UHGV virus genome: UHGV-1804406 | Strand: one strand, 5' to 3' | Length of the DNA stretch: 12,891 nucleotides | Source of the DNA: a virus | Shown: positions 1-12,891 of the stretch, piece after piece | Position numbering within the stretch: the first letter of the stretch is position 1 | How the letters are laid out: each line of letters begins with the position of its first letter | The notes under the pieces: model-generated | Seen by the model: the letters and a program-made list of their open reading frames with translations, nothing else | Databases searched by the model: none | Told to the model about the DNA's origin: nothing | Position numbers and translations under genes: made by a program

Positions 1-2615
1 TTTTCCTGTATATCTTTCGCCTGCTGCTCCAGCTCGTCGGCATGGTTTTTGATTTCGTCAGCCATGCCAGCAATTTTTTCATTGCTGTCCACTGCGCTCT
101 CAATCAGATCTTTAAACGTAGCGGAGTCTTTGATCTCCTCCAGGATCACATCGGTGATATCGGAAACATCGATGCTGGCCTGACCTCGCACCCAGTCGGT
201 ATACCCGGACTCGTTTCCCGTTCTGTCGACCAGTTGCGCGCGATACCAGAAAATCTGCCCTGCCTTAAGACCCATCTGCTGATATTTGCGCTGCGGATAA
301 GGCACATCGGCCAGCAGCATGGCATCGTCTTCAGTACCGGTCAGGCTGTACTGAATTTCCGTCTTCAGCGTGTCGTCGGTATTCGCCTGGAATCCCCAGT
401 TCAGCTCGATACCGAACACCACGTTTTCAGAGGCGATAAAGCCAACCGGCTTCGGTGGATTGCCCACTTTACCCGTCAGCGTTTTCTCTTCTGAATAGCC
501 CCATCCGGATGAAATTTCTGCGGCATTGATTGCGCGCACCCGCACCAGGTAACGCCCGGCATAAATCCCCGGGACGTCGAATGACGTGGTGGAGGTGCGC
601 GGCACGTTAACCCAGTTCCCGTCGTTGCGGCGCCATTGCGCTTCATAGGCGATAGCGTTCTGCGCCTGGTCCCAGCTCACGCGCATTGTTTCGACGCTGA
701 TATTTTGCTGAACCACGGAAAACGAGCTGATCACGATATTCGCAGGCGGCGACTGGTTGCCCGGCGGGATCACGCTCACCGGCCGTTGGTCAATGATGGC
801 TCCGGTATCGATACGGGCATATTTATCCGGGTCGTGCCATGCGCCGGTAATCGAGAAAGTGCCATCATTGTTATCGGAAACGCTGACAACACGATACTGC
901 TGCGCGTAAAGCTCGTCAGATTCAACCACCCAAACAGCTTCGGCCTGTGGCGTCTCACTGTATGCCGTGGTGACTGTGACTGATTCCCCGTTCACGGCCT
1001 GAATGGTCCTGCTCTGCGACGCTCCGGAAGGCAGGTTGAGAATAAGGCGATCACCTGGTGCTGCATCAGCTACGCGGTCAAGTTTGATAACGCGACCGTT
1101 AACGGCGCTGATGCGGCCGCCCATAACCTTTCCGGAAAGCAGCTCGTCTGCCACGGCGATGATGTAGCCCGGCTGCGGAATGTTTCCGTCCAGCCCGACA
1201 TCAAACGAAACAACGCGATCCTTGTTATTGGTGAGAATACCCCAGCGCCCCTTTCGGTTCGCCTCTGACTGCCTGGTGCAGCCGATGGCTGTCATTTCCA
1301 GCTGATTGAAGCCGTACCGCGCCACCAGCGCCTGCTCAAATACCGGCTCCATCGCGTCGGCATAAGCGTTACCCGGGTCTGACCATGAAACCAGCGCTGT
1401 GGTGTAGCGGCTTTTCGTGGTGCTGCTCGAATAGGTGAAGCGACCGCCAACAACGTTAGCGCGCGTATAGCTGTAATCAACATCGCGCGGCATGTCAGCC
1501 AGGGCCACAATCTGATCCCCGCCCCAGTAGGTCATGCCACGGAAGATAGCGGCAAAATCACGCAGGACTGTGTAGGCGTCGTTCCGGTCCTGAATGTACA
1601 CGTTGCAGGTATAGCGTGGTTCTGTACCGTTGCCCCCTTTGCCGTCTGGTACCATCTGATCACAATACTGAGCAACCTGATAAAGCGTCCATTTATCAAT
1701 ATTCGCAGCGGTCAAACGGTGCCCAAGGCCGAACCGGTCAGAAACAACCAGGTCGTAAAAAATCCACGCAGGGTTATCCGTCCATGCCCACTTAAACGCA
1801 CCGGTCCATGTACCGCTATAAGTGCGGGTTTCAGGGTCGTAGGTATCTGGAACGCGGATAACGCGGCCGCGCGGTTCGCATGAAATTTGAGGAATAGAGC
1901 CGTTGAACTGGCTTGAGTCGAATTCGACGTAGAGCAGCGCGGTGTTCGGGTAGCGCAGTTTGGCGTCAATCACCTCGGTGAAGCTCTGCAGCATCATCGT
2001 GTCGCCGATCTTCGCGCTGTTGGCGTCAGAGGTAATCTTACGCAGACGTATTGTCCATGTGCTGCCAGCCTGCGGTAAATCGATACGGTGGCTGCGCTCA
2101 TAACCAGACGTCGTTTTGCCGGTCACGCTGGTATTGAGTACCGTCTGCCATGTGCCGCCGTCAGTCTGCAGGTCAATCGCATAATTGACCGAGTAACCCA
2201 CCAGATCGCCGTCGTCTTCCTGTTTGAAAAGCGAGGGCCATTTAAGACGCAGGCGAACTGCTGAAAGCTGCGTATTGGTAAACGTGCGCGTCCAGGCTGT
2301 GGCACTTGATACCTCAGTTCCTACGCTGATCTCGTTTTCGGTACCGGGAATACCCTGAATATATTTTTGCGCCTGCGTTCCCGCGCGAAACTCCCACGTT
2401 ACCCCGCTGAAGTTTTGGGAGCCGTCAGCATTCTCCAGCGCTGTTCCGTCCAGGTAGATATCTTTGCCGGTGAGCTGTCCAGCAAACTCCCCTTCCCCAA
2501 GCGCAACGAGGATTTTTGCCTTCGCTACAGATTGCAGATCATCAGGCTGTTCGGTAGGGGTTCGGGAACTTGAGCTGCCGCCCTTGCGGCCTTTTAACAC
2601 TTTATCTGTAGCCAT
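1..2615 (-). CDS. J: Tail tip / host specificity protein J (central tail fibre), N-terminal ~871 codons; C-terminus lies beyond the window start
   Basis: Open minus-strand frame from ATG at 2615..2613 to the window edge (codons end at position 3); not in the ORF track because it runs off the window. Translation begins MATDKVLKGRKGGSSSSRTPTEQ and contains blocks such as YPNTALL..EFDSSQF and QYCDQMVPDGKGG..TEPRYTCNVY that match my recollection of lambda gpJ. It is in the expected position after I. Weak SD; in-frame stop 2651..2649 upstream rules out a longer N-terminus. Confidence 0.9.
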   Translation of the reverse strand, partial: MATDKVLKGRKGGSSSSRTPTEQPDDLQSVAKAKILVALGEGEFAGQLTGKDIYLDGTALENADGSQNFSGVTWEFRAGTQAQKYIQGIPGTENEISVGTEVSSATAWTRTFTNTQLSAVRLRLKWPSLFKQEDDGDLVGYSVNYAIDLQTDGGTWQTVLNTSVTGKTTSGYERSHRIDLPQAGSTWTIRLRKITSDANSAKIGDTMMLQSFTEVIDAKLRYPNTALLYVEFDSSQFNGSIPQISCEPRGRVIRVPDTYDPETRTYSGTWTGAFKWAWTDNPAWIFYDLVVSDRFGLGHRLTAANIDKWTLYQVAQYCDQMVPDGKGGNGTEPRYTCNVYIQDRNDAYTVLRDFAAIFRGMTYWGGDQIVALADMPRDVDYSYTRANVVGGRFTYSSSTTKSRYTTALVSWSDPGNAYADAMEPVFEQALVARYGFNQLEMTAIGCTRQSEANRKGRWGILTNNKDRVVSFDVGLDGNIPQPGYIIAVADELLSGKVMGGRISAVNGRVIKLDRVADAAPGDRLILNLPSGASQSRTIQAVNGESVTVTTAYSETPQAEAVWVVESDELYAQQYRVVSVSDNNDGTFSITGAWHDPDKYARIDTGAIIDQRPVSVIPPGNQSPPANIVISSFSVVQQNISVETMRVSWDQAQNAIAYEAQWRRNDGNWVNVPRTSTTSFDVPGIYAGRYLVRVRAINAAEISSGWGYSEEKTLTGKVGNPPKPVGFIASENVVFGIELNWGFQANTDDTLKTEIQYSLTGTEDDAMLLADVPYPQRKYQQMGLKAGQIFWYRAQLVDRTGNESGYTDWVRGQASIDVSDITDVILEEIKDSATFKDLIESAVDSNEKIAGMADEIKNHADELEQQAKDIQE

Positions 2616-2626
2616 ATTGCGCCCAT

Positions 2627-2649
2627 AAAAAAGCCACCCAAAGGTGGCT
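2627..2649 (-). terminator. Intrinsic-terminator-like hairpin on the minus strand, 11 nt upstream of the J start codon
   Basis: Plus strand reads AAAAAA-GCCACC-CAAA-GGTGGCT; on the minus-strand RNA this is AGCCACC-UUUG-GGUGGCU followed by a U tract of 5-6. Seven-bp stem 2632-2638/2643-2649. No T run follows on the plus strand, so it is unidirectional. Confidence 0.5.
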
Positions 2650-2780
2650 ACTGTCTGAATATCAGGATGTTACAAATCTAAACACCTGGTTATGTTGTGG
2701 ATTCAGCCCGCCAGCGGTGGGACGCTGGTGAACTCATAACAGGTGGAATGGCTGATTACCTCTGGAAAAAGGAGAAGTAA

Positions 2781-3041
2781 ATGGGTTCGATGTTAGAACT
2801 GGAAAAAGAAGTGGCAGAGCTTAAACAAAAGCTGCTTACGCATGAAATTGCAACTGGCCTGATTCTATCGGACATTGTGAAATTACTGGACATTGCCCGG
2901 CCAGGCGCACTCGATGCTCTGACTAAAAACTATCAGGCAGGGCAAGCAAAAATCCCAGAATCAGCTGCACGTAATGATCCGCACACAATTGATGCGTTCA
3001 CGCGCATCCTTAAAGTTTTAGAGGTGGCATCAAAGAAATAA
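2781..3041 (+). CDS. Hypothetical small protein (86 aa) with predicted N-terminal coiled-coil; the only plus-strand gene candidate, inside the I-J insert
   Basis: ATG at 2781 preceded by AAGGAG with a 6-nt spacer (aaaaAGGAGaagtaaATG). 86 codons, MGSMLELEKEVAELKQKLL... The segment looks AT-richer than the flanking tail genes by eye. No minus-strand ORF of any length covers it (stops in all three minus frames between 2650 and 3010). Function unknown. Confidence 0.55.
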   Translation: MGSMLELEKEVAELKQKLLTHEIATGLILSDIVKLLDIARPGALDALTKNYQAGQAKIPESAARNDPHTIDAFTRILKVLEVASKK

Positions 3042-3327
3042 TTAAATCGAGCTTTTCATTGAATATTTCTTCATGAGTTTTAGCGGCCTCATTCTGGGCC
3101 GCTGTTACCGTTCCACCGAAAACCCCTGCATCACCCTGCGAAATCTTTCCCTCCTTTACTCGCAAACTCCAGCCATTACCGGTGATGGTCGAATGAATAG
3201 CGCCACCTGGCCGTAGTGCGTTCTGAATGGCGGAATTGACGATTGCCGGGTTATGCAGCTCTGCTATCTCCACCTGCAGGCTCGCGATGGTTGCCTCAAG
3301 CATGCTCATGCGCTCTTCTAAAGTCAT
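3010..3327 (-). CDS. Hypothetical small protein (105 aa), N-terminal Leu/Glu-rich helix followed by a Gly-rich segment; lies between I and J in the late operon
   Basis: ATG at 3327..3325 preceded by AGGAGA (caggagaaaactATG), 37 nt downstream of the I stop. Translation MTLEERMSMLEATIASLQVEIAELHNPAIVNSAIQNALRPGGAIHSTITGNGWSLRVKEGK...LKL. The track's longer 184-aa form (to 3564) would overlap I out of frame and lacks an SD. Its 3' end overlaps the plus ORF convergently over 3010..3041. Confidence 0.5.
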   Translation of the reverse strand: MTLEERMSMLEATIASLQVEIAELHNPAIVNSAIQNALRPGGAIHSTITGNGWSLRVKEGKISQGDAGVFGGTVTAAQNEAAKTHEEIFNEKLDLIISLMPPLKL

Positions 3328-3364
3328 AGTTTTCTCCTGCCTATCAGCTAATAAGTTAATTAAT

Positions 3365-3955
3365 TTACTGTTGATCTTCGACATAAATCCCGGCAGAAAT
3401 AATCGCACCGCCGATTTGCCGACGACCATAAAGAAGCGGTACCGGATAGCCCTGCGCGGCGGTGTTGGTGACTCCACCGAACGCGTATGAGGCGCGGTTA
3501 TCTGAACTCTGTTTGCTGGCCAGCCCCGCTGGTTGAGGGGAAAGCATCTGAACAACCCCGCCAATCATCATTGCGGCACCGAATTTGTATAAGAATGGTG
3601 ATGCCGCAGCCCAGGGTGTGAAATTAAGCACCGCCCCAACGGCAACCAGAACTGCACCAAGTATTGTCTGGAGTAATCCGGCCTTTTTGCTCCCGATAAT
3701 CACCGGGACAATGCGAATGACATCGCCGGTGACCGGGTAACCCAGGTCATCAACACCAATATTCTTTTTCCCTTTGAATACTGAATAAGTGAGACCACGG
3801 CGTTGGCTGGAAATCATAAACTGCTCAAAGCCCGGTATAGTCTTTGCCAGCGCAACACTCGCTTCGTTCACGCGGGAAATCAGGCGATGGTGAACTTTAC
3901 CGAATGTTTTCCCGAGCACGCCGCCAAGCTCAATGCGGGTCATTACTTCCTGCAT
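3365..3955 (-). CDS. I: Tail assembly protein I
   Basis: 196-aa ORF in the lambda I position, directly after K. SD AGGTG upstream of ATG 3955. Start overlaps the K stop (TAA 3945..3943) by 13 nt; an alternative in-frame ATG at 3943 is possible. Confidence 0.8.
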   Translation of the reverse strand: MQEVMTRIELGGVLGKTFGKVHHRLISRVNEASVALAKTIPGFEQFMISSQRRGLTYSVFKGKKNIGVDDLGYPVTGDVIRIVPVIIGSKKAGLLQTILGAVLVAVGAVLNFTPWAAASPFLYKFGAAMMIGGVVQMLSPQPAGLASKQSSDNRASYAFGGVTNTAAQGYPVPLLYGRRQIGGAIISAGIYVEDQQ

Positions 3956-4674
3956 GTTTCACCTGCCATTACATCTTTATAGCGAACGATCTTCATTGTG
4001 CGCTCCTGCCAGTATCCGCCATAAGGAACACGTTGACTCAGATGCCCGTAAAGATGGTGCAGCAGCATGTTACCCTCCAGTAAAATCCCGGCATGATTCC
4101 ACTTATCGGCCTGCACCTGCATGATGACGAGGTCCCCTTCCTGAGGCGGACCATCAAACTCCCTGAATCCGCACTCGTACCAGCACTCCTGATAGAAATT
4201 GTCCGGGTAGTCGTTTTCCCACCAGGGATAATCCACCCGGTAATCGTGGAGCTCGATACAGTGGGTCTGCCGGAAATAGCTCATTACCAGACCCCAGCAA
4301 TCGAAGTGGCCAAGCACGAACGGACGCTCCAGCAATGGCAGCTCCCCGCGTGGCTGAATGGTACGTAAATCCCCCTCTGGCCAGCTCACAATATGCCAGG
4401 GCAGCAGCGTTGCATCACACTGCGCCTTATCCAGCTCGCTGGCCTGCGTCGTCGCATCAGGATGGCTGTGAACAATGGCCACCACCGTCCCCCAGTCTTC
4501 TGCCGCTGCGTAATCTTCGGGGGACAGGTGAAAATGTTCAGTCGGCTCTGCTGCGAGATTACGACAGGGAAAATAGCGCTCAACCCGGCTTTTCTGTGCC
4601 ACCACGCCGCAGCACTCTCGCGGATATTCCGCTGCAGCGTGTGCCATGATGGCATCAATGGTTTTCTGGCGCAT
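3943..4674 (-). CDS. K: Tail assembly protein K, with MPN/JAMM-type motif and NlpC/P60-like Cys/His region
   Basis: Start chosen at ATG 4674 (MRQKTIDAIMAHAAAEYPRECCGVV) because it has a strong SD (cAGGAGctgat) and sits 1 nt after the L stop (TGA 4678..4676); the track's upstream start 4713 lies inside L. Contains the JAMM-like HSHPD...S..D motif and conserved Cys/His further on, as in lambda gpK. Confidence 0.85.
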   Translation of the reverse strand: MRQKTIDAIMAHAAAEYPRECCGVVAQKSRVERYFPCRNLAAEPTEHFHLSPEDYAAAEDWGTVVAIVHSHPDATTQASELDKAQCDATLLPWHIVSWPEGDLRTIQPRGELPLLERPFVLGHFDCWGLVMSYFRQTHCIELHDYRVDYPWWENDYPDNFYQECWYECGFREFDGPPQEGDLVIMQVQADKWNHAGILLEGNMLLHHLYGHLSQRVPYGGYWQERTMKIVRYKDVMAGETCRK

Positions 4675-4675
4675 A

Positions 4676-5431
4676 TCAGCTCCTGATAAGAGATGTACCG
4701 GGGAAACCGCCAAACGGCAGCTCGTTGCTGTCTCCGTGCCGGAGCTTGCAGGCCGTCAGCGTGCCGTTGCAGACATCCAGCGATGGATCGTCAACCGGAT
4801 TATTGTTTTTGTCGAAATAGCGCGTTCCGGCATAGTCGCAGCCGTCGCCGGTCCGGTACTTGTTCCGGATGCACCAGCTGCATAACGAATGCAGCTGCCG
4901 CGTGGGTATCATCTGGCCCTGTAAATCCATCGGACTGGAAAGCGTAAATTCAACAGATTCATCCGTCTCGGTGCTTCTGGCATCGATATAAAAGACCTTC
5001 AGCTTTTCCTGTGACGGGTCTGCAGTGGGATTGCCCTGCGGAAAATTTCTGGCGTCCAGATACTGTGCCAGCGTGTCGTGGATACTCACTTTCGCCTGCA
5101 GCAGATCGTCATACGCCAGACAGAGCGCTGAGATCGAGCTGTCCAGGTTCGCCACACTCAGTTTTGGCTGTGGACTGGTACCGTCCGTAGTCGCTTCAAT
5201 ACCCTCAACCTGACACGGCCAGGCTTTATACTCCTCCCCCTGCCACCAGATGGACTTCGCCGGAAGTTTATTCTCATCCCCGCCTGCAGCCTCAATCTCT
5301 TCCGGGGTATGCGCGATATTATGTGCGTGGAAGCGGAGTACATCTGACATACCGAACGCTGTGCCATCGACAGAAAAAAGCCGGACTTCATTGCCCGGCT
5401 CGAGTTTTTGATAATCAGCATTAAGACTCAT
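4676..5431 (-). CDS. L: Minor tail protein L (Cys-rich, lambda gpL-like)
   Basis: 251-aa ORF. Its ATG (5431..5429) overlaps the M stop (5430..5428) in an ATGA arrangement, indicating translational coupling. C-terminal Cys cluster (CSWC...C...C...C) as in lambda gpL, which binds an Fe-S cluster. Confidence 0.85.
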   Translation of the reverse strand: MSLNADYQKLEPGNEVRLFSVDGTAFGMSDVLRFHAHNIAHTPEEIEAAGGDENKLPAKSIWWQGEEYKAWPCQVEGIEATTDGTSPQPKLSVANLDSSISALCLAYDDLLQAKVSIHDTLAQYLDARNFPQGNPTADPSQEKLKVFYIDARSTETDESVEFTLSSPMDLQGQMIPTRQLHSLCSWCIRNKYRTGDGCDYAGTRYFDKNNNPVDDPSLDVCNGTLTACKLRHGDSNELPFGGFPGTSLIRS

Positions 5432-5775
5432 GGTGCAAATGCCTGTTCAAACGTTGCGGTTACGGTTATCACTTTTACGTTTTTAACCACCTTTTTGAGC
5501 GTGTCAGCCTCGACACGCCACAGCGCGGTATCGCCGAAAGGCGGAGTGAAAATAAACGACTTCACTTTATGCCGCCGAAGGAAGGCATGAATTTCATTCG
5601 CTGTAGTCGGATCCCCTGAGAAGGAAAATTCATAGGTGCGAATTTCATCATTCAGACCTGAGCCGCTCACCTGTGCGTAACCGTCGCCGAACTGGACCTT
5701 CCTGACGGTGTCTTTGCTTCCCTCTGTGGGCTGGCTGGAGACCTTAATACCCCAGGAGAATGTTTCTATCGTCAT
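5428..5775 (-). CDS. M: Minor tail protein M
   Basis: 115-aa ORF 5 nt after the H stop (TAA 5783..5781). Contains an RKVQFGDGY block matching my recollection of lambda gpM (RKVRFGDGY). Synteny H-M-L. Confidence 0.85.
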   Translation of the reverse strand: MTIETFSWGIKVSSQPTEGSKDTVRKVQFGDGYAQVSGSGLNDEIRTYEFSFSGDPTTANEIHAFLRRHKVKSFIFTPPFGDTALWRVEADTLKKVVKNVKVITVTATFEQAFAP

Positions 5776-5780
5776 AACTG

Positions 5781-8297
5781 TTACCTGCGATTGTTCGCAT
5801 TCCAGATAAGCCCACCGGGCTGGATTGCCCTGGCGATACCATCGTTGACAGATTTGTTAATCACCTGCTGATACGCCTTACCCAGCCTGTCTCCGTCATT
5901 TTGCTGCTGTGCGCCACCGGAGGCATTCTCGACGGTCACAGGCGCGTACACGCTCACCCCGAAAGGTGCTGCAGCGGGACCTGTGCCACTGCCCCCGACA
6001 AGCCCTCCTGTGGCGTACCCTTTCATCATCCGGTAAAGGTTGCCGACGCCGATCCGACTGGTAGCCTCTTTGGTGAAAACAAATTCGCCACGGTGAACGA
6101 CACCTGCGGGTTCATATTTCCCACCCGAACCGGTGAATCCCCCGCTGGCAAACCCCAGCGCCGTGGAGGCTGAATCTACCAGTCCGGTCATTGCCTGCTT
6201 CAGCAGAATTTGTGTCAGCATGGAGAGCGTGGAGCGGGTAAAGTCAGCCCAGTCAGCCTTTCCGCGTGTCAGCATGTCTGCCATATTCTGCCCGATGCCA
6301 TCAAACGTACTGGTGGCAACCGACTTCATCTGGCCATAAGCATCTGAAGCGGAATCAACATAATCTGCCCATGCGGATTTGGCCCCGGATTGCCAGTCGT
6401 CCCGCAGCTTATCCTGCTCGGCGTAATACGCCTGCAGCGCCTGCAGCTCATTCTGATAACCAGCGTCGTTCTCCGAACCGCCACCATTTTTCCAGCCCTG
6501 AAGAAGCTGGTCCTCCTCATTGCGGCGTTGTGCTGCACGACTGCTCATACCAGCACTTTCCGCAAGGGCTCGGGTTTTCTCGCCGATCTGCGTGACGTAT
6601 TTTTGGGACGTATCCTGCAGGCGGTTAAGCCGCTCCTGCGCCACTATCTGATCGCCAAGCTTCGCATTCAGCTCCGCACGGGAAAGCACCTCACTTTTAC
6701 TGGCCAGCAGGGATTTTTCCTCAGCAGAAAGCGTTCGGGTCTTCGCGGCCTCTTCCAGAACCGTAAAGCGGGACTGCTGACGCCACAGCTCCTGACGCTG
6801 CTGGCTGATGGTGTCATTGATGCTCTTATGCTCCTGCAGGGTGCGCAGCTGTGTCTGTAGCTCCAGCGTCTGGGCACTGGCCGTATCGGTGGCACGGGCA
6901 CCTGCGGGGGTTCTGATTGCCGGGGTCTTCTTCGGCTTTTTAAGGGTGTCTTCGTACTCTTTTTTCGCGGCAGCCAGGTTGATGTTGTAGTCAGCCTGGA
7001 GGATCCGCCCCTCTTTCAGCGCCTTGTTGAGCTCGCTCTGCCTGGCCGTGTATTTCTCCAGTGCCGTCTGCGTTTTGGCATAGTTTGCCTGTGCCTGCGC
7101 AGCATACTTCTGGCGATCCGATTCCGCAGCCGCTTCGCGCGATGCATTCTCTTCGTTCGCCCTGGCAATTCCCGCCTGCTGCTGCGCCATATCCAGCGCA
7201 AGCCTGGCCGTTTCGCGGTCATTCCAGAATCGGGCGCGAGCCTCATCATTGACATATCGGTCACCTTTACGCAGGTTCCAGATTTCATCAGCTTTTTTGA
7301 ACGCGGCTTCGGCTTTTGCCACCATCTCCTGCGCGGTGTCAGGTCGGCCAATATCGAGGGCTGCATCCCACATCGACTTGAAGGCGCGCTTCAGGGAGTC
7401 CGCTGAAGACTCTATCGTCCCCATATTGTCGCGGATGGCTTTGGTCTGATCGTTGAATCCGGCTGTAGCCGCCTCGTTAGCCGCCTGCAGTGCGCCAGCC
7501 TCATCACCGGCACGCTGCAGCTGCGCCACATGGGCAATCTGTTCTGCGGTAACGTTATGGAACTGCTGGGCCATCGCGATCAGGCCCGATGTCGGGTCAG
7601 TTGCGAGCTTGCCGTAGGCTGCAGCGACTTTCTCCACCGGCACGCCGGAGGCATCAGTAAACCGCGCCACCGCCTGGCTCATTTCATCAAAGCGCGAGCC
7701 AGTACGCACACCTGCATTGATAAGCTCGGTCAGGGCTTCACTGGTCTGGTTGAACGTTAGCCCCGCTGCCTGTCCGTTCCGCGCCAGTGCCAGCATGCGG
7801 TCAGCTGTCAGTCCGGCTGTGTTCCCCGACAGTACCAGCGTTTTGTTGAAATCAGACAGAGTGGAAGAGCCCTGGTACCAGGCATAGAACAACGCGCCCG
7901 TTGCAACGGACAATGCACCAATGCCGACCATCAACGGGGAAATCGTCCCCAGTAACGCCCGGAATGTCGGAATGATCCCGCCAAAGGAGTCCTTAACCTG
8001 ACCGCCCTGCTGAAGCAGAATCAGCCAGGGGTTCTGCCCACCCGCCAGCTGCGTAGCCACGTCAGTAAACTGCGCCGGGAGCATACGCATCGCTGCGTTA
8101 TACTGACCCACTGAAATACCGGCCTTACGCGCGGCGTTCTCCTGGCGGCTAAAGGACTGCTGGATCCGTAGCGCTTCGTCGTTCGCCGCGCTGCCAGTCT
8201 GCTTTAATTCTTTTTTGACGTAGTTAAGCTGCTCGTTAAATTTCGTCGAGTTAACGTCAAGGTTAACGACCAGATCACCCACTGCCGTCTGGGCCAT
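5781..8297 (-). CDS. H: Tail tape measure protein H
   Basis: 838-aa ORF with SD AGGAGG. Long colinear blocks match recalled lambda gpH (GISVGQYNAAMRMLPAQFTDVATQLAGGQNPWLILLQQGGQVKDSFGG; C-terminal GGKYEPAGVVHRGEFVFTKEATSRIGVGNLYRMMKGYATGG). Central region is Ala/Gln/Glu-rich and helical. Start overlaps the T-frame 3' end by 23 nt. Confidence 0.95.
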   Translation of the reverse strand: MAQTAVGDLVVNLDVNSTKFNEQLNYVKKELKQTGSAANDEALRIQQSFSRQENAARKAGISVGQYNAAMRMLPAQFTDVATQLAGGQNPWLILLQQGGQVKDSFGGIIPTFRALLGTISPLMVGIGALSVATGALFYAWYQGSSTLSDFNKTLVLSGNTAGLTADRMLALARNGQAAGLTFNQTSEALTELINAGVRTGSRFDEMSQAVARFTDASGVPVEKVAAAYGKLATDPTSGLIAMAQQFHNVTAEQIAHVAQLQRAGDEAGALQAANEAATAGFNDQTKAIRDNMGTIESSADSLKRAFKSMWDAALDIGRPDTAQEMVAKAEAAFKKADEIWNLRKGDRYVNDEARARFWNDRETARLALDMAQQQAGIARANEENASREAAAESDRQKYAAQAQANYAKTQTALEKYTARQSELNKALKEGRILQADYNINLAAAKKEYEDTLKKPKKTPAIRTPAGARATDTASAQTLELQTQLRTLQEHKSINDTISQQRQELWRQQSRFTVLEEAAKTRTLSAEEKSLLASKSEVLSRAELNAKLGDQIVAQERLNRLQDTSQKYVTQIGEKTRALAESAGMSSRAAQRRNEEDQLLQGWKNGGGSENDAGYQNELQALQAYYAEQDKLRDDWQSGAKSAWADYVDSASDAYGQMKSVATSTFDGIGQNMADMLTRGKADWADFTRSTLSMLTQILLKQAMTGLVDSASTALGFASGGFTGSGGKYEPAGVVHRGEFVFTKEATSRIGVGNLYRMMKGYATGGLVGGSGTGPAAAPFGVSVYAPVTVENASGGAQQQNDGDRLGKAYQQVINKSVNDGIARAIQPGGLIWNANNRR

Positions 8298-9026
8298 AGC
8301 GCACGCCTCCTGAAATACCTGCAGCCTTCGCCATCAGCGTATCGTCATCCGGCTCATCAACGTCGATGCTTTCCGATACAGGGGAAAGGATGCTGAAACT
8401 GTCCGGTGTTAATTCCGGATCAGCAAAAAACAGGGTTGAGATGGTGTAGAGCAAACCGGAGAAATGAGCATCCAGCTGCGCATCATGAAAGTAATTGTCC
8501 TGGTAGAAGATTTTCCAGTCGCCGTATTCCGTTGAGGACATGCCAGCAAGCATGGCACGCCAGTCCGGGCGACCGAACTCACGCGCCAGTTTCATGGCAA
8601 ACTTCAGCTCACTGGCGAGGGCTTTTCCGCAGTAACAGGTTCAGCGGGTTCATTACGTTCTTCACCGGGCTCAGCCTGGTCATCAGTGACCGGCGCAATC
8701 ATCCCGGACAGGAGTTTCACCTTATATTCGGCTTCGGCAACAAGTTCGGTCGGCCATGTCTGCATGACCTCATCCTGAATCTGCTCCACTTCCGCCGCCG
8801 CGTTTTCTCCCTGCGATCCTTTAAGCGCGTGGCCATGCCAGAGTGACATTGCCACCAGATATGCTCCACTCTTCACGGTAAGGGTAATGGCAGCCTGAAA
8901 ATCACCAGCTTCAACCGCCTCAAGTTGTTTCAGGTATTCGAGGTATTCAATACGCTGCAGCGCCGACAGCTGGAACAATGTGACGCTGCTGCCGTTACTT
9001 TCAAGCAGCTCGCTCTTTAGAAACAT
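8275..9026 (-). CDS. T: Tail assembly chaperone G-T, inferred -1 programmed-frameshift fusion (G frame shifting into the T frame near 8622..8628)
   Basis: The downstream ORF (stop 8277..8275) is in the -1 frame relative to G and is open only from 8640 on the mRNA, so the shift must occur between 8640 and 8604. The T-frame translation ...KLAREFGRPDWRAMLAGMSSTEY... matches the recalled lambda gpT region. The heptamer present is G GAA AAG. Confidence 0.7.
8604..9026 (-). CDS. G: Tail assembly chaperone G
   Basis: 140-aa ORF, MFLKSELLESNGSSVTLFQLSALQRIEYL... with VAMSLWHGH and C-terminal PAEPVTAEKPSPVS resembling lambda gpG. SD GGAG 4 nt upstream of the ATG. Confidence 0.9.
   Translation of the reverse strand: MFLKSELLESNGSSVTLFQLSALQRIEYLEYLKQLEAVEAGDFQAAITLTVKSGAYLVAMSLWHGHALKGSQGENAAAEVEQIQDEVMQTWPTELVAEAEYKVKLLSGMIAPVTDDQAEPGEERNEPAEPVTAEKPSPVS
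8622..8628 (-). promoter_or_regulatory. Candidate -1 ribosomal frameshift slippery heptamer G-GAA-AAG (mRNA sense), six codons before the G stop
   Basis: Plus strand cttttcc is GGAAAAG on the mRNA. It occupies the same position relative to the end of G as lambda's G GGA AAG (recalled) and is the only slippery-like site in the permitted window. Confidence 0.5.
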
Positions 9027-9042
9027 AATTACTCCGGGGGAA

Positions 9043-9058
9043 CGGGGCTTTCGCCCCG
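9043..9058 (-). promoter_or_regulatory. GC-only stem-loop (CGGGGC-GAAA-GCCCCG on the mRNA) between the V stop and the G Shine-Dalgarno
   Basis: Six G:C pairs with a GAAA tetraloop, 4 nt after the V stop codon; not followed by a U tract. Confidence 0.5.
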
Positions 9059-9062
9059 GTTA

Positions 9063-9800
9063 TCAGGAAACAGTGACTTTGCAGATCGCCACAAAGTTAC
9101 CGTCATTGCTCATTACGATGATCTCGACGGTGCCTGCCGCCACGCCGGTAACAGTCAGGGTATTGCCGCTGACGGTGACCGTTGCTTTTGACGGATCAGA
9201 ACTGGCTACGCGGAAAGACTTATCTGAAGCACTTGCTGGCAGGACAGAAACAACCAGTTGCGTCGTGGCCGCGACAGCCACAGCCGCCGTGGATTTATCC
9301 AGGCTGATCCCCGTAACGGCAATCGGCGCGGTACCACTGTCTTCGGCCAGCGATGGTTTGCCATTGTTGGTGATTTTTGCCGTGCGGGTCATGACCTCTT
9401 TAGACGAGATGGTCTTGCCGAGACTGCTCACCCAGCCCTTAAAGACATCGACAACACCATTCGGATATTTGATTTTATACCCCTTCACGGTGCCTTCATC
9501 GAACCAGTTCACCAGGTCCTGCTGACCGGAATCCTCCGGCATCCATGCGAGCGTCAGGTTGGTTTCACCGGCTGATTTCTGCCCCTGCATGGTTGATGTC
9601 CAGTCAGCATTCTCATCATCGATGTAGGTATCATCCTCAGATTCGGCGGTCAGTTCACCGGGCTGCAGGTCTTTAATCTTTGCCAGACGCAGCCAGTCAA
9701 CATCTGAAAGCGGGTTGGCATAAGGGTCACCGGTTCCGGTGTAAACCCATAGGGTGGTACCAGCACCTTTTGTTGGTGCCAGCGGGTTTGGTGTGGCCAT
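9063..9800 (-). CDS. V: Major tail protein V with C-terminal Ig-like (Big_2-type) domain
   Basis: 245-aa ORF with [46 protein letters not shown] and KSAG...TLAWMP blocks match recalled lambda gpV. C-terminal Ser/Thr/Val-rich beta-like segment. Confidence 0.9.
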
Positions 9801-9807
9801 AGGGTCC

Positions 9808-10206
9808 TCACATGTCGTAAGTAATGGAATATTTCAGGTCGGCAGAACTCCACAGCGCCATATCGTCATCGCGCTGGTAGTCATAACCCTGCTGAACCAT
9901 TGTGGTGATAAGGGATTCAAGACCCGGAACCTCTGCGAGAACCGGATACACCCGCGTTTCCATCCAGTCATCCAGATCAGAATCAGGCACCTGAGCCCCA
10001 AGAAAGACTTCGATATGCAGAATGGCCTGCCAGCTGTCTGCATCCAGTTCTTCCCCGGTGTATTCCGCATCTGTCAGATAGACGGCTACAGCAGGGAAAT
10101 CTTCCTCTTCGAGCACTGCAGGCCTGCCGTCAAAATAAATGGCGTCAGTACCAATCGCGCTTTCAAGCGCGTCAATAATTACCTTGCGGATATCGCTGTG
10201 TTTCAT
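9808..10206 (-). CDS. U: Tail terminator protein U
   Basis: 132-aa ORF; FDGRPAV...[20 protein letters not shown] and LHIEVFL.AQVPDS.LD.WME blocks resemble lambda gpU. Its ATG (10206..10204) overlaps the Z stop (10205..10203) as ATGA. Confidence 0.9.
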
Positions 10207-10757
10207 CGTGTCAGAATGAGCCTGAGTTGGTTGGTAAGGGATGCCCGGAGCTCTTTGGGCATATCCGACTCCATAAGCTTCGGCAGTTCTTCTTTAAATG
10301 CCGTAGTTAACGGAGCTGCCAGCGGGATGCTGACTACTTCAATGGGATAACGGGGTTTTGACGTTCGCCTCATGACGTGCCAGCGGCCATTTTTAAGCTG
10401 CTGGATGAAACCACCCGGAAAACGGAACGGCCCTATGCGCAGAACGCTGTTGGCCCCTTTCTTATCCCTTTTTCTGCGGGAAAGGCGCACGCTTGCAGTG
10501 CCGAGTTTTATGGCCGGTAAATTTCCCCGGTTCACCCGGATAAGCGCACGGGGCTTATTGACCGTCGCACGCTTCACTCTGGCGCGTTGCTTTACCAGCT
10601 TTCTCGGTACGCGGGTGTCTTTTGATACGACCGCAACGCTACGGCTGACAGCACGGTTTGCCACGCGGTTAACGGCCTGCGCCGACGCACGCGGGACAGC
10701 CGTTTTGCTGATGCTGTTAAGGTTCTCTATGGCCTGCTCAAGGCCTTTTATCGACAT
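10203..10757 (-). CDS. Z: Tail completion protein Z
   Basis: 184-aa basic ORF, M.IKGLEQA.ENL..ISKTAVP...FIQQLKNGRWHVM, lambda gpZ-like. SD AAGGAG 5 nt upstream; the FII stop (10769..10767) sits inside that SD. Confidence 0.9.
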   Translation of the reverse strand: MSIKGLEQAIENLNSISKTAVPRASAQAVNRVANRAVSRSVAVVSKDTRVPRKLVKQRARVKRATVNKPRALIRVNRGNLPAIKLGTASVRLSRRKRDKKGANSVLRIGPFRFPGGFIQQLKNGRWHVMRRTSKPRYPIEVVSIPLAAPLTTAFKEELPKLMESDMPKELRASLTNQLRLILTR

Positions 10758-10766
10758 AGGCGCTCC

Positions 10767-11120
10767 TTAACGGCGACGCGAGGAAGGTGGAGCAGAGCCG
10801 TTACCCAGCCAGATATGACAGGAACCACAGTCATCCGGATCGATACGATCAACCCAGAATGACCGGCCGTTAATCGTCAGGGTGTCCATACGCTGCAGCT
10901 GGCTGACAGTGGAGGTTTCAACAAACAGTGTCGGGCTGGTACCTTCAACACGGATCCCCGCTCCCGCATAACCAATGTTTTCTGGATCATCAAAGACACC
11001 GACCAGCGTGATGCCAGACAATGCGCCTGACATCACCTTTGCCTCTGTGCCCATCACACTGCGGATAGTGCCATCAGCTCGCGACATGGCCTCATCAAAG
11101 AGATTATCGAAATCAGCCAT
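10767..11120 (-). CDS. FII: Head-tail joining protein FII
   Basis: 117-aa ORF, MADFDNLFD...GVFDDPENI.YAG.G.RVEG.SP.LFV...FWVDR..PDD.GSCH.WLG...RRR, matching recalled lambda gpFII including length. SD AGGGGG. Confidence 0.9.
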   Translation of the reverse strand: MADFDNLFDEAMSRADGTIRSVMGTEAKVMSGALSGITLVGVFDDPENIGYAGAGIRVEGTSPTLFVETSTVSQLQRMDTLTINGRSFWVDRIDPDDCGSCHIWLGNGSAPPSSRRR

Positions 11121-11130
11121 GCGGCCCCCT

Positions 11131-11547
11131 TCAGACTTCGCGAGCCAGCCCCTTTGCGATCAGCTCATCGGCATCCTGTTCGGATACGCGGATAATCACT
11201 CCGGGCTCAACGATGGATACCGGTTCGTTACGCGTGGCATGCAGCGCGTCAACATGCAGGGTAGCCAGCGTTTCTACTGATACCCGGTCATCCGTTGTGA
11301 CCGATTCCGTTTTTACTTTTGCCACGTTAGCAACATTGTTGTCGGTGCTGTCGGTGCTGTCGGTGCTGTCGGAAGCATTCTGCACGCCGTTTTCACCGTC
11401 AACTGACCCGGCATTGCCATCCAGTTCCTCTTCAAGCTCAGCAATACGCATCGTCAGTTCCTGAATGGTGCCACTGGTACTGACCTCGCGGTTAAGCTGG
11501 GTCCCAAGTTCATTCAGGCGGTCGACCAGCTTTTCTTTTTCTGTCAT
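11131..11547 (-). CDS. FI: DNA-packaging / head assembly protein FI (two domains joined by a Ser/Thr/Asp-rich linker)
   Basis: Start chosen at ATG 11547 (MTEKEKLVDRLNELGTQLNREV..., resembling the lambda gpFI N-terminus) with SD GGAG upstream. The track's longer start (11583) would place translation through the post-E stem-loop. C-terminal LHVDALHATRNEPV motif conserved. Confidence 0.85.
   Translation of the reverse strand: MTEKEKLVDRLNELGTQLNREVSTSGTIQELTMRIAELEEELDGNAGSVDGENGVQNASDSTDSTDSTDNNVANVAKVKTESVTTDDRVSVETLATLHVDALHATRNEPVSIVEPGVIIRVSEQDADELIAKGLAREV
11341..11372 (-). repeat. Perfect 9-bp tandem repeat (gtcggtgct x3 plus a partial copy) encoding (S-T-D)n in the FI linker
   Basis: Plus strand 11341..11367 is three identical 9-mers followed by gtcgg; it translates on the minus strand as DSTDSTDSTD. 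Confidence 0.9.
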
Positions 11548-11565
11548 GGGAAATACTCCAGAAAG

Positions 11566-11583
11566 GTGGCCCGACAGGGCCAC
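11566..11583 (-). promoter_or_regulatory. Stem-loop (GUGGCCC-UGUC-GGGCCAC on the mRNA) between the E stop and the FI Shine-Dalgarno
   Basis: Seven-bp stem 11566-11572/11577-11583 with a 4-nt loop, 10 nt after the E stop codon; no U tract. Confidence 0.5.
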
Positions 11584-11592
11584 TGGGGGAAG

Positions 11593-12618
11593 TTATGCCA
11601 GTTTGACGGAGACGAATGCGTCAGGGTCTGGCAGCAGCATCAGCGGAGCTGACTGAATCATGGTGAATTCGCGCGCCGGATCCCCCGACTGCACCCAGTT
11701 TTTCGGGTAGCGTGTCGAGGCATTGATACCTTCGCGCTGGGCATCAGCATCAAGAATGCAGCCATAGGTACGCAGGCCACGAGCCTGGGTATTCCCCAGC
11801 ACCATTGTCAGGTCCGGCAGATAATTCTTTTTGACGTCGTTTTCGACGTACTGGCCGGAGTACACCACGATGGCCACATCGCCAAACATCCCCTTGTATG
11901 AAACAGCCATACCCAGGTCTTTCACGGCAGTTTCCAGCTCAGAGTTAGAACCACGACGCGTATCCAGCTTCTTCTCAACAGCCTTGAAGGAACGGAACAG
12001 CGCCCAGCCTTTCGGATCGAACACAATGATGTTGACCACACCGCTGGCGTTGAGCGCGTAGGCTTCAATGTCATCGGTCGGGTCATACGTTTCTTTGTCG
12101 CGGGTTGACCATGCAGCCGCACCGGCCTGGACAATGTTGTTACCAGCGCTGCGGCCCATATCGACTTCAACAGGCTCGAACGCTTCCCCGGTCATGGTGT
12201 ATTTACCGCTGAGCACCGCCGAAACAGCCTGTTTCTCTTCGACCTGAGCAATCGCCAGCTCTTCATCCTTCATGTTCTGAAGGATAATGCGGCGACGGCG
12301 ATAGACCGGGTCAGCGAGATTCTGCGGATCCTCATCCGGCAGGCGGCGGAGAGTCATCAGTGGGTTAACTTCGTGTTTCGGCTTCACATAACCCGGCGTG
12401 AATTCAGACGTGCTGCCGCCACGGGAGCGGATCACTTTGCCGGAGACAATCGGCGAGACGTAAAGCGCCATATTGACCAGGCCAGGAATTTGCGACAGGT
12501 AAACCTTCTCTGTACTGAAGGGATAGGTTTCGCGGAAAAAGATACGCAGGAAAAGCGGATCGAATTTGAATTTCTTCTCATTGACCGCCAGCAGTTGGGC
12601 AGTGGTGTAAACGGACAT
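11593..12618 (-). CDS. E: Major capsid protein E
   Basis: 341-aa ORF, the same length as lambda gpE, with long near-identical blocks from memory (YTTAQLLA.NE.KFKFDPLFLR.FFRE.YPF.TEKVYLSQIPGLVNMALYVSPIVSG.VIRSRGGSTSEFTPGYVKPKHEVNP; NTQARGLRTYGCI.DADAQREGINAS.RYPKNWV..GDPAREFTMIQSAPLMLL). Confidence 0.95.
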   Translation of the reverse strand: MSVYTTAQLLAVNEKKFKFDPLFLRIFFRETYPFSTEKVYLSQIPGLVNMALYVSPIVSGKVIRSRGGSTSEFTPGYVKPKHEVNPLMTLRRLPDEDPQNLADPVYRRRRIILQNMKDEELAIAQVEEKQAVSAVLSGKYTMTGEAFEPVEVDMGRSAGNNIVQAGAAAWSTRDKETYDPTDDIEAYALNASGVVNIIVFDPKGWALFRSFKAVEKKLDTRRGSNSELETAVKDLGMAVSYKGMFGDVAIVVYSGQYVENDVKKNYLPDLTMVLGNTQARGLRTYGCILDADAQREGINASTRYPKNWVQSGDPAREFTMIQSAPLMLLPDPDAFVSVKLA

Positions 12619-12631
12619 AGATTTTTCCCGT

Positions 12632-12655
12632 AAAAAAAGCCGCGCAAGCGGCTTT
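12632..12655 (-). terminator. Terminator-like hairpin in the D-E intergenic region (A7-GCCGC-GCAA-GCGGC-T4 on the plus strand; hairpin followed by U7 on the minus-strand RNA)
   Basis: GC stem 12639-12643/12648-12652 extended by A:U pairs and flanked by an A run upstream and T run downstream, so it is terminator-like in both orientations. Lies between the D stop (12686) and the E start (12618). Confidence 0.45.
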
Positions 12656-12685
12656 TATGAATGATGATGGTTGTAGAAATGCGGA

Positions 12686-12891
12686 TTAAACGATGCTGAT
12701 TGCAGTACCGGCGAACGCGTTACGTTTAATGTTGCCGTCGGTGACGGCAGATGGCCAGAGGACATCTTCAATACGGAAAGAGCCAGATTTGTAATATGCC
12801 AGTTCCGCGCTGTTCTGGTCTGCGGTTACAGCCAGGATGCCCATTGCCGCGCCAGCATGAGCACCATCCCAGACGGTCAGCTTGCCAGAAG
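12686..12891 (-). CDS. D: Head decoration protein D, C-terminal ~67 codons; N-terminus lies beyond the window end
   Basis: Minus-strand frame open from the window end to TAA at 12688..12686. Translation ...[65 protein letters not shown] resembles the recalled lambda gpD C-terminus, and it sits immediately upstream of E. Confidence 0.85.

What the first reader, a model, noticed from the sequence alone, without database searches (positions are those of the whole stretch)
2616..3364. Roughly 750-bp insertion between tail genes I and J carrying a convergent, 3'-overlapping pair of small ORFs: candidate undescribed moron-type system
The rest of the window is colinear with the lambda tail operon, where I is followed closely by J (from memory). 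Here I and J are separated by about 750 bp. The segment holds a 105-aa minus-strand ORF (3010..3327) and an 86-aa plus-strand ORF (2781..3041), each with a strong Shine-Dalgarno site, and their 3' ends overlap by 32 nt. A terminator-like hairpin bounds it on the J side, and its composition looks AT-richer than the flanking genes by eye. Neither product resembles a protein family I can name. This is the architecture of a horizontally acquired accessory cassette inside a structural operon, such as a lysogenic-conversion, exclusion, defence or anti-defence function, though the sequence alone cannot say which.
Basis: partly seen in the sequence, partly recalled or inferred. Interest (0 to 1): 0.8.

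Follow-up and report, generated by a model that had tools for sequence, protein, structure and literature searches.

The report
Two-gene moron cassette in tail operon
The 750-bp insert between tail genes I and J is a real accessory ("moron") cassette of a kind annotated since 2000 in phages HK97, HK022 and ES18; its two small proteins have unknown function, and its layout matches known prophage defence/counter-defence gene pairs.

Summary
A 749-bp, AT-richer segment (46.7% GC against 54.7%) lies between I and J. It carries a 105-aa ORF co-directional with the tail genes and an 86-aa ORF on the opposite strand, overlapping by 32 nt at their 3' ends, with a terminator before J.

It is an accessory cassette, not core tail genes: phage mEpX1 has an empty I-J junction. 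It is not an undescribed architecture. HK97 genes 22/23 ("moron"/"reverse moron"), HK022 22/23 and ES18 24/25 have the same layout and share the roughly 130-nt leader upstream of the reverse gene.

The cassette has conserved ends and a variable interior. It occupies at least four tail-operon junctions, and the leader precedes at least 15 BLAST clusters of reverse cargo, two pairs of which are linked by profile comparison. The leader holds a hairpin with strong covariation and matches no Rfam family.

Neither protein matches any Pfam, NCBIfam or PADLOC family, nor Tab, anti-Tab, Tai or Ati. A weak YbaB lead did not hold up. The reverse ORF is under clear purifying selection; the forward ORF evolves fast.

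Best reading, by analogy only (about 0.35): a lysogen-expressed defence-type protein paired with a late-operon partner, as in Tab/anti-Tab. Verdict: a new member of a known kind, of moderate interest.

The parts
2616..3364 (.). Whole insert between J start (2615) and I stop codon (3365-3367).
   Evidence: ORF list and sequence. GC 46.7% against 54.7% for the window. The junction is empty in mEpX1.
3010..3327 (-). Forward ORF, 105 aa, co-directional with the tail genes. It has an N-terminal coiled coil (MTLEERMSMLE...), a variable middle, an AAQNEAA motif and a C-terminal tail.
   Evidence: Matches phrog_22477. The ORF stays open in homologues down to about 40% identity. Codon-position bias is weak (19/16/34 against L004), and all 5 differences from L025 are non-synonymous. 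The AF2 model is poor (pLDDT 54).
3334..3349 (-). Conserved left end of the cassette: AGCTGATAGGCAGGAG (consensus AGCCGAAAGGCAGGAG), a mini-hairpin plus Shine-Dalgarno site directly before the forward ATG. There is no room for a promoter.
   Evidence: The upstream regions of 13 loci compared share it. It also precedes HK97 gene 22 and occurs at the H|M and M|L slots. In L029 it starts right after the stop codon of M.
2781..3041 (+). Reverse ORF, 86 aa, opposed to the tail operon. It is predicted as three helices and has a conserved NDPHT motif.
   Evidence: Matches phrog_23209. AF2 pLDDT 88. Purifying selection is clear: 18 synonymous against 4 non-synonymous codons, with differences at codon positions 2/2/18 against L026. 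It is a probable remote homologue of the ES18 gp25 family (hhalign 78.6%).
2669..2696 (+). Promoter-like stretch for the reverse gene: -35-like GTTACA at 2669-2674 and -10-like TATGTT at 2691-2696. The TAnnnT positions are invariant or nearly so across 49 leaders.
   Evidence: Alignment A6. This is inferred only: the consensus scan found no sigma-70 site here.
2703..2763 (+). Structured 5' leader. P2 hairpin pairs 2709-2716 with 2723-2730. Possible P1 pairs 2703-2708 (UCAGCC) with 2750-2755 (GGCUGA). Possible P3 pairs 2742-2746 with 2759-2763.
   Evidence: P2 is 98.7% paired, 5 of 8 pairs show compensatory changes, and no shuffle out of 500 reaches the observed value. P1 is invariant and P3 is 86% paired with weak covariation. 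No Rfam family matches.
2748..2780 (+). Short upstream ORF MADYLWKKEK. Its stop codon TAA abuts the ATG of the reverse gene.
   Evidence: Sequence. Across loci the ATGGCTGA start is conserved, but the ORF length varies from 3 to 28 codons or is fused to the cargo. The conservation may therefore reflect RNA structure rather than a peptide.
3082..3103 (+). Hairpin AGCGGCC-TCATTCT-GGGCCGCT, 41 nt after the reverse ORF's stop. It is the probable terminator of the reverse transcript and lies inside the forward ORF, where it encodes AAQNEAA.
   Evidence: Folds of 11 loci. The same hairpin is present in homologues, with a compensatory stem change in L015 and a proper U tract in L026, L015, ES18 and HK022. 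The U tract is weak in the window itself, and the scan did not call it.
2625..2649 (-). Intrinsic terminator facing the tail-operon direction, 10-17 nt upstream of the J start codon.
   Evidence: It is annotated as a terminator in HK97, HK225, mEpX1 and ES18. It travels with the cassette to other slots.
3365..3955 (-). Tail assembly gene I (196 aa), the upstream flank.
   Evidence: Weak Lambda_tail_I match. Annotated as a tail assembly protein in the 97.6%-identical E. coli prophage.
1..2615 (-). 5' part of host-specificity gene J, the downstream flank, which runs off the window.
   Evidence: Sequence. Annotated as host specificity protein J in homologous records.

Best explanation
The insert is one member of a widespread family of modular accessory cassettes that sit at junctions of HK97-, N15- and ES18-type siphophage tail operons. 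It has two parts.

(1) A small forward gene has only a conserved ribosome-binding site and no promoter of its own. It is therefore made from the late (tail) mRNA during lytic growth.

(2) A self-contained reverse transcription unit is read against the operon. It consists of a weak sigma-70-like promoter, a structured 5' leader, the 86-aa cargo gene, and a terminator hairpin embedded in the forward gene. This unit is presumably expressed from the repressed prophage. A second terminator, facing the operon direction, insulates J.

By analogy with Tab/anti-Tab of Pseudomonas phage JBD26 and Tai/Ati of coliphage phi80, the most likely function is as follows. The 86-aa reverse protein is a lysogen-expressed factor that acts against superinfecting related phages, possibly at virion or tail assembly. 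The 105-aa forward protein is its late-expressed cognate partner, giving self-immunity.

What is shown: the anatomy, the mobility, the modularity, coding selection on the reverse gene, and the hairpin in the leader. What is inferred: promoter use, timing of expression, any defence phenotype, and any interaction between the two proteins.
For: Accessory nature and mobility:
- The site is empty in mEpX1, and other phages carry alternative contents there.
- The same pair is found at H|M. The leader is found at I|J (23 loci), M|L (15-19), before M (8) and before the tape-measure gene (4) among 92 distinct loci.
- Composition deviates from the flanks.

Modularity:
- The left end (about 16 nt, ribosome-binding site) and the right end (about 150 nt, terminator plus leader) are conserved. 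The interior varies.
- The leader precedes at least 15 BLAST clusters of cargo; profile comparison links two pairs of them.
- It occurs in at least 120 IMG/VR contigs and in 56 of 5,426 E. coli genomes.

Pairing:
- In this family a forward and a reverse gene co-occur in nearly every locus, always convergent, with 32-53 nt of overlap.
- Forward-gene families track cargo families: ES18 gp24-type with gp25-type, HK97 gp22-type with gp23-type.

Forward gene lacks a promoter: in L029 the cassette starts right after the stop of M.

Reverse gene is real: 18 synonymous against 4 non-synonymous codon differences.

Precedent:
- In JBD26, tab lies on the opposite strand with its own promoter, and atab lies right after the preceding late gene (PMC10884400).
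- In the JBD26 record the two genes are convergent with a 47-nt 3' overlap.
- The phi80 Tai/Ati pair forms a 'noncontiguous operon' (PMC11364771).
- A reverse gene inside Salmonella prophage ST64B lytic genes is transcribed from its own promoter in lysogens (PMC7067206).
Against: - There is no sequence similarity to Tab, anti-Tab, TaiEcA or AtiEcA (hhalign probability at most 0.1%). No PADLOC model matches. Structure searches found nothing.
- No expression or phenotype data exist for this family.
- The co-variation between the forward protein's C-terminal tail and the cargo type is explained by physical linkage. That tail is encoded between the cargo's stop codon and its terminator, so it is not evidence of binding.
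- The consensus scan finds no sigma-70 promoter.
- Some cargo genes on the same platform have no forward partner. The platform is therefore a general expression site, and the cargo could do anything useful to a lysogen.
- The forward ORF shows only a weak signature of purifying selection.
Confidence: 0.35

Rival explanations
1. The two genes are functionally independent and merely share a hotspot. The reverse gene is a lysogenic-conversion gene of some non-defence function, such as host physiology or regulation. The forward gene is a dispensable late protein, for example a tail-associated or assembly accessory.
For: - The platform carries many unrelated cargo genes, some without a forward gene.
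- Forward-only (HK225) and reverse-only (E. coli MB06022, MSB1_9D) sites exist.
- The forward middle and tail modules recombine independently.
- One family member has a weak match to the tail-tip fibre domain PF09327 (E = 0.0015, below the curated cut-off).
Against: - Within this family and the ES18- and HK97-type families, forward and reverse types are found together in nearly every locus, even when the cassette has moved to another junction.
- The forward family shows no similarity to the cognate J protein.
Confidence: 0.3
2. The unit works mainly at the RNA level. Convergent transcription from the reverse promoter interferes with, or is antisense to, leaky tail-operon transcripts in the lysogen, or late transcription silences the reverse gene. 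On this view the proteins are secondary.
For: - The transcription units are convergent and overlapping. The reverse terminator lies inside the forward ORF, and an operon-direction terminator lies before J.
- The leader RNA is highly conserved and structured.
- There is precedent for an antisense RNA in prophage late genes that excludes superinfecting phage (STnc6030, PMC7067206).
Against: - The reverse ORF is under clear purifying selection at the protein level.
- The cargo proteins are diverse but always keep an intact ORF.
- An RNA-only device would not need at least 15 different coding cargoes.
Confidence: 0.12
3. The pair is a toxin-antitoxin or addiction-type module that stabilises the prophage.
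For: Two small adjacent genes are inherited together. The authors of the Tab paper note that such pairs resemble addiction modules (PMC10884400).
Against: - Neither protein matches any toxin or antitoxin family in Pfam, NCBIfam or PADLOC.
- The genes are convergent, with separate and differently timed expression, not an operon.
- Reverse-only sites exist.
Confidence: 0.05
4. The forward protein is a divergent YbaB/EbfC-type nucleoid-associated DNA-binding protein that regulates the reverse gene.
For: - A profile of the family hits E. coli YbaB in the PDB over nearly its full length (E = 0.0016).
- There are weak single-sequence hits in Pfam and NCBIfam.
- hhalign against the single E. coli YbaB sequence gives 45% probability.
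Against: - Against an 8-sequence YbaB profile the probability falls to 4.7%.
- Only 2 of 17 family members hit the Pfam model.
- The shared 'AAxNxA' motif is the imprint of the reverse gene's GC-rich terminator hairpin.
Confidence: 0.03
5. Both ORFs are conserved core tail-module genes with a structural role.
For: They lie inside the tail operon, and the forward one is co-directional with it.
Against: - They are absent from mEpX1, HK225 and most relatives with near-identical J starts.
- They are present in only 3 of 5,426 complete E. coli genomes as the full insert.
- They are absent from all 50,697 phage records searched.
- The cassette occupies different junctions in different phages.
Confidence: 0.01

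Closest known systems
HK97 genes 22 ('moron') and 23 ('reverse moron'), and HK022 genes 22 and 23 ('srb'). Sources: GenBank AF069529 and AF069308; concept from Juhala et al. 2000, as cited in PMC3594210.
   Same: - Same I-J junction.
- Same convergent, 3'-overlapping forward and reverse gene pair.
- Same terminator before J.
- Same roughly 130-nt leader upstream of the reverse gene (75-79% identity). The reverse gene even starts at the same offset from J.
   Different: The proteins are unrelated in sequence. The functions of the HK97 and HK022 genes are also unknown.
ES18 genes 24 and 25 ('possible moron; function unknown', GenBank AY736146).
   Same: Same cassette design and same leader. The ES18 gp25 family is a probable remote homologue of the window's 86-aa protein (hhalign 78.6%, E = 1.7e-5).
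   Different: The ES18 pair sits between M and L, not I and J. The forward gene (gp24) belongs to a different family, and the two ES18 genes abut rather than overlap.
Tab/anti-Tab of Pseudomonas phage JBD26 (Patel et al. 2024, PMC10884400).
   Same: - Two small genes (83 aa each) lie inside the late operon.
- The defence gene is on the opposite strand with its own promoter.
- The partner lies directly after the preceding late gene and has no promoter.
- The genes are convergent with a 47-nt 3' overlap. This is the same layout as here.
   Different: - There is no detectable sequence similarity.
- The location differs: between the terminase genes of a Mu-like phage.
- The defence phenotype, the tape-measure target and the binding are shown for Tab and untested here.
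Tai/Ati of coliphage phi80, a 'noncontiguous operon' (PMC11364771).
   Same: A reverse-oriented, prophage-expressed defence gene interrupts the Q-dependent late operon, next to a late-expressed counter-defence gene. TaiEcA targets the central tail fibre (J) of HK97-like phages.
   Different: In phi80 the two genes are divergent, not convergent. They lie upstream of the packaging module, and TaiEcA is 204 aa. There is no sequence similarity.
HK97 gp15 moron, a superinfection exclusion protein (Cumby et al. 2012, as described in PMC3594210).
   Same: It is a moron inside the tail operon of the same phage group, expressed from the prophage.
   Different: gp15 is a single inner-membrane protein read in the operon direction. 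Here there are two genes, and the reverse one is predicted to be helical.

Membership tests
Moron (as defined in PMC3594210, citing Juhala et al. 2000) | Extra DNA between two genes that are adjacent in related phages. | tested here: met
   In mEpX1, I is followed after about 50 bp by J. In this window the gap is 749 bp.
Moron (as defined in PMC3594210, citing Juhala et al. 2000) | Base composition differs from the surrounding genes. | tested here: met
   46.7% GC against 54.7%, in the lowest 0.5% of 749-nt windows. GC3 is 0.40 and 0.49 against 0.53-0.65 for the tail genes.
Moron (as defined in PMC3594210, citing Juhala et al. 2000) | Has its own terminator. | tested here: met
   An operon-direction terminator lies at 2649..2625. 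A reverse-gene hairpin lies at 3082-3103 and is conserved across homologues.
Moron (as defined in PMC3594210, citing Juhala et al. 2000) | Has its own promoter. | tested here: inconclusive
   The consensus scan finds none. The leader alignment shows an invariant TAnnnT with a TTGCTn-like element 15-16 nt upstream. The forward gene has no room for a promoter.
Moron (as defined in PMC3594210, citing Juhala et al. 2000) | Expressed from the repressed prophage. | not testable with these tools
   This needs RNA-seq or a reporter in a lysogen.
HK97 gene 22/23-type forward plus reverse moron pair | Convergent, 3'-overlapping pair at a tail-operon junction, with the shared leader and a terminator. | tested here: met
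HK97 gene 22/23-type forward plus reverse moron pair | Protein homology to gp22 or gp23. | tested here: not met
   The proteins fall in separate BLAST and hhalign clusters.
Tab/anti-Tab | Gene layout: a reverse gene with its own promoter, a forward partner without one, inside the late operon. | tested here: met
   Layout compared, with the paper text. The promoter is inferred only.
Tab/anti-Tab | Sequence or profile similarity to Tab or anti-Tab. | tested here: not met
   hhalign probability 0.1%.
Tab/anti-Tab | Blocks tail assembly of invading phage, and the partner binds and neutralises it. | not testable with these tools
   This needs plaque assays, electron microscopy and interaction assays.
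Tai/Ati | Sequence similarity to TaiEcA or AtiEcA. | tested here: not met
   hhalign probability 0.1%.
YbaB/EbfC nucleoid-associated proteins (PF02575, TIGR00103) | Significant match to the family profile. | tested here: not met
   - Pfam 13.4 bits against a cut-off of 25.5.
- TIGR00103 14.8 bits against 49.45.
- 2 of 17 members hit the Pfam model.
- hhalign against a YbaB profile gives 4.7%.
Known anti-phage defence systems (PADLOC-DB v2) | Match to any model. | tested here: not met
   No hits for either protein at E <= 0.1.
Rfam RNA families (for the leader) | Match to any covariance model. | tested here: not met
   The only hit is rseX at E = 0.89, 26.5 bits against a gathering score of 50, and on the opposite strand.

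The most novel reading that the evidence does not exclude
The cassette is one instance of an unrecognised expression platform for prophage accessory genes inside siphophage tail operons. The platform has a portable unit with conserved ends. A structured, possibly pseudoknotted 5' leader RNA with no Rfam match controls at least 15 BLAST clusters of fast-evolving reverse-strand cargo proteins. Many of these are paired with a late-operon partner gene. On this reading the window's pair would be a new Tab/anti-Tab-like defence and self-immunity system, and the leader a new cis-regulatory RNA class.
Probability: 0.3. Interest if true: 0.75.

Novelty: new member of a known kind. Interest (0 to 1): 0.5.

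Why it matters
Morons in the tail operons of HK97-like phages have been annotated for 25 years, and most still have no known function. Two recent studies (Tab/anti-Tab and Tai/Ati) showed that reverse-oriented genes inside late operons, paired with a late-expressed neighbour, can be defence and counter-defence systems that block tail assembly.

This window's cassette has that layout and belongs to a large modular family: at least 120 viral contigs, at least 15 BLAST clusters of cargo (two pairs linked by profile comparison), and at least four junctions. If the analogy holds, these junctions are an unexplored reservoir of small anti-phage proteins and their antidotes in enterobacterial prophages. 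The shared leader would then be both a handle for finding them and a candidate new regulatory RNA. If it does not hold, this is one more uncharacterised moron at a known hotspot.

Tried and rejected
1. YbaB/EbfC homology of the forward protein. It looked promising (PDB profile hit E = 0.0016, full length). It weakened against a proper YbaB profile (4.7%). The shared motif turned out to be encoded by a terminator hairpin. Rejected.

2. Similarity of the forward protein to the tail-tip fibre J. One family member hits PF09327 below the cut-off. Neither the family profile nor that member shows significant similarity to the cognate J. Not supported.

3. Fold searches.
- The reverse model (pLDDT 88) gave no hit with E <= 0.001 against the PDB or BFVD.

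4. A sensitive profile search of 1.84 billion representative proteins with the reverse family found only 12 representatives and no link to a larger family.

5. Homology to Tab, anti-Tab, TaiEcA and AtiEcA: none found.

6. My impression by eye that HK97 gp22 is related to the 111-aa forward type was not supported by BLAST clustering. It is not claimed.

7. The upstream ORF 'MADYLW...' as a conserved leader peptide. Its length varies from 3 to 28 codons, and its start pairs with an upstream invariant hexamer. A peptide role is therefore doubtful.

8. Co-variation of the forward C-terminal tail with cargo type as evidence of protein-protein specificity. Rejected as evidence, because the tail is encoded inside the reverse module.

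9. Literature searches for 'reverse moron' and for HK022 'srb' found nothing relevant.
Full report
**1. The observation**

The window carries an HK97/N15-type siphophage structural operon on its minus strand:

| Gene | Coordinates |
|---|---|
| major capsid | 11593-12618 |
| tape measure | 5781-8297 |
| M | 5428-5775 |
| L | 4676-5431 |
| K | 3943-4713 |
| I | 3365-3955 |
| J | starts at 2615, runs off the left end |

Between the J start and the I stop lie 749 bp (2616-3364).
- There is a 105-aa ORF at 3327..3010 and an 86-aa ORF at 2781..3041.
- Each has an AGGAG 6-7 nt before its ATG.
- Their 3' ends overlap by 32 nt.
- A terminator-like hairpin lies at 2649..2632, followed by a T run, on the minus strand.
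- GC is lower: 46.7% against a window mean of 54.7%. This is in the lowest 0.5% of windows of that size. The reverse ORF has GC3 0.40 against 0.53-0.65 for the tail genes.

One point matters for interpretation. The 'minus-strand' ORF runs with the tail genes (I call it the forward gene). The 'plus-strand' ORF runs against them (the reverse gene).

**2. It is an insertion at a known hotspot**

DNA searches show that the J start and the terminator are 96-99% identical in many HK97-like phages, while the interior is not. Annotated records show what sits at the I-J junction in relatives:

| Phage or prophage | Content of the junction |
|---|---|
| mEpX1 | empty (I stop, terminator, J) |
| HK225 | one forward gene |
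| E. coli MB06022, MSB1_9D | one reverse gene |
| HK97 | gene 22 'moron product' + gene 23 'reverse moron product' |
| HK022 | gene 22 + gene 23 'srb' |

The HK97 and HK022 pairs are convergent and 3'-overlapping. ES18 has an equivalent pair, genes 24/25 ('possible moron'), between M and L. The architecture has therefore been annotated since the HK97/HK022 comparison that coined the word moron (PMC3594210, citing Juhala et al. 2000). The full insert of this window occurs in only 3 of 5,426 complete E. coli genomes. No phage isolate record encodes either protein.

**3. The two proteins**

Neither protein matches a Pfam, NCBIfam or PADLOC family. Both fall in PHROG families of unknown function.

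The reverse protein belongs to a small family:
- 13 clusters at 90% identity.
- 12 representatives among 1.84 billion proteins.
- Invariant motifs: an N-terminal coiled-coil stretch and NDPHT.
- A confident three-helix model (pLDDT 88), with no informative structural neighbour.
- Clear purifying selection: 18 synonymous against 4 non-synonymous codon differences from L026, with differences at codon positions 2/2/18.
- Profile comparison links it to the ES18 gp25 family (78.6%, E = 1.7e-5).

The forward protein belongs to a mosaic family:
- It has an almost invariant N-terminal coiled coil (MTLEeRVEALE), a middle part of 0-70 residues, an AA[PQ]N[EQ]AA motif, and one of several C-terminal tails.
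- Its model is poor (pLDDT 54).
- Its codon-position signal is weak (19/16/34 against L004).
- Among near-identical cassettes it differs only by non-synonymous changes (5 against 0 for L025), while the reverse protein stays identical in the loci shown.
- The ORF is nevertheless intact in all homologues and keeps a conserved ribosome-binding site. I treat it as a fast-evolving gene.

**4. A lead that failed**

A profile of the forward family hit E. coli YbaB in the PDB over nearly its full length (E = 0.0016). The evidence then turned against it.
- With an 8-sequence YbaB profile the hhalign probability fell from 45% to 4.7%.
- Only 2 of 17 members hit the Pfam model.
- The shared AAxNxA motif is encoded by a GC-rich hairpin 41 nt after the reverse gene's stop. 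That hairpin is conserved on the reverse strand, with a compensatory stem change in L015 and a proper U tract in L026, L015, ES18 and HK022.

The motif is therefore the protein imprint of the reverse gene's terminator, not a YbaB signature. The same result shows that the forward protein's tail is encoded inside the reverse module. Its co-variation with cargo type is thus physical linkage, not evidence of binding.

**5. The cassette is modular and mobile**

The contexts of divergent homologues show the same convergent pair at several places:
- between I and J in Leclercia and in metagenomic contigs;
- between the tape-measure region and M in L005;
- in a different tail type in L010.

Comparing ends across loci gives a clear picture.
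- **Left end.** A conserved AGCCGAAAGGCAGGAG element lies directly before the forward ATG and leaves no room for a promoter. In L029 it begins right after the stop of M.
- **Right end.** About 150 nt are conserved. They comprise the operon-direction terminator and a leader that precedes whatever reverse gene is present.

BLAST found it in 56 E. coli genomes and in named phages: HK97, HK022, HK633, mEp213, mEp043, ES18, SPN3UB and others.

Among 92 distinct loci the slots are I|J (23), M|L (15-19), before M (8), before the tape-measure gene (4), and other or unknown (32). The cargo genes behind the leader fall into at least 15 BLAST clusters. Most are 65-100-aa proteins; others are 154, 169, 190 and 210 aa. 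Only two pairs of clusters are linked by profile comparison. Forward-gene families track cargo families.

**6. The leader**

An alignment of 49 distinct leaders shows several features.
- An invariant TAnnnT lies 15-16 nt downstream of a TTGCTn-like element. This is promoter-like, though the consensus scan does not call it.
- An 8-bp hairpin (window 2709-2716 with 2723-2730) is 98.7% paired. Five of its pairs show compensatory changes, and there are 37 doubly changed cells against 8.5 in shuffles. Slid controls pair at 41% or less.
- RNAalifold also pairs the invariant UCAGCC (2703-2708) with GGCUGA (2750-2755). That is the ATGGCTGA which looks like the start of a short upstream ORF, MADYLWKKEK in the window.
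- A third helix, GGAGG with CCUCU, is 86% paired with weak covariation. Together with the UCAGCC/GGCUGA helix it would form a pseudoknot.

Two caveats apply. The search pattern fixed GAATATCAGG.TGTT and ATGGCTGA, so invariance there is by construction. The UCAGCC/GGCUGA helix never varies, so it is neither supported nor contradicted by covariation. No Rfam family matches.

**7. How it most likely works**

Shown:
- a forward gene that can only be translated from the late operon mRNA;
- a reverse unit with its own leader, coding gene and terminator;
- a terminator that insulates J;
- mobility of the whole unit as a block.

Inferred:
- the reverse unit is transcribed in the lysogen, as morons are by definition (PMC3594210). 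A reverse gene inside the lytic genes of Salmonella prophage ST64B is transcribed in this way (PMC7067206);
- Q-modified late transcription reads through the terminator and makes the forward protein.

The closest experimentally understood systems have this logic. In JBD26, tab is on the opposite strand with its own promoter, and atab directly follows the preceding late gene. Tab blocks tail assembly of invading phages, and anti-Tab binds it during the prophage's own lytic cycle (PMC10884400). In the JBD26 record the two 83-aa genes are convergent with a 47-nt 3' overlap. In phi80, Tai and Ati form a 'noncontiguous operon', and TaiEcA targets the central tail fibre of HK97-like phages (PMC11364771).

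I therefore rank a defence plus self-immunity pair first, at about 0.35. I stress that no sequence similarity supports membership and that no phenotype is known.

The main rival, at about 0.3, is that the two genes are independent cargo at a shared hotspot. An RNA-level interference device (0.12), a toxin-antitoxin module (0.05) and a YbaB-like regulator (0.03) are less likely. Core tail genes are excluded.

**8. Verdict**

The interpretation as an accessory cassette is right. The claim that it is undescribed is not: the pair layout and the hotspot are annotated in HK97, HK022 and ES18.

What is new here:
- two uncharacterised protein families;
- evidence that such cassettes have conserved ends, move between junctions, and share a structured leader with strong covariation;
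- a concrete, testable analogy to Tab/anti-Tab.

I rate it a new member of a known kind, with interest 0.5.

Noticed in passing
window 2649-2780 (+); alignment A6 of 49 loci: The conserved leader upstream of the reverse gene holds a hairpin with strong covariation (98.7% paired, 5 of 8 pairs compensatory). Two further candidate helices would form a pseudoknot. No Rfam family matches. The leader precedes at least 15 BLAST clusters of cargo in at least 120 viral contigs.
   Followed up: partly
window 2748-2780 (+): A short upstream ORF, MADYLWKKEK, ends in a stop codon that abuts the reverse gene's ATG. Across loci its start is conserved, but its length varies from 3 to 28 codons, or it is fused in frame to the cargo.
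   Followed up: partly
window 3082-3103 (+), which encodes AAQNEAA in the forward ORF: A conserved protein motif of the forward family is the imprint of the reverse gene's terminator hairpin. This produced a misleading YbaB/EbfC similarity.
   Followed up: yes
L025, L017-L024 and L003 compared with window 3010-3327: Among near-identical cassettes the forward protein differs only by non-synonymous changes (for example 5 against 0 for L025; Q/P, T/I/A, H/R). The reverse protein is 100% identical in the loci shown. This suggests diversifying or relaxed selection.
   Followed up: partly
L054, L055, L066, L070, L074, L079 (cargo of 154 aa): One cargo family behind the same leader carries an 'ALIDTGAD' motif, which resembles retropepsin-type aspartic proteases by eye. 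It is paired with a 53-aa MTLAERVKRIE... forward gene.
   Followed up: no
L044, L045, L047, L049, L102, L108, L113, L116 and others: In many contigs the leader and its cargo lie convergent to a 485-aa gene with a DDGS motif (glycosyltransferase-like by eye) rather than in the tail operon.
   Followed up: no
L163 (HK633 40113-40260); also mEp213 and mEp043: In these phages the same leader lies near the right end of the genome, downstream of the lysis genes, in front of an 81-aa hypothetical gene.
   Followed up: no
L003 7515-8526 (E. coli VREC0864 prophage): The closest prophage relative (97.6% identical across the insert) has an extra KilA-N-domain gene and a hypothetical gene between K and I. 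In the window K and I overlap, so that junction is a second variable slot.
   Followed up: no
L162 2956-3354 (ES18 gene 22): ES18 carries a further reverse-oriented 'possible moron' between the tape-measure gene and M, with its own putative terminator.
   Followed up: no
window 3334-3349 (-) and 12 other loci: The conserved left end AGCCGAAAGGCAGGAG could form a 3-bp stem with a GAAA tetraloop just before the Shine-Dalgarno site. It also precedes HK97 gene 22 and the unrelated 55-aa ORF of L010.
   Followed up: no

Follow-up and report, generated by a model that had tools for sequence, protein, structure and literature searches.

The window, by which we mean the whole 12,891-nt stretch of virus genome UHGV-1804406 analysed here, carries a run of late tail genes on the minus strand that ends in J, the gene for the tail tip and host specificity protein (Table 1). 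J is recognized by its matches to Pfam FNIII-A_GpJ (1e-50) and Phage-tail_3 and to the PHROG 'central tail fiber J'. The gap between I and J measures 749 nt and is occupied by two convergent, overlapping accessory open reading frames (ORFs), a conserved non-coding region and, immediately upstream of J, the hairpin that is the subject of this analysis.

Table 1. Features of the window around the I-J junction and in the neighbouring late genes
Feature	Position	Strand	Basis and remarks
Gene J, 5' part (tail tip / host specificity protein)	1..2615	-	ATG 2615-2613; the gene continues beyond the left edge of the window
J translation initiation region, GGG (weak Shine-Dalgarno) plus CGCAAU	2616..2624	-	Sequence
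U-tract UUUUUAU, flush with the stem	2625..2631	-	Sequence and terminator scan
Putative terminator hairpin AGCCACC-UUUG-GGUGGCU	2632..2649	-	Sequence, scan, fold, covariation, annotation of relatives
Conserved non-coding region, tentatively leader/promoter of the reverse gene	2650..2747	+	Abuts the hairpin; comparative alignment
Mini-ORF MADYLWKKEK	2748..2780	+	Stop TAA abuts the ATG of the 86-aa ORF
Reverse accessory ORF, 86 aa	2781..3041	+	phrog_23209, full length, 5.5e-59; position of HK97 gene 23 'reverse moron'
Forward accessory ORF, 105 aa	3010..3327	-	Good Shine-Dalgarno AGGAG; phrog_22477, 2.5e-73; position of HK97 gene 22 'moron'
Tail assembly gene I	3955..3365	-	phrog_32 tail assembly protein, 3.6e-73; adjoins J in insert-less relatives
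Late gene K	4713..3943	-	
Late gene L	5431..4676	-	
Late gene M	5775..5428	-	
Late gene H	8297..5781	-	
Unit before major capsid gene E, AAAAGCCGC-UUGC-GCGGCUUUU-UUUACGGGAAAAAUCUAUG	~12656..12635	-	Fold and sequence

Read on the minus strand, the hairpin consists of a 5' arm, AGCCACC (A2649-C2643), a four-nucleotide loop, UUUG (2642-2639), and a 3' arm, GGUGGCU (G2638-U2632), which form seven pairs, five of them G-C. The U-tract that follows (U2631-U2627, A2626, U2625) is succeeded by GGGCGCAAU and then by the J ATG. The first-pass annotation of this DNA had described a 7-bp GC-rich stem with a U tract on the late-gene strand, 11 nt before the J ATG, and a weak Shine-Dalgarno sequence for J. 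The sequence bears out this description: the distance is correct when counted from the end of the U run, and GGG at 2624-2622 supplies the sole Shine-Dalgarno-like bases before J. Together with the preceding AU, the initiation region makes up a motif, UAUGGGCGCAAU-AUG, whose conservation across genera exceeds that of the J coding sequence. Folding and terminator prediction agree with the description as well, in that a simple scan of the window lists the site as terminator-like and the isolated hairpin folds at -12.2 kcal/mol. Within its 81-nt context in the window the folding z-score is -2.18, and both the minimum free energy and the centroid folds retain the terminator stem with no competing helix. 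The opposite strand lacks a U-tract, and the signal is therefore unidirectional. As judged from these predictions, the element displays all of the sequence hallmarks of an intrinsic (Rho-independent) terminator on the late-gene strand.

Is the hairpin a product of selection or of chance? Taken by itself, the window makes a weak case for more than chance, because it contains 17 terminator-like sites compared with 13.1 +/- 4.1 in shuffled sequences and because the z-score is only -2.18. The comparison that we regard as decisive comes from related loci, drawn from two samples: 80 viral contigs whose J is nearly identical at its N-terminus, and 80 loci, one genome per species, retrieved with an alignment of the J N-termini of the window, N15, lambda and HK97. 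We scored a hairpin wherever the 60 nt before the J start held a stem of 5 bp or longer and, after it, 8 nucleotides with no fewer than 5 U. Such a hairpin is present at 147 of 155 related loci and in 3.8% of 6010 control windows taken from the same loci; the remaining eight loci carry single-mismatch or lambda-type variants of the same hairpin. The hosts of these loci include Escherichia, Enterobacter, Klebsiella, Rahnella, Erwinia, Pectobacterium, Symbiopectobacterium and Limnobaculum. The distance from the stem end to the ATG is 15-21 nt everywhere with one exception (25 nt, locus L159), and the tetraloop is UUCG in most relatives.

While the stem sequence varies greatly among these loci, its pairing is kept. 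We count 61-67 distinct stem variants, for example GGCCACC/GGUGGCU, ACCGCC/GGCGGU, GGGGCGC/GCGUCCC and AACCUCC/GGAGGUU, as well as GCCCGC/GCGGGC, AGCCGC/GCGGCU and CCUGC/GCAGG. In a plain, unfitted MAFFT alignment of 88 distinct sequences, 90.2% of the stem cells are paired, compared with 36-66% when the partner is slid out of register; 26 cells show changes on both sides of the pair, a number reached in none of 500 shuffles, and the columns of the T-run are invariant over all 88 homologous sequences. Among the wobble cells there are 17 G.U in the J sense against 5 A.C. Since a G.U in the J sense would read A.C on the other strand, the object under selection is an RNA hairpin on the late transcript. 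The hairpin thus exceeds chance both in its frequency relative to the controls and in its compensatory changes, and sequence comparison across many genera indicates that its structure is maintained by selection as a J-sense RNA. It is not indispensable, because two distant tail lineages (L215 and L291, with J 31-36% identical) have a tight I-J junction without a hairpin.

The hairpin is an ordinary, previously annotated element and not a new one, because its homologue already carries a label in four named phages: 'terminator, putative' in HK97 (AF069529, 15107..15129), 'putative rho-indep. transcription terminator' in N15 (AF064539, stem_loop 15307..15330), 'terminator' in HK75 (HM173637, 14460..14483) and 'rho-independent terminator' in HK225 (JQ086371, 15508..15532). 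In its structural module the window shares 94% identity with mEp237 and about 90% with N15 and HK225, and its J 5' end plus hairpin matches HK75, mEpX1 and others at 98% identity. In all four annotated phages, whose terminators are putative annotations, the element sits in the same place between I (or an I-J insert) and J, with an identical or near-identical stem (AGCCACC...GGUGGCU), the same U-tract and the same UAUGG(G/A)CGC(A/G)AU-AUG. HK97 shares the layout of the insert as well, with gene 22 ('moron') and gene 23 ('reverse moron'); the two accessory ORFs of the window are, however, unrelated in sequence to gp22 and gp23 of HK97 and HK022, and only the leader and the hairpin are common to them. 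Lambda (NC_001416) likewise has a hairpin between the I stop at 15444 and the J start at 15505, AACCGCC-UGCG-GGCGGUU, followed by a U-rich tail, UUUAUGGAG and the J AUG. Two stem positions differ from those of the window through compensatory changes. Lambda also differs in its interrupted U-tract (UUUUGUCAUUU) and its stronger GGAG Shine-Dalgarno sequence, and its I-J hairpin has no annotation in the NC_001416 record examined.

How is the hairpin related to the DNA inserted between I and J? Among the 152 loci at which I could be located, 129 (including those of mEp237, N15 and HK75) have a bare I-J spacer of 50-65 nt and carry the hairpin, while the remaining 23 have inserts of 317-1497 nt, every one of them upstream of the hairpin. 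The hairpin is therefore independent of the insert, and the suggestion that phages without the insert might also lack the hairpin does not hold. The similarity of the window to the insert-less HK75 and mEpX1 stops at position 2648, the outermost stem base, and the hairpin thus bounds the variable region as its fixed right-hand edge, in agreement with the earlier reading of the structure as a cassette boundary. At loci with a forward accessory ORF only, the stop codon of that ORF lies 50-62 nt from the J ATG, just ahead of the hairpin and at the point where I stops in bare junctions, from which it follows that the hairpin would serve as the terminator of the ORF. In the window, too, no other late-strand terminator comes between the 105-aa forward ORF and the hairpin. 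Taken together, these alignments identify the hairpin edge as a fixed docking edge of what is evidently an accessory-gene insertion hot spot in tail operons.

The insert resembles a moron, an element that consists of a promoter, a gene and a terminator placed between late genes and that is expressed from the prophage (Juhala et al. 2000; reviewed by Cumby, Davidson and Maxwell 2012, PMC3594210). As in morons, extra DNA stands between genes that are adjacent in relatives, a factor-independent terminator is predicted at its downstream end, and the GC content is low (0.44-0.47 at 2600-3200 compared with about 0.55 in J), as expected for a moron (PMC3594210). The likeness has its limits: loci without an insert have the terminator too, the two genes of the cassette converge and overlap, with a conserved leader on the reverse one, and a consensus scan of 2600-3400 on both strands found no sigma-70-like promoter, including for the forward ORF. 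Both insert ORFs belong to PHROGs of unknown function, and comparison with Pfam, PADLOC and NCBIfam returned nothing significant, the best match being YbaB-like at 0.023, far below the cut-off. Our literature searches found nothing on the 'reverse moron' or on HK022 srb.

The hairpin could instead be a scar of past moron gain and loss, retained for being harmless under the late antiterminator Q and acting mainly as shared sequence for cassette exchange. Mosaic breakpoints do fall at or inside the hairpin, with the similarity to HK75 and mEpX1 ending at its outermost base and a break inside the loop at one locus (L026), and upstream of M the identity of the hairpin correlates with that of the cassette. 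A neutral scar would nevertheless be expected to decay, whereas here many compensatory changes have preserved the pairing, and the U-tract does not vary among genera that range from Escherichia to Pectobacterium and Limnobaculum. We therefore consider a mere relic or recombination joint improbable, at roughly one-tenth weight among the readings considered here.

The region that abuts the hairpin on its upstream side is itself conserved. In about 17 I-J inserts a small reverse ORF is preceded by a conserved non-coding region of 120-140 nt that abuts the hairpin; aligned over 16 loci from about 10 genera, it contains an invariant AACATCCTGATATT (2658-2671 in the window, minus-strand reading) and a covarying CCAGYG/CRCUGG stem. 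In the window it is 90% identical to HK022 and HK97 although the adjoining ORFs are unrelated. Because its wobble pairs and the conserved start MADYLW fit the plus strand, we tentatively assign it as the 5' leader of the reverse gene. MADYLW, which in the window begins the separate mini-ORF, is the fused N-terminus of the reverse ORF at other loci, and in the distant lineage L291 a MADYLW reverse ORF is paired with an ORF ('MTLEQR...') homologous to the 105-aa forward ORF. A search of the leader by eye for a sigma-70 promoter of the reverse gene turned up weak candidates (TTGCnn-15 nt-TAATGT/TATGTT), none of them convincing. An exact-match scan for AACATCCTGATATT returned mostly chance matches; among the 120 loci examined, TTTTTAT follows the motif within 90 nt at 18, and inspection identified 13 of these 18 as the leader-hairpin module.

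The same conserved stretch of some 120 nt, which is non-coding in the J sense, could instead be the body of an Hfq-binding-type small RNA transcribed in the J sense, with the hairpin as its 3' end. On the minus strand it gives weak full-length Rfam alignments to rseX and MicA. These scores, however, fall far below threshold (26.5 against 50 bits for rseX, E=0.62, and 20.5 against 41 for MicA; E-values 0.6-1.6). At gathering thresholds Rfam found no match in the whole window, and a permissive scan of 2560-3400 gave sub-threshold hits to rseX, MicA and IS102 alone, which we judge to be due to chance or to the terminator. Furthermore, the scan detected no J-sense promoter, the wobble pairs and the MADYLW start point to the opposite strand, and 129 loci have the hairpin without such a region upstream. 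On these grounds we rejected a J-sense small RNA, to which we would give only the slightest probability.

Similar units occur elsewhere in late operons. In both N15 and HK97 the late operon contains a number of hairpins annotated as terminator-like, several of which share the layout hairpin-U7-AUGGG-N4-8-AUG: in HK97 it is found before the protease gene, H (after the gp15 moron), I (after the gp20 moron) and J, and in N15 before E and J. In the window and in N15 the related layout hairpin-U7-(A/C)GGG-AUG precedes the major capsid gene E. Hairpins also lie after E and after V in the window, and these have no U-tracts, so that the U-tract before J is a specific feature. In other phages, the leader and hairpin occur as a module directly before M (5 contigs) and before L (3 contigs). 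Since the H-M junction of the window is 5 nt and its M-L junction overlaps, the hairpin evidently came with the cassette at the M and L sites. From one lineage of M proteins (L240 type) 80 loci were sampled, which yielded 45 upstream variants. In all 40 variants displayed, the upstream DNA, itself varied, closes with a hairpin whose sequence differs from case to case, while the U7-AUGGAGYAAAUAUG after it is constant. A CCTGATATT leader lies within 120 nt upstream at 15 of the 80 loci, and those displayed have an AGCCACC-type hairpin.

The first-pass annotation had raised, as the first of several readings, an effect on dosage, in which a fixed fraction of lytic late transcripts would stop at the hairpin and leave mRNA for J and the genes downstream below that for I and the genes upstream. 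The terminator-grade signal, the need for J in few copies and its weak Shine-Dalgarno sequence are all in keeping with such an attenuator. Against it, the hairpin layout is not specific to low-copy genes, because it also stands before E, where the equivalent hairpin-U7-ACGGG-AUG (in the window and in N15) lies upstream of every high-copy gene, and before the HK97 protease gene, H and I. In lambda, moreover, the ratios of late-gene expression are said to be set mainly by translation initiation, as Sampson et al. reportedly described in PNAS in 1988, which we count against an attenuator. Intra-operon terminators are known from lambdoid late operons such as those of phages L and P22 (Zaworski et al. 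2020, PMC8022706); Casjens and colleagues consider two candidate roles for them, partial termination, which speaks for an attenuator, and the stopping of non-antiterminated transcription, and state that the roles 'are not known' (PMC8022706). Against an attenuator, finally, the nearest relative of the window, mEp237, encodes Q, and polymerase loaded with Q, its RNA exit channel narrowed, is termination-resistant through the late operon (PMC12360218). Low J dosage through partial termination is consequently unlikely, although we rate it marginally above a mere relic.

The hairpin might also act after transcription, either as a 3' stabiliser of the upstream segment following cleavage in the AU-rich tract or as part of the ribosome-loading region of J. 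In the latter case the hairpin and the U-tract, as an S1-binding enhancer, may together offset the weak Shine-Dalgarno sequence of J. The fixed distance of 15-21 nt to the ATG speaks for a role of this kind, as does the extreme conservation of the U7-AUGGGCGCAAU-AUG block, beyond that of the J coding sequence; the same unit travels before M and L, and the other intercistronic hairpins of the operon, without U-tracts, look stabiliser-like. Yet a stabiliser needs no flush U-tract, which is invariant here, and the fixed spacing may simply be inherited, the bare I-J spacer being 50-65 nt. Disruption of the hairpin in silico, moreover, left the predicted accessibility of positions -14..+12 unchanged (0.536 vs 0.527, 104 distinct contexts, p=0.18). 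We accordingly regard a post-transcriptional element as unlikely overall, while ranking it ahead of both a dosage effect and a relic. The same computation, which compared the predicted probability that -14..+12 is unpaired when the 5' arm is present or removed, led us to reject the hairpin as an insulator of the J ribosome-binding region.

We propose that the hairpin is an intra-operon or moron-type intrinsic terminator, at which polymerase lacking Q would stop in the prophage and which lytic transcription would pass, a proposal to which we give somewhat better than even chances. A true intrinsic terminator is favoured by the sequence hallmarks, by the invariant flush U-tract, by selection on the sense strand and by the repeated association with cassettes. 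First, in the repressed prophage, polymerase that has not been loaded with Q would terminate at the hairpin. Such polymerase could have started in the cassette, at the forward 105-aa ORF or at divergent or spurious start sites close to the reverse leader, or have leaked in from upstream, and its termination would keep J and the downstream tail genes silent. Second, after induction, Q-modified polymerase would pass the hairpin, and ribosomes would start on J at its own weak initiation region, 11 nt further on. The sequences themselves show the structure, its conservation, its strand, its independence from the insert and its association with cassettes; termination at this site, read-through under Q and a benefit to the phage are inferred. 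Q control of the operon is presumed by analogy: Q lies outside the window and is taken from the relatives. Ending moron transcripts cannot be the only role of the hairpin, because 129 insert-less loci keep it with no known promoter upstream. A comparable situation is that of phages L and P22, in which terminator-like hairpins also lie within one Q-dependent late operon; their virion module, however, is P22-type, whereas the element described here occupies the I-J junction in tails of the lambda/N15/HK97 type and has broad covariation in its support. In the literature on lambdoid late operons we found no 3'-end mapping, including for the I-J junction.

A broader possibility, which we put forward tentatively and consider less probable than termination of Q-less transcription as such, is that the hairpin, the U-tract and UAUGGR-N-AUG together constitute a portable 'stop-and-restart' junction, with the reverse leader as an undescribed cis-regulatory element. 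Such a junction would end non-antiterminated transcription and at once provide a ribosome start for the next tail gene, so that cassettes could be plugged into translationally coupled junctions (I-J, H-M and M-L) with tail assembly unbroken. The leader, for its part, would be a structured element of about 100 nt with a AACATCCTGATATT box, common to many unrelated small reverse genes in Enterobacterales prophages.

As a single feature the hairpin matters little, since it fits the textbook terminators of Q-antiterminated late operons and of moron ends. What the comparison adds is evidence of structural selection across genera, the independence of the hairpin from the insert and its place as a fixed docking edge for cargo genes. 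Also of modest novelty is the module of reverse-gene leader and terminator, apparently portable, that is found at three different tail junctions. Because lambda and HK97 carry homologous hairpins, the question can be addressed directly in model phages. If the portable terminator and restart and the leader hold, they would help to explain how prophages gain cargo genes and silence or express them inside essential operons, and they would offer a simple sequence signature by which cargo genes could be found.

What accompanies the accessory genes found between the tail genes of these phages? In different phages, a single module consisting of a reverse ORF, a leader, an AGCCACC-type hairpin, a U-tract, and UAUGGRGCAAAUAUG occupies three tail-gene junctions: before M (related loci L176, L192, L194, L240, and L260), before L (L189, L215, and L291), and before J (L224, L239, L242, and L271). 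The leader, a non-coding segment of 120-140 nt, is conserved across approximately ten genera, and the ORFs downstream of it are unrelated to one another; it is also present in L042, L055, L096, L104, L110, L113, L119, L131, L135, L137, L139, L141, L150, and L154. It contains an invariant box, AACATCCTGATATT (window 2671..2658), and a covarying stem, CCAGYG/CRCUGG, and its CAGCC/GGCUG helix has a predicted pairing with the AUGGCUGA start region. The leader matched no Rfam family. This segment probably serves many "reverse morons", the annotation given to HK97 gene 23, as a common promoter or 5' leader.

The two ORFs inserted between I and J in the window are convergent and overlap by 32 nt. L291 encodes a homologous forward ORF, MTLEQR..., partnered with a MADYLW reverse ORF, and forward ORFs resembling that of the window also occur in L096, L135, and L260. 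The cassette ORFs found no match in Pfam, PADLOC, or NCBIfam, and the pair looks like a recurring two-gene cassette to which these databases assign no function. Ahead of the reverse ORF lies the mini-ORF MADYLWKKEK. Its abutting stop codon, together with the in-frame fusions that give the reverse ORFs of L104, L240, and L291 a MADYLW or MADYLC N-terminus, suggests either translational coupling or a conserved start that would be joined to variable payloads.

Features of the window outside the J hairpin itself
Feature	Position	Strand	Location
Terminator-like hairpin, AAAAGCCGC-UUGC-GCGGCUUUU then UUUACGGGAAAAAUCUAUG	~12635-12656	-	between D and E
GC-rich intercistronic hairpin GUGGCCC-UGUC-GGGCCAC, no U-tract	~11566-11592	-	after major capsid gene
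GC-rich intercistronic hairpin CGGGGC-GAAA-GCCCCG, no U-tract	~9027-9062	-	after major tail gene V
Terminator-like hairpin, 9-bp stem (6 G-C), then UUUUCU	5378-5401	-	within gene L
Forward 105-aa ORF, MTLEER..., coiled-coil-like	3010-3327	-	
Reverse 86-aa ORF	2781-3041	+	
Mini-ORF MADYLWKKEK	2748-2780	+	stop codon adjoins ATG of 86-aa ORF
Conserved non-coding leader	2650-2780	+	between J hairpin and reverse ORF

Late-strand hairpins are also found elsewhere in the window. The D-E hairpin immediately precedes the major capsid gene E in a layout matching that of the J hairpin; it was overlooked by a simple scan because its stem takes up part of the U run, and the equivalent site in N15 carries a putative terminator annotation. 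The hairpins after the major capsid gene and after V each lie just upstream of the following gene's Shine-Dalgarno sequence. Stem-loops are annotated at both sites in N15, and we regard the two as candidate mRNA stabilisers. The top terminator-like match on the late strand falls in the first 20 codons of L, just past the M/L overlap.

Two relatives carry further insertions. In an IMG/VR contig (L026, 2459-2503), an IS3-like element with two reverse ORFs has inserted at the I-J junction. Because homology breaks off within the loop of the hairpin, this relative has lost the original 5' arm to replacement but keeps the 3' arm together with the U-tract and the start of J. An E. coli prophage (L005, NZ_LR536431) whose I-J insert is that of the window (97.8% identical) has an extra KilA-N-domain gene and an extra hypothetical gene between K and I (13556-14792); this junction is a second accessory-gene site of the same tail operon.

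Finally, the presence of the same module at three junctions implies that the cassette travels with its terminator and with a start region for the gene downstream.

Follow-up and report, generated by a model that had tools for sequence, protein, structure and literature searches.

Positions 2650-3364 of the window (the whole 12,891-nt stretch of DNA that was analysed) are probably a moron cassette of two genes that is horizontally mobile and has inserted between I and J, both tail genes, in a lambdoid prophage of the N15/mEp237 type. The cassette carries a small gene oriented against the late operon, a convergent late-strand partner, and a conserved upstream element composed of a promoter-like half and a folded RNA leader. 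As the arrangement itself (reverse moron or noncontiguous operon) is already known, the new part of the finding is the shared upstream element: the combination of a conserved putative promoter and a structured leader common to many unrelated cargo genes appears undescribed in searchable sources. The features discussed below are as follows.

1..2615, minus strand: 5' part of J (tail-tip/host-specificity gene; its product is named host specificity protein J or central tail fiber in records of homologues), start codon at 2615-2613, truncated by the left end of the window
2627..2649, minus strand: intrinsic terminator upstream of J, stem 2632-2638/2643-2649 (7 pairs, 5 of them G-C, terminator scan), T-run 2627-2632
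2650..2702, plus strand: promoter-like block conserved in all contexts, with the -35-like TTACAA (2670-2675), a 15-nt spacer, and the -10 TATGTT (2691-2696)
2703..2780, plus strand: predicted structured 5' leader of the reverse gene, with helices Pb, Pc, and Pd and the Shine-Dalgarno sequence AGGAG (2770-2774)
2703-2708 with 2750-2755, plus strand: helix Pb, invariant GGCUGA segment
2709-2716 with 2723-2730, plus strand: helix Pc, with the nearly invariant loop GTGGGA, whose A is missing or changed in a few versions
2740-2746 with 2759-2764, plus strand: helix Pd, just ahead of the ribosome-binding site
2781..3041, plus strand: 86-aa reverse gene with an ATG start, encoding a predicted small soluble three-helix protein (WP_008323354.1; phrog_23209; 13 homologue clusters)
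3010..3327, minus strand: 105-aa late-strand partner gene (phrog_22477), convergent with the 86-aa gene (32-nt overlap of the 3' ends), with an AGGAG ribosome-binding site
3082..3103, no strand assigned: G+C-rich palindromic hairpin AGCGGCC-N8-GGCCGCT, 41-62 nt past the stop of the reverse gene and inside the forward ORF, without a U-tract on either strand
3328..3364, minus strand: spacer between the stop of I and the forward ORF, with the conserved ribosome-binding block AGGCAGGAGA, at which the cassette has its far boundary
3365..3955, minus strand: I (tail assembly), the final resident late gene ahead of the cassette, by gene order and annotation
5781-8297, minus strand: H, a late-operon gene

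The cassette in the I–J interval

The minus strand of the window reads as a lambdoid late operon, in which the head genes are followed by V, G, T, H, M, L, K, and I, and then by J; judging from lambdoid biology, it would depend on Q. The closest phages (mEp237, HK225, and N15) are 90-94% identical to the window over 93-94% coverage, and the portion that they leave uncovered is the I-J interval. In mEp237, the closest annotated phage (94% coverage, 93.8% identity), I is followed by 52 nt, including a terminator hairpin, and then by J, whereas the window carries about 700 nt extra. All 15 genes of mEp237 lie on the late strand, which fits the original prediction that the 86-aa gene is the only plus-strand gene of the window.

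Morons are said to be characterized by extra DNA, a deviant composition, their own promoter, their own factor-independent terminator, and expression in the prophage. In this sense, that of Juhala et al. 2000, the cassette is extra DNA lying between genes that are adjacent in the related mEp237, and its base composition (46.6% GC) is distinct from that of the flanking genes (52.5-57.9% for I, K-L-M, H, and J; 54.6% for the whole window). By gene order and strand, the reverse gene interrupts the late operon, as in a noncontiguous operon. The cassette is mobile: the 86-aa/105-aa pair is found between I and J beside differing J and tape-measure genes, between M and L, and, in Citrobacter, after the tape-measure gene, the 105-aa gene accompanying the 86-aa gene in every one of these contexts.

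The records of HK97, HK225, and ES18 annotate the equivalent of the hairpin at 2627-2649 as a terminator, and a minus-strand terminator adjoins the upstream element in 57 of 80 versions. This hairpin lies where it was originally placed. It is not an end point of late transcription: the ATG of J lies only 12 nt past the T-run, and late RNA polymerase must read through the terminator. A pre-J terminator is also present in mEp237 (locus L200, about 2616-2667), which lacks the cassette, so that an essential tail gene has an intrinsic terminator ahead of it even where no moron is present. On the other side, no canonical plus-strand terminator was found in the window within 200 nt of the stop of the 86-aa gene, and only 19 of 80 relatives have a plus-strand terminator. 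The hairpin at 3082-3103 may serve as a 3'-end or processing hairpin. It falls in the most conserved peptide of the forward ORF (TAAQNEAA), and its stem nucleotides are kept even where the peptide differs (e.g., relative L015).

The same tail-gene region of related prophages contains further accessory DNA. Locus L006 has a group II intron reverse transcriptase insert (RVT_1 + GIIM, 6030-7538), while loci L001 and L012 have, between K and I, a KilA-N domain gene together with another small ORF. The cassettes located between M and L (loci L013-L015, about 4566-5325) are followed by two Rap1a-domain genes on the same reverse strand; Rap1a is a type VI secretion immunity family.

The conserved upstream element

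The region at about 2650-2780 is conserved in 91 distinct versions at at least five late-operon slots, and cassettes with saturated or unalignable coding sequences share 69-92% identity in it; a 19-mer taken from it matched more than 120 IMG/VR contigs. The original prediction did not extend to this conservation, nor to the conserved 105-aa partner. A small ORF lies at a fixed offset from the element in nearly all 91 versions. The complete cargo ORFs are mostly 58-104 aa long (with a lone outlier of 42 aa) and fall into 25 BLAST-unrelated clusters, few of which are connected by profile comparison. A single superfamily for all cargo genes is unsupported in profile-profile comparison, and the only recognizable cargo domains are DUF1883 and an aspartyl-protease-like domain.

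In annotated phages, the gene after the element is always opposed to the late operon. Such genes include HK97 gp23, HK022 gp23, ES18 gp25 ('possible moron'), HK633_067, mEp213_072, SaltyDalty CDS0018, and two SPN3UB genes. The element itself carries no annotated feature in the examined records, except in SaltyDalty and CharmingMan, where it lies partly under a hypothetical-protein CDS. It is present in 54 of 5426 complete E. coli genomes, and among species-representative genomes it is confined to Enterobacterales, other matches of the 19-mer failing the covariance model. Several prophages have two to three leader-plus-small-ORF copies at separate tail-operon slots (e.g., SPN3UB, locus L144, with leader copies at 426-508 and 3516-3598; also L149, L181, and L194 from Enterobacter bugandensis). 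No link to the element was found for the Salmonella ST64B STMMW_20121 locus (Owen 2020).

The two halves of the element differ in the kind of constraint that they appear to be under. No covariation was seen in the 5' half (2650-2702), which points to a constraint at the DNA level. The hexamers TTACAA and TATGTT with their 15-nt spacer are located where the original prediction had put them as a weak sigma70-like promoter. The -10 part of this claim gains from the comparison: TAnnnT occupies the -10 position in 90 of the 91 versions, with variable middle bases, and this site is the top sigma-70 PWM site in 44 of the 91. The -35 element (TTR) and the 15-16-nt spacer, on the other hand, are poor across versions, and a consensus promoter scan of 2400-3600 returned no sigma-70 site. 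The putative promoter is weak by consensus, and the case for it comes from comparison of versions. The predicted transcription start (about 2701-2704) coincides with the base of helix Pb. Two other readings of this half were rejected: an upstream stem CAGG/CCTG showed no covariation, and a sigma-54 promoter did not agree with the spacing in the sequence.

The 3' half (2703-2780) is, on comparative grounds, a structured RNA read from the plus strand. In an alignment of 76 versions (A5), 93.3% of the cells are paired in the leader, versus at most 48.7% with slid partners. The covariation score is 0.132, versus at most 0.06 in the controls, and none of 500 shuffles reaches the observed score. Helix Pc is paired in 98.4% of the cells; one of its pairs changes on both sides (UA 57, CG 12, UG 7), and a second varies via wobble intermediates (UG 43, CG 17, UA 14). 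In Pd, both-sided changes occur at five of the six pairs. Pb is invariant and therefore receives no support from covariation; together with Pd, it would form a pseudoknot or alternative folds. Hairpin Pc alone was recovered when RNAalifold was run on the element with default settings. The covariance model R1 scores the window, which is part of its training alignment, at 81 bits, and recovers 19 independent full-length copies, 18 of which are followed by a small ORF. No Rfam family reached its gathering threshold; the best hit, rseX, scored 26.5 bits against 50 (E = 1) and lies on the opposite strand. These comparisons speak for a separate transcription and translation unit on the plus strand, and the leader most likely stabilizes the message or sets its translation.

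Some details of the leader can be added. A translated leader peptide (MADYL...) was discarded on reading the alignments, as several versions have ATA in place of its ATG, neither its frame nor its stop is constant, and the Shine-Dalgarno spacing is too short. The corresponding short frame in the window, MADYLWKKEK, has a TAA that directly abuts the main ATG, and is not conserved. The 3' end of 16S rRNA reads GAUCACCUCC. The leader (window 2741-2775) contains a similar sequence, GAUUACCUCU, which makes up helix Pd by pairing with the upstream Shine-Dalgarno-like AGAGG/GGAGG. The Pc loop, GGGAUGG, and the Shine-Dalgarno sequence contain GGA motifs, reminiscent of CsrA sites.

Tentatively, the block of about 130 nt at 2650-2780 could be regarded as an undescribed portable expression platform. 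Its conserved promoter and compact, possibly pseudoknotted leader, with the nearly invariant hairpin loop GGUGGGA and the invariant GGCUGA of Pb, would drive a hypervariable collection of at least 25 BLAST-unrelated clusters of small reverse genes at at least five slots in enterobacterial lambdoid prophages, and the fold might act as a regulatory sensor (e.g., of a host factor, infection, or late transcription) that gates defence genes, each provided with a late-expressed antagonist. Backwards small genes in phage late operons are the home of recently found prophage defences and of their self-immunity partners (Tab, Tai). A searchable leader and promoter would be a handle on dozens of uncharacterized candidate defence or accessory genes in Enterobacterales, and the leader is a candidate structured RNA for the catalogue of families.

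The reverse gene and its forward partner

The 86-aa ORF at 2781-3041, whose coordinates and ATG start were confirmed, has the good ribosome-binding site that had been claimed for it, AGGAG at 2770-2774 being placed 6 nt ahead of the ATG. The encoded protein corresponds to PGAP protein WP_008323354.1 and matches phrog_23209 (E 5.5e-59), a PHROG family of unknown function. Its homologues form 13 clusters with identities down to 43%, and it has only 11 representatives among 1.84 billion proteins. A tblastn search of phages returned no match and missed HK633_067, a homologue at about 30% identity. No match was obtained in Pfam or NCBIfam, PADLOC-DB 2023 HMMs hit neither the 86-aa nor the 105-aa protein at E up to 1, and a Foldseek search of PDB and BFVD with the AlphaFold2 model of the 86-aa protein (three helices, pLDDT 86.6) gave nothing under E 0.5.

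As the plus strand of the window contains about 60 ORFs of at least 40 aa, several of them exceeding 86 aa, the length of this ORF alone is not beyond chance; it stands out from the others by its conservation and by purifying selection. Compared with a relative at 80% identity, the gene shows 39 synonymous and 25 nonsynonymous changes (dN/dS 0.09, with dS near saturation), and dN/dS is 0.08-0.2 within the HK633_067 subfamily. The motifs KQKLLTHE and ARNDPHTxDAF are kept across homologues, and the start and stop codons are retained in every context. Loss of coding conservation in relatives had been named in advance as an outcome that would speak against the original prediction; the homologues instead indicate purifying selection (dN/dS 0.09-0.2), and by this comparison the 86-aa ORF is a genuine gene.

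The 105-aa partner matches phrog_22477, another function-unknown PHROG family, and has an alternative 124-aa start at 3384 according to PGAP. Its dN/dS is 0.36-0.40 and climbs toward 1 in mosaic pairs, so that the forward ORF is, to judge from these ratios, weakly constrained. The AlphaFold2 model (pLDDT 57) was too low in confidence for a fold search. Consensus scanning of 2400-3600 revealed no promoter of its own for the forward ORF, and in some relatives a minus-strand terminator is located about 12 nt upstream of its ribosome-binding site; both observations fit late-only expression. The AGGCAGGAGA ribosome-binding block is common to HK97, although the ORFs differ, and the block occurs in 19 of the 91 versions, 424-671 nt from the leader. 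This second conserved block of the cassette (window 3328-3350; about 2985-3010 in the HK97 locus L018) reads AGCYGARAGGCAGGAGA-N4-TATG on the minus strand and includes the forward ribosome-binding site.

In locus L005 (Leclercia CP040889), the 86-aa protein is identical to that of the window, while the partner is 56% identical and has its N-terminal half replaced. This indicates recombination inside the cassette, and argues against tight co-specificity of the whole partner.

Functional roles can be proposed from the parallel with Tab/anti-Tab and Tai/Ati. For the 86-aa protein, the most likely role is that of an accessory factor made by the prophage and probably aimed at other phages, and the 105-aa protein would be its late-expressed antagonist; our best guess is such a pairing of a prophage-expressed factor with a late-expressed antagonist.

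The proposed switch, its alternatives, and known systems

On balance, the explanation that we favour as the more probable one is a moron cassette with a lysogen-expressed reverse gene, a folded leader, and silencing by late transcription. A weak sigma-70-type promoter belonging to the 86-aa gene (-10 at 2691-2696) would drive its transcription in the lysogen, opposite to the late operon. The mRNA would begin at about 2701-2704 with the folded leader, which has a stem at its 5' terminus, a hairpin with covariation, and another covarying helix before the ribosome-binding site; this leader would most likely stabilize the mRNA or set its translation. After induction, Q-modified RNA polymerase would read from I through the 105-aa gene, and then head-on over the reverse gene and its promoter, past the terminator at 2627-2649 and into J. 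The stretch of late transcript antisense to the plus ORF would be about 360 nt, as originally estimated, the 105-aa ORF ending at 3010. Collision and antisense RNA would damp the reverse gene, while the forward protein would be made simultaneously. Promoter activity, lysogen expression, silencing, and the functions of the proteins are what we infer; the earlier reading of a lysogen-expressed gene silenced in lytic growth is partly supported, through sequence comparison and known precedents. If the mechanism holds, the cassettes would be a tractable system for studying how head-on late transcription switches prophage genes off.

Several other explanations can be weighed against this one. The conserved block might represent an RNA of the minus strand, terminated at 2627-2649, whether as an sRNA or as a 3'-UTR element belonging to the forward moron or the late transcript; its conservation would then be unrelated to expression of the plus ORF. 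The minus strand indeed folds better than shuffled sequences (z -3.8, versus -1.3 for the plus strand), the terminator is adjacent to the element in 57/80 versions, and the layout weakly resembles rseX/MicA. The wobble pairs, however, favour the plus strand (100 G-U cells, versus 17 when the minus strand is read), one stem pair is compatible in 88 of the 91 versions when read on the plus strand, as against 40 of the 91 on the minus strand, and a start codon with a ribosome-binding site follows at a fixed offset in nearly all versions. Furthermore, a conserved minus-strand promoter is impossible inside the variable coding sequence, and the Rfam matches are not significant (E >=1). A minus-strand sRNA was rejected on the wobble-pair counts, and the reading as a whole is very unlikely. 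An unexpressed chance open frame is hardly credible at all: many longer antisense ORFs exist in the window and no promoter was found at the consensus threshold, but this explanation is refuted by the selection analysis (dN/dS 0.09-0.2, 39 synonymous versus 25 nonsynonymous changes), and the conserved motifs, the start and stop kept in all contexts, and the confident structure model also oppose it.

Two further alternatives accept the reverse gene as expressed and concern its role. It could act outside the lysogen, as an early anti-defence or takeover protein, or its transcription could mainly throttle J and the downstream tail genes via antisense RNA or collision. In being small, diverse, and quick to evolve, the cargo proteins resemble anti-defence proteins, and the cassettes are always inside late operons, often right before tail-tip genes; yet an orientation opposite to every lytic transcription unit leaves the gene without access to an early or late promoter, the strong purifying selection on the 86-aa protein argues against a purely RNA-level role, and characterized genes of like layout are lysogen-expressed. 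We consider this possibility improbable, albeit the least so of the alternatives. The pair might also be a toxin-antitoxin-like addiction module that stabilizes the cassette or the prophage, in place of a pair of defence and counter-defence genes; Tab/anti-Tab has been likened to an addiction module. Two small genes that are tightly linked, always co-inherited, and overlapping at their 3' ends would suit it, whereas no toxin-antitoxin family matches in Pfam or PADLOC, and the 86-aa gene and its partner do not share a transcript. A partner without its own promoter would be synthesized late only, which is unsuited to a continuously needed antitoxin, and an addiction module has only a slim chance of being the correct description.

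The preferred explanation, a lysogen-expressed reverse gene silenced by late transcription, has its nearest counterparts in two characterized systems. In the Mu-like Pseudomonas phage JBD26, tab encodes a protein of 83 aa, lies on the minus strand between terminase genes, has its own promoter, and is expressed in the prophage; atab, the late-strand gene immediately upstream, neutralizes Tab, which blocks tail assembly via the tape-measure protein (Patel et al. 2024, PMC10884400). According to the GenBank record, tab and atab converge with a 47-nt overlap. The window shares this layout, a small reverse gene (86 versus 83 aa) with a convergent late-strand partner (32-nt versus 47-nt overlap) in a late operon; it differs in its slot and host phage, and a conserved leader is not reported for Tab. 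The proteins are dissimilar (BLASTP E 1.9 or no alignment; hhalign probability 0.1%).

In the coliphage phi80, lambdoid like the phage of the window, taiEcA interrupts the Q-dependent late operon ('noncontiguous operon') and is lysogen-expressed, while the adjacent atiEcA, a small late-strand neighbour, counteracts it (He et al. 2024, PMC11364771). Q expression lowers TaiEcA, and the TaiEcA protein level is steady after mitomycin C induction (PMC11364771), which suggests that silencing may be modest. In contrast to the window pair, TaiEcA is a protein of 204 aa and tai/ati are head-to-head rather than convergent; BLASTP of the window proteins against TaiEcA/AtiEcA gave no alignment at E up to 100, and the conserved leader is absent upstream of phi80 tai. 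As no sequence is shared with Tab or Tai, the claim for the window is that it works like these systems, not that it is a member of them. Tha/Ith of S. aureus prophages is a third precedent for an antisense switch.

Lambda bor and lom had also been named as lysogen-expressed models. Like the window gene, bor is small, lysogen-expressed, and oriented against late transcription, and this half of the analogy holds; lom is co-oriented with the late genes and does not fit. The bor product is a lipoprotein, encoded near the right end of the genome, and bor is not known to have a partner gene or a shared leader.

The closest relatives in layout are the products labelled 'moron' and 'reverse moron' in the I-J slot of HK97 (gp22/gp23, AF069529) and HK022 (gp22/gp23, AF069308), in the Juhala et al. 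2000 records. As in the window, both phages have a pre-J terminator, an upstream block (about 69-75% identical to that of the window), a reverse ORF beginning at the same distance from J (also of 86 aa in HK97), a convergent forward ORF that overlaps the 3' end of the reverse ORF, and the conserved forward ribosome-binding block. Both coding sequences are nevertheless unrelated to those of the window (profile probability of 2% between the window family and the HK022 gp23 family), and HK97 and HK022 possess a plus-strand terminator after gene 23 that the window lacks. Literature searches on 'reverse moron', 'srb', and the element sequence yielded nothing relevant, and the meaning of 'srb' was not found in the searchable literature; 'srb protein' is the GenBank label of HK022 gp23 (locus L017, 2481-2702). 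Both HK97 gene 23 and HK022 gene 23 reside in standard laboratory phages.

Follow-up and report, generated by a model that had tools for sequence, protein, structure and literature searches.

ORF105 is located between the tail genes I and J on the minus strand of the window, the 12,891-nt stretch of the viral genome UHGV-1804406 analysed here, and has the same orientation as both of them (Table 1). Its translation is identical to the protein quoted in the first-pass annotation, RPGGAIHSTITGNGWSLRVKEGKISQGDAGVFGGTV included. The ATG at 3327 follows the stop codon of I after 37 nt and is preceded, at a distance of six nt, by a Shine-Dalgarno sequence of its own, so the location, orientation and spacing given in that annotation are borne out by the coordinates. 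J starts at 2615 and its open frame continues past the left end of the window.

ORF105 and J are not adjoining. About 395 nt lie between them, with ORF86 and its leader. ORF86, a convergent plus-strand gene of 86 codons, was missed by the first-pass annotation. The 3′ ends of ORF86 and ORF105 overlap by 32 nt, and the last 10 codons and the stop of ORF105 are antisense to the end of ORF86.

Table 1. Features of the ORF105/ORF86 locus in window coordinates.
Feature	Position	Strand	Description and evidence
Tail gene I, upstream neighbour	3365..3955	-	196 aa; PHROG 32 tail assembly protein (E 3.6e-73); aligned with lambda gpI
Left end of the cassette	3328..3349	-	AGCTGATAGGCAGGAGAAAACT; family consensus AGCCGARAGGCAGGAG-N5-6-ATG; contains the Shine-Dalgarno sequence AGGAG of ORF105 (3338..3334)
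ORF105	3010..3327	-	105 aa + stop; translation; PHROG 22477 (E 2.5e-73); 118 homologous clusters; HK97 annotation
N-terminal heptad-repeat helix	3256..3321	-	Residues 3-24; AlphaFold2, pLDDT about 85
Tape-measure-like segment	3187..3255	-	Residues 25-47, HNPAIVNSAIQNALRPGGAIHST; hhalign 93.3%
Optional Gly-rich insert	3104..3186	-	Residues 48-75, ITGNGWSLRVKEGKISQGDAGVFGGTVT; in some relatives only (alignments)
Inverted repeat AGCGGCC-N8-GGCCGCT	3082..3103		Encodes the hinge AAQNEAA; 41-62 nt past the ORF86 stop
C-terminal tail	3013..3081	-	Residues 83-105, KTHEEIFNEKLDLIISLMPPLKL; amphipathic helix 85-99, AlphaFold2 pLDDT 80-87
ORF86, convergent gene	2781..3041	+	86 codons; PHROG 23209 (E 5.5e-59); 13 clusters
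ORF86 Shine-Dalgarno sequence AGGAG	2770-2774	+	
ORF86 leader	2650..2780	+	DNA conserved in all insertion contexts, to a higher degree than the coding parts
Leader helix P1	2703-2708 with 2750-2755	+	TCAGCC with GGCTGA; nearly invariant (consensus fold)
Leader hairpin P2	2709-2716 with 2723-2730	+	Three pairs with compensatory changes
Candidate weak promoter of ORF86	2670-2675 and 2691-2696	+	TTACAA, 15-nt spacer, TATGTT; conserved
Right end of the cassette	2625..2649	-	Hairpin AGCCACC-N4-GGTGGCT, T6, then ATGGGCGCAATATG into the J start (2615); terminator-like site
Tail gene J, downstream neighbour	3..2615	-	N-terminal 871 aa; Pfam FNIII-A_GpJ (E 1e-50)

The length of ORF105 is by itself explicable by chance, and the list of open reading frames contains many spurious frames of at least 100 aa opposite true genes. 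The longest form of the ORF105 frame (184 aa, from a TTG at 3564) runs into I. Other evidence takes ORF105 beyond chance: its frame is the only one free of stops between 3082 and 3327, the other five having two to six stops each; it matches PHROG 22477; a profile search recovered 118 homologous protein clusters from Enterobacterales, every one of them without a name; the ribosome binding region is conserved and the N-terminus is invariant across insertion sites. ORF105 is a real gene, placed for reading together with the late tail operon. The first-pass annotation proposed its co-transcription with that operon. The orientation is indeed suitable, and co-transcription itself is plausible. A promoter scan found no site at threshold either for ORF105 or for the ORF86 leader (TTACAA-N15-TATGTT), and late co-expression of ORF105 is favoured by this lack of a promoter-like site together with the ~22 conserved upstream nucleotides carrying a strong Shine-Dalgarno sequence.

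An origin of ORF105 as a remnant of I or J, also considered in the first-pass annotation, does not agree with the data: hhalign against the gpI C-terminus gave 0.1-0.25%, and related prophages have kept the frame. Mimicry of the gpI plug, a candidate derived from the resemblance of GVFGGTVTAAQ in ORF105 to YAFGGVTNTAAQ of gpI, was ruled out by the same hhalign values.

Ends, sites and distribution of the cassette

ORF105 is one half of a mobile two-gene cassette of ~730 bp (about 2616..3349). The order of elements in the cassette is as follows: the ribosome binding region, ORF105, a hinge hairpin, the convergent ORF86, its structured leader and a terminator-like hairpin before the next tail gene. 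The left ends of 19 cassettes and the right ends of 16 cassettes were compared, with HK97 in addition. Whether the cassette follows I, H, M or another tape-measure gene, the same ~22 nt are present ahead of the ATG, and what lies upstream of them depends on the context. On the other side, the hairpin and spacer are always found ahead of the next tail gene, be it M, L or J. This hairpin is marked as a putative terminator in the HK97 annotation; Rfam returned only sub-threshold sRNA-like matches, which are due to it.

In other prophages the cassette is located at the I/J, H/M and M/L junctions or after the tape-measure gene, and its orientation is always the same. The hosts of these prophages are E. 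coli, Citrobacter, Leclercia, Salmonella, Yersinia and Pantoea, and within them the cassette occurs in tail-tip gene clusters only. Lambda has no such cassette, and among 5,426 complete E. coli genomes it was found in three. Its GC content is 46-47%, compared to 54-59% in the flanking J and K-L genes.

ORF86 is all-helical, has an invariant NDPH motif in the alignment of its relatives, and the identical protein is encoded on 453 contigs. A convergent small gene is present beside the ORF105-type gene at every locus examined, but the slot for the reverse gene is replaceable, with at least seven unrelated types of genes occupying it. In the leader, U-G wobbles within P2 are possible on the ORF86 strand only.

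Among close relatives dN/dS is 0.06 for ORF86, which is under strong purifying selection, and about 1 for ORF105, a value which rests on 4-12 differences per pair and fits weak constraint equally well. At greater divergence the ORF105 ratio is 0.3-0.5. Independent expression of ORF86 is favoured by its location on the opposite strand, the conserved leader with the covarying P2 and strand-specific wobbles, and the low dN/dS.

Modular structure of ORF105 and its tape-measure-like segment

ORF105 relatives are 50 to 134 aa long, with one 199-aa fusion in addition. They share an invariant coiled-coil start, MTLEQRVEALE, and the AAQxQAA hinge encoded by the hairpin. The modules between these two elements are shuffled and interchangeable, and the tails are variable, dozens of unrelated ones being found past the hinge. 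The opening of ORF105, MTLEERMSMLE, is the counterpart of the family start. In a 40-sequence alignment M1, E4 and R6 are invariant and T2, L3, L10 and E11 are conserved in at least 90% of sequences, while the third codon positions vary between loci (ACT/ACC/ACG; CGC/CGA/CGT/CGG). PDB matches of the N-terminus are weak and include only designed trimeric coiled coils.

The AlphaFold2 monomer model of ORF105 is mediocre (pLDDT 58.9 with 5 sequences and 68.5 with 40 sequences), and a Foldseek search with this weak model against BFVD gave no match under E 2.6. The N-terminal helix, Gly-rich middle and lack of a membrane segment described in the first-pass annotation all hold: helices are predicted at residues 3-24, 27-38 and 85-99, the middle is poorly defined, and the Gly-rich insert (pLDDT <50) is predicted to be disordered. 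An exhaustive HMMER search matched ORF105, through its GDAGVFGG stretch, to a 2,137-aa adhesin-like protein (seven stretches) and to a 506-aa repeat protein. Kinship of ORF105 to trimeric autotransporter adhesins or repeat proteins was rejected and the likeness treated as short-motif similarity.

The inverted repeat coding for the hinge is a mosaic breakpoint between the body and the tail of ORF105. Of the 17 cassettes examined, 12 have GCGGCC-N8-GGCCGC at this position. Past this point, each tail subtype always goes together with a matching subtype of the convergent gene (pairs table). Since the tail is encoded opposite the 3′ end and 3′ UTR of ORF86, such a match is equally expected from physical linkage.

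Residues 25-47 resemble the C-terminal end of lambda-like tape measures (hhalign 93.3%, E 2.8e-7), although the alignment covers just 28 columns and the resemblance had been spotted before it was tested. The common pattern is a helix followed by xPGGx[IL][WY] in the ORF105 segment, or [RKSQ][PD]GGx[ILV][WYF] across both groups. The corresponding copies are AIVNSAIQNALRPGGAIHS in ORF105, GIARAIQPGGLIWNA in the tape measure encoded in the window itself and DEIQTQMRDGGLFSG in lambda gpH. When the HMM of this segment was run over 5,952 open frames, the matches among proteins longer than 200 aa were almost exclusively to the last ~25 residues of ORFs in the tape-measure position. In lambda, gpH residues 818-842 form a trimeric coiled coil seated on the gpI tripod (PMC10721106). 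The motif is internal in ORF105, whereas in lambda-like tape measures it is C-terminal (lambda gpH 818-853), and many ORF105 relatives do not have it. The likeness is visible only with profiles: BLASTP of ORF105 against the tape measure of the window gave nothing significant. None of 10 family members tested matched Pfam PF09718 (Tape_meas_lam_C) at E values up to 10, so the relation of ORF105 to this domain is one of resemblance and not of membership.

The tape-measure-like motif is dispensable for pairing with the convergent gene. At one locus (L002) a 100% identical ORF86 is paired with an ORF105 relative lacking RPGG, and the beta-module branch of the family, HK97 gp22 included, lacks the motif as well. 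Another tail-related similarity was found in those relatives which contain GGQxFIDDAxINAGxVKAAQI: they score 17.5-22.3 bits over ~30 residues with Pfam PF09327 (Phage_Tail_Tip, cut-off 22), the C-terminal domain of J-like proteins. ORF105 of the window has no match to PF09327, and the likeness amounts to a short motif common to some relatives. Together, the tape-measure-like segment and the J-tip-like motif of the relatives hint at a connection of ORF105 to tails.

In an alternative reading, ORF105 would be an accessory protein of the tail tip. It would form a small trimeric coiled coil, its synthesis timed to that of the tip genes and its tape-measure-like end docked either on the gpI tripod inside the tip lumen or beside the tape-measure terminus, and would act as a virion component or as a transient assembly factor. 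ORF86 would then be an unrelated passenger. The constant, co-oriented location of ORF105 within the H-M-L-K-I-J block (or its equivalent past the tape-measure gene), its heptad N-terminus, both tail-related motifs and the position of the lambda gpH coiled coil on gpI agree with this explanation. However, ORF105 is dispensable, being missing from lambda and almost every E. coli prophage; comparisons of close relatives give it a dN/dS of about 1, while the neighbouring structural genes are well conserved; proteins of the family differ widely in length and have interchangeable middles; an ORF105-type gene is never found without a convergent gene, and Foldseek gave no structural match. We therefore consider a tail-tip protein unlikely. 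The first-pass annotation named a tail-assembly or tip accessory protein and cargo as the options. Of these, cargo is supported by the location of ORF105 in a low-GC mobile two-gene cassette present at several junctions. The near-neutral evolution, extreme mosaicism and obligate convergent partner make a standard structural role less likely.

Another reading would have the ORF105 product of little importance, ORF86 as the functional gene and the ORF105 frame as a translated passenger. This frame would be open across the antisense of the ORF86 3′ UTR and terminator, and might serve to retain ribosomes on the late mRNA or to regulate ORF86 through convergent transcription and translation. The difference in dN/dS between the genes and the predicted disorder of the middle would be expected in this case, the hinge would be dictated by the DNA inverted repeat, and the dozens of unrelated tails would arise from the frame reading past the hairpin into whatever comes next. 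It is more difficult to explain in this way why the N-terminus is near-invariant at the protein level while loci vary in their third codon positions, why a strong Shine-Dalgarno sequence is kept in all contexts and the frame is open in 118 clusters, and why dN/dS drops at greater divergence. The xPGG segment and the C-terminal helix are also conserved in a protein-like pattern. A mere passenger is thus rather unlikely, though its chances are far from negligible.

Relation to HK97 morons and to the Tab/anti-Tab pair

Between I and J, phage HK97 (NC_002167) has gene 22, annotated as “moron product” (14475..14837, plus strand), and gene 23, annotated as “reverse moron product” (14715..14975, minus strand). 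Juhala et al. (2000) are named as the source in the annotation of this record and appear as reference 39 of PMC10884400. In position, gene 22 corresponds to ORF105 and gene 23 to ORF86. The layout is the same as in the window: the I/J site, a small co-oriented gene whose 3′ end is overlapped by a convergent gene for a protein of ~86 aa, and a hairpin where the two meet. The ends coincide as well, with AGCCGAAAGGCAGGAGA-N5-ATG on the left, and with the leader, the terminator hairpin and the TTTTTTATGG spacer before J on the right. The HK97 junction hairpin CCCCGG-N5-CCGGGG, which the record gives as the putative gene 23 terminator, is the counterpart of the hinge repeat in the window. The relationship was recognised by the HK97 annotation and the boundary sequences, and ORF105 and ORF86 very probably belong to a cassette of the HK97 gene 22/23 type.

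The proteins themselves show no direct similarity. A tblastn search with ORF105 had no match in 50,697 phage records, and hhalign of the family alignment with gp22 gave 0.05%. Unlike ORF105, gp22 has neither the MTLEQRVEALE coil nor the xPGG segment. It does match one branch of this family, the beta-module branch (BLASTP E 4e-8; hmmsearch 3e-8), which has the N-terminus, hinge and cassette ends in common with ORF105, so the two proteins are linked through mosaic relatives only. ORF86 is unrelated to HK97 gp23 (0.09% by hhalign of the ORF86 alignment; nothing by tblastn against the phage records). In searches of sequenced phages the only megablast matches were to the J start and the hairpin, and neither protein had a tblastn match. 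A literature search did not find a published function for gp22 or gp23.

HK97 gp15, a single inner-membrane protein expressed from the prophage, blocks DNA entry (Cumby et al., 2012; PMC3594210). Tail-operon morons of the gp15 type are similar to ORF105 in being small extra genes between tail genes with a terminator hairpin at the end, and the HK97 moron between K and I ends in a hairpin and spacer nearly identical to those of the cassette. ORF105 differs from gp15 in having a convergent partner and in lacking a membrane segment and an evident promoter.

By analogy, the closest working counterpart of ORF105/ORF86 is the Tab/anti-Tab pair of the Pseudomonas phage JBD26. There, Tab is expressed from a promoter of its own, has a link to the C-terminus of the tape measure and is a binding target of anti-Tab (Patel et al., 2024; PMC10884400). 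In JBD26, atab (13377..13628, plus strand) and tab (13582..13833, minus strand), genes 30 and 31, encode 83 aa each, are convergent with a 47-nt 3′ overlap and are located within the late operon. Both pairs consist of small convergent genes (83/83 and 105/86 aa) with overlapping 3′ ends (47 and 32 nt) in a late operon. The reverse gene of JBD26 can be expressed from the prophage and the forward gene is on the late transcript; the window pair may be expressed in the same manner. Where Tab is linked to the tape-measure C-terminus, ORF105 carries a segment similar to it. The location is different: in JBD26, a Mu-like phage of Pseudomonas, the two genes have terminase genes on both sides, whereas the window pair is in the tail-tip cluster of lambdoid enterobacterial phages. 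No similarity to Tab or anti-Tab was found for either partner (BLASTP best E 1.9; hhalign 0.10%).

Two small-protein genes on a mobile element, one of them fast-evolving, could also constitute a toxin-antitoxin or abortive-infection module with no tie to tails. PADLOC has no family matching ORF105 or ORF86, Pfam and NCBIfam gave only chance-level matches for both proteins, and a PDB sequence search gave nothing meaningful. Protein toxin-antitoxin pairs are usually co-transcribed. The convergent, antisense-overlapping layout would be atypical for such a module, and the restriction of its sites to tail-tip gene clusters speaks against it too. We regard this possibility as highly improbable.

A possible antidote function of ORF105

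We consider it possible, with a probability of about one in three, that the pair works like Tab/anti-Tab, ORF105 being a late antidote or decoy for ORF86. In the lysogen, ORF86 would be expressed from signals of its own and would be directed at related phages entering the cell, plausibly interfering with tail assembly through the tape-measure C-terminus. ORF105 would appear only once the late operon is switched on. It would then neutralise ORF86, permitting the tails of the prophage itself to assemble. Two routes of neutralisation can be envisaged. The C-terminal helix, matched to the partner, could bind ORF86, or ORF105 could serve as a decoy, a coiled coil ending in the tape-measure-like xPGG motif. 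This mechanism is favoured by the JBD26-like architecture, the tape-measure link and the match between tail and ORF86 subtypes. It is weakened by the lack of similarity to Tab/anti-Tab and of a PADLOC match, the existence of motif-less pairs, the negative PF09718 result, the weak ORF86 promoter and the mediocre monomer model.

Fast evolution and module shuffling of ORF105 favour a role in counter-defence, as proteins of this kind would be expected to show both. They would also suit a specificity determinant in a pair with reversed roles, where ORF105 is a decoy effector poisoning the tail-tip complexes of competing lambdoid phages and ORF86 is a regulator or immunity factor. The tape-measure-like end and the coiled coil would fit a docking site on such complexes. 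However, ORF105 is in the late operon and has no visible promoter, implying its synthesis during the building of the phage's own tails and not in the lysogen, and it is ORF86 that is carried by the strand expressible from the prophage. Reversed roles are consequently quite improbable.

Returning to the antidote function, we speculate, with considerable doubt, that the cassettes may be a widespread and so far unrecognised enterobacterial counterpart of Tab/anti-Tab, plugged into lambdoid tail operons. ORF86, expressed from the prophage, would seize the tape-measure C-terminal coiled coil and so stop invading relatives from assembling tails, ORF105, expressed late, would shield the resident phage through mimicry of this terminus, and the dozens of interchangeable reverse genes and forward-gene modules would make up a library of specificities.

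The HK97-type cassette has been visible since 2000, labelled only as a moron and a reverse moron. The present comparison adds that it is a defined mobile unit with conserved ends, restricted to tail-tip clusters. The gene on its late strand can apparently hold a copy of the tape-measure terminus, the part that in the tail tip of lambda rests on the gpI plug. Even if the Tab-like reading is false, the annotation is improved, as the locus would contain a moron pair rather than a missing tail gene. If it is true, defence that blocks assembly and brings its own antidote would reach beyond the Mu-like phages of Pseudomonas to the classical lambdoid phages, for which the genetics and tail structures needed for its dissection already exist.

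ORF105 and its family

A tail module of lambda type lies on the minus strand of the window. The first-pass annotation had described, between its genes I and J, an unassigned 105-aa ORF with its own SD. The frame translates to exactly the protein quoted there, its ATG lies 37 nt past the I stop and AGGAG is found six nt 5' of this ATG, therefore that observation was correct. It did not remark that ORF105 is separated from J (~395 nt; the two do not adjoin) or that a convergent 86-codon gene, ORF86, overlaps its last 32 nt. GC content is 46-47% in 2551..3150 versus 54-59% in the flanking J and K-L genes. Gene I itself scores 15.5 bits against Pfam Lambda_tail_I, far under the 23.8 cut-off, and matches PHROG 32 (E 3.6e-73); the I proteins of these prophages, diverged elsewhere, are near-identical in the C-terminal 45 residues.

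Coordinates of the features discussed (window positions unless the locus of a relative is named; L052 is HK97)
Feature	Position	Strand	Remark
H, tape measure	8297..5781	minus	
M	5775..5428	minus	
L	5431..4676	minus	
K	4713..3943	minus	
I	3955..3365	minus	
ORF105	3327..3010	minus	forward gene
Hinge inverted repeat	3082-3103		AGCGGCC-N8-GGCCGCT, encodes AAQNEAA
ORF86	2781..3041	plus	reverse gene
ORF86 leader	2650-2780	plus	~130 nt
Leader helix	2703-2708 with 2750-2755	plus	UCAGCC with GGCUGA, nearly invariant
Leader hairpin	2709-2716 with 2723-2730	plus	8 bp, covarying, inside the helix
Right-end hairpin	2625-2649	minus	AGCCACC-N4-GGTGGCT and T-run, from flank alignment
J	start 2615	minus	continues beyond left end of window
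Reverse-gene slot, examples	L021 4254-4493; L022 4256-4471; L046 5308-5523; L049 5200-5433; L003 6278-6523; L052 5716-5976		
K-I cargo in relatives	L001 13415-14426; L002 4895-5320; L049 1482-4283; L050 2431-4300		

Length is no proof that ORF105 is a gene, because spurious ORFs of about this size are numerous in the window; the case is a comparative one. ORF105 and ORF86 match PHROGs 22477 (E 2.5e-73) and 23209 (E 5.5e-59), both of unknown function. A single-sequence search for ORF105 relatives returned four clusters only, and a profile of diverse members returned 118, every one named "hypothetical", from E. coli, Citrobacter, Leclercia, Salmonella, Yersinia and Pantoea. The frame is open in all 118 (50-134 aa, plus one 199-aa fusion). 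In a 40-sequence alignment with the consensus start MTLEQRVEALE, residues M1, E4 and R6 never vary, and conservation is 90% or more at T2, L3, L10 and E11. The underlying codons vary in the third position between loci, an indication that selection acts on the peptide. ORF105 is a real gene.

Evolution is fast in the body of the protein: dN/dS, estimated from small counts, is about 1 among close relatives (0.050/0.051; 0.079/0.040; 4/4 differences non-synonymous) and falls to 0.3-0.5 in the most distant pairs only; for ORF86 it is 0.06, again from small counts. Weighing the selected N-terminus and the fast-evolving body together, we find it doubtful that ORF105 is a translated passenger with a product of little importance. 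The window allele is uncommon, being present in 3 of 5,426 complete E. coli genomes, and no sequenced phage matched it.

A mobile two-gene cassette of the HK97 type

In every homologue locus examined, the ORF105-type gene has a convergent small gene after it. This pair sits at I-J, H-M or M-L junctions of lambda-like modules and also, in a tail module of another kind, directly 3' of the tape-measure gene, in constant orientation. Flank alignment defines a unit comprising a left end, the forward gene, the reverse gene, its leader of ~130 nt, a hairpin with a T-run and a spacer. The left end is a ribosome-binding region of ~22 nt, AGCCGARAGGCAGGAG, 5' of the ATG in every context, and the spacer ATGGGNGNAATATG leads into the start codon of whatever tail gene comes next. 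Hairpin, T-run and spacer move with the cassette and provide the sequence right before that codon. A separate K-I moron of HK97 is closed by a near-identical hairpin and spacer (the HK97 copies lie at L052 4800-4825 and 6108-6130), and to judge from these sequences the element seems to be a joint common to inserts of these tail operons. Relatives carry further cargo at the K-I junction, namely KilA-N, SocA_Panacea and FtsK_gamma domain proteins and several unnamed ORFs; this second site is empty in the window, where K and I overlap.

HK97 has a cassette of this kind, likewise between I and J, annotated as gene 22 ("moron product", 120 aa) and gene 23 ("reverse moron product", 86 aa) with two putative terminators. 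In sequence, its left end, leader and right-end hairpin are clearly those of the other cassettes. BLASTP (E 4e-8) shows gp22 to be homologous to one branch of the ORF105 family, the beta-module branch, which lacks the xPGG segment. Gp22 has no N-terminal coil, and gp23 is unrelated to ORF86; thus the forward gene is mosaic and the reverse gene a replaceable slot. P0053, the 199-aa family member, runs beyond the hinge into an additional domain of ~100 aa which aligns with gp22 residues 15-76 (BLASTP); this member is thus an RPGG-type forward gene fused to one of the beta-module type. With ORF105/ORF86 the HK97 gene 22/23-type cassette, already known though unnamed, gains a new allele. Of the roles first proposed for ORF105, tail accessory or cargo, this cassette supports the second: ORF105 belongs to the cargo and not to the core tail genes. 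The literature searched assigns neither gp22 nor gp23 a function.

At the hinge of the family, AAQxQAA, the coding DNA is an inverted repeat, GCGGCC-N8-GGCCGC, kept as such in most cassettes; beyond it forward genes are no longer alignable, their C-terminal tails being of many unrelated types. In the window no T-run follows the repeat on either strand, and it may be an RNA 3'-end stabiliser, a processing site or a recombination joint. Tail type always matches reverse-gene type, as expected because the tail is antisense to the 3' UTR and last codons of the reverse gene. That ORF105 and ORF86 form a toxin-antitoxin pair seems very improbable. At least seven unrelated small helical proteins (71-97 aa) occupy the reverse-gene slot, all behind one conserved leader, which suggests a swappable payload under common control.

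This leader is more conserved across prophages than both coding regions. Its covarying hairpin has three compensatory pairs, and the U-G wobbles are possible on the ORF86 strand only. Rfam gave no significant match; the leader may be regulatory. An invariant CCTC immediately precedes the ORF86 SD, and the candidate promoter, TTACAA-N15-TATGTT, is weak but conserved.

Resemblance to tail proteins

AlphaFold2, run on the 40-sequence alignment, predicts confident helices at residues 3-24, 27-38 and 85-99 of ORF105 and a low-confidence Gly-rich middle (model pLDDT 68.5). The model found no fold match, and designed coiled coils were the sole relatives among solved structures. Tape measures, both of these phages (window H, GIARAIQPGGLIWNA) and of lambda (gpH, DEIQTQMRDGGLF), align at their very C-terminal end with ORF105 residues 25-47 (HNPAIVNSAIQNALRPGGAIHST), with hhalign probability 93.3% (E 2.8e-7, 28 columns) against 0.1-0.25% in control comparisons. 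A segment HMM was run against 5,952 open frames, real and spurious; in proteins >200 aa its hits fell almost only in the last ~25 residues of the long ORFs at the tape-measure position, each weak singly (E 0.07-9). The lambda tape measure terminates within the tip lumen in a three-helix coiled coil, gpH 818-842, which sits on the gpI tripod (PMC10721106; PMC11101478). A likeness of ORF105 to the gpI plug was rejected (hhalign 0.1-0.25%).

Relatives with the middle GGQxFIDDAxINAGxVKAAQI reach Pfam Phage_Tail_Tip, the J C-terminal domain (best 22.3 bits, cut-off 22); ORF105 of the window does not match it. The tape-measure-like motif is not universal: locus L002 has an identical ORF86 and a forward gene without RPGG. 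A dispensable tail-tip accessory protein is a slightly more doubtful reading of ORF105 than the passenger.

Parallel with Tab and anti-Tab

Among known mechanisms, Tab/anti-Tab of Pseudomonas phage JBD26 is the best analogue. There, tab (83 aa, minus strand, own promoter) and anti-tab (83 aa, carried on the late transcript) are convergent with a 47-nt overlap; Tab blocks tail assembly, with the tape-measure C-terminus as the sensitivity determinant, and is bound by anti-Tab (PMC10884400). ORF105/ORF86 has the same layout. Because of this layout and the tape-measure-terminus-like coiled coil in the late-strand gene, we favour a model in which ORF86 would be a defence protein and ORF105 a late antidote or decoy against it. 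We give it a probability of about one third, low because the pair does not resemble Tab or anti-Tab in sequence, linkage alone can explain the tail-partner pairing, the tape-measure-like motif is optional and the candidate ORF86 promoter is weak. The same layout with the roles of ORF105 and ORF86 reversed we regard as improbable.

What is new here is the definition of the cassette ends, the multiple insertion sites and the size of the unnamed ORF105 family, together with the resemblance to tape-measure termini, the structured leader 5' of the reverse gene and the parallel with Tab/anti-Tab.

What the first reader, a model, noticed from the sequence alone, without database searches (positions are those of the whole stretch)
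8604..8640. G-T programmed frameshift site appears to be a variant heptamer (G GAA AAG) rather than lambda's G GGA AAG
The T frame is open only from 8640, so the -1 shift that makes the G-T fusion must occur within the last 12 codons of G. The only slippery-like sequence there is GGAAAAG (plus strand cttttcc, 8622..8628). It is at the same position relative to the end of G as lambda's slippery site but differs at the third nucleotide. After a -1 slip the P-site Glu tRNA would need a G:U pair at the middle position, so efficiency may differ, or the site may work differently.
Basis: partly seen in the sequence, partly recalled or inferred. Interest (0 to 1): 0.45.

Follow-up and report, generated by a model that had tools for sequence, protein, structure and literature searches.

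The report
Known variant phage tail frameshift site
The G GAA AAG sequence near the end of this phage's tail-chaperone gene G is real and is almost certainly where ribosomes slip back one base to make the G-T fusion protein, but it is the usual form of this site in relatives of phages N15 and phi80 and is already annotated, so it is not a new oddity.

Summary
G is 9026..8604 (-). The T frame is open only from 8640. The only slip-prone heptamer in the 37-nt overlap is G_GAA_AAG (8628..8622), 15 nt before the G stop, exactly as in lambda. The window is 100% identical here to phage mEp237 and 92% to N15. The N15 GenBank record already marks this same GGAAAAG as the 'slippery sequence for -1 translational frameshift', and phage LLS annotates it too.

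In 152 related loci, GGAAAAG sits at the homologous place in 39 of 48 protein clusters (90% identity). Lambda's GGGAAAG is in 5. The codon before it varies in amino acid but always ends in G. Glu is always GAA and Lys always AAG, so selection acts on the nucleotides.

Published in vitro work used G GAA AAG as a 'less slippery' comparator to G GGA AAG, so the site probably needs help. A stable predicted three-way-junction RNA starts 5 nt downstream and is the most stable 80-nt segment in 4 kb. Covariation support for it is weak.

Verdict: a real site, already known, of low to moderate interest. Efficiency and the role of the structure are untested.

The parts
8622..8628 (-). Frameshift heptamer G_GAA_AAG. 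0-frame codons are GAA (Glu, P site) and AAG (Lys, A site). After the -1 slip the tRNAs face GGA and AAA. G8622 is read twice.
   Evidence: It is identical to the N15 feature 'slippery sequence for -1 translational frameshift' and to the LLS feature. It is conserved in 94 of 107 unique contexts.
8604..9026 (-). Gene G, tail assembly chaperone, 140 aa.
   Evidence: ORF list and translation. Pfam Phage_TAC_2, E = 6.5e-52.
8275..8640 (-). Open T frame (-1 relative to G). The predicted GT fusion is 9026..8622 joined to 8622..8275, 250 aa, with junction ...PVTAEK/ALASELK...
   Evidence: Pfam Phage_tail_T on residues 164-241 of the fusion.
8641..8643 (-). TGA that closes the T frame upstream and sets the 5' limit of the shift window.
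8542..8616 (-). Predicted three-way-junction RNA 5 nt 3' of the heptamer. Helix 1 pairs 8616-8607 with 8551-8542. Helix 2 pairs 8603-8599 with 8592-8588. Helix 3 pairs 8587-8573 with 8568-8554. It is a candidate frameshift stimulator.
   Evidence: MFE -45.3 kcal/mol, z = -4.66. It is the most stable of 1307 80-nt windows in 4 kb. z = -2.65 against synonymous-codon shuffles. The same architecture appears in lambda, phi80 and L030. Covariation is weak.
8593..8595 (-). Internal ATG in the T frame. The mEp237 and HK225 records use it as the start of a separate 'GT' CDS. It is not conserved: lambda and phi80 have CTG here.
9063..9800 (-). Upstream neighbour: major tail protein V.
   Evidence: Pfam Phage_TTP_12 plus Big_2.
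5781..8297 (-). Downstream neighbour: tape measure protein H. It overlaps the end of T by 23 nt.
   Evidence: Pfam TMP_2 plus Tape_meas_lam_C. ORF list.

Best explanation
This is the programmed -1 ribosomal frameshift site of a lambda-type tail assembly chaperone pair (G and G-T). Most ribosomes read G to its stop at 8604. A small fraction slip back one base on G_GAA_AAG. In that slip, tRNA-Lys re-pairs perfectly from AAG to AAA, and tRNA-Glu re-pairs from GAA to GGA, keeping positions 1 and 3 with a G:U pair in the middle. These ribosomes continue in the T frame and make a 250-aa G-T fusion. Because the heptamer is intrinsically weaker than lambda's G_GGA_AAG, the stable RNA structure that starts 5 nt downstream (8616..8542) probably pauses the ribosome and raises the shift to a useful level. 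What is shown: the gene identities, the frame geometry, the position, phase and nucleotide-level conservation of the heptamer, and the thermodynamic stability of the downstream structure. What is inferred: that the fusion is made, its frequency, that both tRNAs slip together, and that the structure stimulates.
For: Geometry: the overlap is 37 nt with only one slip-prone heptamer.

Gene identity: G is Phage_TAC_2 and the T part is Phage_tail_T, lying between V and H.

Existing annotation: N15 marks GGAAAAG as the -1 slippery sequence, and LLS annotates a joined CDS with 'minus-one programmed translational frameshift site GGAAAAG'.

Conservation: GGAAAAG is at the homologous in-phase place in 108 of 124 distinct GT proteins. 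That is 39 of 48 clusters at 90% identity, 19 of 27 at 70% and 7 of 10 at 50%. The preceding codon is GCG, CCG, CTG, GTG, ACG or TTG, so the amino acid varies but the last base is always G. Glu is always GAA and Lys always AAG. The A-site Lys is invariant in the protein alignment.

No independent start: the ATG at 8595 is CTG in lambda and phi80.

Mechanistic precedent: A_AAG is the best -1 tetramer in E. coli, and G_GGA_AAG rises from 0.28% alone to 3.8% and 43% with stimulators (PMC4066793). X_XX = G_GA heptamers are known to work elsewhere (PMC5009743).

Structure.
Against: There is no protein-level evidence for this phage or, in the papers I could read, for any GGAAAAG-type G-T site. In vitro, AUG GAA AAG without stimulators gave mainly 0-frame product (PMC6924986). 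The proposed stimulator is poorly supported by covariation. RNAalifold finds no consensus over all 107 sequences. Paired cells are 79% against 77% in shuffles. A tree-aware count gives only 2 compensatory events against 40 disruptive ones. The structure is absent in some GGAAAAG-bearing clades. Much of its stability comes from the encoded amino acids: synonymous shuffles still average -33 kcal/mol. One relative has A_GAA_AAG (L108) and two have G_GCA_AAA (L074, L076). Full P-site re-pairing is therefore not strictly required.
Confidence: 0.85

Rival explanations
1. The site and product are the same, but only tRNA-Lys slips (A_AAG tetramer or GAA_AAG hexamer mechanism). tRNA-Glu does not meaningfully re-pair, and the first G of the heptamer is irrelevant to the mechanism.
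For: A_AAG alone supports up to 5.6% shifting with a strong pseudoknot, and C_AAG gave 0.93% (PMC4066793). NNA_AAG hexamers are used naturally in IS1222 and B. subtilis cdd (PMC5009743). Relatives with A_GAA_AAG (L108) and G_GCA_AAA (L074, L076) exist. [quoted passage not shown]
Against: The first base of the heptamer is G in 94 of 95 unique GAAAAG contexts, although the codon it ends encodes Ala, Pro, Leu, Val or Thr. That is hard to explain unless the G:C pair at position 1 of the shifted P-site codon matters. The junction peptide is the same under both mechanisms, so sequence data cannot separate them.
Confidence: 0.2
2. T is made as a separate protein from the ATG at 8595, as the mEp237 and HK225 records annotate, and no frameshift is needed.
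For: An ATG-initiated ORF 8595..8275 exists and is annotated as a CDS in two records.
Against: The ATG is replaced by CTG in lambda, phi80 and many relatives. No Shine-Dalgarno sequence precedes it: the upstream sequence is GAGCTGAAGTTTGCC. The T frame stays open and conserved upstream of the ATG back to the heptamer (KALASELKFA). From my own knowledge (Levin et al. 1993, not readable here), T in lambda is made only as G-T.
Confidence: 0.03
3. The frame change is made at the RNA level, by RNA polymerase slippage on the A run, or at another place in the overlap.
For: None specific. The product would be the same size.
Against: The run is only four A's. From established knowledge, transcriptional slippage needs much longer homopolymer runs. 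No other in-phase heptamer in the overlap allows re-pairing.
Confidence: 0.01

Closest known systems
Phage N15 genes 14/15 (GenBank AF064539) and their close relatives mEp237, HK225, phi80 and LLS
   Same: The heptamer GGAAAAG is the same, with the same 15-nt distance to the G stop and the same V-G-T-H gene order. Nucleotide identity is 92% for N15 and 100% for mEp237. The site is explicitly annotated as the -1 slippery sequence in N15 and LLS.
   Different: Nothing of substance. The window is essentially the mEp237 sequence. mEp237 and HK225 annotate T as a separate CDS from an internal ATG rather than as a joined frameshift product.
Phage lambda G/G-T frameshift (G_GGA_AAG; about 4% shift; G:GT about 30:1)
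   Same: The G and T proteins are homologous (53% identity over the fusion). The position and phase of the heptamer and the distance to the stop are the same. The A-site codon and tRNA-Lys are the same. A similar three-way junction is predicted downstream. The ratio is known to matter for tail assembly (PMC5009743; PMC3296357).
   Different: Base 3 of the heptamer is A, not G. The P-site tRNA is therefore tRNA-Glu (GAA to GGA, G:U in the middle) instead of tRNA-Gly (GGA to GGG, cognate). In vitro the A variant is much less slippery.
NNA_AAG hexamer and A_AAG tetramer -1 sites (IS1222 G_CGA_AAG, B. subtilis cdd A_CGA_AAG)
   Same: They rely on the shift-prone E. coli tRNA-Lys moving from AAG to AAA, with an imperfectly re-pairing P-site tRNA.
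   Different: Here positions 1 and 3 of the shifted P-site codon still pair and position 2 is a G:U wobble. The site is therefore intermediate between a hexamer and a canonical heptamer.
Heptamers with X_XX = G_GA (insect-specific flaviviruses, some umbraviruses, dianthoviruses and mesoniviruses)
   Same: The first three bases depart from the X_XXY_YYZ rule in the same way (PMC5009743).
   Different: Those are eukaryotic RNA viruses, and in them the A-site tRNA and the stimulators are different.
IS911 and dnaX frameshift signals
   Same: They are bacterial -1 sites ending in A_AAG that depend on a downstream structure and/or an upstream SD-like element 10 nt away. From my own knowledge, the IS911 structure is a three-way junction. 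The window has a predicted three-way junction with a 5-nt spacer. Distant relatives have GAGG 10 nt upstream.
   Different: The window has no SD-like element. The role of its structure is untested and weakly supported by covariation.

Membership tests
Lambda-type G/G-T tail assembly chaperone with programmed -1 frameshift | The upstream ORF is a gpG-family chaperone. | tested here: met
   Pfam Phage_TAC_2, E = 6.5e-52, full-length match.
Lambda-type G/G-T tail assembly chaperone with programmed -1 frameshift | The downstream ORF is in the -1 frame, encodes a gpT domain, overlaps the 3' end of G and has no conserved start of its own. | tested here: met
   Phage_tail_T on the fusion. The overlap is 37 nt. 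The internal ATG is not conserved.
Lambda-type G/G-T tail assembly chaperone with programmed -1 frameshift | The pair lies between the major tail protein gene and the tape measure gene. | tested here: met
   V is 9063..9800 and H is 5781..8297, both on the minus strand.
Lambda-type G/G-T tail assembly chaperone with programmed -1 frameshift | A slip-prone heptamer lies in phase inside the overlap and is conserved among homologues. | tested here: met
   G_GAA_AAG at 8628..8622, conserved in 39 of 48 clusters at 90% identity.
Lambda-type G/G-T tail assembly chaperone with programmed -1 frameshift | The G-T fusion protein is made at a few percent of G and is required for tail assembly. | not testable with these tools
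   This needs protein analysis or genetics.
Canonical X_XXY_YYZ tandem-slippage heptamer | Bases 1-3 are identical, so the P-site tRNA re-pairs at its first two positions. | tested here: not met
   Bases 1-3 are G, G, A. GAA to GGA leaves a G:U at the middle position.
Canonical X_XXY_YYZ tandem-slippage heptamer | Bases 4-6 are identical, so the A-site tRNA re-pairs. In E. coli the best case is A_AAG. | tested here: met
   Bases 4-7 are A, A, A, G. For the motif hierarchy see PMC4066793.
Stimulated bacterial -1 PRF signal (dnaX or IS911 type) | A stable RNA structure starts about 5-9 nt 3' of the heptamer. | tested here: inconclusive
   The thermodynamic signal is strong and is shared by lambda and phi80. 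Covariation is weak and the structure is not universal.
Stimulated bacterial -1 PRF signal (dnaX or IS911 type) | A Shine-Dalgarno-like element lies about 10 nt 5' of the heptamer. | tested here: not met
   There is none in the 30 nt upstream in the window. One is present in distant relatives only.

The most novel reading that the evidence does not exclude
The classical lambda-family G-T frameshift is not a stimulator-free heptamer. In the lambda/N15/phi80 clade it depends on a conserved downstream three-way-junction RNA, and in the Gifsy-2/mEp460-like clades on a GAGG placed 10 nt upstream. These stimulators are what let most members use G_GAA_AAG, a heptamer that is poorly slippery on its own. 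Because both tRNAs on this heptamer (Glu and Lys) carry 2-thiouridine at position 34, such phages might also be more sensitive than lambda to the host's tRNA thiolation state.
Probability: 0.3. Interest if true: 0.4.

Novelty: already known. Interest (0 to 1): 0.2.

Why it matters
The ratio of G to G-T controls tail assembly in lambda-like phages, so the exact slip site and its efficiency matter for phage biology and for correct genome annotation. Several records, including mEp237 and HK225 and the E. coli RefSeq (PGAP) records, still list T as a separate gene. The site itself is not news. The modest added value is threefold. First, the non-canonical G_GAA_AAG, not lambda's textbook G_GGA_AAG, is the prevailing form in this family. 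Second, its first base is under nucleotide-level selection. Third, candidate stimulators exist that could explain how a weak heptamer reaches a useful frequency.

Tried and rejected
I searched the overlap for a canonical X_XXY_YYZ heptamer and found none.

I tested whether GGAAAAG is rare in the window. It is not: 3 copies against 1.8 expected.

RNAalifold on all 107 unique junctions gave no consensus structure, only 4 trivial pairs.

Helix 2 of the predicted junction is not supported: there are many disruptive changes and no compensatory ones.

An Rfam scan of 8400..8800 gave only two chance hits far below threshold, so no curated family covers this element.

I searched upstream of the window's heptamer for an SD-like stimulator and found none.

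The promoter and terminator scan of 8200..9150 showed nothing relevant.

I could not read Levin et al. 1993, Ravin et al. 2000, Xu et al. 2004 and 2013 or Licznar et al. 2003. Statements about them come from my own memory or from reviews that cite them. Full-text searches for GGAAAAG with 'frameshift' returned only unrelated papers.

Full report
**What is in the sequence**

On the minus strand, a 140-aa ORF runs from the ATG at 9026 to the TGA at 8606..8604. It is a full-length match to Pfam Phage_TAC_2, the lambda gpG family (E = 6.5e-52). The frame one base behind it carries a TGA at 8643..8641 and is then open from 8640 to 8275. A conceptual fusion made by a -1 shift has Phage_tail_T, the lambda gpT family, on residues 164-241. 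Upstream is the major tail protein V (9063..9800) and downstream the tape measure protein H (5781..8297). This is the lambda V-G-T-H arrangement.

The two frames overlap by 37 nt. In the G frame the overlap reads CCT GTT ACT GCG GAA AAG CCC TCG CCA GTG AGC TGA. I listed every in-phase heptamer in it. G_GAA_AAG at 8628..8622 is the only one where the A-site tRNA can re-pair perfectly (AAG to AAA) and the P-site tRNA keeps two of three positions (GAA to GGA). No canonical X_XXY_YYZ is present. The heptamer ends 15 nt before the G stop, exactly as lambda's G_GGA_AAG does.

The 7-mer by itself is not rare: 3 copies in the window against 1.8 expected. Its meaning rests on its phase, position and conservation.

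**Where the sequence comes from, and what is already annotated**

Window 8200..9100 is 100% identical to phage mEp237, 92% to N15 and 91% to HK225. 31 of 5426 complete E. coli genomes carry the module as a prophage.

The N15 GenBank record (AF064539) has a misc_feature at 10027..10033 labelled 'slippery sequence for -1 translational frameshift'. Its gene 15 is labelled 'downstream half of translational frameshift product'. Reading those bases gives GGAAAAG. Phage LLS (PQ299149) annotates a two-piece joined CDS and a 'minus-one programmed translational frameshift site GGAAAAG'. The variant heptamer is therefore already recognised. By contrast, mEp237, HK225 and the E. coli RefSeq (PGAP) records annotate T as a separate CDS from an internal ATG.

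**How general it is**

I fetched 15 annotated phage loci. I also fetched 63 loci from one-genome-per-species bacterial contigs and the 80 best viral contigs. In each I located the G stop, the T-frame opening and the in-phase NNNAAAR heptamer. The counts for the 152 usable loci are:

- **GGAAAAG:** 108 of 124 distinct GT proteins. That is 39 of 48 clusters at 90% identity, 19 of 27 at 70% and 7 of 10 at 50%.
- **GGGAAAG (lambda form):** 5 of 48 clusters at 90% identity.
- **AAAAAAG:** CP-1639 and Stx1 phages.
- **GGCAAAA followed directly by TAG:** two loci.
- **GGGAAAA:** two loci.
- **AGAAAAG:** one locus.

The viral sample is biased towards relatives of the query. Even so, phages as distant as Gifsy-2, mEp460 and a Providencia phage (31-37% GT identity) have G_GAA_AAG in otherwise different contexts.

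The codon before GAA is GCG (57 unique contexts), CCG (16), CTG (16), GTG (3), ACG (1) or TTG (1). The amino acid differs but the last base is G every time. Glu is always GAA and Lys always AAG. The Lys is one of 35 invariant columns in the protein alignment. This is selection on nucleotides, as expected for a recoding signal. The conserved first G argues that the shifted P-site codon GGA is actually used.

**How it most likely works**

E. coli tRNA-Lys is the classic -1 shifter. A_AAG is the best tetramer and G_GGA_AAG is among the three best heptamers. Its shift frequency is 0.28% alone, 3.8% with the IS911 stimulators and 43% with the IS3 pseudoknot. A_AAG alone reaches at most 5.6% with that pseudoknot and is near background without it (PMC4066793).

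Heptamers whose first three bases are G_GA are listed in the Atkins et al. review as intermediates between hexamer and heptamer sites (PMC5009743). Peng et al. compared exactly these two sequences in a reconstituted E. coli system without stimulators. AUG GGA AAG shifted readily. AUG GAA AAG, 'unfavorable ... second-position mismatch', gave mainly 0-frame product (PMC6924986).

Lambda needs roughly 4% shifting, a G:GT ratio of about 30:1 (PMC5009743; PMC3296357). A G_GAA_AAG site that must deliver a comparable ratio therefore probably needs a stimulator. That step is inference.

**A candidate stimulator**

The 89 nt starting at the heptamer fold into a three-way junction that begins 5 nt after it. 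Helix 1 pairs 8616-8607 with 8551-8542. Helix 2 pairs 8603-8599 with 8592-8588. Helix 3 pairs 8587-8573 with 8568-8554. The MFE is -45.3 kcal/mol, z = -4.66, and none of 200 dinucleotide-preserving shuffles folds as well.

Evidence in favour:

- Of 1307 sliding 80-nt windows over 4 kb of the V-G-T-H region, the most stable one starts 3 nt after the heptamer. It is -44.7 kcal/mol against a mean of -22.0 (sd 5.5), and it has the largest GC-corrected residual.
- Against shuffles that keep the T protein and resample synonymous codons, the native sequence is still more stable: -44.7 against -33.4 (sd 4.3), with 1 of 300 shuffles as low.
- Lambda, phi80 and a Pluralibacter prophage fold into the same architecture. 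Gifsy-2 has a different long hairpin.
- In 17 of 48 representative loci, the most stable window of the whole locus starts 6-16 nt after the start of the heptamer.

Evidence against:

- RNAalifold finds no consensus over all 107 unique sequences.
- For the named structure, 79% of cells pair against 77% in column shuffles.
- A parsimony count on a tree built from the rest of the protein finds only 2 compensatory events, 27 consistent single changes and 40 disruptive ones. The probability of at least 2 compensatory events with permuted partners is 0.02.
- Helix 2 is not supported.
- mEp460 and the Kosakonia/Phytobacter group show no such structure.
- Sharma et al. also scored a hairpin for the lambda gpG cluster but found it no more stable than the local average.
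- No Rfam family covers the region.

I rate the structure as plausible but unproven.

**Alternatives**

- **Separate initiation of T at ATG 8595.** This is unlikely. The ATG is CTG in lambda and phi80. There is no Shine-Dalgarno sequence. The conserved T-frame peptide KALASELKF starts at the heptamer, upstream of that ATG.
- **Transcriptional slippage.** This is implausible on a run of only four A's.
- **A-site-only slippage.** This sub-mechanism cannot be excluded and is favoured by the rare A_GAA_AAG and G_GCA_AAA relatives. The near-invariant first G argues for P-site re-pairing.
- **What proteomics can and cannot settle.** All sub-mechanisms give the same junction (...AEK/ALASEL...), so proteomics can confirm the fusion but cannot tell them apart.

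**Verdict**

It is already known, and it is the normal state of this phage family rather than a departure from it. The open points are quantitative: how efficient the site is and what stimulates it.

Noticed in passing
L012, L013, L049, L059, L060, L061, L064, L066-L069, L076 and L078: the 14 nt before the heptamer: In the distant clades (Gifsy-2, mEp460, Leclercia, Phytobacter, Ewingella, Edwardsiella and others), a GAGG or GGAG lies exactly 10 nt upstream of the heptamer. It is always built from a Glu GAG codon followed by a G-initial codon, although the neighbouring amino acids differ. This is the spacing of the dnaX SD-like stimulator. The window and its clade lack it.
   Followed up: partly
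L032-L037, L040-L043, L048 and L056-L058: G-T junctions with the same heptamer and 3' end of G as phage lambda sit on short, low-coverage contigs in assemblies of unrelated bacteria, including Kitasatospora, Pseudomonas, Shewanella, Neobacillus, Oceanobacillus, Chromatium, Pseudoxanthomonas and Psychrobacter. This is almost certainly lambda control or vector DNA contaminating those assemblies.
   Followed up: no
window 8275..8595 (-); mEp237 CDS mEp237_014 and HK225_014; E. coli RefSeq (PGAP) records: Public records annotate the T part as a separate 106-aa CDS starting at a non-conserved internal ATG, in two cases named 'tail assembly protein GT'. They should instead carry a joined -1 frameshift product. 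The annotation is inconsistent.
   Followed up: partly
L074 (Kluyvera), L076 (Ewingella), L075 (Providencia), L014, L073 and L077: In some relatives the heptamer is followed directly by the G stop codon (G_GCA_AAA TAG, G_GGA_AAA TAG, G_GAA_AAG TAG). In others the stop is 3 nt away. An adjacent stop codon could itself act as a pause or stimulator. G_GCA_AAA leaves almost no P-site re-pairing.
   Followed up: no
L108 and L142 (viral contigs): These are single-base variants inside otherwise GGAAAAG-type clades: A_GAA_AAG (L108, preceding codon GCA) and G_GGA_AAA (L142). They are natural tests of base 1 and of the A-to-G exchange at base 3.
   Followed up: no
window 9035..9062 (-), between V and G: A GC-rich hairpin with a GAAA loop (GGGGC GAAA GCCCC) lies between the V stop and the G start. 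N15 annotates it as a putative rho-independent terminator and HK225 as a stem-loop. It has no T run, and the terminator scan did not call it.
   Followed up: no
window 8275..8297 (-): The tape measure gene H starts at ATG 8297, preceded by AGGAGG, and overlaps the last 23 nt of the T frame. Ribosomes that have frameshifted therefore terminate inside the start of H.
   Followed up: no

Follow-up and report, generated by a model that had tools for sequence, protein, structure and literature searches.

From one transcript, a phage has to produce capsid and tail-tube subunits by the hundred but only a few copies of its other proteins, and how far such ratios depend on control at the RNA level is a matter of debate. 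The window, the whole stretch of 12,891 nucleotides from the virus genome UHGV-1804406 analysed here, raises this question in a concrete form: it had been predicted to carry stem-loops behind its three high-copy genes (D, E and V), but not at its other junctions, a pattern read as stoichiometry control written into the operon. Such control is a reasonable hypothesis. We ask here how far the pattern holds, whether the hairpins are maintained among relatives and which role best accounts for them.

Four hairpins in the late operon

The window corresponds to the late operon, for head and tail, of a lambda-like prophage, read from the minus strand (Table 1). The phage is not lambda, which the original prediction had used as its frame: in nucleotide comparisons, the closest relatives were mEp237 and N15 (92-97% identity; 96% for mEp237 and 92% for N15), and lambda matched at about 80%, over D-E only. 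The three predicted hairpins were found on the minus (mRNA) strand, in the D-E, E-FI and V-G gaps (67, 45 and 36 nt, respectively). All the remaining junctions of the conserved operon overlap or span no more than 10 nt, and the hairpins fill the only sizeable untranslated gaps of the operon. However, a fourth hairpin (hereafter referred to as pre-J), of 7 bp and absent from the original list, lies 11 nt ahead of the J start codon, so the prediction of no such structures elsewhere in the operon is wrong. A hairpin is thus present 3' of all three high-copy genes, versus only one of the 10 others (hypergeometric P ~0.014). The association with D, E and V therefore holds in the window, but the gene ahead of the pre-J hairpin, I, is a low-copy one, and lambda does without the V-G hairpin.

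Table 1. Genes and hairpins of the window, in order of transcription.
Feature	Position	Strand	Description	Sequence or match
D	12686..12891	-	Head decoration gene, 3' part, cut by the window end	Pfam HDPD, E = 1.2e-13
D-E hairpin and U-tract	12656..12632	-	Canonical intrinsic-terminator shape; D stop 12686, E start 12618; U-tract ends 13 nt 5' of the E start codon	AAAA-GCCGC-UUGC-GCGGC-UUUUUUU
E	11593..12618	-	Major capsid gene, 341 aa, hairpin on each side	Pfam Phage_cap_E, E = 9.8e-65
E-FI hairpin	11583..11566	-	7 bp; E stop 11593, FI start 11547	GUGGCCC-UGUC-GGGCCAC
FI	11131..11547	-	DNA packaging chaperone	Pfam Packaging_FI
V	9063..9800	-	Major tail tube gene, 245 aa	Pfam Phage_TTP_12 and Big_2
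V-G hairpin	9058..9043	-	Six G:C pairs; V stop 9063, G start 9026	CGGGGC-GAAA-GCCCCG
G	8604..9026	-	Tail assembly chaperone gene	Pfam Phage_TAC_2
I	3365..3955	-	Tail assembly gene, last conserved gene ahead of the pre-J hairpin	100% identical to mEp237 I
Pre-J hairpin and U-tract	2649..2627 (stem-loop 2649..2632)	-	Canonical terminator shape	AGCCACC-UUUG-GGUGGCU-UUUUU
J	1..2615	-	Tail tip gene, 5' part, runs off the window	93% identical to mEp237 J

All four hairpins have the stem of an intrinsic terminator, with 5-7 G:C-rich pairs, a 4-nt loop and a local energy between -12.7 and -14.4 kcal/mol (D-E, -13.1; E-FI, -14.4; V-G, -13.4; pre-J, -12.7). A tract was considered U-rich if it contained about ≥5 U in the 8 nt directly 3' of the stem. 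The D-E stem is followed by U7 and the pre-J stem by U5 and then A. The E-FI stem has 4/8 U (CUUUCUGG), and the sequence 3' of it, CUUUCUGGAG, is a weak U-tract merging into the FI Shine-Dalgarno sequence; the V-G stem has 2/8 U (UUCCCCCG) and is followed by UUCCCCCGGAG, with no U-tract. The D-E and pre-J elements therefore look like intrinsic terminators (GC stem, tetraloop, U5-7), and the E-FI and V-G hairpins are putative U-poor versions of them in the window's lineage. Two other classes of element were rejected. There was no match to the REP consensus at up to three mismatches, and each hairpin sequence is distinct, which disposes of REP/BIME elements. A T7-type RNase III site is an irregular duplex of about ≥20 bp, whereas the stems here have only 5-9 bp, and relatives do not share the longer flanking helices that folding predicts for the window.

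Stability and placement

The stability of the hairpins is not unique, but their placement in gaps is, because comparable or stronger hairpins exist within coding sequence (5402..5377 at -16.0 and 11034..11009 at -15.3 kcal/mol). When all the non-overlapping 26-nt hairpins in the 12.9-kb transcript were ranked by energy, E-FI came 4th, V-G 9th and D-E 11th. The observed energy was equalled by 3/300 shuffled gaps for D-E, 5/300 for E-FI and 8/300 for V-G, the hairpins thus beating 97-99% of shuffles, and by 16/400, 2/400 and 3/400 coding segments of the same length, respectively. Folding of 80-nt segments at every junction gave z-scores of -1.25 (D-E), -2.44 (E-FI), -0.28 (V-G) and -0.76 (pre-J). 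Of the ten remaining junctions, nine scored between +0.1 and +2.4, and FII-Z reached -1.16. Taken as whole junctions, the hairpin sites are thus only modestly unusual.

The modest whole-junction scores and the equally stable hairpins inside coding regions would fit chance palindromes, or recombination scars without function. The joint chance of the three gaps, calculated as the product of the coding-segment frequencies on the assumption of independence, is nevertheless ~1e-6, and the comparative data described below also count against such an origin.

Conservation among relatives

The comparison set comprised about 100 related loci, with counts made by distinct junction sequence. Of the 54 distinct D-E junction sequences, 98% carried the hairpin. 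The E-FI hairpin was present in 47/47 and the pre-J hairpin, between two low-copy genes, in all 48 distinct I-J junctions, from 78/78 loci. The V-G hairpin was found in only 26 of the 39 distinct V-G junction types (67%); V is still the tail-tube protein in the 13 types from which it is missing. Lambda has the D-E, E-FI and I-J hairpins, but none in its V-G gap, which is 15 nt long. Orthologous junctions thus bear out the predicted pattern at D-E and E-FI, but not consistently at V-G. No hairpins were found at the 13 other junction types in relatives, at which the gaps are all ≤13 nt. Placement in the gap 3' of the more abundant cistron, as for a stabiliser, describes D, E and V, but not low-copy I, nor V in lambda.

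The stems are invariant or covary, whereas the loops vary freely (the V-G loop may be GAAA, UGUG, GUGA, UUCG or others). In the D-E alignment, 96.4% of cells were paired, 12 were changed on both sides and the covariation score was matched by 0/500 shuffles, with an invariant core and covarying outer pairs. The outer pairs of E-FI also covary (score matched by 9/500 shuffles). These two alignments together contain 28 G·U and zero A·C pairs, which places the constraint on the mRNA. The patterns show clear purifying selection on the D-E and E-FI hairpins.

In the 60 nt upstream of E, 77 of 83 distinct sequences had a compact hairpin, as did 73 of 87 in the 60 nt downstream; coding windows contained one at a rate of 14.6%. 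Among relatives with an E protein no more than 45% identical to that of the window, the corresponding counts were 32/38 and 28/38; the hairpins flanking the capsid gene are thus kept even where the capsid proteins are only ~40% identical, and in distant clades non-homologous hairpins occupy the same positions. Presence in 98-100% of relatives, free loops, compensatory stem changes and this recurrence of unrelated hairpins effectively refute chance palindromes, and a functionless origin is barely credible.

The U-tracts are also conserved among relatives (U7 after D-E, U5-7 after pre-J). Full U-tracts follow E-FI or V-G in several relatives (L077, L131, L113, L124 and L078), including a U6-8 tract after E-FI in the first three.

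Spacing to the downstream gene

The distance from stem to start codon had a median of 20 nt at D-E (19-28), 20 nt at E-FI (19-26) and 17 nt at V-G (16-19). Its standard deviation was 1.4-1.9, versus 3.1-5.1 for the distance from stop codon to hairpin (20-42 nt from stop to stem at D-E). This tight spacing on one side and variable spacing on the other point at least equally to the downstream gene. A stable hairpin about 20 nt 5' of the start codon, with a U-tract at E and J, might keep the ribosome-binding site unpaired from upstream coding RNA, give ribosomal protein S1 a U-rich place to land, or shield processed E (or FI, G or J) messages from RNase E at their 5' end. The same spacing is found in distant clades, and the Shine-Dalgarno sequences of E and J are weak and come straight after the U-tract. 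At I-J, inserts of 317-879 nt are in every case on the 5' side of the hairpin, leaving it beside the J start, and one locus without a D gene (L133) still has a hairpin upstream of E. However, this last hairpin is ~150 nt from the E start, a V-G junction without a hairpin works in lambda, and a translational booster would not be expected for low-copy J. The constant spacing may also simply be the minimum room required by a ribosome-binding site after a terminator, and we consider a role on behalf of the downstream gene rather unlikely.

A narrower proposal concerns the D-E core, G(C/U)CGC-N3-5-GCGGC with its U-tract. All enteric relatives keep this core unchanged to the letter, and it is found again in locus L245, in several marine loci and in the majority of Pseudomonas-clade loci, the capsid proteins of which are only ~40% identical to that of the window. 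It always ends ~20-25 nt ahead of the capsid start codon. Beyond the capsid gene, by contrast, the stem of the hairpin is wholly different from clade to clade. It is conceivable, although decidedly improbable, that D-E is a sequence-specific cis-element for capsid expression, as a recognition site for a protein or the ribosome or as a 5' stabiliser of a processed message.

The combination of a GC hairpin and a U7 tail is also the standard Hfq-binding module, and termination at D-E might release a small Hfq-binding RNA carrying the 3' end of D, as at tL2a in the early left operon of lambda, from which LPR1/PreS arises in just this way (bioRxiv 10.1101/2024.10.31.621285). An Hfq-dependent small RNA derived from the 3' end was nevertheless rejected as a candidate, as the U-tail is accompanied by no conserved upstream seed: the spacer 5' of the hairpin, which would hold the seed, is the most variable part of the junction. 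The section consulted of the lambda RIL-seq study describes three Hfq-bound small RNAs (LPR1/PreS, LPR2 and 6S), none at D-E, and an Rfam search of the window yielded no match. We regard this possibility as very remote.

Possible roles as read-through terminators or insulators

The most likely role, to which we assign a probability of about 45%, is that of terminators which polymerase reads through and which, in addition, hold up 3' exonucleases. The existence, placement, conservation and RNA-level constraint of the hairpins are shown by the data above, whereas the ending of transcripts at them, the stabilisation of message and any influence on protein ratios are inferred. By analogy with lambda, the late operon would be one long transcript, made by an antitermination-modified (Q-type) RNA polymerase. 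The modified polymerase would pass the hairpins, with perhaps a small fraction terminating. Where a transcript ended at a hairpin, or was cut downstream of it, the hairpin would stop 3'-to-5' exonucleases, and the upstream segments (to D, to E and to V) would outlive the remainder. The outcome would be a modest bias at the mRNA level on top of larger differences in translation initiation, which, as Sampson and colleagues reportedly concluded in 1988, accounts for most of the variation in expression among the late genes of lambda. Polymerase not modified by Q would halt at the two full terminators, D-E and pre-J. As the Q-modified enzyme is largely terminator-resistant, the step-downs may be tiny. 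A gradient generated by successive terminators cannot explain the low-copy genes nu1, A, W and B, which lie upstream of all the hairpins, and the position of pre-J after a low-copy gene and the dispensability of V-G in lambda also count against this reading.

The hairpins might instead be pure insulators, stopping non-Q polymerase (stray or moron-driven, in a lysogen) from expressing capsid and tail genes, with no part in lytic ratios. The U-tracts of D-E and pre-J are conserved and canonical, whereas an exonuclease block needs none, and the pre-J hairpin lies downstream of inserted accessory cassettes, the transcripts of which it would end. Against this, E-FI and V-G are conserved though they have no usable U-tract in the window's lineage, there is no evident need for insulation on both sides of E across clades, and the genes that pose a danger, those for lysis, lie upstream of all these sites in a prophage, going by the lambda map. 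Insulation is an option raised for phage L (PMC8022706), and Tn916 is a described case of terminator insulators used together with processive antitermination (PMC11658703). Insulation alone nevertheless appears unlikely. Whichever role applies, the hairpins flanking a capsid gene of only ~40% protein identity and the constant pre-J terminator are clean targets for mutation and 3'-end mapping.

Comparison with known systems

The hairpins belong to the lambdoid class of late-operon stem-loops known from HK97, P22 and lambda, and their positions match sites annotated in HK97, P22 and mEp237. In HK97 (NC_002167), putative terminators are annotated right after the major head gene gp5 (GGGCGGG-GAAA-CCCGCCC-UUUU) and right after the major tail gene (GCCGGG-UUGU-CCCGGC, with no U-tract), and the annotated pre-J terminator (AGCCACC-UUUG-GGUGGCU-U6) has the same hairpin sequence as that of the window. 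HK97 differs in having an unrelated capsid gene family and no D gene, and in having further annotated terminators, one behind the portal gene and one ahead of the major tail gene, both absent from the window. In P22 (NC_002371), a stem-loop (GGGGCU-GCG-GCCCCU, followed by UUCUUUAUGGAG) is annotated in the gap after coat gene 5, with the remark 'similar in location to stem-loops in phage HK97 and phage lambda'; the positional pattern had therefore already been recognised. P22 is, however, a podovirus with another capsid family and a single such site annotated in its late operon. In mEp237 (NC_019704, 5938..5958), within a region 96% identical to the window, the direct homologue of the D-E hairpin is annotated as a rho-independent terminator, and the E-FI and V-G hairpins of that phage are unannotated. 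Phage L belongs to another, P22-like, phage group, but, like the window, has a predicted terminator inside a late operon with one promoter and antitermination, placed where the procapsid gene block ends; partial termination or the blocking of non-antiterminated transcription was offered as an explanation, with the statement that the roles are not known (PMC8022706).

In T7, gal and mal, strongly expressed cistrons are followed by a hairpin that increases the upstream message relative to the downstream one. The mal example is the malE-malF REP stabiliser, reportedly described by Newbury and colleagues in 1987. Inefficient terminators balance expression in T7 (PMC9163698), and in E. coli gal ~10% of transcription stops behind the first cistron (PMC9239205). 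These systems differ from the window in having no Q-type antiterminated polymerase, and the window's hairpins are not REP elements. They are no new kind of element, but real and conserved members of a class that has long been annotated publicly.

The operon and its gap hairpins

All the long reading frames of the window lie on the minus strand, in the order of the lambda late genes: D (cut by the window end), E, FI, FII, Z, U, V, G/T, H, M, L, K, I and J. The identities of D, E, FI, V and G were confirmed with Pfam. The DNA is 96-97% identical to that of phages Phi06_2987 and mEp237, 93% identical to that of HK225 and 92% identical to that of N15. The match to lambda DNA is confined to D-E, at about 80% identity, and the phage is therefore a close cousin of lambda rather than lambda itself. 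Prophages related to this phage occur commonly in the genomes of E. coli.

The mRNA-strand sequence contains a hairpin in each of the D/E, E/FI and V/G gaps (neighbouring genes in mRNA order), exactly at the positions first proposed; the remaining conserved-gene junctions of the window overlap or have gaps of ≤10 nt. A scan of the full 12.9-kb transcript with a sliding 26-nt frame ranked the D/E, E/FI and V/G hairpins 11th, 4th and 9th by energy, respectively; stronger hairpins were found within L, FII and other genes. In local hairpin tests, each gap hairpin was more stable than 97-99% of sequences shuffled by dinucleotide and than 96-99.5% of coding segments matched in length. Whole-junction values (80-nt folds) were less striking, with z-scores of -1.25 (D/E), -2.44 (E/FI) and -0.28 (V/G); nine of the ten other junctions fell between +0.1 and +2.4, with FII/Z at -1.16. 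Such z-scores separate poorly, and the local tests were used in their place. The distinctive feature is a compact hairpin sited in the gap, not overall stability. The D/E hairpin was absent from the output of a terminator scan of the window; this is likely to be a tool artefact rather than counter-evidence, because, on our reading, the stem is extended through A:U pairs, leaving less tail to be scored.

Hairpins, cassette genes and repeat located in the window
Feature	Position	Strand	Sequence or product	Remarks
D/E hairpin	12656..12632	mRNA (minus)	AAAA-GCCGC-UUGC-GCGGC-U7	gap 67 nt
E/FI hairpin	11583..11566	mRNA (minus)	GUGGCCC-UGUC-GGGCCAC	gap 45 nt
V/G hairpin	9058..9043	mRNA (minus)	CGGGGC-GAAA-GCCCCG	gap 36 nt
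Pre-J hairpin	2649..2627	mRNA (minus)	AGCCACC-UUUG-GGUGGCU then U5	11 nt 5' of J start
Hairpin within L	5402..5377	minus	GAGCCGGGC-AAUGAA-GUCCGGCUU then U5	-16 kcal/mol, terminator-like
Hairpin within J	2590..2577		GCCGC-N4-GCGGC	at codons of conserved peptide GRKGG
Repeat within FI	11340..11372		TGTCGGTGC x 3.7	in-frame 9-nt tandem repeat
Two-gene cassette	2781..3327			between I stop (3365) and pre-J hairpin
Cassette gene 1	3327..3010	minus	105 aa, PHROG 22477	function unknown
Cassette gene 2	2781..3041	plus	86 aa, PHROG 23209	function unknown

Conservation among related loci

Four collections of loci were used, with junctions placed by protein alignment: 80 viral contigs (E 91-100% identical), lambda, 52 loci from species-representative genomes and 41 loci surrounding an E protein of the Pseudomonas type. 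A hairpin was counted at -9 kcal/mol or better. Hairpins were present in 98% of 54 distinct D/E sequences, 100% of 47 E/FI sequences and 67% of 39 V/G sequences. None was found in the relatives at nu1/A, A/W, W/B, B/C, C/D, FI/FII, FII/Z, Z/U, U/V, H/M, M/L, L/K or K/I, where gaps are ≤13 nt. Lambda has hairpins at D/E, E/FI and I/J, at approximate lambda positions 6097-6122, 7163-7180 and 15463-15482; its V/G gap is 15 nt long, without a hairpin, and is one of the 13 of 39 V/G junction types from which the hairpin is missing. Two further types carry unrelated hairpins (one a flipped stem, the other a full terminator). Loops vary freely among the V/G types, ruling out a conserved GNRA tetraloop.

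The other junctions had been described as devoid of such structures, which is incorrect, because a fourth hairpin lies in the I/J gap, 5' of the J start (hereafter referred to as the pre-J hairpin). In a separate scan with gene I (78 loci, 48 distinct I/J junctions), GCCACC-N4-GGUGGC followed by U5-7 was present in all 48, with constant spacing to the J start. The gap was either 50-54 nt long or contained an insert of 317, 600, 749 or 879 nt, invariably 5' of the hairpin. The rule that hairpins occur only after D, E and V is incomplete, given the pre-J hairpin and the optional status of V/G. The cassette in the window I/J gap has convergent reading frames, the 3' ends of which share a 32-nt overlap.

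The pattern extends to distant relatives. In six marine gammaproteobacterial and pseudomonad prophages, in which E is just 39-44% identical to that of the window, a hairpin was found 5' of E in all six and 3' of E in at least four; the Pseudomonas-type clade has the same pattern around E. Strict hairpins (perfect stem of ≥6 bp, ≥4 G:C pairs, loop of 3-8 nt) occurred in 77 of 83 distinct 60-nt stretches upstream of E and 73 of 87 downstream, against a background of 14.6% of 60-nt coding windows. For relatives with E ≤45% identical, the counts were 32/38 upstream and 28/38 downstream. The stems downstream of E differ wholly from clade to clade. The D/E stem core is conserved in sequence across clades with capsids about 40% identical (the window, 12632..12656, and related loci L124, L127, L133, L215-L236 and L245), a recurrence not accounted for by structural selection alone.

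Short contigs (L096-L111, L114, L117, L119-L123 and other loci) were also found in many “genomes” of unrelated taxa, including Bradyrhizobium, Kitasatospora, an Akkermansia MAG and Enterococcus, several with near-1x coverage in their names. Their E is 88-89% identical to that of the window, as is that of lambda (89%), and they are very likely to be lambda DNA contaminating the assemblies.

Selection on RNA structure

In the D/E alignment, 96.4% of cells were paired and the five core pairs were invariant, save for a C-to-U change keeping a wobble pair; the three outer pairs alternate between A-U, G·U and G-C, and the loop varies freely. The covariation score was reached by none of 500 shuffles. 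At E/FI, the GGCCC/GGGCC core does not vary among enteric relatives; covariation is seen in the two outer pairs, with a score reached by nine of 500 shuffles. The paired non-Watson-Crick cells of these two alignments comprised 28 G·U and no A·C on the mRNA strand, which places the constraint on the sense RNA rather than on DNA or antisense RNA. All three hairpins are real and non-random, with strong conservation, and a chance origin is highly improbable.

Other hairpins lie within genes. That in L is the strongest local hairpin of the entire transcript; it is kept in about half of 37 distinct L variants, one of which has a G-C to U-A double synonymous change, and lost in others coding for the identical peptide. 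GCCGC-N4-GCGGC occurs twice in the window (0.03 copies expected by chance), and its second exact copy, inside J, is missing in a clade with other codons for GRKGG. The L and J hairpins go with the codons used for conserved peptides and have been lost from some clades; both are probably coding by-products. For the FI repeat, match lengths among the listed related loci differ by multiples of 9 nt, suggesting that this 3-residue repeat varies in copy number.

Element type and possible function

The D/E and pre-J hairpins have a complete intrinsic-terminator shape, including a conserved U-tract and an A-run upstream. The E/FI hairpin is followed in the window's lineage by CUUUCUGG, with a 4-nt deletion in the alignment relative to the longer U-rich tract retained in other relatives, in some of which the tail is U6-8. 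The V/G hairpin of the window has no U-tract. An Rfam search of the whole window at E-values up to 1 gave no RNA family match, and the REP consensus had no match at the hairpins. Release of a small RNA from a hairpin is very improbable, and the section consulted of the lambda Hfq RIL-seq report (bioRxiv 10.1101/2024.10.31.621285) gave no support for such an RNA from the D 3' end.

The spacing of the stems bears on whether they serve the start region of the downstream gene. Stem-to-start distances are tight (medians of 20, 20 and 17 nt at D/E, E/FI and V/G; sd 0.6-1.9), and stop-to-stem distances are loose (sd 5.1 at D/E, 3.1 at E/FI). In the window fold, the E stop-codon region pairs with the FI Shine-Dalgarno/start region around the hairpin (z = -2.44). 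Some V/G variants show comparable pairing, ACUUCC:GGAGU. A clamp coupling translation of FI to that of E was nonetheless rejected, because the E/FI pairing is not conserved: the consensus fold of 16 diverse E/FI junctions retained only the core hairpin. A role in the downstream start region is, overall, unlikely.

We tentatively favour, with a probability of about 0.45, hairpins acting as terminators that would mostly be read through by the polymerase, and that might double as barriers to 3' exonucleases, the outcome being a modest bias at the mRNA level. Pure insulation against unmodified polymerase appears slightly less probable than a role at the downstream start; for phage L, partial termination or a halting of transcription without antitermination has been suggested (PMC8022706). 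Weak terminators have been cited as balancing expression in T7 (PMC9163698), and intercistronic termination is documented in the gal operon (PMC9239205). Stoichiometry control by the gap hairpins is plausible, if unproven.

Comparison with known systems

The mEp237 record labels the homologue of the D/E hairpin a rho-independent terminator. The HK97 record places putative terminators directly 3' of the major head gene, directly 3' of the major tail gene and ahead of J, where the hairpin is identical in sequence to the pre-J hairpin of the window. The P22 record has a stem-loop 3' of the coat gene, [quoted passage not shown]. Given these annotations and the published suggestions, both the hairpins as observed and the reading proposed for them count as established in the field, and the hairpins belong to a class recognised by annotators for years.
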